From Eledone cirrhosa (lineage: Eukaryota): a DNA stretch of 64,000 nucleotides. Each line of letters starts with the position of its first letter. Position 1 is the stretch's first letter. Below are positions 1-64,000 of this stretch, piece by piece. The notes beneath the pieces were generated by a model, which was not told the origin of the DNA, did no database searches, and saw nothing but the letters and a program-made list of their open reading frames with translations. A program made the position numbers and the translations under genes. The DNA lies in assembly GCA_964016885.1 (NCBI GenBank), contig OZ024745.1, positions 113,770,001-113,834,000 on the forward strand, given 5' to 3'.

Positions 1-319
1 TTTTAGAAATAAGAGGGTTTATTAGTTTAGTAATTTCAGCGTGAAATATTTAATGGTGGTTAAAATATGAAAACAAACACAGTTAACATTAAAAAGTGTT
101 AGAGTAATGAGAAATTAAACTTTCTAGAAATTCAACATGGATAATAGAATTACAAACTCATGTTTATCATTACGAAGTAACATTGAGATAAGCATTTAAT
201 TGAGTAATGTCTGCTTAAGCTTCATCCATTGGTGGTAAGTGACTGAAAGTACAATAGGATAGTCCACCACAGGGTTAACCTCTAAGCTGCTACTGCTTGT
301 GATCACTTTCTGTTTTCAA

Positions 320-440
320 CTGACTGGACTGGAATAACATGAAATGAGGTGTCTTGCTCGAAGATAAACTATCTGTCTTGTTCAGGAATCGAACTTCGAC
401 GTTATGAACATGTATTAAACACCTCAATCCCTCGGCTGCA
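320..440 (-). mobile_element. Degraded tRNA-derived SINE (CORE-like family B)
   Basis: Reverse complement shows a B-box-like gttcgattcc and gagcaagacac...ccagtccagtc, as in the 36426-36750 copy. Confidence 0.55.
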
Positions 441-707
441 TTTTAAGAATAACTTTATCTAACCATAGCTATTTATTATTTCAAATTATGGAAAGGAATA
501 TGTCTCCACGTGGTCGCTTGACATATTACAAATAGCATTGCGTTTTCATATTCAGAAGGGCTTACTATTTCCAATGAATATAATATATTTTTACAATTCT
601 GTATCCTATCCAGTCGCATAACTGGGGTCGATTTAATTGACTTTCCACTCGCCAAAATTGCTGGCATCATGCCCATAGTACAAATCATTATTATTATTAT
701 TCTTAAC

Positions 708-905
708 GGCGGTGGATTGGCAGTATCGATAGAGGATCGGACACCATGCTTTGACGCATAGAGTTACGGTCCTTGCCATTCTGAGTTCAAATCCCGTCGA
801 GATTAACTTTGCCTTTCATCCTTACGGGGTCGACAAAATAAAGTACCAGTAATGTGCTGGGATAATTGCTGGCCTTGTGCCAAAAGTAGAAACAATTATT
901 ATTAT
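708..905 (+). mobile_element. tRNA-derived SINE family A (Meta/MESC-like central domain), (ATT)n tail
   Basis: Head ggcggtggattggcag, B-box gagttcaaatcc, central ctttgcctttcatccttacggggtcgacaaaataaagtaccag, tail agaaacaattattatt. More than 10 copies in the window; a 3' fragment also lies at 621-700. Confidence 0.85.
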
Positions 906-929
906 TAACGCTTTTGTTCTGGCAGATGT

Positions 930-1385
930 TACACCGACACCAAAACAAAAGAGCGAGACATAGCCAATGGCCAAAGCTCCTTCCTTCTCCTCCAACATTC
1001 CAACAACCTTCTTAGAATTCTTGCTGCAACAATCCTGTCCTGGTGATAATTCGTAGCTTCACAAGGCAAGTATCCAACCTACTTCTAACTGCTCCCAGTG
1101 CGCCAACTACAATCGGTGCCACTTCTATGGGTCTGATTCTCCACAGTTTCCTGATTTCTCTCTTCAGCTCCTGGTATTTCTCAAATTTCTCACTTTCCTT
1201 CTCATTCACTCTGTGGTCCCAGGGTGAAGCAATATCCACAGTACATGCATTGTTATTCTTCTTTTCTACAACAATGTCAGGCTCTCTAACCACGATAAAA
1301 TACTGGCACTTGATGGTCATCCCCTACAAGATCTTATATTGTCCATTTTCAGCCACCCTTTCCGGTTTGAGTTCATACCATATCT
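930..1385 (-). mobile_element. 3' fragment of non-LTR retrotransposon with restriction-like endonuclease (R4/Dong-like)
   Basis: ORF 1012-1320 has REPDIVV...VDIASPWD...EKFEKYQELKREIRKLW...PIVVGALG, the PD-D/E RLE C-terminal signature. Confidence 0.85.
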
Positions 1386-1699
1386 CACTTCGCATAGAAT
1401 TATCTCCTAGTCGCACAGAAGTTTTCAATTTGTTTCCCTCTTTAAAGGGATATATCGTAATGTTTGAAAACACACTACACTGTATTCTATTCTTAAGAGG
1501 TACAACTCCTCTAAGCCTGCCATCTATTGTTATATCCCAACCACTTCTGGTAACTTACACTCATTAACCACATTTAAAATGTTGAATCTCTCTCCCTATT
1601 TAATAGCCACAAGTACGGCTTTTGAAAAGCCGTATCCACTGGAGACCTACTCTCTTGCATTAATCACCTTCGTCCTCTCCCCGCTCCATCCTTCCAAAT

Positions 1700-2095
1700 T
1701 TAGTAAAAACGATATGATTGTCTTCTACATAAGCCTGAATGCATTCGACCGTGTCCAGCATGCCAATGTTCTAGAATAGCTTTCCACCCACATGTTCGTT
1801 TCGTCTCTCATCCTTTGAATCGGTGATATATTGTCAGATAAACATGATCATCTCACTACCATAATCTGTTAGATCGATACAAATGCTAAGATTCATATTC
1901 ATTGAAGATCTCACCTGGCTAACATACATCGTCAACATCTCAAAGAGTGCAATACCCAAGCTGGCCTTTCTCGTCAGATCGAGAAACTAATTCAGCTTTC
2001 CAGTAACCACTAGTAACTCAACTCTCTACAAAGCTCAAGTGACACCTGCAATAGAGCACTACTCCCACATACGAGACGGCGTTGCTACTTCATAT
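1700..2095 (+). mobile_element. Degraded LINE reverse-transcriptase fragment (CR1/Jockey-like)
   Basis: AFDRVQH motif near 1740 and LYKAQV..A.EHYSH (LYK..VRP.MEY.S.IW-like) near 2025-2070, with stops and frameshifts. Confidence 0.6.
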
Positions 2096-2843
2096 AAATA
2101 TCTTAGCCTGTATATAAAAAAAAAGATAAATAGATAGATTGATATGAAGTCGCTCAACTCACCTACACAGGTGAGCTGAAACAAAACAACAACACCAACA
2201 TCAACCAAAATAACAATAACAATAGCATCATCACCAACAATAACAACAACAACAGCAACGAGAGCAACATCAATAAAAGCAACAACTAACAACGGAATCT
2301 ACAACAACAAAAACAATAACAGCATATACCTTTTGGTCTCTCATTTCGCCGACCTCGGAGAAATGGTTATTAAGACAAAGTCAACATGTACGACTAAGCA
2401 TTTAGATATTTAGTCTAGTGCTCTACTATTACTAGCTCGCCATTACCCTCCATCATTTTCAATATCCTCACGCAATAGATGGCAATAACTACAAATCAAA
2501 GTGAACAGCCACAGAAAAAAAAAACAAATGACGGCTGATTATTTCCTTCCCACTCGTAGTAAGGACAATGTAATCATTGAGTGGCTAGAAAACTAATTCT
2601 CATTCAATTACTGAGTTAAAATTCTCTTATTAAATCACTCACAACCCTATCTATTTACATTAAAGATCGTTAGATATATCTTTTTTCTTTTGAGACCGAT
2701 CAGACTTTTATTTCCTTCTCTCTTTTCCTTTCCGGTAATATACATTGTCTGATCGAATGCCCAACTACTTTATACGCATATAGTTATGTTTCTTCTGTTT
2801 ATGTACACAAACATTCTGACACACACACACACACACACACATA

Positions 2844-2907
<64 letters not shown>

Positions 2908-2917
<10 letters not shown>

Positions 2918-3004
2918 CTCCCAAAAGTGTATACATACTTCAACAGCATTCTAATAAATATTGCCTGTTCAGGTAATCAAAGTGTGTACTTTTGGGACAC
3001 CTTG

Positions 3005-3006
<2 letters not shown>
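2908..3006. mobile_element. Tc1/mariner-type MITE in TA repeat
   Basis: Imperfect TIRs gtgtc(t)cccaaaagt / acttttgggacacc. Interior acttcaacagcattctaat is shared with 56718-56800. Confidence 0.65.
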
Positions 3007-3030
<24 letters not shown>

Positions 3031-3037
<7 letters not shown>

Positions 3038-3195
3038 GATTCGGGGTCCGATGGCTGAACTCCTCTTGCCGATTCGACAGATAGTTTCTGAAACTAGCTG
3101 TCAAAACGGCAAGAGCTCACCCATTGGGCTCCAATTCTTTCTAAAAGAGTCACACTTTACTATCCAATGTATCGATGATATTACACCCAAGTGAT
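3031..3195 (+). mobile_element. Old fold-back PLE-derived mini-element (family L)
   Basis: Imperfect palindrome 3031-3144 plus 3' tail, abutting (TA)n; resembles 40261-40453. Confidence 0.55.
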
Positions 3196-3652
3196 AAATT
3201 CTACTGTATTACTCTTTTGTTAAAAACCTATAATTATAACAGAAAGTTCCCATTGTTCGCATTAAAAGTAATTTTGTGACATTTTTATGTCATGTATTTT
3301 TTTAAATATTAAATTAACATTTTTGAAATCGCTATTCTCACTCTTACTAGTTGTGAAGTCTCATTTAGAAATTATTAATCTCACTTTGAGGTGGAAAATC
3401 ATGCTTTAAAATATATGCTCACTTGGAATTACAAATGCTCCAGTAGTTACTGCGTTGTAGGTTGAGGTTCTGATAGCAGTTGTAGTGGTGGTTTATGTAT
3501 TAGTGGCATTTATTATGGAATGGTATGGTCCCATAACTCTTGAAGGGGTAGTTGGTGCACCGTATTGACATACGGCGTTTCTAGGACATTATTTAAACCT
3601 GGTACACACCATCTCCTCTCCAGGTCAGAATACAGCAGATTTCTTCCTGTGA

Positions 3653-3713
<61 letters not shown>

Positions 3714-3716
<3 letters not shown>

Positions 3717-3874
3717 CAACCCCAGTACTTGACTAGTACTTTTTTTATCGACCTTGAATGGATGAAAGGCAAAGTTGACCTCGGCGGTATTTGAACTCAG
3801 CAAGAGCAGCGAGCAAAAACGAACACCGCAAAGCATTCTATCAGATGTTCTAACGACTCCATTAATTCGTCACC
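3714..3874 (-). mobile_element. SINE family A, diverged
   Basis: Reverse-complement central domain ggatgaaaggcaaagttgacctcggcgg and B-box tttgaactc. Confidence 0.75.
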
Positions 3875-4183
3875 ATATGCCATTTATTATAGAGGTAATT
3901 AAAACCGCAATATTTTATTTCTTTCGGAAGGGTGAGAATTGCTGAAAATCCAGTCTTTATCCTCCATGATTCATAGAGCAAAACACGAATGTAGTTTCGC
4001 ATGGCCTTCTGTAGGTTCAGAGTAGTATAATGTAAGGAAATCACGGTGAAAGTGGGGTGCATAGCTAAAAGGAAAAATAACCAGATAATATAAAACATGT
4101 TTAATTTAAAGGTGGAGAGATATAAATCTCATATTTTTTTTTCTTTGCTACCTCTCTCCTTCTCTCCGATTTTTATCTCTCAG

Positions 4184-4266
<83 letters not shown>

Positions 4267-4320
4267 ACACTATATATATATATATATATCATATATATAT
4301 CATATATATATCATATATAT

Positions 4321-4394
<74 letters not shown>

Positions 4395-5409
4395 ACTACA
4401 CATATAATACATACGAGAAGCAAAACATATCGTGGAAGGCGGATTCGGCTCACCGCAGTAGATCCAGCCCCTCCATTACAACAGAACCATATTTAAAAGA
4501 TATTGTGACATTTGTGCATGTCTCGAAAGAATTAGCGGGACTGGTTTTGATTGAAATTGAAACCTGTTGCAATACTCTGCTTGGTGATAGCTTACTACAG
4601 TTGCTGTAGTAAATATTGATTTCTATATTTGACAGAAAGACACATATTTTGGTGTTCGGGTAGGAATAAGTCGATTAACAACCCAAAGTTCATTATTATT
4701 ATTATTATTGTTATTATTCTTTGAGTCTCAGGCTTTTGAATGGTTTCCGATTACTCAGTTTTATTCACAATGCTTGGATCGACTCGCGGTTATCTTAACC
4801 ATTTTGCATTCATATTACTCTATATTTACTATTTTATTTTCACAGAAAAGGCTTTATCTCACATAATATCGAATCTATGAAATTGAGTTATTATTGATTT
4901 TGAGAACAATACCTTAACGTCTGTATGAGCAGCCGGTTATGACAGAAATAGGTGAGAGAATACTGGCTGGACATGGCCGGTTTAAATCTTAAAGGGTTAA
5001 GGCTACATAGTGGGATCTAACATGTTATCTTACGATTGAGAAACCAAGGTCTTTAACTATTCAGCCATGCTGGGTCGACTTAAATTGAAACTAGTATATT
5101 ATTGATACTGTATTTATTTTTCTACTCCAAAATAATGGAAAAGTCAATCCATGTTGTATTTTGGATTTAATGGAACAATAAACAAATAAATAACTAAACA
5201 CGTAACATCGGATGCTCTACCGATTCTACCATTCTACCATCCTTTGCTATCAATATATATATATATGTATATATATGTGTGTGTGCGTGTGTGTGTGTGT
5301 ATGTGTGTGTGTGTGTGTGTGTTCGAAGCGGTATTAAGAACTAACATTTTGGCAAATAAGCGTGTTTCGAGGTAGTTTCTTCTTTATGTTTAATTCTACA
5401 TATCTGGGT

Positions 5410-5468
<59 letters not shown>

Positions 5469-6026
5469 CGCGTGTGTGTGTGTGTGTGAGCTTGTATATA
5501 ATAAATGTGTATAAGTGTATACGTGCGTGTTTGCATATATGTATGTATGTGTATTTGAATATGCGCATCTATATGAGTGAGCGAGTGTGTGTGTGTGTGT
5601 GAGTGTGTATGTATGTGTGAGTTTCATAATTTTTTTTCATGTCATATCAATCATTCATACACGGTTCGATCATTGCCTCGTTGCTGTGCAATATACGAAT
5701 CAAAGAAAAAAACCCAGAAAAATACAAAAAGAGAACAGAATAAAGGACTCGTGGAAATCTGATGCTTATTTCTGTAATACATGAATGGTATTTATTGCGG
5801 CACCAGTTGTTACTAAGTTTATCTTAGACCCAATGAACTGTATCGTGAAAATCATTTACCTGATATCTCAGGATCAAGTCGTTCTATATCATATTACAAG
5901 GATTTTGATGTTGCTGTTGTTGTTCTAGTTTGTTTTTTCAACTGTATTGTTACCGAAACATTTCGTTTGTACATTCTCTTTATAACGTTTAGTGAAAGTA
6001 ATATGAAAAACACGCGCACACGCAAA

Positions 6027-6098
<72 letters not shown>

Positions 6099-6118
6099 TG
6101 TATATATATGTATATATG

Positions 6119-6149
<31 letters not shown>

Positions 6150-6326
6150 GTGTGTGTATATATATATATGCATATATATGTGTGTATATATATATATATA
6201 AATATATATGTATATATATATATATATTTAAATATATATGTATATATCTATCTATATCTATATATATATAGATATAGATAGATATAGATATATATAGATA
6301 TATATACATATATATACATATATATT

Positions 6327-6398
<72 letters not shown>

Positions 6399-6461
6399 TG
6401 TACGTATATATATACACATACATACACTGAAAATTCCAAACTTGACTGTCACCACACAATA

Positions 6462-6500
6462 TGAACCTGAAGATTGCGAATGCATGAAAGTACTTGTTCA
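6462..6500 (+). ncRNA. Minimal type I hammerhead ribozyme
   Basis: tgaac-CTGAAGA-t.tgc(gaat)gca.t-GAAA-gtac-TT-gttca: 5-bp stem I, 3-bp stem II, palindromic stem III (AAGTACTT) typical of PLE dimeric HHRs. Confidence 0.75.
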
Positions 6501-6658
6501 ATTAACACTTTACATTTAATATTCTACCATACTATTTCATTCTAATAACATTATAAATTTTAAAGGATTGAATATAAAACGAGTAAATCAGACAAAGTTG
6601 GAATTCCTTTTATTAATATAATCTTCTATACACAATCATACACACCCGTGTATAGTTA

Positions 6659-6736
<78 letters not shown>

Positions 6737-6981
6737 CATACACACACACACATATATATATATATATGTATATATATGTATATATGTATATATATATATA
6801 TATGTATATATGTATATATATATGTGTGTATATATATATAAATATATATGTATATATATATATATATAAATATATATGTAAATATATATGTATATATATC
6901 TATATATATCTATATATATATATATGTGTGTGTATGTATGTATACATATACACATACATACACACACATATATATATACAT

Positions 6982-7017
<36 letters not shown>

Positions 7018-7106
7018 CTTGTTTTTCCTTGTTTTATTGATAGCGCACTGAATCTCTCTCTAGTGTGTTACCTTTTCAAGATATTGTATATATATACATA
7101 TATATT

Positions 7107-7141
<35 letters not shown>

Positions 7142-7253
7142 ACACACATATATATACATATATATATACATACATACACACACATATATATATACATATA
7201 TATATACACATATATATACATATATATATACACATATATATATACATATATAT

Positions 7254-7304
<51 letters not shown>

Positions 7305-7559
7305 TATACACATATATACACACATATATATACACATATATATACATATATATACACACATATATATACATACATATATACACACATATATATACATATA
7401 TATATATACATATATATATACATATATATATACATATATATATACACATATATATACATATATATATATACACATATATATATACATATATATGCACATA
7501 TATATACATATATATATATATATACACACATATATATACTTATATACATACATATTTAT

Positions 7560-7804
7560 AATAAATGTAATCTGAGTTTTTCGAATATTAATAATAATAT
7601 TCGATTCGTTTGCAATTATGCAAACAAGCCTCAATTTTATAGCCATGTCAGTTGAATGAACACAAGAGCAAGAATGAAGTGTTCATTCTACTGACATGGC
7701 TATAAAATTGAGGCTTGTTTGCATAATTGCAAACGAATCCAATGTTATTATTAATATTCGAAAAACTCAGATTACATTTATTGTATTCAGCCATGTAGAG
7801 CGAA

Positions 7805-7807
<3 letters not shown>
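7560..7807. repeat. Fold-back (hairpin) element between (TA)n tracts
   Basis: Arms 7560-7663 and 7679-7782 are near-perfect reverse complements, with a 15-nt loop and a 25-nt one-sided tail. Confidence 0.85.
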
Positions 7808-7845
<38 letters not shown>

Positions 7846-8115
7846 TATATATGATGGTTGCCCCCTCGTTATCGAGTATGGCCATTGCACGAGCAAAAAA
7901 CAACAACATAATAATAACAATAATAATAATAACAACAATAATAATAACAACAACAATAATAATATACATATATATATATACACACACATATATATACATA
8001 TATATACACATATATATATATACATATATATATATACATATATATACATATATATATATACATATATATATATACATATATATATATATACATATATATA
8101 CATATATATATATAC

Positions 8116-8210
<95 letters not shown>

Positions 8211-8350
8211 AATTTGTCCACTTCACCACCAACGTACATTATCATATGTTTATGCATGTCTAAAACAATAGACAGAGGAATGGAAGACTGAACACTATAA
8301 GGAACTGCTACTACCACCACCACCACCAATATTACTACTACTATTACTAC

Positions 8351-8386
<36 letters not shown>

Positions 8387-8544
8387 TGCAATTATTATTA
8401 TTATTGTTATTATTATTATTATCATTTATAACACCTGCCAAGAAATAATAATTGTAGCCATTAAAAATACATTGAAATTTAAAGGAGGAATACAAAAAGG
8501 TGAACATAGTTGAACCTGTTCTATAGGATATATTTAAACATATT

Positions 8545-8645
8545 GAAATAATGTAGGATGTATTTATACATGTGGAAATAATGTAGGATATATTTATACA
8601 TGTGGAAATAATGTAGGATATACAGCATTTATACAGGTGGAAATA
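8545..8645. repeat. About 30-bp minisatellite, about 3 copies
   Basis: gaaataatgtaggat(g/a)tatttatacatgtg repeated in tandem. Confidence 0.8.
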
Positions 8646-8868
8646 CAAAATATCTATAAGTGTAATCGAAAAATAAAGTCTTTCGTTTTCTTTCGTTATG
8701 AGTCTATCTATAATCTCATTTATATGTAAATACATATATTTACATAATTATGCACATATTTACATTTTTAAATGCACATTTACATCATATTACATAACTT
8801 ATACGCATAAGTTTCCAATAATATTATTTATTTATCAAATTAAGAAAATACGTAACCCAGCACATTCT

Positions 8869-8952
<84 letters not shown>

Positions 8953-9133
8953 CACACACTCACACACACACTCACACACACACACTCAGAGAGAGAGAGA
9001 GAGAGAGGGGGGACATACACAATCACACATGCTATATGTATTGAAAACTAACTAATCACAAATAAATTCATGAATATGCATATGTGCATTTGTATTTTGA
9101 GAGAGTTCTATGTTCACAGTTTGATCTAACTCT

Positions 9134-9181
9134 GCATTACCTGCGGTTTCAAGACAAAAAATACGCTAATTCATCAGATAC
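9134..9181 (-). ncRNA. Hammerhead ribozyme motif, degraded stem II
   Basis: Minus strand gtat-CTGATGA-(20 nt)-GAAA-cc(gca)gg-TA-atgc; stems I and III pair. Confidence 0.55.
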
Positions 9182-10016
9182 TTAGGAGAAAAGTCAAACA
9201 AAATGGAGAAAAGGATTCAGGAGCTTGCTAAGTTGCTAAAAAGTCTGCGTTACGGCAATGCCATTAATTTTCATGGCATCCACCGACATCATGTGTTTTT
9301 TTTCTCATAGGTCATTGTGTCAAATCCGTGTATCTGATGTCGCTAAGAGGCATGATCCATCTAGAGGACAGCAGGGCTCGAGCAGTTGCATGCTGGTGTG
9401 CGTGTTGTGGTTTTTGAGCGTGTGTGCTTCTTTTCTGTTATAACTTGTGATATCTAACGTTATATTTTCTGAACATTGTAGGATTTAAATATCTTCTAGT
9501 AATCATGGCTGTATGAGAAATTTTTACTGGTCAGGAACATGACGTTCTTGGCTATATTCGTCGATGTCTCGATGTCTCTGAATTGAATGGACGATTGAAC
9601 TCTGTTTTCTCCTTCTAACGCACATAACCATAAATACTAAAAATACTAAAAATCACTTGTGCCAAACCCCCCCCCCCCGATACAGATACACACACTCATT
9701 ATCACACATAGAGACATATATATGAGTGTTGTAGTATGTGCATGCCAGAATGTGCATGCGTGTGTCTGTGTATTTTGAGATATGTATAGTTAATGTTCGT
9801 ATATATTCTTACGGAGGCATCATAATTTTGACTCAATATTCAAAGATTTTGATATCATTTATTTGCAACTAACATATCATATCAATTTTGGTGAATTTTA
9901 TTATTTTAGTTATAACTCATAAAATAGTTATTTTCGTTTTTTTTTTTTTGTATTTTTTTTTGTATCCATGCTTTATTTTCATGAATATATATATATATAC
10001 ACATACATACATACAG

Positions 10017-10106
<90 letters not shown>

Positions 10107-10170
10107 ATATATATATGTGTATATATATCTATATCCATACCTGCATTGTTTTGGCCTTACAACTACAAAC

Positions 10171-10202
<32 letters not shown>

Positions 10203-10207
<5 letters not shown>

Positions 10208-10974
10208 AAATTGGAACGGGTACAAAAACAGAGAGGCAGTACAAACAAAGGTTTATTAGTTTCACGCTCTTGAGAGTGGGGGGTGGGGAACGACGTTTCG
10301 GGCATAAGCCCTTCTTCGGGAGAAAAGTGGGTGGGAAGAGAGTTCCGAGGGTGTGTGTGGGAGTGGTGGAGAGACATTTAGAAAAAAGGTGGTGGGGGTA
10401 CAAATAAAAATAAAAATAAACATAAAGATAAACAAGTGGTGGAAGGGTGTGGGGCGTGTAGGGGTGGTAGCGGGTGGAGTAGGGAGAGCGAGGTGTTTGT
10501 GGTGTTTGTGTATGTGTGTAAGTGTACGTGTGTGCGTGTGTGTGGATGTGAGAGTTGGGGGAAGAACGAGGTTCCATGTTCAGGAAAAGGTGTGTGTGTG
10601 GGGTGTAGGTCAGTGTGTGTGTGAGTGTGGATAGGGAGGGGTCAAAGGGGTGGGGGAGGAGGTGTGAGGATTCCGGAGGCTGAGTGTATATATGTGGGGG
10701 TACGCACGTGTGTGTTGGTGTTTATACGTGGTGTTGATTTAGGTGGCGTGGTTCGAAAAAAAATGTTCAGTGTATGTCCGTGGGTAAGTTCCTAAGGTAG
10801 TTCCGTAGAGGGTGCGGAGAGTTGCCGGATATTTTTCATGTTATGGAGTTGATAGTTGGAACGATGCCCTGTGGTGTGTAATCCGTTGGTTGTGGTGGTC
10901 GGAAGTGGGGAGATGTGGGGTGCACGCGCAACAGGAAGTGGTCAGAGGGTTAAGGCAGGATGAAGGCATAGCAG

Positions 10975-10975
<1 letters not shown>
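10203..10975 (-). mobile_element. PLE-like terminal-repeat fragment inserted in (TA)n, with HHR motif at 10288-10323
   Basis: Minus strand CCGAAGA-a.gggc(ttat)gccc-GAAACGTC, a classic PLE minimal HHR with U4C and lost stem I. Flanked by TA tracts on both sides. Confidence 0.55.
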
Positions 10976-11011
<36 letters not shown>

Positions 11012-11021
11012 ACACACAAAT

Positions 11022-11080
<59 letters not shown>

Positions 11081-11200
11081 TATATGCGTCTTAATATATT
11101 TAGTCATACACGTATACATATCTCAAAATAAACAGACACACGCAAATTATTGCACGTATATACCCACAGACTCATATATATGTCTGTGTGAGAGAGAATT

Positions 11201-11319
<119 letters not shown>

Positions 11320-11886
11320 ATGTGTGTGTGTGTGTGTGTGCATGTGTGTGTGTGTGTGTGTATGGGTGCAAGTGATTTTAAGTATTTATGGTTATGTATT
11401 ATATAGTATCAGTCCTACTAAAAGCTAGTATTCTTGTTCCTACCTCCTTTAGCATAAATGTCCAGTTTCGATGTTATTCATCTGAATTTGACACATCGAT
11501 TCCATTATTACTTCAAGCGAAATAAGTCCATTTTGTTCAATCTATCCCTCTTCTATTTCATATTTTGGCTTCCTTCATTATTTTCACGCATATATTTTTA
11601 ATTCTCCTTTTCTTGGAGCTTATTTTCCCCATACTTTAACCATTTCACTATCCCAGTTTTGTATTATCCTTTACATATTTGTAGCCATTAAGAAATTCGC
11701 TTCGGAAGCACGCAGTTTGGAATTCTACCCAACTGTGCAATACCTTGAGTAATTAATTTATGCTTCCAGGCTTAAAAGATCATCCCGTTTTTTACCAGAT
11801 GTAACATATCTAAAGACTATTTTACGATACTTTTAGTAATTTGGACGTTAATTATTTGGTAATATTATGTTAATATGTTAATAAAG

Positions 11887-12560
11887 GGCGGTGGATTGGC
11901 AGTATCGGTAGAGGGTCAGACACCATGCTTTCCAGCATAGTTACGTCCCTTTACGATCTGAGTTCAAATCCCGCCGAGGTTGACTTTGCCTTTCATCCTT
12001 ACGAGGTCGATAAAATAAAGTACCAGTAATGCACTGGGATAATTGATGGCCTTGTGCCAAAAGTAGAAACAATTATGTTAATATGTTAATAAGGCGGTAG
12101 ATTGGCAGTATCGGTAGAGGGTCGGACGCCATGCTTTCCAGCATAGTTACGTCCCTTTACGATCTGAGTTCAAATCCCGCCGAGGTTGACTTTGCCTTTC
12201 ATCCTTACGGGGTCGATAAAATAAAGTACCAGTAATGCACTGGTAATTGCTGGCCTTGTGCCTAAAGTATAAACAATTATGTTAATATGGTTGCGGTGGT
12301 TTATTTTGAGATATGTACATGTGTATGACTAAATATATTAAGACGCATATATGTGTGTGTATATATATATATAAGGTGGTGGATTGGCAGTATCGGTAGA
12401 GGGTCGGATGCCATGCTTTCCAGTATAGTTACGTCACTTAACGATATGAGTTCAAATCCCGCTGAGGTTGACTTTGCCTTTCATCCTTACGGGGTCGATA
12501 AAATAAAGTACCAGTAATGCACTTGGTAATTGCTGGCCTTGTGCCAATAGTAGAAACAAT
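11887..12560 (+). mobile_element. Three near-tandem copies of SINE family A
   Basis: Copies at about 11887-12072, 12093-12277 and 12374-12560, each followed by the same flank attatgttaatat. Confidence 0.9.
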
Positions 12561-13044
12561 TATGTTAATATTGTTGCAGACTTATTATCTAACCTTTAAA
12601 TTGAATACGAAAGAAAGGAGATATTATCCCTAATATAAATTACGAAATACTCTTTGATTTGTAACAATGAATTTTAACAACATATATTACAAAACACACA
12701 ATCATAAAAGATTTTAATCTGATAATCAATACATAATTTTAACTAATCTCGGGTCTCAAAATAATAGTGAGGTGGGGTTGGACATTTGCTTAAATTCTTA
12801 AAAGCGAGGGTGGTGGAATAAACGGGGGAGAGGCAACCGATAATTGTATAATGTACGTTCATAAATATGGGATTTCTTGTCATGTTCTTTTTTCTTTTGC
12901 CATAGATGTAACTTTTTCCATTTAAGCAAGGGAGGGTATTTTTCTCTACTAAATTTAGTTAAAAAATTAAAGATATTTTATTGTTTATTTAAATATTCAC
13001 TTCTTTAAAATGTTCAAATGTCAACTCTTCCGGTTATACGACAT

Positions 13045-13208
13045 TCCTCTCTCTTTCTTAGTCTGTCTTTTTAGATAGATACATAGCTAAAACGTCGCGC
13101 CCTTATAATATGTCTATATGTCTGTTTGCATTACGAAAACCATTCTGTTCATTGACTTCGCTATAACGTCGCGCCTTTATAATATGTCTATGTATGTCTG
13201 GCTGTCAG

Positions 13209-13281
<73 letters not shown>

Positions 13282-13418
13282 GAAACACACAGATACATGC
13301 GGACACACACATATATACATGAATGCATCCGCACCCAACTGTGAGTTAAGGGTATATATATATGTAGGCCGCAGAACACGCCAATGGTAGCCGGGCGCCA
13401 GCCGGGTGGGCCAGCTAG
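13045..13418 (+). mobile_element. Non-autonomous Helitron, 3' part
   Basis: Ends in a GC-rich hairpin-like ccgggcgccagccgggtgggccagCTAG|T. Interior ttttagatagatacatag...cgcccttataata is shared with 35383-35460. Confidence 0.65.
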
Positions 13419-14597
13419 TGTAAAATAAAATTATTAGATTCTCCCGCTGCTGCTGTATCGATATGAATCACTTACAATAAAGTTTCGCCGGAGATAGATT
13501 AGGAAAATATATGCGGGGTGGTGGAATAAAAGTGGAGGTGGGCTTGGAAAAAATTTGAAAAATTGATAAGTGTGGGTGGAAGGAGAATTATTCAAGAGAC
13601 TACGTAAATTGCAAAATATACAATACAGAACATATATATTTGTATTATTTATGTTAATAACAATTTCTTCTACTAAAATTGAGATCAAAGAAAGTGTACT
13701 TGTGCATCCTTCGCTAAAAAAATATTTGTTGAAAGGTAGCAAATAAATTATCTGAAGTTATTCGCGTAATTTGCTATTTACATTAATGGTCATGTCACTT
13801 CAACTTTTTTAATGCGCTGAAAAAACAAAATTCATTAAAGTGAAATAACGAAAGCAAATTAATAAATCAGAAATTAACCTGCAATGCCGTAATGTACGGA
13901 ATCTAAAACCTAATGAATGTACTAATTACGACAAAAATGTGTATTACTCAATATGTTAATCATTTTAAAAGGTGGTAGGATGGGATTTCTAAGAAATTTG
14001 GCTGTTACTTTTAGTGGGTTCAGCTTCCGTATACAAGCCCGTGTGTGTTCAATGATCGTCTTATTGTAATGGTTTAGCCCCGGATCAGCCCTTATTAGGT
14101 AGACTTATTAGCAAAAATATCTCGATGGTTCAATGATCATTTTTTGTTGATGTTGTTTAGCCGCAGGTCAGGTCTGATTGTCCAAACCTTTTCCCAAAGG
14201 TATTCCAACTGTAAACATCCCACCATTCCATGTTTAAGATATAGGATTATACTAGTCAATCTATTATTGTTTCATGTACGCCGGCAGGTTATGGCTTTAG
14301 GAACATACTCGTCTCCCTGTTAGTCACATAGTTCTGAACGATTTTAAATTAGTTCTAATGTTAGTCAAGATGCGATGTAAAGAAATCATCGCTCGTACAT
14401 GATTGTGCCTGAATTTCGTGTTTTGCCTGTATTTATGTGCGGGTGTTTCACATTTCTTTGTCAGTACTGACGCATTCGATATTATACACGTGTTTTTTGT
14501 ATTATGTATGTGACTCCTATGCATGTGTGTGAAGGTGTGTAGGTGTGCTTGCTTGCGTGCGTGCGTGTGTGTATGTATTTATATATATATATATATT

Positions 14598-14944
14598 AGA
14601 AAGTGGGTTTTTTTTACAAAATGAAAAATAACCGATGTGTCCTACACGAGTGAAAGTATAAAGAAAAAAGATGAAATCGAAAATGCAACTGGAGTCTTAT
14701 TTAAAAAATATATATATATTTATTTGATTCCTTTACCGGTTTCGCAGTTCTTCTGCTTTTCAAAAGTAGAGTTGAGATGGAGGGTCTGTGGTTTTTCTCA
14801 CATGTGAGGAAAACCACAGACCCTCCATCTCAACTCTACTTTTGAAAAGCAGAAGAACTGCGAAACAGGTAAAGGAACCAAATAAATTTATAAATTTTTT
14901 TTAAATAAGACTCCAGTTGCATTTTCGATTTCATCTTTTTTTCT
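14598..14944. mobile_element. Fold-back PLE-derived mini-element (family C) with variant HHR in each arm
   Basis: Loopless palindrome centred at 14802/14803 with about 142-bp arms, left tail 14598-14660 and TA flanks. HHRs at 14731-14766(-) and 14839-14874(+). Confidence 0.85.
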
Positions 14945-15660
14945 ATATATATATATATGTTTTAAGTATGTGCTTGCGCGCGTTCGCTATTGAAATCTTG
15001 CGCTGGTGTGTCTGTTGTAGTATATCTGTACGTTTACTTGTCCTTTTGCGAGAGCGCATTTCCTTCTCTTTTCTTGATTCATTCAAAAATACTTTTTTGA
15101 ATGGATTTATGTTACAAAACGTTGCTACTTAGAAACATACTGGAAGTTATTTTAAGCAAAGGAACTTCAGTTTTAGAGAACAATAGTCGAAATATTTTTG
15201 TGACACAATGAACTGATTTCGCTAAATTTCAAGAATACACAAATAGAAATATAGATGCAAAATATTAATAGTATTGTGATAGGATATACGTGTATGTATT
15301 TATAACTCTCTCTCTCTCACCTTTTGACTCTCTGTCTCTATCCCCTACCCATTTCCTCCCCCCCTCCCTTCTCCCCCCTCTCCCTCTGAGTGTGGGTGTG
15401 TTTGTGTATTCTAATGTGTTTTAGAGAACCCTAACAATCCATATATGGTAAGTGCAATGCAGCAATAGGCAAGAAGAATATTGGTTCATTTTTTCTTACC
15501 TTTTTTCACATTGGTATAACTAATAATTGATACATCTCTGTGGGATAAACTCCTACTACTATGAACGCGCAACAGAATATTCTTTAACATCAATATTAGT
15601 ACTTTCCCATGTGAGTGTTAGAGCACTACTTATAGCTATTATTTTTTTTCGCGGATTTTT

Positions 15661-16062
15661 CCTGATAAAATTACTAGATTGTCTCATAGGAAAATATTAA
15701 TTTTCATAGAATTACTAGTTTTTCCAAGGAAAAAAAAAAGTAAAATTAATTTGATTAGCAAAAATCAGGTTTCACCGTTGATGATTACTAGATTACCCTA
15801 CGGGAAAGAATGATTATTCATAAACTTACTAGTTATGCCAACGAGAAAAGGCAAAACAAAAAAAAAAAAATTATAATTTCATCAACAAAATTAAGTTTTA
15901 TCATCGCTGCGCCCAGATAGGAAAGTATTGATATTGATGTTTATAAATATTTGGCGCAGGGTGATAAAGTTACTAAATTACCCCACGGAAAGTATCAATA
16001 TTCATAAAATTACAAGCTGTACCAACAAGAAAAACCAAAGAAATTAATTTGATCACCAAAAT
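15661..16062. repeat. Degenerate repeat of about 120 bp, 3 units
   Basis: Recurring tgataaa.ttactagattaccc...ggaaa...ttcata.aattactag...ccaa.gaaaa...aattaatttgat.a.caaaa at about 15661, 15779 and 15961. Confidence 0.55.
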
Positions 16063-16479
16063 GTATTACGCTTGCTGCGTTTTGTTGCGATGTATTTACC
16101 GCAATTCACTGCAATGAAAGCTAAAAATAAATATAATCAAAAGCAAATCAAAAACAATGGTTTGCAGTTTTATTTTATAATTCAATATTTTGGTTTTTAA
16201 AAGATTTATCAAGGAAATCGATGAAGAATTAGCTTCGTACTTCATTTGCACATGTATATGAAAATAGTGGGTGCAACAAGAGCAAATAGCGTCATAGTAA
16301 TCAAACAGCGTTATACAGTTCCTGTCTGTTGTTGATTGAAAGAATCAGTTGGTCGATAATGATTGCCTCTCTAACACTGACATTTATAATAGTCCATTCT
16401 TTGGCTTTTTTGAGGACCGTAATATGATGCTTGTAACTGAATGTATGTGTTATTTAACCCAGATTATTGTAATCCACAA

Positions 16480-16930
16480 CACACTCCTCTGAGCCCTCCT
16501 AGAAAATGCCTGTCACAAAAATGGTCCCATACATGATCACAGAGAACGCACATTGGCTAACTGCCTTATCAACAATCTTGACGTAAATGTAGGAGCTTAC
16601 ATGGTGAATCGCAAAATATGTTATAAGTGTGGTAGATCTTATGTCAGAAGTATCGTTGGTAATCGCAGCAGTCCATGTCATTACATGAACAACCACCTCC
16701 AAACCCCAAACTTCAGAAATAACACAGCTCAGAACTGCTACATTAACATACTAAAACACATTGCCTCTCACAACCAGGCAGAAAAACACAGGAATCCAGT
16801 CACACAGAAATAGCTTCATTGCTTACAAACATTGTACAGGGATGAACACGTCCAACAATCAATGCAGATGAACATTAACTATCACGCTCCGACCTAGTCC
16901 ACATCACCTGCAACCGTTGCATCCCTCAGC
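16480..16930 (+). mobile_element. Degraded GIY-YIG endonuclease remnant (PLE-like)
   Basis: NCLINN...AYMV..KICYKCGRSYVRS......HYMNNHL resembles C..N..Y...CxxC...YVG.T....RM..H. Confidence 0.45.
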
Positions 16931-17854
16931 AGAAACTATTTCAATGAGGGAACCATTATGTTGTCGCTCAACCACATAGAATACACATGACGTCAAGTGT
17001 TTTTCCTTATTATACCATGATTTTGCTAATTGGAGCGACACAATCACAGCCCGGTTATCAATTAGGAAACACGCTATAACACAAGTACAGACACACAAAC
17101 ACCTCCCCCATATGTATATATGTGTGTATGTGTGTGTGTATATCCGCACGTGTGATACGGATGTATATAAAGATATGGTATAATCTTAGATCAGATCAGT
17201 GAAAGAAAGACAGATTTCAGGTGTGGTGTGACTGGAAGGTCCGTGGGTTCGAATCTTGGTTCAGGTAACGTATCGTGTTCTTCAATAAATCACTTCTTTT
17301 CTGGTTACTCCAATTAACCCAGCTGAATATGAATGCAAGCAGTACTATAGCACCACGACTATCATCACCAACAGCACCAATAACAACAACTGACATTTCA
17401 TAAATATCATCCGCTCCTTCACATATCACCATCTTCACAAACACCATCATCACCATCATCATTGTCAACCACATTACAGTCATACTCATCGCCGTCATCA
17501 ATCTAATTGGGATATTGGAATTCGCTCTAAACGATTTCTTTTACTGCCAAGAATAATAGCTAATCGTTAATTTTCCTTCGCTCATTCAATTTTCCATTCT
17601 TTGCTTTTTCCTTTCCTTTTTTCCCTCTTCTTCATCACCATCCACCACAAAATCATTTCCCTGAAATTCTTTCAATACAATTATCTCTGATAAAAAGGCA
17701 TATTTCAATATTGCTGCGTATTACGAATTGGCTTCATATTTTATTCCTCAAGCAATTTTATTATCTCTCCCGCCCTCTGACACCTACGTCTATTACAAGT
17801 ATTGTTATTGTTACTGTTGTTGTTGCAATACATTTACTCACTCACACACGTATG

Positions 17855-17914
<60 letters not shown>

Positions 17915-17955
17915 TATATATGTGTGTGTGTATGGTATGTGTATATATATATATA

Positions 17956-18075
17956 TACAGTAATCCCCCGCTATATTGCGGTTCAATTTTCGCGGTCCCG
18001 CTACATCGCGGATTTTTCTTTGGAGCGTATTTAATTTCCTAACGTGGTAATCCTCGCTACATAACGGATTTTTCG
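17956..18075 (+). mobile_element. Tigger/pogo-like DNA transposon terminus
   Basis: TA|cagtaatcccccgctatattgcggttca...cgctacatcgcggatttt with an internal repeat (gtaatcctcgctacataacggatttt). Confidence 0.6.
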
Positions 18076-18369
18076 TCGTCAGAACATATCTATTTTCTTA
18101 TCGCGGTACGTACGTGTGAATAAAAAGTGTTTAAAATTTAAACTTATTAATTAAGTTTCGATGTGAGTGAAGTGTATAGCTTTAATTATAAAAAATGTTT
18201 TTATTTTTCATTCCATTACTCTTTTACTGATTTTATTTTTTTCTAATCTACTACAAACTCTTCTAGATTGACGGAAGATGTGCAGTGTAGTACCAAGCGG
18301 CTACCGTGGCTGGCAATGGTCACAAAACACAGAGACACTGGTACGATCGTTGGTGGCAGTTTCTATTTT

Positions 18370-19951
18370 TGCATTTTTGCATTTTTGAACCAATCTAAAG
18401 AATACGCAAGAGGAACAAGGAGATGCGCACTCTGCATAAGTGAAAAATATTGGATTTTTAGAACCTTAAATCACCAAAAACCTGCCTAAATGCAAAAACA
18501 GAAATTTTCACCAGTTGCCCACACATGAAATCACACTTGCTTTCCAGCTCATATAAACTTAACTCACTTTCAGATACTTATCCTCCATAAACTCTTGTTC
18601 TTCACTTTCCTTAACTTACCTTCTTTACAGTCTTCTCTTTCTGATTTACTTTTATTTTTATTTTTAACTTTATTTTTACTTCACATCCACAATGACCCCC
18701 CCCCCCTACTTTTTGATTCACTTATATTATATCTTCACAATTTTACATATTTAACTTCTCTCTTTTCTTTCACTACCTGATATTACGAGTCACTTGCGTT
18801 CTCAACTCCAGATATATTCTGTTGTCCCTCAGCCGCTTTTATGTATGTTTACTTGCGTATAATTTGTACTCATTTATTCATACGGTTGGTTTTTATATTG
18901 TATGTATACGTGTAAGTGTGCATATGTCTGTATACGTGTTTGTATATGTATACGAATGCATTGGTATGTGCGCGTGTATGATTATATGTGTGTGTGTATG
19001 TGTGTTTTTATATCTATGTTTTTTACATACTTATATATGTGTGTGGGTGTATATGTATATATATGTGTATATATATATATGTATATATATATATATGGTC
19101 GCGTGCGTGCGTGTGATTAGATGTACATGTATGTATATATATGTGCTTCGTGTGTATGTATGCGCGCTTTTGTATGTATGTACGCATGTATGTGCTTTTT
19201 TCTGTACGTATTTATATATATATTTATATATATAAATGTGTGTACTAACCTCTGTATATTTTCTATTTTTTCTAGTGTTACACTATAATTGATAACCCCC
19301 CCCCCTCTTACTTTCTCTTTGATTTAATTTTTTTATTCTCATATATTTTTTCATTTTTTCATTTTCATATTAAATATATTTTTATATATATATCCACCTT
19401 CAGCCTGACAATGCTTTGACTGATACACTCCCTTCCCTGTAAATATCACATGCATGCATGTGGTTGCGCGCGCGTGTGTGTGTTTATACGCGTGCTTTCA
19501 TACTTGTATGTGTATATATTTCAATCCTTAGTCTCTGAGTCTGTATGTACGCTAACTCTATTATCTTACAATTTCTTTTTTCAACATATATTATATACGT
19601 ATTTGTGGTCACACATACACTGATATGCTTACCCTCATGTATGTACTTACGCACACATTTTTTTACTATACACATGCATTTATACATACACACATATGTA
19701 CATTTGTAGGTGTATATACACACATTTATACACATACCCTTACTATATTTCCTTATTTTATTTTTATATATCTCTTGCATTACTTTTATATATATAATTT
19801 TTTGCCCGTTAAACTTTTGCCTTTCTTGAGGATATTTTTCAAATATTTCACTCTGTTTTAAATTGCCTTGTCTGACGAACGAATGAGGACGTTTCTTGTA
19901 TTCGTCTTATTCGGGAAACCTCTGGTAATGAGGTAATTATATTGTATTGTT

Positions 19952-19960
<9 letters not shown>
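18370..19960 (+). mobile_element. 5'-truncated Penelope-like element: EN C-terminus, 3' UTR and HHR, ending in (TA)n
   Basis: EYARGTRRCALCISEKYWI then, after a frameshift, CLNAKTEIFTSCPHMKSHLL, matching the CxLCxxEK...LNxxxE...CxH tail of Neptune-type PLEs as I recall it. HHR at 19872-19935: CTGACGA-stem II-GAAA-cctc/gagg-TA, stem I degraded. Confidence 0.75.
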
Positions 19961-21696
<1,736 letters not shown>

Positions 21697-22561
21697 TAAA
21701 AACGTAGAAGTAGATTGAGGGAAGAGGGGAAGAGACAAGAATGCCTTTGGAATTGCAGGTAGAGTCTATTCCGAAATCCTGCACACACTTTCACTCACAA
21801 GGCAAAGCTTGATCCAATGCTATGGCAAATTATATTTACCCATGACACCACACAGTGGAATCGAACCTAAAACCTAATGATTGTGAAGCGAACCTCTTAT
21901 CCATTTGACCATGCTGCGTCCACGACCTAAATACATGCATTCACACATTCACACATACACGTATGCACACACCCAAGGAACTAAAGCAGTAGATCATGTC
22001 GTAAAGTTATATCTCTCATACACAGTTATCAACACACTGAATAATGTAGTCCATCGATGGAATTCACTTTCATCAAATTATAACAACAACAACAACAGAT
22101 ATACGCAAACACAGAGACAGATGCAAGAATAATCACGCATATACACTCACTCATGCACACACACACACACACACAAACACACACACGCGTACACACACAC
22201 ACACAAACGCACTCAAACAAGCATAGATTCTAGCTCTAAAACATCTAAGAAAAAACACACTTCTTACAAAACACACACATACATATAAAAAGACACACAG
22301 ATAGGCAAACATGCTCATACACACACTCTTCCACACACATGTTCAAACAAACACATACATACACTTGCAAGTAAAATACACATATACTCATATATACACA
22401 GACACACACAGAAAGTCATGCGCTACACACCAGCAAGAAACTTATAAACTAAAAACATATATCTTAACTTATCTAAAACAACACACACATATGCATACAT
22501 ATATATATATGCAAGGCCATATAGATATGCAACATACTATCACTCCCTCACATACACGCAC

Positions 22562-22704
<143 letters not shown>

Positions 22705-23041
22705 GACATATATTTGCAAAAGAAAAAAAAGCCTGCACATGCACACATATACTGACACACATCCCCTCACACACACAGACATACACAAACACACACACTT
22801 TGAAATATGAATCATTGGTAAAGTTAAAGTTAGTGTTTTGTAGGCTTTTACTGTACAAAACATTATAAACCTCTTAAGGAATAACAAGAAATTCACTTCA
22901 ACTTTTCTGCCAACAACTCAATATTTCGAACTGTTATTTATCATTCAAATCAACGTATGTTTCTAACTGTCTAACTGCCTATATACCACCACCCCCTCTT
23001 GCCTTTCAAACTCCCTCGTTTGTTTTCTCTTTCTCCCCTTC

Positions 23042-23141
23042 TCTTGGTATCTTTATGTGCTTATACGCACATTATACTGTGTGTATATATATATATATAT
23101 ACACAGTATAATGTGCGTATAAGCACATAAAGATACCAAGA
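23042..23141. repeat. Inverted repeat centred on a (TA)n tract
   Basis: tcttggtatctttatgtgcttatacgcacattatactgtgt-(TA)n-acacagtataatgtgcgtataagcacataaagataccaaga. Confidence 0.85.
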
Positions 23142-23293
23142 TATATATATATATATATTCATATATGTGTGTGTATGTGTATATATGTGTGTGCGTGTAT
23201 GTGTGAATGTGTGTGCGTGTATGTATGTGTGTGTGTAGAATGCGTGTGTGTATATATACATGTATATATACACACATATACAGAAGTTACATC

Positions 23294-23338
23294 TTCTCTG
23301 CTGAAGATCGCAATAGTGAGAAACTCGAGTAATGAGAA
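23294..23338 (+). ncRNA. Minimal type I hammerhead ribozyme
   Basis: ttctctg-CTGAAGA-tcgc(aata)gtga-GAAA-ctcgag-TA-atgagaa. Palindromic stem III ACTCGAGT; stem I has 2 core-proximal mismatches. Confidence 0.65.
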
Positions 23339-23440
23339 AGAAAATATAGTTTAAACACTGCATCATATTCTCTACATGTACTGAGGGCCCCCTCTTGTCA
23401 TTAATTCACAAGTGCGATATTTGAACATACTCTGTGTGTG

Positions 23441-23507
<67 letters not shown>

Positions 23508-24267
23508 ATGTGTGTAATGGGAAGATGTATATATATAAATACTTCGTTTCTTAATCAAGTTGGCCCAAGATCTCTTCCACTTTCTGGTTTCTTGGACACC
23601 TAGCATGTATATCACCAGGTCAAACCAATTTACAGTAATATATTTCGTCTGCATTTTTCAAACGGTTGAAGTGGACGAGGGTCAGGGATCTGAGACACAA
23701 GCCCTATCCTACTTCACACATCGAATGGATGGACACAGCTGTGTTTTTCGCATTTGTTTGACCTTGAAATTTCATAAGCATAAAATAATAAAATTATTCC
23801 CGTTACTTAAAGAATGTAGCTTGATTTATTTCAATCTCGTCGGTTCTAAACATATAATACATCTGAATTGGGTTACTAGTTTAGTTCAAAGGGTCCAAAA
23901 GTGGTCGATGGGACTACCCAAGATGTTGATTGAACTTTCGAACAAAAACCTCCTTCAGGGTCCAGAGAAATATAGAAAGTGAGAGGGCGAGGAAATGCGA
24001 AAGAGATATAGAAGAAGATTTGACCTCACTACTCTGGAAAACTTTTATCGACCTTGAAAGAAGGAAAAGTAAAGTTGACCTCGGCGGAGAGCCGGAACGA
24101 ATACCATCTATCGACTCTATCAATTCACCGCCAATAAACAAGCAGGAGATTAGAGTATTTGGTATAATATATCTGAAAACAAGACAGGAAGACACGGTAA
24201 AAAATTCTTCATTCTGACTGCTTCATTTAACAAACATCTATTGATGCAATATTCATATAGTCATATT

Positions 24268-24307
<40 letters not shown>

Positions 24308-24311
<4 letters not shown>

Positions 24312-24408
24312 TAAAATTAGAGCGAGAATTAATGCGGAAAAATACCAATGACGGCTGGAAGATCACTGATGACGCACGCCCTGTCTTCTCGCTCTGATTT
24401 TATTCATA
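24308..24408. mobile_element. Short TIR or fold-back element next to (TA)n
   Basis: atgaataaaattagagcgagaa ... ttctcgctctgattttattcat. Interior aataccaatga.ggctggaagatcactgatga recurs at 53193-53242. Confidence 0.6.
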
Positions 24409-24459
24409 TGTATCCAATTTGCAACAACGCAGCACGCCATTTTTCATTTATATATATAT

Positions 24460-25065
24460 GTTTCGTTTCTGGCGAGAGCTTCAGGATAGTAAAAAATCAT
24501 CTGTACTCCACCAACATGCTAAAATAGAACATAGAAATAAAAATAGAGAACATAGAAATAAAAATAGAATCTACACACAGAAAAGGCGCAATGTTATAGA
24601 CAAATCACAGAGGCAATAAACATAAATGAACTCCAACCAAAATTAAATAGAAAACATGAATGGAATAGCAACATCACAACTTACAATTAAGGTCAAAATG
24701 AAAACACACACACACATAGAACAAACAACCAACCAGTAACATGTAAATAAACAAATAAATACAGACACCTGGATGTAACACATGCGCAAACTAAGCACAC
24801 AACACACACAAAAACAAGATGGCGTAGGACAGAACAAAGGAGAGGCACAAAAACAAAGAAAAGAATCCCCAGTCACTGAAGAGGTCACAGAATGTGTGAC
24901 GAAAGAACTTTGACAATATATGAACAATCGTCTGGTTGTGGAACCAACCAACCGGAAATTTATAAATTCCTAAATTGATAAATTTAATTTATAATAAATT
25001 GAAGTGAAAGCAACTGGTGCGTGTGTTACTTATTGGCAAGATGACCCTCCCAAAGCATAACAATA
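24460..25065 (+). mobile_element. PLE remnant with HHR at 24872-24914
   Basis: SKKSSVLHQHAKIEH resembles the GIY-YIG S.L..H...H motif. HHR gtca-CTGAAGA-g.gtcac(agaatgt)gtgac-GAAA-g(aa)c-TT-tgac. TA flanks. Confidence 0.7.
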
Positions 25066-25075
25066 TATATATATG

Positions 25076-25385
25076 TGGAGACTAAAATCCAAAGAGGGCT
25101 CGATAAGGATATATCAAATATATAAGAACCCTAGAGCAAATATTTATTAAAATAACAAATTAAAGTTGAAGCAAATAATCGCTGTTTCACGCTTAACGGG
25201 ATCTTCTGAAACTAAAAAAATCAATCTGTGAACGCAGAAGTAAATATTTCGAAAAACGTTGCAACCGAAGGAAAACGGGAAGACGATACTTTGGTTCGTG
25301 AAGACGTTTTAGTTTCAGAAGATCCCGTTAAGGGTGAAAGCAGCAATTATTTGCTTAAACTTTAATATGTTATTTTAATAATTAA
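25076..25385. mobile_element. Fold-back mini-element (family G) with CAGAAGA-core HHR
   Basis: Arms about 25144-25217 and 25310-25383, left tail 25076-25143. HHR 25312-25360: gttt-CAGAAGA-t.ccc(gttaa)ggg.t-GAAA-gca...tgc-TT-aaac. Confidence 0.8.
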
Positions 25386-25389
25386 TATA

Positions 25390-25455
<66 letters not shown>

Positions 25456-25500
25456 TATGAATATATTTATATATATATATGAATATGAATATATGAATAT

Positions 25501-25529
<29 letters not shown>

Positions 25530-25537
<8 letters not shown>

Positions 25538-25887
25538 TTAGAAAATATAAGCTTTTACCGTAATTTAGACTAAAGAAATTTCTAGCCTGATAGTGGAGTT
25601 GATAACTCTCTGAGAAATGTTGCCGTATATGGCAGTCGAACCTACATCTTTGGTTATCCATACCAAAGATGTGGGTCTTTGGTCTGGATAACCAAAGATA
25701 TGGGTTCGACTCCCATGTACGGCAACACTCATCTTTTTCCATTTCTTCGAGGGTTATAAACCCCACTATCAGGCTAGAAATTTCTTTAGTCTAAATTACG
25801 TTGAAAGCTTATATTTTCTAATTTCTAATTTCAAACTCGCGCACCGTTTCAAAAACATACTTACATGTTTACGTTTATAATTTGCTT

Positions 25888-25891
<4 letters not shown>
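25530..25891. mobile_element. Fold-back element containing a tRNA 3' half (family H)
   Basis: Arms 25530-25660 and 25685-25829, right tail to 25891, TA flanks. Anticodon-like hairpin ttggt(ctggata)accaa and T-arm atggg(ttcgact)cccat at about 25700-25716. Confidence 0.75.
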
Positions 25892-25929
<38 letters not shown>

Positions 25930-26019
25930 GATTAATTTGTAAAATTATTAATCATATTGTCAGAGAAAAGTATAGGTTAACCAAAGTTTTAAAGTAAATC
26001 ATTGCTAGATCCTAAAGTC

Positions 26020-26780
26020 GGGTCTATTAATATAGAATTTAAGAATTTTCTTTAGGATATCGTACATACGTTTCGGCCAGTATAAGCCCAGGTCATGTCT
26101 AACTTAATTGTACCACCTGATGGAATCTTTTAGATCATGTCTTGGACATCAGTCAAATTTTGGACACCATGGCCCACTCTAGTGAAGAGTTATTGTTTTC
26201 AGTGACATATCCGGGTGTAGAGTTTTGTTCGGGATGTCTTGAAGAAATTTTTCCTAGAGAATGTTTGAAATTTATGAGATCTGTTTCTGTTTTAATGTAC
26301 TTTGGTATAATATTAAAGAGAGCTGGGGCGGTTGAGGTGACATAGTTGTGTCCTAATGTTATGTGTTGCGGTTTCGATTTTTGTAATGGGCGGACAGCAC
26401 GGGGACCAAGCCTTGACTTGATTTTAAAGTTGATGCCAACAACATTTGGGCAATTTTTTCAACATCATATAAATGATGTAGCGTTCAAGGCGGCGTTGGA
26501 CAGAGCAGAGTGTGAGTTTCTCTAGGCGACCACAATAAACAAGGCCTGTCATGCCATCTATCTTTTTTGTTATTGACTTCTAGAGTGCTTCTATTTTCAT
26601 CATATTTTGTTTCGTGTTGGGATACCTCAGTGGTCAGCAGTATTCCAGGTGGAGCCGGGCAAACGTAGAGTAGAGAGGGATGATGGTATCAGTTTCTCTA
26701 TCCCGGAAAGTTCTAAGAATCCAACAGCATATCACGGGGGACAAGTCAACTTTGTTGTTTACGTGAGTACTACAGCAGAA
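26020..26780 (-). mobile_element. CR1/L2-like LINE 3' fragment
   Basis: Minus-strand ILRTFRDRETDTIIPLYSTFARLHLEYC (LY...VRPHLEYC-like) and LCSVQRR motifs, with stops. Confidence 0.7.
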
Positions 26781-26908
26781 TAATTCAAGGATCAGAACTT
26801 GTCTACACAAAGGTATCTACATATGTGTTTGTACAATTATATAGGCACAATAACAAGAAGATCTGAGGGTAAAGTTGTTATAAGATTGATTCTTACCACA
26901 TATACCCC

Positions 26909-26972
<64 letters not shown>

Positions 26973-26978
<6 letters not shown>

Positions 26979-27194
26979 TAAAATAACAGATTAAAGTTTA
27001 AGCAAAGAATCGCTGCTTTCACCCTTAACGGGATCTTCAGAAGATCCCGTTAAGGGTGAAAGCAGCGATTCTTTGCTTAAACTTTAATCTGTTATTTTAA
27101 TAAATATTTGCTCTACGGTTCTTATATATTTGATATATATTTTCCTTATCGAGCCCTCTTTGGATTTTAGTCTTCAATTTTATTAGTATTACTA

Positions 27195-27195
<1 letters not shown>
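26973..27195. mobile_element. Fold-back mini-element (family G), perfect palindrome
   Basis: Arms 26973-27038 and 27040-27105 around a single base at 27039. The right tail is the reverse complement of 25076-25143. TA flanks. Confidence 0.9.
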
Positions 27196-27253
<58 letters not shown>

Positions 27254-27587
27254 GTGTGTGTGTGTGTATGTGGTACTGAGGCTGGGGAGACTTATAATCA
27301 TGAGAGTACTCAATGCAACATATGATTTTACAACATAGGATTTTTGTAAAATCATGGAGTCAGTGGTAAACGGCAATCTTGGACGAAATCTCTTCGCCTG
27401 GGCATTTAAAATTAATATATTATAAAACTAACGAGGGTCCCCGGTTAGCATGTTGCTCACTCAATGAATCTGCCGAATTGCAGTAATGCAGTTGCAATCA
27501 GCCGTTCAGAGTGCACACATTTAGTTAATAGCAGATACTGTGGTGGTGTTTAGGTAGAGAGAAAGGTAAAATTCTCAACCCCCAGAC

Positions 27588-27640
<53 letters not shown>

Positions 27641-28065
27641 GTATAACATATTAATTTAACAATGAAAATGATAACAACAAAGTCAAGTTATTTTACCTAT
27701 TCATATCATTGTTTTACGATCGTTTCGGAGGGTTGATCATATTGACTGATCTATAGCAGTTATATAATTGCATACTATCAGACTTGATATATAGATTCGA
27801 TCAGACCGTCTATATTTATTTATTTATATATAATAACGTAGTAAAGACAAAGGCTTTTTAGAGTATAATATAGTATAGTAGCAAAGATAAAAATATTTAT
27901 AATATAGTAGTAAAGAAAGAGATATCCATCCATACATGATCACTGAACCTGAAATAGTATCGTAGGGGCACTGTCGTGGGAGACAGCTTGTCCTGGGAAT
28001 TCAAGCGTAGTGGAATCCCGCCCCTCTTCGAGTCTGAACCCAAGTGTTATCTTCCAGAGAGTGGC

Positions 28066-28136
<71 letters not shown>

Positions 28137-28159
28137 GAAATAGAGAGAGAGAGAGAAAT

Positions 28160-28302
28160 TCTAACCAAGTACTGAATGGATAGTTTATTTATCAAACTTG
28201 AACGGATAAAAGGCAAAAAGTGACATCGGTGTGATTTGAACTGCGAGAGCCATTACGAATATTGCGAAGTAATTTACCCAGCATTCTAGCGGCTGCGCCA
28301 AC
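28160..28302 (-). mobile_element. SINE family A, old copy
   Basis: ggataaaaggcaaaaagtgacatcgg..gatttgaact, the reverse complement of the central domain and B-box. Confidence 0.55.
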
Positions 28303-28994
28303 TCTTTGTATAGCGTAGAAGACAGAGTAATGAAGATAATATGGAAACGATGTGCAATTGTAATGCAATAAATGCTATATAATTCTATCTATACCAGTTA
28401 TTGCCACTCCCATTACGTTATCAGTAATTCTTCCACCACCACCATTACAACCACTAGCATCACTAAAAGAGAAGGGGTGGGGAAAGATGGCAGATATAGG
28501 GAACACACATTTGTAAAGATGTGGATGGAGCAAGAGGATGGTAATACGAAGAAGAAAGGGGAGAAAGGAGAAGACTAGAGTGTGTCAGAGAGAGAGAGAG
28601 GGAGAGAGAGAGAACAGAAGCGAAGCAATGAAGATTTGTAAACATTAATTGGAGTAGGGGTGAGAGGGGAAAAAATAAGGGCGAAGCAGAGAAAGCAGAG
28701 AGAGAGAAGATGAGGAGGTTGAGCAGAATTATTGAAAGTCACATTGTCAGTAGTAGGAGAGCAGCCATAAGAAGCAACCAATAGGAATCAGACAGCAACT
28801 GCTGAACATCGACATTACTTCTAAGTGGGAGTGGTCTCCCTTCTGCAATGTGCAGACGACACGAAAAAGAAGTTAAGATGGGGGAAAAGAAGTGTGAGGA
28901 GTATGAATTCCAGTATAGAAATAATGAGAGAGATGGGGAGAGAGAAAGAGTAAAAGTGCAATAGAGAAATAGTGAGAGAGAATTAGAAAATGTG

Positions 28995-29074
<80 letters not shown>

Positions 29075-30043
29075 TGAGACAAACAGAAAAAAAGAGAGAA
29101 GTGAAAGATAGATAGATGGATTTAGAGAGCGTGTGAGTCAATGAGTAAGTTCAGAAAGGAGGAAACACAGAGAAAAAGTGACAGAAAGATAATTACATGT
29201 GGTGCGAGGGAATAGAGAAAGAGAAACAAGAACAAAGAGAGAGGAAAGGAAGTGAGAGAGAGAGAGACAGAGATAGAGAGAGGGGGGGGGGGGTAAATGA
29301 AAGACGATTCAGAGAGGGTGAAAGAAAAGTTGTGTACATGCATGTGTGGTTATATATGTGTCTGTTTGCGATTCTCTGTGTTTATGTATGAGAATAGGTG
29401 TGGTGTGTACGCGTGTGCGTGGTGTACGTGTGTGTGTGTATTGATATGTAACAGTATGCGTGACTACTACATAGCTATATGAGTCTGTGTGAGAGAGACT
29501 ACTGTATGTGTGTGTGTGTCTGCATCTGTATGCATTTGGGGGGGGGGGGAGTCCGTATATGAGAATGCGCGTATGTGCATATGTTCATGTTTGTCTGTAT
29601 GTAATTGCGCTCACTCATATGCCTCTGTGTGTGTCTATGCATGCATGTGTATGCGTGTGTGTGTCTTGACAATATTTCTTGATTTCTTACGGTGTCTGTG
29701 CAGCAGCACGTATGTGTGCCTATGAGAGAGAATGGGGGAGAGAGGGAGAGAGGGAGAGAGGTGTTTATATCTTGGTATACATACGTCTGTGTCAGTAAAC
29801 ATGAGTCTGTATGTCTGCATATATGTTTGTTTTATACTTGCATTGTGTTGCAACAGAGTGTAAGGATTAAACAAGTAGCTAAGACTTGGTGCCAGTAGTG
29901 TATGACAATTGTGTTGTCGTATATATATATATATATATATTTTTTTATTTTATTTATCAACCCGAATGGAAATTCACACGCTGGTATTTTGACCATGAAT
30001 AATTGAGTGTCATTTTCGGAAAGCAAACGGATAAATCTTTCTC

Positions 30044-30325
<282 letters not shown>

Positions 30326-30368
30326 ATACATATACATACATAATCATATATATATATATATATATACA

Positions 30369-30434
<66 letters not shown>

Positions 30435-30493
30435 TATAAATATATATATATATATAAATATATATATATATAAATATATAAATATATATATAT

Positions 30494-30905
<412 letters not shown>

Positions 30906-31012
30906 TATAAACGAAGCTAAATTTTAAACATTTGACTTATTTATTTTATTTTATTTTATATATATATACATATATATTATTCAAAATAGTAATAAATGAA
31001 GACGTTCACAAA

Positions 31013-31217
31013 ATCAAAATATATGTTTTATTATATATATTTCGGAGGTACTGTGTTGTTTTTTCAGTACGTCCTCGTCAGATAAAATACATGAATTGAA
31101 CCTTCAAGTCAGTTGAGGTATGTCATACATCAATTCATGTATTTTATCTGACGAGGACGTACTGGAAAAACACCACAGTAGCTCCGAAATATATATAATA
31201 AAACATATATTTTGATT
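31013..31217. mobile_element. Fold-back mini-element (family I/J/K) with canonical HHRs
   Basis: Arms about 31013-31099 and 31131-31217. HHR 31142-31203: ttttat-CTGACGA-gga.gtactg...cagta.ctcc-GAAA-tatata-TA-ataaaa. Confidence 0.85.
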
Positions 31218-31235
31218 ATATATATATATAAAATC

Positions 31236-31266
<31 letters not shown>

Positions 31267-31372
31267 ATCATATATATATATATATATATGAGATAACAAG
31301 TTATCGTTATACAGCTGACCATGTTATTCTTCAAACTTTCACTATATATATATATCACTATATATATATATA

Positions 31373-31553
31373 TAACGAAGGAAATGTGGTAAGGAATCAG
31401 GTGGACCATAACACACCAAAGTACTCAATACTTAGGGTAGTAGAGTGGGTTATAGGAACGAGTAGGACCCGACGGCTGAGTTCAAGCCGTTTCTACGGCT
31501 AATTCTGGACTAGCCGTCGAAATGGCTTGAGCTCAGCCGTCGGGGTCATACTC

Positions 31554-31560
<7 letters not shown>
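31373..31560 (-). mobile_element. Fold-back mini-element (family L)
   Basis: Reverse-orientation copy of 40261-40453. Arms 31453-31501 and 31511-31560, tail 31373-31452, TA flanks. Confidence 0.85.
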
Positions 31561-31601
<41 letters not shown>

Positions 31602-31603
<2 letters not shown>

Positions 31604-32444
31604 TATTTTCCGTTGTATTGTAATATAAATATTACACACAGTAGATTATCAGCTCACGTAGAGTTTGCTCGACGGCTCCAGTTGTAGTTCCAAAAGTAAT
31701 CCGGAGAAAAATAGAAAGATTTGAATGGATACAGTTTAGTTGAAAGGAATTTATTGACACGTGTTTCTATAACAGTCACATAACCTAAAACAGCTGCTAT
31801 CTACAAACTTTTAGTTATGCAGACATTCAATATTTCAATGTTATTATTTACTGTCATTTCATCAGAATAATATTACTGAGGACCTATTTAGTTTTTATAG
31901 AGAATATTAGGAGGGAGGGGTGAAGTTGTTAGAAGAATAGTTGAAGGAGTGGTTTTTCGATAGCAGTGAGGATTCTTGGTGGCAGTGAGTAATTAGATTC
32001 CCATCTGTTGTTTTGACATTTTTTATAGAATATATTATTGGTTATTTTTCTAAATCTATAGAAGGATTAGAGATAGTGAAGATATGCGTGGTTGGTTTTG
32101 TGTTTGCACTTAATTAGCATTCAGACTTAAATTTTTCTTTCAAGTGTACGTATCCTTTCACCCACGCATTCACACACAAATATATTTGCACACCTCTACA
32201 AAATACATATACTCACAATTCACATATTCATACTTACATATATATACACATGCATACACATATATATACACACATGTATTCATGTACATACATACGCACT
32301 CATGTGCATACATTTTCATACTCAACTTATCTTTATATACACACGTATAGACACACACATATATACATACTTACTCTAGTCCATGTGTACACACATACAC
32401 ATACATACACTTCTATATACACATATATACATACATATACACAC

Positions 32445-32527
<83 letters not shown>

Positions 32528-33685
32528 TATACATACATATATACATATATATATATGCACTTTAATACATGAATACACTTACATCTAACTATACACATCA
32601 AACATATATATATATATTTACTTATTTATATACATTTTCACATATATATATACATACTTATGGACGTTTTTAGACACATTCATTATCGCATATTTGCACC
32701 TATTCTCATCAGCATATCTTTCCATTATTAGTGTGGTAATTTAAGGTTATTAATATATGTTGAGAAGAGATTGTTTTTATATTTTTCTAACTAGATTAAG
32801 GTTTATATAGTTGGGGGATGTCCCTCTTTTATGTAATATTCGGCTTGTAGTGGGAAAAAAGGGTTTTAGTTCTGTGACGGCAGAATAATGTTCGTTCAAT
32901 TCTGTTATTCAGCAGTTTCTTCTTGTATATATGTATATATGTATATATATATGTGTGTATATGTATGTATATATGTGTATATAGAAGTGTATGTATGTGT
33001 ATGTGTGTACACATGGACTAGAGTAAGTATGTATATATGTGTGTGTCTATACGTGTGTATATAAAGATAAGTTGAGTATGAAAATGTATACACATGAGTG
33101 CGTATGTATGTACATGAATACATGTGTGTATATATATGTGTATGCATGTGTATATATATGTAAGTATGAATATGTGAATTGTGAGTATATGTATTTTGTA
33201 GAGGTGTGCAAATATATTTGTGTGTGAATGCGTGGGTGAAAGGATACGTACTCTTGAAAGAAAAATTTAAGCCTGAATGTTAATTAAGTGCAAACACAAA
33301 ACCAACCACGCATATCTTCACTATCTCTAATCCTTCTATAGATTTAGAAAAATAACCAATAATATATTCTATAAAAAATGTCAAAACAACAGATGGGAAT
33401 CTAATTACTCACTGCCACCAAGAATCCTCACTGCTATCGAAAAACCACTCCTTCAACTATTCTTCTAACAACTTCACCCCTCCCTCCTAATATTCTCTAT
33501 AAAAACTAAATAGGTCCTCAGTAATATTATTCTGATGAAATGACAGTAAATAATAACATTGAAATATTGAATGTCTGCATAACTAAAAGTTTGTAGATAG
33601 CAGCTGTTTTAGGTTATGTAACTGTTATAGAAACACGTGTCAATAAATTCCTTTCAACTAAACTGTATCCATTCAAATCTTTCTA
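31602..33685 (-). mobile_element. 5'-truncated Penelope-like element with inverted partial terminal repeat
   Basis: Minus-strand ORF end KKLLNNRIERTLFCRHRTKTLF* (32829-32925). About 750-bp inverted arms 31712-32470 and 32925-33685, tail 31602-31711. HHRs at 31751-31870(-), 33527-33646(+) and 32659-32716(-). Confidence 0.9.
33527..33646 (+). ncRNA. Type I HHR with extended stem II
   Basis: ttatt-CTGATGA-aatgacagt...(about 70 nt)...actgttata-GAAA-cacgtg-TC-aataa. GUC cleavage triplet and palindromic stem III ACACGTGT. Confidence 0.75.
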
Positions 33686-33923
33686 TATATATATATAGTA
33701 GAATAATCGAGAATCGGAATATCAGCCCACGAAATCACGATAAACAATATCCGATATATGTGGCAGAGGGCTCAATAATTTGGAAAAATCAGAGCTATAA
33801 CTATCGTTAAAATACCAACACATAGAGACCATGCCTAAAATCAACCGTGCAGCCGAAAAAGAACGACCAGAAAGATTCGGGTCATTCAAATAAAATATCA
33901 ATAAATTATATATATATATATAT

Positions 33924-33967
<44 letters not shown>

Positions 33968-33984
33968 TGTGTGTGTGTGTGTGT

Positions 33985-34053
<69 letters not shown>

Positions 34054-34474
34054 GATCTCATTTTCCATGTTACCACACGGTGAAGTACATCTAGTTTCGT
34101 AGATACGTTTACGAGCGAAGAAGGTGTTACTGACGTTGAGCCCATAGCAGCGACTCTGCACTAACAGCCTCTCAGTATTGTTGTTTATGCTGAACCACGC
34201 AGAATAAACCATGTCAAGCTCTGTATATTTGAGTTTTGAAGTCATCCATCACTATCTTGATGTCATATAGTGGAACGCAGTCCAAAGCATTCTACATGTG
34301 CTAATAGCATCTCTCGTTATGTTTATCTATTTTAGCCTCTGTTGGGGCATGGGTCTGTACGACTGTTACCTTCTTATATGCTCTTGTTTCATGCTCATGC
34401 AACATGATACCAACCCCTCGAATTTGACATTTTTCCTCTCCAGTGTATAGGAAGGACTGCATTATCTCAAATAG

Positions 34475-34658
34475 GGCGGTGAATTGGCAGTATCGGTAGA
34501 GGGTTGGACGCCATGCTTTCTAGCATAGTTACGTCCCTTTACAGTCTGAGTTCAAATCCCGCCGAGGTTAACTTTGCCTTTCATCCTTACGGGGTCGATA
34601 AAATAAAGTACCAGTAATGTACTGGGTAATTGCTGGTGTTGTGCCTAAAGTAGAAACA
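34475..34658 (+). mobile_element. SINE family A with 14-bp target-site duplication
   Basis: TSD attatctcaaatag at 34461-34474 and 34659-34672. Nearly identical to 58931-59121(-). Confidence 0.92.
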
Positions 34659-35203
34659 ATTATCTCAAATAGTGACACGCCCTTGGTATGTGCAATACGT
34701 TTTTCACTGATGCCCAATATGCCTATACGATGAGTGATCATCTCTTTTGAACAGTGTTCTGGCATTCTTTTAGTCTTCTTCACACTTCAGATCTGACTTG
34801 ATAGAGTCAGAGCGCCATTTCGGTTCTAGATGCAACTGTTGACACACTGTCGCTTAACAGCTTTTTTAATGAATGTTTGGAATCTGTCCGTCGTCTTTGT
34901 AACAATTTCAATTAGTGACGGTAAAGATGCTAGCCTTGCTTTCCATCCTTCCTCTCTACTCAAGCCGGTTCGGATACCAACCAGGAGTTTCGAAGTCAAT
35001 TAAGGGATTCCGTAATCCTAGATGCTCTCAGCCGAAGCCAGCTACACCTGAGACTAACGTAGGAAAGGATCATCACCCTCTGTAGTAATGACTGACGTCA
35101 TTATCCACTGTTTATCTTACTTTTAGAGTAGCAAAGATGTTCAACAAGAAGTGAAAATAAAATTCAGTGACGTCATTGCTCACAGAAGCTATGCCAATGT
35201 ATA

Positions 35204-35500
35204 TCTATATATCTAAACCAGAGAATGTCTGTCTGTCTGTCTGAGTCCCTAAAACTCGAGAGCCACCCAATCGATTGTTTTCAAACTTTACACATGTAAT
35301 ACTTATGGTCCTGTGAGTGTTTTGAGCAAAGAATATTTCAAATTTTCAATGCCCTAGGGACTGCATTAGACGATTTAGCGATCTCTCTCTATAATTCTTA
35401 GTCTTTCTTTTTAGATAGATACATAGATATAACGTTGCGCCCTTATAATATCTGTCTGTATGCCTGGTTGTCTGCATTGCGACATTATGATGCTATATGT
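35204..35500 (+). mobile_element. Non-autonomous Helitron, 5' part
   Basis: A|TCtatatatctaaa...tgtctgtctgtctg 5' end typical of animal Helitrons; overlaps in sequence with 13045-13120. Confidence 0.6.
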
Positions 35501-35529
35501 GTCTGTGTGTGTATATATATATATATATA

Positions 35530-35577
<48 letters not shown>

Positions 35578-35582
35578 TGTGT

Positions 35583-35817
<235 letters not shown>

Positions 35818-36425
35818 ATTATAAATTCGTGTACAGATATTTTTGCATACACAATAACAAAATATAAACAAACGTATCTATTTCACGAGGCTCGATAGAG
35901 GCAATTCCGAGCAAGGCCGGGCCATTCTGCTAGTTGTGGTTAAAGCGCTGTTGTTAAGGTTTGCTGTTAAGACTAAAAGTAACGTCGGCAACGTTGACAA
36001 CTTAAGGGCTGGACCCATCGTAATTTTCCAATATAATTCTTTGAAGAAATTATAAAATTCGTTTCTATTTTTTTCTTTTTGTTGGCTGATGGTTGATGTT
36101 ATGAAAGGTGAATAAACCATACAATCTATAATTGTGGCTAATTTTAGTTGATTGTTTTCATATTGTCATTGTCATAGAATAAAATGGATATACTTACGTT
36201 TAGAATTATATAAATTTTAGAAATAGTTATAGGTGAGAAGTCTTTTCCGAGGTTCAATGCATCTATCAAGATAGGTTGGAAAACGAAGAGTCAATAATCT
36301 ATATTGTCAAACTTGATGAATCTACAACCTTCCTGAGATGATAGAGAGCTAAAGCAAATATTCACAGAATTCCTATTCTCCGATTCGGGCAGCTGGTTTT
36401 AGAAATTATATTGTCAAAATAAGTG

Positions 36426-36750
36426 AAGGCGCGAGGGTTATTGATTAAGGTATTCGGTTCACAATCGTAGGGCCGTGGATTCTATTCCGGGCGGCGCGTT
36501 GTGTCCTTGGGCAAGGCACTTTACTTCACATTACTCCAGTCCACTCAGCTGGCAAAAATGAGTTGCACCTGTAATTTGAAAGGCCAGCATTGTCACATTC
36601 TGTATCACGCTGAATCTCACTGAGTACTATGTTAAGGGTATATGTGTCTATGAAATGCTCAGCCACTTGCAGTTTAATTTTACGAACAGGCTGTTCCGTT
36701 GATCAAATCAACAGCAACACTTGTTGCCCTGACCGACGGAGTGCCAGTTT
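36426..36750 (+). mobile_element. tRNA-derived SINE family B (CORE-like)
   Basis: tRNA-like head, ttgtgtccttgggcaaggcact core, 3' end gttccgttgatc...ccgacggagtgcc. Other copies at 55447-55727, 56862-56940(-) and 59612-59865; fragments at 17215-17330, 21790-21918(-) and 37900-38000(-). Confidence 0.8.
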
Positions 36751-38969
36751 TTTTTTTCTATCAAGAATATACTTTCTAACGTATTTATATTTGTTTTTAG
36801 TGGGGTAAATGAGCATTGTGCTGTTTGCAAAAATACTTAGATGATTCTTCAAGGTGAAGTTTGAGATTTGTAATAGTAAATGTTCTATTTCATAATTTAT
36901 GTCAAAATCGGTTGCTATCAAATTTGTTACTTAATAGGATGTCATTTAAAGTTAAAATTTTGATTTGTGTATGAGATGCTGTTCGCCAGGAATTTATGTC
37001 AGATAGGTTTAAACAAATTTATGAATATTTAAATATTTTCAGATTGTACAAAACTATTTTTGTTGCTATTGACAAGGGGCCGGATTAAATCCTTTTACGG
37101 CCTTAAACATTTAAAAGATTAGGGCAATTTCCCCCCCCCCCCCTGCAACATCTTTTTTCTTTAAACAAACCCACTTGCTGCATGAAGCATTTAAACGGAA
37201 TTCACATTGTGTGCTAGCATTAATCTGGTCTTCACTTCGTTTTCGTCTCCACACACTTTCTATGATTTTAACGCATTCACTTACTGGTGTCCATCTCCGT
37301 CAATATTTTCTCTTTGAAGAAATCTACAATGGTTATGCCTACTTCATCTCTTTTGCTGACCAACTTACGGGAAGAAAATGAATAGCCTCACTCAGTTTTG
37401 CCTCACTAGACCTGCGAACAAAATGTTCAATTAACGTTTCTTGGACGCTATTCCGTTAACATATTTTTTTATATAAAACAGTTTGTTTTAAAATGTTGAA
37501 AATAGTAATAGTTTGGCCGCTACAGTTCTGAATTCTTTCTATGACTGTTTCAAAGTAAATTATTTATTACAAGCACAAATTGAACAAGATTTTAAATAGC
37601 TTTATGAGTTGAAATTCTGGACAGAAAACGCAAACAGGTTATGCGTTATATTTAATGTTCTTACTTCCAGGGTTATTATATCGAGCTCCTATACATTACT
37701 GATATCATTTATTACTGTCCCCTAAAGGATGAGCGATGAAATTTATCTGAGCAGGATTTGAACTCAGAACATAAATAATAATGACTAATATCGAGCTGAA
37801 GGCCAAGAATTTTGAAGCAAAAGTTTGTTATTGTTACAGCTCACACGTTCGGAACTTTAGCTGGTATCTTATGAGGTTATATGACATAGAGTGTTTCATA
37901 GAAAGCAGCGTGAAATGAACACAATGCGATACTCTTCCAAGAATCGAACCCCAAACCTTATGATAGTGAATCAAACATTCTAACTATAATTCCACATGCC
38001 ATCACTGGAAGGAAAGTGTACTTTAGATTAAATCACGTATTATATGCCAGTAATACACTGTGTAATTGCTGGCCTTGTGCCTAACGTAGAAACAATTATA
38101 TGACTGAAACTTATTTTATCGACTTCCAGACTGCGATGAAATGCAAAGTCGACTCGGCGGTATTTGAACCCAGAGTTCTAAGTAATTTAAATTAAATACC
38201 ACAATACAATCTAGTTCAATATTCTACAATCCCGCACATCCCAATCTAGCTTGTTTCTGATACATTCTCTTCTATATATTTCTATATATGATTTATTATT
38301 ACTTTTCCACGACTAGTTTCTATACATTGAATCTAGGACACATTGTGATGTGGAGCTATCACCAATCAAAAGTCGCCTCAGTATGAAAAGGTGGAGCTTG
38401 TAGTTGTGATGCTGGGAGTAATAAAAAAAAAGGGGGGACAGCGAATATAGCGGAAAACGAATAAGCGACCAGGAAATAGGGACGCGTGAAGAAGGAGTGA
38501 GATAGGTAGGGTCTGTAAACTGACCGACCATCTTATATTCAGGCTTGAATGAACAAGTGTGAGAACATTAAACATTGGTGGTAGAAGGAGATATAGGGAT
38601 AGAGTCGCGTGTATTGAAGGAAGATAGATAGATAGATTATACTGATAAATAGAGAGAGTGTGGGAGAGAGAGAAATAGGGAGAGAGAGAGAAATAGGGGG
38701 AGAAAGAGAAAGAGCGTGTGTGAGTGTGAGAGAGAGAGAGCAGAGTGAAGAAAAAAAAAGGGTGTAGAGTCGATTAGAGGGAATGAAATTGAGAGTGACA
38801 AAGTTAAATCAATTAGGGAGGGATTGGAGGCACTAAATGAGTAGGAGGTACACGTTAGTGGGTGTAGGAAGGAGGGGGAGGAGGAAGTGACACCATGGCG
38901 ATAGTTGATCAGAGACGTAGGATGTGTATGACATGAGAGAGAGGGGATATATATATATATATATATATA

Positions 38970-39089
<120 letters not shown>

Positions 39090-39097
39090 CATATTTG

Positions 39098-39142
<45 letters not shown>

Positions 39143-39154
39143 GTATATATATAC

Positions 39155-39194
<40 letters not shown>

Positions 39195-39219
39195 TAAGTT
39201 GAAATAAAATACTTACATT

Positions 39220-39305
<86 letters not shown>

Positions 39306-39377
39306 ATGTATATATATATATATGTATATAAATATATATATATATATAAATATATATATATAAATATATATATATAT

Positions 39378-39436
<59 letters not shown>

Positions 39437-40260
39437 GTGTGTGTGTGTGTCTCTGTGTGTGTGTGTATGTGTGTGTGTGTGTGTGCGTGTCTCGAGAGGA
39501 AGAGAGAGAGAGAGTGAGGAGAGAGAGAGAGAAAGAGAGAGAGATTTAAGATTGTAGAAAGAGTAGAAGGTGATATGTAGTAAAACGAAGCTACTTGAAT
39601 ACCGAAATATGCCGCGAGATAGCAAGGAACGAATTGATGATGTGGTGGAGAGCGATTGTGTGTGAATGTACGCGTGAATGACGTGTGTGTATGTGTCTGC
39701 TTGAGTCTGTCTATGTTGTGCGTGTGTATTTTATGTATGTGTGGCTTTACTTTACATATATACAGAATTATAGTATGTTTACATGTGATATTCTTATGTT
39801 ACTGTATGTATATATGAGTATGTATTATGCATATGTGTGTGCGCGCATTGAAATAAAAGTGTGCGAAAAACGCAAATAGCTAGAGACAATGAAAGAGAGA
39901 GAGGGGGGAGAGAGAGAGAGATAGGGAGAAAGAGTGAGAGAGAGAGATGGTAGGAGTGAGAGGTGGAAATTGAGAGTGAGAGCTTCAGAAAGATGTTATG
40001 ACAGGCCACACATCGGTATATCTGTCTGTCAAAGCTTGTTGTGTCTTACTTTTAGTGTGGCTTGCTTCGAACCTAACAGATATGACAGAGAATCAAACGA
40101 TAACTTTTCTTTCCTATTCTATCTGCCTCAATCACTAATAATTCTCTCTTTTTCCTTCTCTTTCGCATCTAATACACACACACACACAGAGACAGACAGA
40201 TACAGGCACATAAACAAACACACCCACTTTGTGCATAAAATATATATATATATATATATA

Positions 40261-40453
40261 TAGGAACGAGTAGGACCCCGACGGCTGAGCTCAAGCCGTT
40301 TCGACGGCTAATTCAGTCCAGAATTAGCCGTCGAAACGGCTTGAGCTCAGCCGTCGGGGTCCTACTCGTTCCTATTACCCACTCTACTATCCTAAGTATT
40401 GAGTACTTTGGTACGTTATGGTCCATCTGGTTCCTTACCACATTTCCTTCGTT
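40261..40453 (+). mobile_element. Fold-back mini-element (family L) built on the 3' half of an HHR
   Basis: Perfect arms 40261-40314 and 40321-40374, 6-nt loop, tail to 40453, TA flanks. The arm reads GAAA-cggct(tgagctc)agccg-TC. Confidence 0.9.
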
Positions 40454-40511
40454 ATATATATATGTGTGTGTGTATGTGTGTATATATATATATACGTATG
40501 TATGTGTGTGC

Positions 40512-40550
<39 letters not shown>

Positions 40551-40600
40551 TGTGTGTGTGTGTCTGTGTGTATATATACATATATATGTATGTGTGTGCA

Positions 40601-40639
<39 letters not shown>

Positions 40640-40699
40640 GTATGAATGTGTGTGTGTGTGTATATATATATGTTGGGTCACTCTTCAGTGCTACTGGTA

Positions 40700-41230
40700 A
40701 CATGTAACCCAGTACAACCTGTCGCATGGTCGGGTCGTCGGCGACTAAACCGGCAACCCCACCAAGTTTACTTGGTGAGGAGGCTGATTTTGGACACCCT
40801 GTAGGACAAAAAACAAAGCCTGACAAAGAGCAGAAGAACTCATAAGGATCAACGGCCATCCAAAAGTGTGTAAATATGTATATACACATGTACATATGTA
40901 TGTATATGTATATGTGTATATACATGGGTGCATGTGTATGTATATGCGCGTGCACTTAGAAATAGTCGGGCTGGACACTCCATCGCGCGGTTAAACCACT
41001 GGGAGTGAAGGACCCCTAGCCTTTGTCAGGGCATTCTTCTAGGAGAAGGCAACTCAGAAAACTGGGATAACTCCGACATAAAACCTGCGGCTCAGTAGTT
41101 ACCGATGGTGTTGATCTTTTCTTCTTTTCGGGTTATAGCTACTGTCGCTCAGAGAGTGGGATTGGCTCAGTGCACAGTCTTTCCTAACTATAAAAAAAAT
41201 ATCTTCACGCCCAGGCATTGCACGATAGAA
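40700..41230 (+). mobile_element. Possible RTE-like LINE 5' UTR fragment
   Basis: gtcagggcattcttctaggagaaggcaactc resembles RTE 5'-UTR motifs as I recall them; no ORF. Confidence 0.35.
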
Positions 41231-41362
41231 TTAATTAATAATTATTAATAGCGGTATATCGTGCAATGGCCATACTCGATAACGACGGGGCAGCCATCAT
41301 ATATACATATATATGCATATATATGTGTGTGTGTATGTGTGTGTGTGGATGTGAATGTGTGT

Positions 41363-41471
<109 letters not shown>

Positions 41472-41851
41472 CTGTCTACGTGATTGTCTCGTTACATATA
41501 ATGCTTTCTTCTACTTTTTCTCTTGATCATCATTATTCTATTTCATTTTATTTATCAATATTTCACAGTATTCTGTTCATGAATGAATTTTTCTGTCACT
41601 TTTCTGAAGATATACCTATATCACCTCCACCCCACTCACCTCCACCCCACTCACTTCCACCCCACTCACCTCCACTCTCTTCCTTCATCTCTCTCACTTT
41701 CAAATAAAACATACAACACTACACTTCTCTCTGTCTCTCTTCACTTTTAGACTATCATTATCTGATCCACTCACTCACATAGTCTAAATCTCTTTCTCAA
41801 GTATTATCAGTCTTCGACCTCTGCTACCACCGCCGCCCTGACATTCTCACT

Positions 41852-41915
<64 letters not shown>

Positions 41916-41995
41916 CTTTCTCTCTCTCTTTCTCTCTTACTCTCTCTCCCTCTTTCTCTCTCTCTCTCTGTCTTACTCTCTCTCTTACTCTCTCC

Positions 41996-42111
<116 letters not shown>

Positions 42112-42603
42112 CACACTCCTCTTCACCTCTCCTCCCTCTCACTGCGACGACAATCTATCACCTCCACTCTCAATGTACATCCCACCAACACAATCACCCG
42201 CTATCTATCACATCAATTTCTCTCCTCCCACTACTCTACTCATGTTGTATGCCATTCTGCCTTAACTGGTGTCCCCCCTCACCTCACCTTCCGTGTTTAG
42301 TACTACAAACACTCCCCATGCCAACCCCACCACTAACATTCATACCATCACCACCAACAACAACTTCACCAGCACTACTGCACTTTTTCTTCATCACAGT
42401 CTCCATCAGAACTACCACCACTACCTCTACCCCCCCCCACATCACCATTCAACATCACCACCCCCACCACCACCACCACCCCACCCCCACCATCACAACT
42501 ACTCCTCGTCCGAACAGCACTCTGCTCTGCAGCCACCAGTACCACACACCACCATACCACCACAACAACACTCACCATTACAAGCATCACCACTACTAGC
42601 ATT

Positions 42604-43270
42604 ACCCTCACAAACATCACAACAACCCCGCACCACCACCACCACCACCCTCACAAACATCACAACAACCCCTCACCACCACCACCACCACCCCTCATAA
42701 ACATCACAACTACCCATCACCACCACCACCCTCACAAACATCACAACAACCCCTCACCACCACCACCACCCTCACAAACATCACAACAACCCCGCACCAA
42801 CACCACCACCACCCTCACAAACATCACAACAACCCCTCACCACCACCACCACCCTCATAAACATCACAACTACCCATCACCACCACCACCCTCACAAACA
42901 TCACAACTACCCCTCACCACCACCACCACCCTCACAAACATCACAACAACCCCGCACCACCACCACCACCCTCACAAACATCACAACAACCCCTCACCAC
43001 CACCACCACCCTCATAAACATCACAACTACCCATCACCACCACCACCCTCACAAACATCATAACAACCCCTTACCACCACCATCACCCTCACAAACATCA
43101 CAACAACCCCTCACCATCACTACCCTCACAACCATCACAACAACCCCTCACCACCACCATCATCCTCACAAACATCACAACTACCCCTCACTACCACCAC
43201 CCTCACAAACATCACAACAACCCCTCACCACCACCACCCTCACAAACATCACAACTACCCCTCACCACGA
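42604..43270. repeat. About 30-36-bp minisatellite, about 20 units
   Basis: Unit ccctcacaaacatcacaac(a/t)acccctca(cca)n. Confidence 0.9.
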
Positions 43271-43369
43271 CCAGCACTCACCCCTACAACCACCAGAACG
43301 ACTCACCATCCCGCCTCAACACTCACCATCAGAGGTATCACCACTACTACTGACCAGCAGTAGCACCAC

Positions 43370-44190
43370 CACCACTACACACAAGACCTACCACAAGTAC
43401 CACCTCAACCACAATACCAACTAGTACCACTACCCACCACACCAACCACTACCTCCACAAGTACCACTACCACCACACTACAACCACTACCTACACCACA
43501 AGTACCACTACCAACCAACAGACCACCTACTACCACACCAGTACCACTACCCACCAACAACCACATACACCTACAAGTACCACTACCCACCACAAGTCCA
43601 CCTATCTACCACCTACAACCACCACTACCACCACAAGTACCACTACCACCACAACCACCACTACCAACACCAGTACCACTACCACCACAACCACCACTAT
43701 CACCACCACCAGCACCACCAAAACCACTATTACCACCACCACCACCACCAGAAGCACCACCACCACCACCAAAACCACCACTACCACCACCACCACCAAC
43801 ACTATCACCACTATCACCACTATCACCACCACACCAAAGCCACCACCACCACCACCACAACCACCAACACTATCACCACTATCACCACCACCACCACCAC
43901 CACCACCATCACCTACAACAACACTATCACCACCACCACCACCACCACCACCACCACCACCACCACCACCACCACCACCACCACCACTACCGCCACCACC
44001 ACCACCACCACCACCACCACCACCACCACCACCACCACCAACAACAACACTATCACCACTGTCACCACCACCACCAAAACCACTACCACCACCACTACCG
44101 CCACCACTATCACCACCACCACTACCGCCACCATCACCTACAACAACACTATCACCACCACCACCACCGCCACCACCACCCACGACAACA
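43370..44190. repeat. Degenerate (CCA)n / caagtaccactacc low-complexity array
   Basis: Tandem CCA-based repeats; the Gly/Val ORFs here are artefacts. Confidence 0.85.
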
Positions 44191-44490
44191 TTCATCACTC
44201 TACTATATTGATGTTAAATCTCGCAACTTCACAATATCACACCCACAAACAAACAAACGTCATTTGCCGCCATTAAAGCTGGCAATTACCTTTCCCTCCT
44301 CCTCCCTCCACCTCCTCTCTCCACCTCCTCCTCCTTATCCCGACCTTCTCTCTCATTCTCACTCTCTCCCCCTCTTTCTCTATCTTTCCTTCTTGCTCCT
44401 AACGTCCACCTTCCATTCAGTCTCTTTCTTTATAATAATATTTCCATCCCTCCCACATTCACTCTGTCTTCAGATCACCATCGCGCGTAC

Positions 44491-44532
<42 letters not shown>

Positions 44533-44553
44533 GTATACATACATTTATATATA

Positions 44554-44599
<46 letters not shown>

Positions 44600-44840
44600 G
44601 CGTGTGTCTGCACCTATGCGAGCGCACGTATGCTGTATATGTGTGTGTATGTGTGTATGAGTGAGTGTAGAGCATGTATGTGTTTTGTGTGTGTGTGTTT
44701 CCACAAACATTTATCACTGTTGCAAGAGAAGTGCAATGTCAAAGCTTCTTCCAACCTGATTAGTTTGCAGTGATATTTTAATATCAAATACTGGGATATG
44801 ATACACTGGTGATATACGATATACTGATCTCTCTCTCTCC

Positions 44841-44922
<82 letters not shown>

Positions 44923-45119
44923 CTTTCTCAACTCTGCTTCTCTATCTATTTATCTCTCTCTGTAACTTTGCAAACTGTCACACACACACATTTGAAAACA
45001 CACACACACACACACACACGTATATATACATACATACAAACATACATATATATATATATATACATATACATACACACAGATACACACACATACATATAAA
45101 GATATATATATATATATAC

Positions 45120-45203
<84 letters not shown>

Positions 45204-45315
45204 GTATATATATATATATATATAAATATATATATATACGTATATATATATATATATATAGACACCTAAAGACCCTTGAATCTGTCTCTCTCTGTGTATG
45301 TATATATATATATAA

Positions 45316-45399
<84 letters not shown>

Positions 45400-45719
45400 A
45401 CAGCAGATAAACACGCGTAGCCTAATGATACATTAGAATCGCAGCAACGATCACATCAGTACCATAAACAACAACAGCAATAGAAGCATTAACATTAGCA
45501 ATCATATCAGCCACAGCAGCAGCAGAAGCAGCAGTCGCAACAACAACAACAATAACAACAGCAATTGCAGCAACAGTATTAGCAGCAGAGGCGAAAGTGT
45601 TAAAAATAAAAAAAATAAAAAAAAAAACAGAAGCAACAATTGTGATCAAGATCATAAAAAGATGCTACAACTGCAGCATCAACAACAAAGCAACACAAAT
45701 TCGTCAGATTAAGAACATA

Positions 45720-45956
45720 ATCACACCACCACCACAACAACAGCAACAACAACAACAACAACACCAACACCAACAACAACGACAACAACACTGCTGCCAC
45801 TCGCAAGTACCTCAACAAACAACAACAACAACAACAACAACACCAACAACAACAACACTGCTGCCACTCTCAAGTACCTCAACAAACAACAACAACCGCA
45901 ACAGCAACAACACCACCACCAACAACAACACTACTGCCACTCGCAAGTACCTCAAC

Positions 45957-45988
<32 letters not shown>

Positions 45989-46070
45989 CCAACAACAACA
46001 ACAACAACACTGCTGCCACTCGCAAGTACCTCAACAAACAACAACAACCGCAACAGCAACAACAACAATG
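45720..46070. repeat. (CAA)n-embedded repeat, 4 units
   Basis: caacact(g/a)ctgccactc(g/t)caagtacctcaacaaacaacaac at about 45786, 45853, 45926 and 46005. Confidence 0.8.
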
Positions 46071-46162
46071 ATAATGATGGCATCAAAAAGTCAGCCCAAC
46101 ATTTAATTACGGACAAATTACTGTGAATTTTTTTTAAATCTTATTATTTTCCACCTTTATAT

Positions 46163-46220
<58 letters not shown>

Positions 46221-46530
46221 AATTGATTGCAATGCTATATTATATTAATAGCACTACAATTTGTAGTATTTAGTACCACCAGTAGATTTCTGTTTCGTTG
46301 TTAACTATCATCATCATCATCGCTGTTGACATTGCTGTTGCTTTTGTTACCACGACAATTGATGTTATTGTTATTAACATCAATTTAATTGTTAACAATC
46401 GACTTTCATATGGTTTAATTCCCTTGAGTATCACACACTCATACATACACACACTCATACATACATATAAGTATATATATATATATACACACACATATAT
46501 ATATATATACACACACATATATATATACGT

Positions 46531-46578
<48 letters not shown>

Positions 46579-46955
46579 GCATACATAGTTCCATTTCTTT
46601 GTGACAAATATTGTGATATATTTATATATATATTATAGTCAAAAAGAAAAGTAACGTAAAGAAAGAAGAAAAGTATTTGATATATATTTTTTTCTGCATT
46701 TATTTTGTTCATATATATAATTATTACACTGTACTATTGGAACTTCGAAGCAGACCACCTCAGCCACGTCTCAACAAACATGAGTTAAAATCGCATTACG
46801 CATCAAATTACGATATATCGCACGTCACATTAACACAAATCACTGCTAGTTGACAAACAAAACAAATCTTAATCGAAAACTACGCATATTGATATTATAT
46901 AAACACACACAGATACACCTACAAACATACACATATATATATACGCACACATAAC

Positions 46956-46989
<34 letters not shown>

Positions 46990-47064
46990 CATTATATATA
47001 TATATATACATACATATATATATATATAAACTTAAGAAAATTAACAAAAAAAGGACGACATCAC

Positions 47065-47109
<45 letters not shown>

Positions 47110-47634
47110 CTATCTATCTAATATATATATATATATATTAGATAGATAGATATATTTATATATATTATATATATAAATATATATAATATATATAGCTACA
47201 AATGCTGATATATTCATTACATACTTACAGAAAAAGAAAGGGAGAGCGAGGAAAACAAACAAACACACACACACAGAGACAGGTCGACAAAACGTATTTC
47301 CTGGGGGAAAAGGAAAAGAAAAAGAAAACTCTATTTATATAAAAAGGATCAAAGTTGAGACAGACAGACAGACTGGATTATCAAACAATAACGAAAAAAA
47401 ACAACATATATATATATATATAATATATACACACACATATATCTTTCATCTTCCCTCCGCTTCCCATCCTCCCACAAAGAATAGTGAAGAAGGGCGATAA
47501 AGGAATGACGGAAGAAAGAAGAAGTTAAGAAAGACTGGACTGAGTTTCATGTTTATAATTTCATGTGACTTTTCTTCAAGATTCGATTCTTGCTAGCTGT
47601 TGTAGTGACAGTAGTGGTGGAAAGACTCGCTGCC

Positions 47635-47644
47635 ATGGTTTGTG
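47635..47644 (+). CDS. Putative first coding mini-exon (M-V-C-[E]) of a low-complexity protein gene
   Basis: gctgccATGG Kozak context at 47635. ATG GTT TGT G is followed by donor GTATGT at 47645 (phase 1), matching the phase-1 acceptor at 47966. A possible upstream acceptor ttcttgctag ends at 47596. Confidence 0.55.
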
Positions 47645-47762
47645 GTATGTAAAAGAAGACATATACAGTTAATAGTTTGTGTACATGTACAACACCTGTT
47701 CTGGATCGAGGCTAAGAAAGTAATCTTACCTATACTTTAATTTACCTGGATTGATTCTCTGC

Positions 47763-47834
<72 letters not shown>

Positions 47835-47966
47835 TTATATATATATTTATACATGTATGTGTGGGTCTGTAGGGGGGAACGTTTTTATTCGAGGATATAT
47901 TATATAATTTCAAAGGTATTGTTTGTTTATTCAGTCATATTTTTTCGTTAAGTTTTTTTACGTCAG

Positions 47967-48451
47967 AAGCCGTGGCTGCCATCACAGCGACAACTAACGG
48001 ACGATTGATTTCATCATCATCATCATCGTCATCGTCATCATCATCAGCATCAGCATCAGCATCAGCATCAGCATCACCCTCATCGTCGTCACTGTCCTTA
48101 CGTTCTTCATTATTATTATCATCACCATCACCATCATCATCGTCATTGTCATTGTCGTCGTCGTCGTCGTCGTCGTCGCCATTTTCAAAACTGACGACGA
48201 TATCAAAACTGACATCACCAAAAGCAAGAAGAACACTGTCGTCGTCATCATCATCATCACCATCAACATCACGGTGGCACCAGTCGTTATCACCACCAGG
48301 ATTATCGACGACACCTTCCTCGTTTTCATCGCCACCGCCACCGCCGCCGCCGCTTTCGTCGCCTTCAACGTCACATTTGCTCTCATCGCTTTCGGCATCG
48401 CTGGTTTCATCGTCGCCGTTGTTGTCATCGTCATTACTCTCATTGACTGTA

Positions 48452-48488
<37 letters not shown>

Positions 48489-49382
48489 TGTCGTTGACGA
48501 CGCCGTTGTCCACCACAAAAGTGCTTCCATCAACATTATACACCACACACCCTCCGAAAGAGAAGAAACCCCTGTCCGGCAAAGTGTCTCCAACCGGCTT
48601 TGTACATAACACTACCCCACCACTATCGTTGTCGGTCGACTCTCCGCCCGTCACCACGACAACCGACGACCACCACCCCCACCAACGCCAACGCCACCAT
48701 CACAATCAAACCCCACCGCCGCCACAACCGCCACCACCACCACTACCTGCCATCACTGCAGCAACTACATACCGATCCCGTATCTATCAGCTTTCCTCCC
48801 TCACTTTCCCGCTTCGATCTCATCTACTGAACGGCGGCACCCAGCAGGCTCCGGTTCCAGCAGCCCCGCTTCCGGTACCGGCCCCGCCTTCCTCAGTCGC
48901 TCCTTTTCCCTTCCCTCTCCACCATCACCAACCAGCTTTATTCCAACCAACACCCCTGTCCCCTCTTCTCACTTTGCAACACCCACATCACTATCACCAA
49001 CTACCTCAACAATATCACCACCATCTCCAACACCAACACCAGCCTCGTCAACAACAACAACAACAACAACAAGAACAACAACAGCAACAACAACAACAAC
49101 AACAACAGCATTTGCATTTGGAGCAACAGCGTTCACAGTCTTATCATCCGTATTATCTCACCTCACCCCTTCCCAATACACGCCTGGCCCATCACCATAC
49201 GGCGGCGGCAGCGACGTGTTTGTCATATCCACCCCAACACGCCCCACTACATATTCTACCACCGGACACACACCTTGGCTTCACTAGCAATCAACAAAAG
49301 ATCACAAATCACAAGCAACTGCTGAAACAGACCACCACAACAATGGACATTAGTGATCAGCAATCCGTCTCGACCGGTGACT
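47967..49382 (+). CDS. Large coding exon, Ser/Pro/Gln/His-rich intrinsically disordered protein region (possibly regulatory or transcription factor)
   Basis: 472-codon open frame in otherwise stop-dense DNA, GC-richer, with trinucleotide rather than dinucleotide repeats. Polypyrimidine tract plus cag acceptor ends at 47966, GTAAGT donor at 49383, length 1416 with phase 1-1. Contains RSQSYHPY (PY-NLS-like). No recognisable folded domain. Confidence 0.7.
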
Positions 49383-49819
49383 GTAAGTAACAAACTTCTT
49401 CTTCTTCTGTTGCTATCACTGGCATTCGTTATTATTAGCTATTATTGCTGGTTGTTGTATTTCCTATTTGTAAAGTCCCCAATATTTATAAGCCCTTATG
49501 GACCGTTTAAACGACCGTTCTTTGATTTCGAAACTTGTGTACGTGTTCCTATAAAAGATGCTCCCTTTCCCGCGTGCCCTCAAAGCGCCGGTTGGTTCAA
49601 GATTGGTGGGGGTACCTGAGTCGCCTCTACGTGGTTATTCCCCTATTGGGGATTTTTTTTTTTTTTGTAGTTTATTGTTATATTGTTATTGTTATCTTCG
49701 CTTTGTAATCGATGTGATTGTAAAATCCCACTGTCCCTGTCTTTGTATTGTCCCCTATTTGTTGCCCCTTGTGGCCAATAAAGAAAACAATTATTACTAT
49801 TATTTTAATTATTATTATT

Positions 49820-50030
49820 AGGGTTAGCAAAGTCGTTAGATCATCGACCAAATAAGTAGCAGTATTTTACCGGTTCTTTATGTTCTGAGTTCAAATCGAA
49901 CCAAGGATAGCTTTGCCTTTCATCCTTATGGAGTCGATACAATAAAGCACCAGTAATACGCTGGGGTCAATTTAATCGATTTTTCCCCTTCCCCCAATCG
50001 TTGGCCTTGTATTTAAATCAGAAACCATTA
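49820..50030 (+). mobile_element. SINE family A, diverged
   Basis: gagttcaaatc B-box and ctttgcctttcatccttatggagtcgat domain. Confidence 0.75.
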
Positions 50031-50977
50031 TATTCCTTAGATTTCTCTCTATAAATTCAGCACTCTTAGTTATGTCAAATAACTTTAAATATACTTTCCT
50101 GAAAAAGACTTATTACGACGAAACTTGTCCATTACTTTTACCAGTGGACTTTAAGAACCAGATCGACTTCTACGTACATTATCTCTATTATCCATCTGGT
50201 GTTATTGAATTATCTCCCTTATTTCTGTTATTTTATTAATGTTTTAAACAATTCTAGAAGATTTTCTCCATTAATTGCATGGATAATAGCAGTAGTTACA
50301 GGTTGTTCTATATTTCGCACATATGTGAGAATCTAGCGTATAAAGTAGGGGTATTTTTCTGGGTTATAATGTTGATAAACATTGCATGGTTATTTCGCAA
50401 ATACTTCTAGATTTACTAGATGACCGCAGGTTATGTCACGTTGAACATCTATCTGCTCATAATACCTGCTAGAACGAGCAGCCATATTTCTCTCAAACTC
50501 TATTCTCTTTAAAAAAAGGAATCAGACACATGGAATAATATAATATTAGTTATAGTAAATGTGTCTAAACAACAGATAAGAATGTTTCGGCTGGAAGACC
50601 TTTCATAATTCTACCCAATCAGTATTAACTCAAGCCAGAAGAACATACACAATTGGACAGACACATGCGCACACTCATGATACAACACTTACTAATACGT
50701 ATATGAGCCAATGAGTGAGTTTCAATTTAATCGCTCAATTTTCTAGATGGGGCAGCGAAATCTCCCTCAAATCAAACCATATTGAAGTAAAAATTACGGT
50801 AACGTGTTTGCACAGTCGTGGCTTTTAAAGCCTAGAGATAAAAGACTAATTTAAACTCAATGCGATCAGCATCACACTATATGTAACACAGAAGAAACTG
50901 TTCCATGTGTTTCTCAATCAAACTATGCTGGCATTTACTATTATATTCCAGGCAATCAGAAACATACACACAAGCCA

Positions 50978-51010
<33 letters not shown>

Positions 51011-51745
51011 CGTTATTCCGGGTTGAATCGGAGGTAACCACAGTAAGTAAGGTACTCAATACATAGCAGAGTATAACAGTTTTAATATAGATGAGATTCT
51101 ACAGGACTAGAACTGTTTCAATCATTTGAAATCATCAGGAATCTGGGTATCAAAAAATAAATAAATATGGTATTTATAGGTCTCTACAAGTGGTAGGAGA
51201 GGGTGGGGAGTGGGATGGGTGCAGGTCATTGGTTGATAGAAAAGGGAATTCATTAAAAGCTAATTCTACAAAGCTATAGTTTATTTTTATTTTTATTTTT
51301 ATTTATTTATGTTTTTAGAGTAACAAGGGCAGACAGAATTCTATAAACAGGTTCCGGATGGCCTACCATTCCTTGTCAATAAGTTTCTCTTAAGCTAACA
51401 GATGTCTATAAAATCAGTGGGGGGTCAGTCATAGTCGATAGAATTAAAGAAAAGGGAGATTCTTTAAAAGCTAAAGTCATTAAGGTTCTACTAAGTGACA
51501 AAGGTCTAGAGAATTCTGCAGACAGATTCAAAATACTGAGTGCATATCTTACTATTATCTTCGAACCTCTCTTAAACTAATCAACTATATGCCAAAAATC
51601 AACAGACACATTCACAAAAAAACAAAAAAACACATACTCATTCACACACTTACGCGCAACCATAAACACACACACAAACACATATACACACATAAAAACA
51701 CACACACATATATATAAAAATATATAAATATATGTGTGTATGGGT

Positions 51746-51787
<42 letters not shown>

Positions 51788-51966
51788 GTGTGTGTATGTG
51801 TGCATGTGTGTGTGTGTATGTATATATGTGTATATATGTATATATATATATATATATGTATATGTGTATATATATATGTATATATATATGTATACGTATG
51901 TGTGTGTATATATGTATGTGTATGTATGTATGTGTGTATGTGTGTATATATATATATATATGTATG

Positions 51967-52005
<39 letters not shown>

Positions 52006-52232
52006 ATATATATATATGTATGTATATATATATATATATTTGTGTATGTATATATGTCTATGTGTATTTGTGTGTATATAAATGTATATTCGTGTTTGTA
52101 TGTATGCGTGTGAGTGTATTTATTTGTGTATATATATGTGTGTGTGTGTGTATGTATGTGTATGTGTGTGTGTGTATCTGTATATATATATATATATATA
52201 TATGTATATGTGTGTGTGTATATATGTGTATA

Positions 52233-52297
<65 letters not shown>

Positions 52298-52998
52298 TAT
52301 ATATGTATGTATGTATGTATGTCTGTATGTACGTGTGTGTACATGAATATATATTTATATATTTTTATATATATGTGTGTGTGTTTTTATGTGTGTATAT
52401 GTGTTTGTGTGTGTGTTTATGGTTGCGCGTAAGTGTGTGAGTGAGTATGTGTTTTTTGTTTTTTTGTGAATGTGTCTGTTGATTTTTGGCATATAGTTGA
52501 TTAGTTTAAGAGAGGTTCGAAGATAATAGTAAGATATGCACTCAGTATTTTGAATCTGTCTGCAGAATTCTCTAGACCTTTGTCACTTAGTAGAACCTTA
52601 ATGACTTTAGCTTTTAAAGAATCTCCCTTTTCTTTAATTCTATCGACTATGACTGACCCCCCACTGATTTTATAGACATCTGTTAGCTTAAGAGAAACTT
52701 ATTGACAAGGAATGGTAGGCCATCCGGAACCTGTTTATAGAATTCTGTCTGCCCTTGTTACTCTAAAAACATAAATAAATAAAATAAAAATAAAAATAAA
52801 CTATAGCTTTGTAGAATTAGCTTTTAATGAATTCCCTTTTCTATCAACCAATGACCTGCACCCATCCCACTCCCCACCCTCTCCTACCACTTGTAGAGAC
52901 CTATAAATACCATATTTATTTATTTTTTGATACCCAGATTCCTGATGATTTCAAATGAATGAAACAGTTCTAGTCCTGTAGAATCTCATCTATATTAA

Positions 52999-53002
<4 letters not shown>
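51011..53002. mobile_element. Young fold-back PLE terminal-repeat element (family M), about 630-bp near-identical arms
   Basis: 51078-51710 is the reverse complement of about 52375-53002. Microsatellite spacer, left tail 51011-51077, TA flanks. An isolated tail copy lies at 54440-54508. Confidence 0.9.
52936..52986 (+). ncRNA. Canonical type I hammerhead ribozyme (mirror copy 51094-51144 on minus strand)
   Basis: agattc-CTGATGA-t.ttca(aa)tgaa.t-GAAA-cag(ttctagtc)ctg-TA-gaatct: 6-bp stem I, GUA triplet. Confidence 0.85.
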
Positions 53003-53034
<32 letters not shown>

Positions 53035-53238
53035 CACCGATTTCAGGGACTTGACTCCTTCTTCCTCACTTTTCGTTGCATTACCATCTTTGTTTGTTTA
53101 CTGTCTCGCTCGCTCCCCCTATTTACGTGTCCCAACGACTTTCTTTAGTCGTTGCTCGCACCAACCAGAGGTATATGATCTTTAAAGCGATGAAATACCA
53201 ATGAAGGCTGGAAGATCACTGATGAAGGACTAATTTTA

Positions 53239-53306
<68 letters not shown>

Positions 53307-53620
53307 TGAAAGACAGTTCAGAGTTTGATCCAATCAGTAAATTTCAACATCACAGGGCGTATATCAAAATGAATAAAAATTACCAGGATTAAATGATATT
53401 AAATTATTTAATTGATTTACAAACGTTTCTTTCAATACAGTACGAAGTATTATTTTATTCCTCTGTACTCAATTCTTCAGAATCCACCAAACGATACATA
53501 AGTTAGTTTCTCTATCTTGATGTTATTGTTGTCGTGTAGCCCAAGGACAACATTTATCAAGCAAAATGTATGCCATTCATTACTATCCCATCGTTTGTTG
53601 TCATATACTATGCTTTAAAA

Positions 53621-53840
53621 GTGGAGTGAATTACCAGTATCGGTAGAGCGTCGGACAACATACTTTGCAGGCATAAAGTTGCCTCCCTTTACGTTTTCTG
53701 TTCAAACACCGCTGAGATTAGCTTTGCATTTCGTCCTTACGGGGTCGACAAAATAAAGTACCACTAACGTACTGGTGTCGATTTAATCGACTTCCTTCTC
53801 CCGCCAAATCGTTTGACTTGTGCCTAAATCAGAAACCATA
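53621..53840 (+). mobile_element. SINE family A, diverged
   Basis: ctttgcatttcgtccttacggggtcgacaaaataaagtacca domain plus tRNA-like head. Confidence 0.75.
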
Positions 53841-54389
53841 TACTATGCATCAGGCAACTATCATATCGTCGTATGTAACCTTCCTTGATGGGGATTTGGC
53901 CGGTCGAGCGACTATGTAGTGGCTCAGTCACCCTTCGTTCGCCATTCATGTTAATTGCACATTTAGTTGCAGTTTATTCAGATTTGACTGTCGTTAGAGC
54001 CATTAGAGAAGTCATTGCCCATGGGGACGGCGAGGGAGACGTGCTGGAATAGCCACTCAACCTCGTGGGACTCGCACTTGCGGGTAGCCCACATTACTCC
54101 GATAGCCATGACAATCCCATCCTTATCAGAAACATTGCAAATCTATGGACACGTGTAGTGTGTAATTTGAAAGTGATTTGGTTGATATTGCATCAGGGCC
54201 GAACATTTACCTGTTATGGCCCTAACCTGTATGAAATTTGACGCCTTACTCTAAAAAAGTTCGAGTAAAAAAATTATGTTATTATTAAAATAATAATTAT
54301 TTTTTATATTAATTTTAATGTTAAAGAATAAATAATATACATATATAAATTATATAATATATATAAACACACACACACACACACACACT

Positions 54390-54433
<44 letters not shown>

Positions 54434-54506
54434 GAAGAGCTTATACTCTGCTATGTATTGAGTACCTTAGTTACTCTGTGGTTACCTCCGATTCAACCCG
54501 GAATAG

Positions 54507-54618
<112 letters not shown>

Positions 54619-54677
54619 TGTTACAACTTTCCAATTATATATATGTGTATATATGTATTAATTATAACGAACCAGAC

Positions 54678-54725
<48 letters not shown>

Positions 54726-55371
54726 AGATGATTTATTGTTAAAGAATAAACATTATTGATAAAATAAGCATATAGTTTTTTTTTAATGAGGTCCCCGAGG
54801 GTGTGCGGCCCTAAACTATAGCTTATAGCTTACTTAGCTTATTGGTAAGTCCAGCACAGTATTGCATGCATTCGGTGCGACCAGGCAGGGGTCCCTCATT
54901 GACACCTGTTAGTCAGTTCAGCTGGTTCACAATGTCGGACTTAGGTGTTACGGTACTCAATATGTTATTGTATACACTTGAGGCCACTTGAGGAGACTGT
55001 TCGAGCAGAGTCCCCTTAGAAGCTCGGACAAATTTGGGAGATATTAGTCTAATCGGCTTTAGTTCGGCTCTGTTGTTTCGTATTGATGACATGAACACAT
55101 TAATGAGAATGAGAATATCCTAGTTTATGTCCTCGCTCTTGTTTCTTCATTTGTTTCGGATAAATAAGACCTTACTTCCGAATCTTATACTTTCTTATGT
55201 TTCTTCTTATGTAAACGGTTTCAGTTGCATATCATTAATTTCTATGCGCACAGAATCCAAGCCTCTCGTATAATAAATACTTCTTTATTTCTTCAGACAG
55301 GGACACTTTGGTTAATATTCCACGAAAATCATATGATAAAGTGTACTCTATTCTAAAATTGAGAGACAGAG

Positions 55372-55436
<65 letters not shown>

Positions 55437-55446
55437 TGTGTGTGTG

Positions 55447-55727
55447 TGCGTGGTCGTGAGTTCGATTCCCAGCAGCGCGTATTGTCCTTGAGAAAGATAC
55501 TTTTTCACGTTTTTCCAGTCCATTCAGCTTGCAAAAGCGAGTTGTATCTGTAATTCGAAGGGCCAGTCTTGTTACAATGTGTATCACGCTGAATCTCCCT
55601 GAGAATTACGTTAAGTATTCCCGTGTCTGTGGAATTATCACCTTCTTGCATGTTAATATCACGAGCAGGTTGTTCCGTTGATCGGATCAACTGGAACACT
55701 CCTCGTCGTAACCGACGGAGTGCCGGT
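55447..55727 (+). mobile_element. SINE family B
   Basis: gagttcgattcc B-box, ttgtccttgagaaagatact core, 3' gtaaccgacggagtgcc. Confidence 0.8.
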
Positions 55728-55769
55728 AATTTATATATATATATCCGGGAGCTTCCAACAGAAATGGTC

Positions 55770-55925
55770 GCATTCTTTAAGGGTATGTCAATATTTATTT
55801 ATAAAACTGATCTATATTATATTTTATCTGATGAAAGCGCACCATAATTTGACTTGGTGTCTTTGAAATATGTATAATGAAATAAATATGGTTTTATAAA
55901 TATAGTTTCCATTTGTTAATATATC

Positions 55926-55926
<1 letters not shown>
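55770..55926 (+). mobile_element. Single-arm family K copy with HHR at 55822-55882
   Basis: ttttat-CTGATGA-aagcgcacca...tggtgtcttt-GAAA-tatgta-TA-atgaaa. Homologous to about 61380-61517; followed by (TA)n. Confidence 0.75.
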
Positions 55927-56018
<92 letters not shown>

Positions 56019-56030
56019 TGTATATATATG

Positions 56031-56279
<249 letters not shown>

Positions 56280-56369
56280 GTAGTATGTGTATGTACGCAT
56301 TATGTCTATATAAAGAAGTGTATATATGAATGCTCATACAAACGCACGCTTATAAGTATGTCCCTGCGG

Positions 56370-56407
<38 letters not shown>

Positions 56408-56425
56408 GCATATATTTTAAACACT

Positions 56426-56502
<77 letters not shown>

Positions 56503-56717
56503 ACACACGCACACACTGAAAATAAATTAATCTTGCAACCATTTACCTGATGAAAGAATATAGATGAAAGTTTTAAATCGATATACGATTGCTATTATTT
56601 GCTATCACCCCCAGGGATTTGTGTGGCGGGGGTCAACATTCCTTTTCACCCTTCCGGGCTCAATAATAAAAATACCTGTAGTCGATAACTCCACATCTCT
56701 CTCTCTCTATATATGTA

Positions 56718-56796
56718 TACAGGTTGTCCCCAAAATATGTATACTCACTTCAACAGCATTCTAATGAAAGTGTGTATACATTTATTGGGGACACCC

Positions 56797-56800
<4 letters not shown>
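56718..56800. mobile_element. Tc1/mariner-type MITE
   Basis: TA-caggttgtccccaa...ttggggacaccctg TIRs, about 80 bp. Confidence 0.75.
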
Positions 56801-56859
<59 letters not shown>

Positions 56860-56994
56860 TACCGGCACTCCGTCGGTTACGACGAGGACTGTTCCAATTG
56901 ATCCGATCAACGGAACAACCTGCTCGTGGTATTAACATATAGTTACAATATATATATATAATATATATATATAATATATATATATATAATATAT

Positions 56995-57067
<73 letters not shown>

Positions 57068-57095
57068 TATATATATAATATATATATATATAATG

Positions 57096-57160
<65 letters not shown>

Positions 57161-57197
57161 CATGTAGTTATAATATATATATACACACACACACACA

Positions 57198-57282
<85 letters not shown>

Positions 57283-57402
57283 TATAACTGAACAAAAAGA
57301 AAGACGAACAGACATATTCATATGTGTGTTCAAATCGTAATGTGCCAGAATCGCTTAGGTGAAAAAATAAATTTAAAGTTTCTAACTCAATACATGCCTT
57401 TG

Positions 57403-57496
<94 letters not shown>

Positions 57497-57608
57497 GGAC
57501 ACATAGATGACAATAGATTTCTTCATAGATTCACAAATGTTTTTATAAATATAATGTTTATGTTATTTTTACGGCCGGAGCTCAGCCGTCCGGGTCCTGA
57601 ATCTTTTC

Positions 57609-57669
<61 letters not shown>

Positions 57670-57929
57670 CGTGTGTGTGCGTTTGCGTGTGTGTGTGTGT
57701 GTGTGTGTCTTATTTTTAACACTAAAACAGATATTTGCTTCGCATTTAATATTATTTGTTGCCATAAGGTTCGTTTCAGTTTGCATCTTGATCGCTTTGT
57801 GCTTTTGAGCGTCATTTGTGAAATAGTGTACATAGTGAAATTGGTTTAGTTGAAACACATGGTTTGAGGTTTAGCTTCTTGCAAGTCACATACGCAAACA
57901 TATTCACACACAGAATTACACATGCATAT

Positions 57930-57987
<58 letters not shown>

Positions 57988-57989
57988 TC

Positions 57990-58024
<35 letters not shown>

Positions 58025-58033
58025 CATACATAT

Positions 58034-58124
58034 TGAGATGAACAATTCTTTTTTAAAAAGAGAAGTTTTATAATGTATACAATGTATATAAAATATACAT
58101 ATTTACAAATAGATAAATAAATAA

Positions 58125-58164
<40 letters not shown>

Positions 58165-58360
58165 TTATTTATTTATTTATGAATATTTATATATTTTATA
58201 TATATTATACAGATTATAAAACTCCTTTTTTTTAAAAAGAATTGTTCCTCTCATTTTTCCAATAATGTCACTTTGACGAATCAAAAAAGATAAAAAGAAA
58301 AACAGATACTTAAATGTATTTTCCATGGTATTTCCAATTTAGTATAGAACGTTACTCCAT

Positions 58361-58365
<5 letters not shown>
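58034..58365. repeat. Old fold-back centred on (TA)n with one-sided tail
   Basis: tgagatgaacaattctttttt... (58034) pairs with ...aaaaagaattgttcctctca (58253). Confidence 0.6.
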
Positions 58366-58441
<76 letters not shown>

Positions 58442-58642
58442 TATGTATACGTACATACATATATGTATTCAGACGTACAGTAGTATGTATATTCATACAT
58501 ACATGCACACATATGTATATGTAGGTATGGGTTTACCGAACACTTATTATAATGTTCTGTTTGTTTGTAAACAAACAGCCCGAATTAAGCCGTACAGTGT
58601 TCGGCAACCATCGTTGCCCATTTGTTCAACACTGACAAATGA

Positions 58643-58685
58643 ACAATGAACTAGTTTCTAGCTTCTTAGCTGTCATCAGCACCGT
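58643..58685 (-). ncRNA. Minimal type I hammerhead ribozyme
   Basis: Minus strand acggtg-CTGATGA-c.agct(aaga)agct.a-GAAA-ctag-TT-cattgt; palindromic stem III AACTAGTT. Confidence 0.75.
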
Positions 58686-58930
58686 ATACCTTCCTGTCAA
58701 TCGATTGAACCGTTCTAAGTATATACTTTCCTTATGCATATTAACGGCTGAGCAGCCTAATTTGCATATCACGTGAGTTAGTCGGCCGGACGTACCGAAA
58801 ACGATAAATGGAAAAAATGAAATTTCATTTCTCACTCTTAGTACGGCTGATACTTAAATATAAGTATGTATACGTACATACATATATGTAGAGAGACGTA
58901 CGTATATATATATATATATATATACATAGT

Positions 58931-59121
58931 AATAATTGTTTCTACTTTACGCACAAGGCCAGCAAATACCCAGTGCATTACTGGTACTTTATTTTATCGA
59001 CCCCGTAAGGATGAAAGGCAAAGTTAACCTCGGCGGGATTTGAACTCAGACTGTAAAGGGACGTAACTATGCTAGAAAGCATGGCGTCCAACCCTCTACC
59101 GATACTGCCAATTCACTGCCC
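58931..59121 (-). mobile_element. SINE family A, young copy
   Basis: Near-identical reverse complement of 34475-34658. Confidence 0.9.
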
Positions 59122-59145
59122 TTATATAGAGTAATAATAATGAAT

Positions 59146-59285
59146 GTGAAGACTAAAATCCGAAGAGGGCTCGATAAGGATAAATATATATATATGTAAG
59201 CGTAAAGCAAATAATTCAGAAGATCCCGTTAAGGGTGAAAGCGGTGATTCTTTGCTTAAACTTTAATCTGTTATTTTAATAAATA
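59146..59285. mobile_element. Internally deleted family G element
   Basis: Tail gaagactaaaatccgaagagggctcgataagg joined to cagaagatcccgttaagggtgaaagc...ttaaac. Confidence 0.75.
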
Positions 59286-59294
59286 TGTATAAAA

Positions 59295-59387
<93 letters not shown>

Positions 59388-59473
59388 AACATATATATAT
59401 AAACATATATATAAACATATATATATATAAATATATATATATTTATATATATATATGTTTATTTATATATATA

Positions 59474-59557
<84 letters not shown>

Positions 59558-59924
59558 TATATATATGTGTGTGCGTAGGTGTGTGTGAAAGTGCATTGTT
59601 TAGTGTTTACAGTGTTGGCCTGAGGCTCGTAAAGAGATGAACTCGATTCTAGGTGCGTGATATTTCCTTGAGCAAGTCACTTTAATACCCGTTACTCCAT
59701 CCACTAAATGGGAAAATAGTGTTGTAGCTGTCACTCAAACGGCCAGCATTGTCATACACTGTGTCCCGCTGAATCTTCCTGAGAATTACGTTACGGGAGC
59801 ACGTACCTGTTGAACGTTGAGTTATTGCATGCTAAATTCTCAAGCACCCATTCCATCGATTAAAAAATGGAATTTTTTTTTTATTAAACTCGGATTTCAA
59901 CGCACACGCACCCATCCTATATAT

Positions 59925-60061
<137 letters not shown>

Positions 60062-60315
60062 TGTAAATATACAACGAAGACAGTGGTGCATCACATGTAC
60101 AAATTTGTTTGCTTATTACAATTATTTCGATATCGATCAATTCAGGGTACAATCAAGGTTACGGGGCCCGACTCTTTTTCGACATCTCGTCAGATATGCG
60201 TATATATATAATAATTATATATATATAATAAATAATAATAGTAATAATAATAATAATAAAACAAACTTTCCAGTTAACTCACATCAATGACTGAGACTCA
60301 AAGAATAAGAATAAT

Positions 60316-60393
<78 letters not shown>

Positions 60394-60540
60394 GAAAGCA
60401 TTACTTTATTATTATTATTAATGTTACATCCTCTGTTTTAGTTTTTTTACACGCAGAAATGCCCATTTATACCGTCCTGTATTGTCCTTAATGTCTTACT
60501 TTGTGTAAACCCTTGCGGTTAATAAAGAAATCATTATTAT

Positions 60541-60896
60541 TATTGTTCTTTGAGTCTCAGTCATTGATGTTAGTTAACTGGAGAGTTTGTTGAAATGAAT
60601 ATCAAGCCACTACCTGCAGCCTCAGATATTCAGGACGTATCGGAGGGTTCTTGCTGTTCCCAGCAAGCATGCCTTTTGAAGCGTTCCAAAAAGCGTGGCG
60701 GCGCCAATTTTCTTTAACTATCCCTGGAAACTTTTGGAGATAGTCCCTAGTGCGCCTATGACAATCATGGCAGTTCCAAATCCATTTTACCTCCCACTTT
60801 AAGTCCTGGTATCGGTTAATTTTCTCCCTCTCCTTCCCTTGCACTCTCGTGTCGAATGGGCAGGCCACATCCACAATCAGGCACGGTCTTTTTTCC

Positions 60897-60900
<4 letters not shown>
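60541..60900 (-). mobile_element. 3' fragment of R4/Dong-like RLE retrotransposon in (TAA)n
   Basis: CLIVDVACPFDTRVQGKEREKINRYQDLKWEV..IW. (ATT)n on both sides; an inverted 3'-end copy lies at 60261-60310. Confidence 0.85.
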
Positions 60901-60965
<65 letters not shown>

Positions 60966-61052
60966 GTTGTTGTTGTTGTATATTGTAAGGGAAATACACG
61001 CTGTCTATTTGTCTTGCTCGCGGTCATTGGCCGCTAAATCTAGTGTATATAT

Positions 61053-61085
<33 letters not shown>

Positions 61086-61086
61086 A

Positions 61087-61157
<71 letters not shown>

Positions 61158-61160
<3 letters not shown>

Positions 61161-61560
61161 ATGATATTAATAAATGGAAACTATATTTATAAAACCATAT
61201 TTATTCTATTATATATATTTAAAGGGTGCCAAAACTTTGGTACACCCTCATCAGATAAAATACAAAGTTTGTTTCATAAATATTGACATATCCAGGAATG
61301 AGACCTTATCGGTTCAAGTTTTACCTGGATAGTAAAACTTGAATCCAGGTAAAACTTGAACCGATAAAGTCTCATTCCTGGATATGTCAATATTTATAAA
61401 ACAAACTTTGTATTTTATCTGATGAGAGCGTACCAAAGTTTTGGCATCCTTGAAATAATATATAATAGAATAAATATGGTTTTATAAATATAGTTTCCAT
61501 TTATTTAATATCATCGATATTACACTCCAGAAATCTGTCGAGTGCTTCGCATCTGTTATA
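61158..61560. mobile_element. Fold-back mini-element (family K) with HHRs
   Basis: Arms about 61158-61330 and 61343-61518, right tail. HHR 61413-61470: ttttat-CTGATGA-...-GAAA-taatata-TA-atagaa. Confidence 0.85.
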
Positions 61561-61609
61561 AATATATATATTTGTTGAATTACCAACAAATTAAATATCC
61601 CTTTCCTTG

Positions 61610-61643
<34 letters not shown>

Positions 61644-61656
61644 TTCAATTTATTTT

Positions 61657-61691
<35 letters not shown>

Positions 61692-61703
61692 TCAATTTAT
61701 TTT

Positions 61704-61816
<113 letters not shown>

Positions 61817-61817
61817 C

Positions 61818-61909
<92 letters not shown>

Positions 61910-62000
61910 TATAACAATATCGGTTTCAACACACGATTTAAGATAAAGAATCTTGCTAAACAAATTCAGAAACGAAATATATATATATATATATATATAT

Positions 62001-62132
62001 GACAAACCACAACAGAAACGCAAACCCTCAATCTCAATCTTACTTTTAAAAAGCATAAGAACTGTGAACCGGTAAAGTACATAAATAAACATACTTAAAA
62101 GACTCCAGTTGCATTTTCAATTTATTTTCCTT
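62001..62132 (+). mobile_element. Degraded single arm of family C
   Basis: ccctcaatctcaa..tacttttaaaaagcataagaactgtgaaccggtaaag...aagactccagttgcattttc matches 14821-14944. Confidence 0.7.
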
Positions 62133-62133
62133 A

Positions 62134-62238
<105 letters not shown>

Positions 62239-62337
62239 CAAGAAAGAAGAGTGATATGGTTGGCTATACAATAAGGGGTTTATTTACTCTAACTAGACTA
62301 TAAGTGGACTGACTACCTATAACGATAACATGTTATC

Positions 62338-62383
<46 letters not shown>

Positions 62384-62388
62384 ATAAT

Positions 62389-62425
<37 letters not shown>

Positions 62426-62430
62426 ATAAT

Positions 62431-62489
<59 letters not shown>

Positions 62490-62494
62490 ATAAT

Positions 62495-62593
<99 letters not shown>

Positions 62594-62598
62594 ATAAT

Positions 62599-62644
<46 letters not shown>

Positions 62645-62646
<2 letters not shown>

Positions 62647-63078
62647 AAGTTTAAACAAGGTTCAATGAATAAATCAATGAATAAAGTTTTACAATAGATT
62701 AGAAGCACTCCACAACAATGGTTTTCCGGATTTATTAATATTAATTCAAAATATTAACAAATATAGACATTCCTGTGATCAAGTATATTTTATTATACAT
62801 ATTTCAGAGGCACTGAGCTATTTTCAACAGTACGTCCTCATCAGATTAAATAAGACGATGCTTGACATACCTTGACTATGTTGATGGCAGACATGACTGA
62901 ATTTTAACCACCAACATAGTCAAGGTATGTCAAGGTATGTCAAGGTATTTCAAGCATCATCTTATTTTATCTGATGAGGACGTACTGTTGAAAATAGTTC
63001 AGTACCTCTGAAATATGTATATTAAAATATACTTGATCACACGAATGTCTATATTTGTTAATATTTTGAATTAATATA
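62645..63078. mobile_element. Fold-back mini-element (family J) with HHRs
   Basis: Arms about 62737-62883 and 62913-63078, left tail. HHR 62965-63027: ttttat-CTGATGA-ggacgtactg...cagtacctct-GAAA-tatgta-TA. Confidence 0.85.
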
Positions 63079-63513
63079 TATATATATACATTGATAATTG
63101 CATATATTCATCTATACATACATATATGCTTCTATACATACACATATATATACATATCAAGAGATACGTATGTTCATTGTAGATATGCATTGTTGTACAG
63201 TGTTTGCGTTACGACATGGATTTTACGATACAATTAATTACGTGACATAATTAGAAATAATTAATTACAAATAATGGAAGTGGTCAGTCATGAAAAATAA
63301 AGCAATAAATAGGAAATATATATAAAGATCATACAAATGCAAATGTATATACATGCACGCACGCGCGCAAACATTAATATATAATATATATATTCATATC
63401 TAATATAAATATATATAATATATGTATATAATAAACATATTATATACGTATATTATATATTGTATATTATATATATTATATATATATATATTATATATTG
63501 TATATGTATTTAA

Positions 63514-63547
<34 letters not shown>

Positions 63548-63564
63548 ATTATTTATATATATAC

Positions 63565-63606
<42 letters not shown>

Positions 63607-63692
63607 TATGTATTTACATCGTTCGTATTTATATATATATCTATATAATATATATATATATTTATGTCGTTCGTATTTATATATATATATCC

Positions 63693-63747
<55 letters not shown>

Positions 63748-63826
63748 ATATAATATATATATATATATATATATTTTATACACACACACACAGACACACA
63801 CACATATATATATATACACATATTAT

Positions 63827-63900
<74 letters not shown>

Positions 63901-64000
63901 ATACATATATATATATATACCAGCAAAAAGGTGCGAACATTCCAATATTTTATATTCATAGGTATAAATATATAGGCATATGCATACATGCATAAGTGTG

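Follow-up and report, generated by a model that had tools for sequence, protein, structure and literature searches.

A fold-back between two TA tracts

The window, by which we mean the whole 64-kb stretch of DNA analysed, contains at positions 25530-25891 a near-perfect hairpin with a 62-nt extension on one side. It lies between a left (TA)n tract with some TATGAA variants (25385-25529) and a right (TA)n tract (25892-25926), the putative target. The folding energy of the element is -202.4 kcal/mol, compared with about -68 kcal/mol for shuffled sequences (z = -28; 0/100 shuffles reached it). Its two arms, 25530-25665 and 25680-25829, are 82% alike with one 14-nt gap, and the tail occupies 25830-25891. 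An earlier note, made from the letters alone, had described an architecture like that of hammerhead ribozyme elements, with divergent arms, a one-sided tail and TA flanks, and had seen no hammerhead; both points hold, and a motif scan of the window found no CTGANGA..GAAA core in the element.

Aligned to the repeat unit described below, the focal copy consists of unit 79-290 plus an inverted 228-79. The main arm (unit 79-290; 25680-25891, plus strand) is 97.6% identical to the consensus of dispersed copies. The inverted, tail-less arm (25530-25665, minus strand) runs from unit 228, a second putative 3′ start site, back to unit 79 and is the more diverged, with 11 substitutions against five in the right arm and a 14-nt deletion that removes a run of five Ts (T5). 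The main arm begins with the 3′ part of a tRNA-like module (25680-25724), comprising an anticodon-like hairpin with GGA (25679-25695), a short variable loop, a T arm (25700-25716) and an acceptor-like 3′ strand to 25724, all where the earlier note had placed them. The B box and T loop lie at 25703-25713, with the equivalent of tRNA position A58 at 25709; the family's 5′ ends accumulate immediately 3′ of this base. There follow a trailer (25725-25745) complementary to the leader of full units and containing the T5 run (25734-25738), a body (25746-25829) ending at unit 228, and the tail, which lies between the two putative start sites, the main 3′ end being at unit 286-290. The earlier note's view that the arm starts with a tRNA 3′ half needs refining, as this start is a truncation: both arms are cut at unit position 79 of a parent unit that holds a whole tRNA-like gene.

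In the fold centre (25662-25683), unit 90-104 is copied a second time in sense and 90-96 is then briefly re-copied in inverted orientation; each switch falls on a 4-nt TGGT/ACCA complement. The note's partial re-duplication of the anticodon arm thus proved somewhat narrow, as the re-copied stretch covers the anticodon stem 3′ strand, the variable loop and the T stem 5′ strand, and the inverted re-copy comes in addition.

The element is single-copy within the 64-kb window, and ARAGORN called no tRNA gene there. Close by, broken C-terminal frames at 25935-26915 (minus strand) resemble the 3′ end of what we take to be a CR1/L2-type LINE. On the other side, ∼24440-25060 looks like the 3′ end of another Penelope-like element (PLE); it carries a hammerhead core at 24876, terminates in TA, and by eye its frame resembles an endonuclease-like end at another locus (L404).

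A repeat unit with an internal tRNA-like gene

A first look at the animal's own genome (3.0 Gb, G000) gave 1,842 candidates for the focal element. Non-focal copies reach 78 nt further 5′, carry an A box and are arranged head to tail, so that the full tRNA head and the multiple copies for which the earlier note proposed to search are both present. The unit of the first subfamily (A1) is 290 bp long and comprises a leader (1-49), a tRNA-like gene from position 50, the T5 run (133-137), a body and a tail of ∼60 nt (229-290). Its cloverleaf is complete, with A and B boxes. Of 15 loci examined with ARAGORN, 12 gave a tRNA call (11 Ser-GGA, one Phe-GAA), and the match to Rfam RF00005 scored 34 bits against a cut-off of 29. 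Searched as a two-unit stretch, the repeat matched no ribozyme family in Rfam at E values up to 10, and a motif scan found CTGANGA on neither strand of A1 and A2 dimers. Possible hammerhead remnants (GAAA with a palindromic AGCT in sense, CTGATAG in antisense) were inspected and not accepted.

In the sister subfamily (A2) the unit measures 271 bp; its head is the same and its tail is 35 nt long. The A and B boxes are kept in A1 and A2 despite their different length and sequence, as is the T5 run right after the tRNA. In both, the leader pairs with the trailer and lengthens the acceptor stem (-22.3 and -19.0 kcal/mol). Because of the short variable loop and the T at position 37 with a GGA anticodon, the module is not plausible as a working tRNA-Ser. 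Its D arm equals that of tRNA-Gln genes of the same genome save for one base, and the closest tRNA is Gln (49/73 identity), by a margin of two positions and among Gln, Thr and family-B look-alikes, the sequences compared. The label 'SINE' chosen in the earlier note fits poorly, since the tRNA lies inside a tandem unit that is circularly permuted.

A tail motif common to A1 and A2 gave 1,826 forward and 2,681 reverse matches in the genome, against 19 for a control; with the long array described below removed, ∼3,600 dispersed motifs are left, somewhat above the number of insertions. Dispersed A1 segments lie 2.3% from their own consensus. A 22-mer across the head-to-tail joint had 80 forward matches (control, 0). 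Assembled contigs of four public runs contain the unit, three of them with the tandem joint; depth was very low in three, and no host range was read from them.

Several other sequences were met in passing. A third, more diverged unit variant (L111:387-635) is also folded back, at a CATG site. A second tRNA-bearing family (L227, L229-L237), which has a 15-mer in common with the unit (E = 0.005), was considered as a relative and set aside because of its ∼1.75-kb size and subterminal inverted repeats. The anticodon of its internal tRNA-like gene drifts (GGC, GAC, GGT, GTC, AGC), leader/trailer pairing is visible by eye, and the element may be a DNA transposon with a tRNA on board. Seemingly genuine tRNA-Gln (∼29 motif matches) and tRNA-Thr genes form clusters at G000:C1:168.21-168.28 Mb and at L226 and L228.

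Insertions are tandem, inverted and targeted to TA repeats

Insertions were parsed in contig C1 order: 85 tail-motif-anchored A1 insertions from the first 100 of 1,249 matches listed, and 59 tail-anchored A2 insertions, of which two turned out to be A1, leaving 57. Among the A1 matches listed, 56 of 85 insertions had an inverted arm (55 on re-parse) and 29 had none; for A2 the figure was 39 of 57 (37/56 on re-parse). The inverted arm duplicates the main arm and lacks only the tail, and arm ends and centres vary. The 3′ ends cluster at 286-290 with a second site at 228/221 in A1, and at 257-261 with a second site at ∼222 in A2. A (TA)4 lay within 16 nt of 122 of 140 A1 and 82 of 93 A2 3′-type ends, compared with 9% of random flank positions. 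Multi-unit arms with seamless head-to-tail joints occur, and arms reach 738 nt in A1 and 847 nt in A2. Fold centres show a 1-6-nt overlap in about half of the simple cases, or else short inserts. The inverted structure of the focal copy is thus shared by about two thirds of the family, and (TA)n insertion is consistent. Among 42 assessable insertions, target-site duplications (TSDs) were found at two, of 13 and 9 nt: 2 of 25 A1 insertions not TA-bounded on both sides, and 0 of 17 A2 insertions.

This anatomy is that of PLEs, whose marks are partial tandems, an inverted 5′-truncated copy, a 30-40-bp tail and a (TA)n bias, according to PMC8557442. In vitro, AT-rich DNA is cut on both strands by a PLE protein and both are extended; the two start sites of the reverse transcriptase (RT) are internal to the RNA and enclose the tail, and hammerhead cleavage is not required (PMC11167929). 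Since a tRNA-bearing, hammerhead-free repeat is found within TA microsatellites, partly in tandem and paired head to head, insertion by PLE machinery is likely, a route that ordinary SINEs do not show. Three controls from the fetched DNA were scored in the same way. Of 74 copies of the ordinary tRNA SINE of the window, 5 were inverted and 12 lay at TA; for 15 copies of a hammerhead element the figures were 9 and 12, and for 15 copies of the pseudo-LTR (pLTR) of a Neptune PLE only 4 and 5. The Neptune result counts against the PLE reading. Copies of the ordinary SINE lie in the window at 656-905, 11864-12577, 34470-34663 and 58924-59146, and three A1/A2 insertions are in or beside SINE copies.

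An ordinary SINE, driven by a LINE and targeted to (TA)n, with fold-backs formed by twin priming or later repair, would account for the tRNA-derived head with A and B boxes, the variable 5′ truncation and the two TSDs. The family itself, however, lacks a simple-repeat or poly(A) tail, and sequence upstream of the tRNA is copied. No match was found to the LINE 3′ end that lies within the window. Moreover, the inverted arm repeats the main arm minus the tail only, and two thirds of insertions are inverted. The ordinary SINE of the same genome has neither inverted arms nor TA targeting to a comparable degree, and we regard LINE-driven insertion as very improbable. The focal element is a 5′-truncated head-to-head copy of a non-coding tandem unit, and we consider it highly probable that it was inserted by a PLE RT and endonuclease (EN).

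Subfamily alleles agreed within one insertion in 11 of 11 cases (5.0 expected) and in 15 of 16 (7.2 expected); the units therefore came from one template or one homogeneous source. Counting against the PLE scheme, such units still diverge at 3.4-3.8% of their sites, compared with 4.3% for units of separate insertions, and the within-insertion rate of shared variants is inflated by one locus (L074) that holds a nested A2 copy. Private variants are in places common to the tandem units of an insertion (for example two sites, 3/3 units, in L169; 3/3 in L085). Apparent variants at unit 100-112 were discarded, having arisen from misalignment where the T-arm hairpin meets fold centres.

5′ ends follow the tRNA fold

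The 5′ ends of arms were expressed as a hazard per nucleotide at risk. At A58+3 to +8 this hazard is raised 36.6-fold in A1 and 25.1-fold in A2. At A58+1 to +2 it is raised 34.9-fold in A1 (10 ends), and 5.1-fold in A2 (one end, not significant). From A58-7 to A58 itself there is one end in each subfamily and no enrichment. A smaller excess occurs in the window around tRNA +1, with five ends in A1 (6.2-fold, P = 0.0015) and six in A2 (10.4-fold, P = 3 × 10−5), that is, on 11 ends in total. Many 5′ ends sit on a CATG palindrome or an AT microhomology, which could shift their exact positions.

Because the ends pile up 3′ of A58 and at tRNA +1, they point to RT stalling on a tRNA-folded RNA template that would in part begin at +1. 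Cutting by RNase P would yield an identical +1 end. The methylated base m1A58 blocks RT and is a candidate cause of the stalling, only half supported by the sequences: the 10 ends at A58+1 to +2 in A1 have a single counterpart in A2, and misreading of A58 was not seen in the arms that pass it, of which 47/47 and 23/24 read A.

The template could instead be a circular or concatemeric RNA of the monomer, as in retrozymes, with tRNA-processing enzymes cutting at the tRNA and the PLE RT rolling round. Seamless joints, the length of the longest arms, the agreement of alleles within insertions and the private variants common to tandem units would all follow, and the unit size is within the retrozyme range of ∼170-400 nt given in PMC7229834. 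Circles have no 5′ end, however, which leaves the +1 excess unexplained; the aligned units contain no fixed scar marking a ligation point; and the fold of the monomer is little more stable than that of shuffled sequences (z = -1.7), in contrast to the extensive self-pairing described for retrozyme circles. We therefore consider a circular template unlikely, and prefer a linear transcript with a start at +1.

A 276-kb tandem array is not the source of dispersed copies

Strand-biased motif counts, followed by a DNA search, located a long array of the unit at G000:C28:19,440,624-19,716,546, with 954 matches and 936 full A1 units on one strand and without gaps. It starts 5′-truncated behind a TA tract and has an unrelated coding fragment at its other end. 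This opposite-strand fragment, which cuts the 3′ end of the array just below 19,440,624 (L187-L189), looks by eye like what we presume to be a Helitron. Within the array, neighbouring units differ by 5.8%, near-identical pairs are commoner at lags of 14 and 20 units, and the leader and trailer are the least variable parts. The tRNA part varies like the body (5.0% versus 4.8%) and so has no mark of the purifying selection expected of a functional tRNA gene. ARAGORN nevertheless called 134 Ser(GGA) genes in the array alone, and such units inflate tRNA gene counts.

Three alleles near-fixed in the array (119T in 917/936 units, 171A in 885 and 176T in 918) are rare or missing in dispersed segments (0/171, 4/∼195 and none of ∼200, respectively). 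The array, considered as a master source, is ruled out by these diagnostic alleles; it grew from one insertion and did not seed the sampled copies. It shows a retro-insertion growing into a satellite.

An array of this size, together with long inverted repeats and TA flanks, might suggest a DNA-level element: a fold-back MITE, a rolling-circle repeat akin to Helitrons, or satellite monomers that had left the array. Against this, about a third of copies are without an inverted arm, arm lengths and centres vary freely, and the ends are polar (fixed 3′, ragged 5′) with no fixed terminal inverted repeats at both ends. The 5′ ends track the tRNA fold of the sense strand, and the array, besides its missing alleles, is itself 5′-truncated behind (TA)n. 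We give a DNA-level origin almost no credence; it and the LINE-driven SINE both fit the data poorly. The sequence at 25530-25891 thus belongs to a family that is neither single-copy nor made up of TSD-flanked SINEs, MITEs or real tRNA genes, the readings against which the earlier note had set its own.

In another reading the tRNA would be passive cargo, doing no more than stall the PLE RT on templates supplied by long Pol II read-through RNAs of tandem copies. Against this, both subfamilies keep the A and B boxes, there is an excess of 5′ ends at +1, and the diagnostic alleles show that the one long array was not the source. The T5 run directly behind the tRNA does suit such cargo, as does the copying of a 49-nt leader upstream of +1; the leader/trailer pairing in both subfamilies needs one RNA holding both, and the anticodon loop is unlike that of a working tRNA. 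On balance we find passive carriage improbable, a little more so than a circular template, and retain an active start at the tRNA as the preferred reading.

A possible PLE partner

PLEs are abundant in the genome, with 10,595 first-look GIY-YIG candidates; some frames with RT + GIY-YIG are open and have, like Neptune, a CX2-5CxxC finger. Sequence likeness between the unit and PLE 3′ ends was looked for in several ways, among part of the genome's PLE families and without Naiad. Against 50 GIY-YIG loci the best blastn E value was 0.067. A profile search (nhmmer) of 1.28 Mb returned only fragments of the A1/A2 family itself, and the profile run against 54 Hydra-type loci gave one unrelated-looking match (E = 0.008). 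In pairwise shuffle tests against PLE 3′ ends, 14 of 14 gave P values of 0.23-0.94. The comparison of the tail with autonomous PLE 3′ ends that the earlier note recommended therefore came out negative for the families sampled. This result counts against a PLE scheme; the non-autonomous elements of the Chlamys clade generally do have such likeness.

Among 250 fetched loci, some overlapping, there are three (L286, L358 and L372) in which an A2 copy is joined to an element carrying a hammerhead without any intervening TA. L286 is one TA-bounded head-to-head insertion that ends on one side in the A2 tail and on the other in the tail of its partner. The partner there is a PLE 3′ end with an RT, a CxCX5C linker, an EN of GIY-YIG type at the C terminus, and CxxC and CxH motifs; Pfam recognised none of the pieces tested. 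These features are marks of the Hydra clade in PMC8557442 (section 11). The partner in L372 is a 70% relative of the one in L286; for the hammerhead-core element joined in L358, no autonomous parent was found. Such joints could also be explained by successive insertions or deletions, 0 of 54 Hydra-type loci contain A1/A2 sequence, and any resemblance of the 3′ ends is no greater than expected by chance; a Hydra-clade PLE is therefore no more than suggested as the best partner candidate. The earlier proposal of a passenger of PLE machinery is thus supported by the tandem, inverted and tailed anatomy, the (TA)n targets and, directly though thinly, the three chimeras, and not by any 3′ sequence common with the autonomous PLEs sampled.

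Hydra-type PLE 3′ ends also occur in the window itself, as hammerhead fold-backs at 62680-63085 and 30975-31217, with relatives at 61155-61520 and 55767-55900; the sequence at 62730 is 83.5% identical to the pLTR of L412, and that at 31012 is 96% identical to the L286 partner. The hammerhead-core element is abundant, forms fold-backs with TA ends, and lies at 25073-25384, 26911-27200, 35512-35736 and 59123-59432.

A proposed scheme for mobilization

From these observations a scheme can be drawn up, driven by a PLE with a Pol III start and strand transfer, towards which, taken as a whole, we lean slightly. Its observed base is the unit itself (leader, tRNA, T5, body, tail) and its partial tandem copies. 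Pol III would start at tRNA +1 of a tandem copy, and most transcripts would stop at T5, so that the T5 run directly behind the tRNA counts against a Pol III start; occasional read-through would give an RNA with a tRNA at both ends. If PLE biochemistry is a guide, the PLE protein would nick (TA)n on both strands and cDNA would start at two favoured positions within the RNA, which would thereby delimit the tail. RT may then stall on the folded tRNA, possibly at m1A58, which would give the ends observed to pile up 3′ of the T arm. Any cDNA reaching +1 could hop to the repeated tRNA copy and continue through leader and tail, producing multi-unit arms. Finally, the two cDNA ends would be joined on 1-6-nt microhomologies with short templated re-copies, as at the focal fold centre.

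If the scheme is true, its meaning is wider than one family. SINEs are taken to ride LINEs, and the short PLE passengers proposed so far have been defined by their hammerhead; a tRNA-bearing, hammerhead-free one would give PLEs a SINE counterpart of their own. The unit, a substrate of 290 nt whose two start sites are mapped and whose sequence is unlike PLE ends, would make it possible to test what the PLE RT recognizes and how tandem and inverted insertions arise. In the pile-up at the T arm, the genome would have recorded the stalling of RT at a folded tRNA. In an octopus repeat annotation, 893 of 900 recently active SINE families are unclassified (PMC13282606).

Comparison with known systems

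Canonical tRNA SINEs start at the head, have no terminator before the 3′ end, carry a simple-repeat or LINE-derived tail and are flanked by TSDs. The present family resembles them in its tRNA-like head with A and B boxes, short length, high copy number and 5′-truncated copies. It differs in that the tRNA is internal, T5 follows immediately, there is no simple-repeat tail, and insertions are mostly inverted or tandem.

Among tRNA-bearing elements, the nearest precedent in the sources covered is Sm-alpha of schistosomes, which is transcribed by Pol III and laid out in tandem. Sm-alpha and Sj-alpha are high-copy, SINE-like elements derived from tRNA-Gln-TTG and tied to the hammerhead/retrozyme group, and the A1 head is likewise closest to tRNA-Gln among the tRNAs sampled (PMC2770079). 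Sm-alpha differs in carrying a hammerhead, and inverted arms or tails are not described in the part of that text covered.

Autonomous EN+ PLEs (Hydra, Neptune, Naiad and Poseidon) share the partial tandems, the inverted 5′-truncated copy, the one-sided tail, the (TA)n targets and the internal RT starts (PMC8557442, PMC11167929), but the A1/A2 unit has no ORF, no hammerhead and, among the families sampled, no sequence in common with them. PLE tails are usually 30-40 nt in these sources; the A1 tail (60 nt) is longer and the A2 tail (35 nt) typical. The non-autonomous PLEs of the Chlamys clade (MRC1) are also non-coding, form pseudo-LTRs, are often multicopy head to tail and belong to a mostly hammerhead-free clade. 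They differ in generally having 3′ sequence in common with autonomous families and in coming from green algae, and their description mentions no tRNA (PMC8557442).

Non-LTR retrozymes, called a novel SINE-like element family in PMC7761336, are likewise non-coding units of a few hundred bases that occur as monomers, dimers and long arrays, and have been proposed as PLE passengers (PMC7229834, PMC7761336, bioRxiv 10.64898/2026.07.22.740005). Each retrozyme unit, as described there, has a type I hammerhead, whereas the A1/A2 unit has a tRNA-like gene in its place; circular RNA has been demonstrated for retrozymes, while the present family is known here from DNA. The earlier note did not know PLE passengers as a well-described class; retrozymes and MRC1 have already been put forward as such in print. 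As to a tRNA-bearing, ribozyme-free PLE passenger, a literature search found no published description, although Repbase, Dfam and supplements, which lay outside its scope, may catalogue the family. It is conceivable, though we put this forward tentatively, that PLE-dependent SINEs form a class of their own across phyla, with an internal tRNA gene in place of the hammerhead as promoter and strand-transfer repeat, and that the class in this genome rides a Hydra-clade PLE without its 3′ sequence. The A1/A2 family works like a non-LTR retrozyme or MRC1, yet it has no hammerhead and so is not a retrozyme, and its internal tRNA, its terminator and its lack of a SINE tail place it outside the canonical SINEs.
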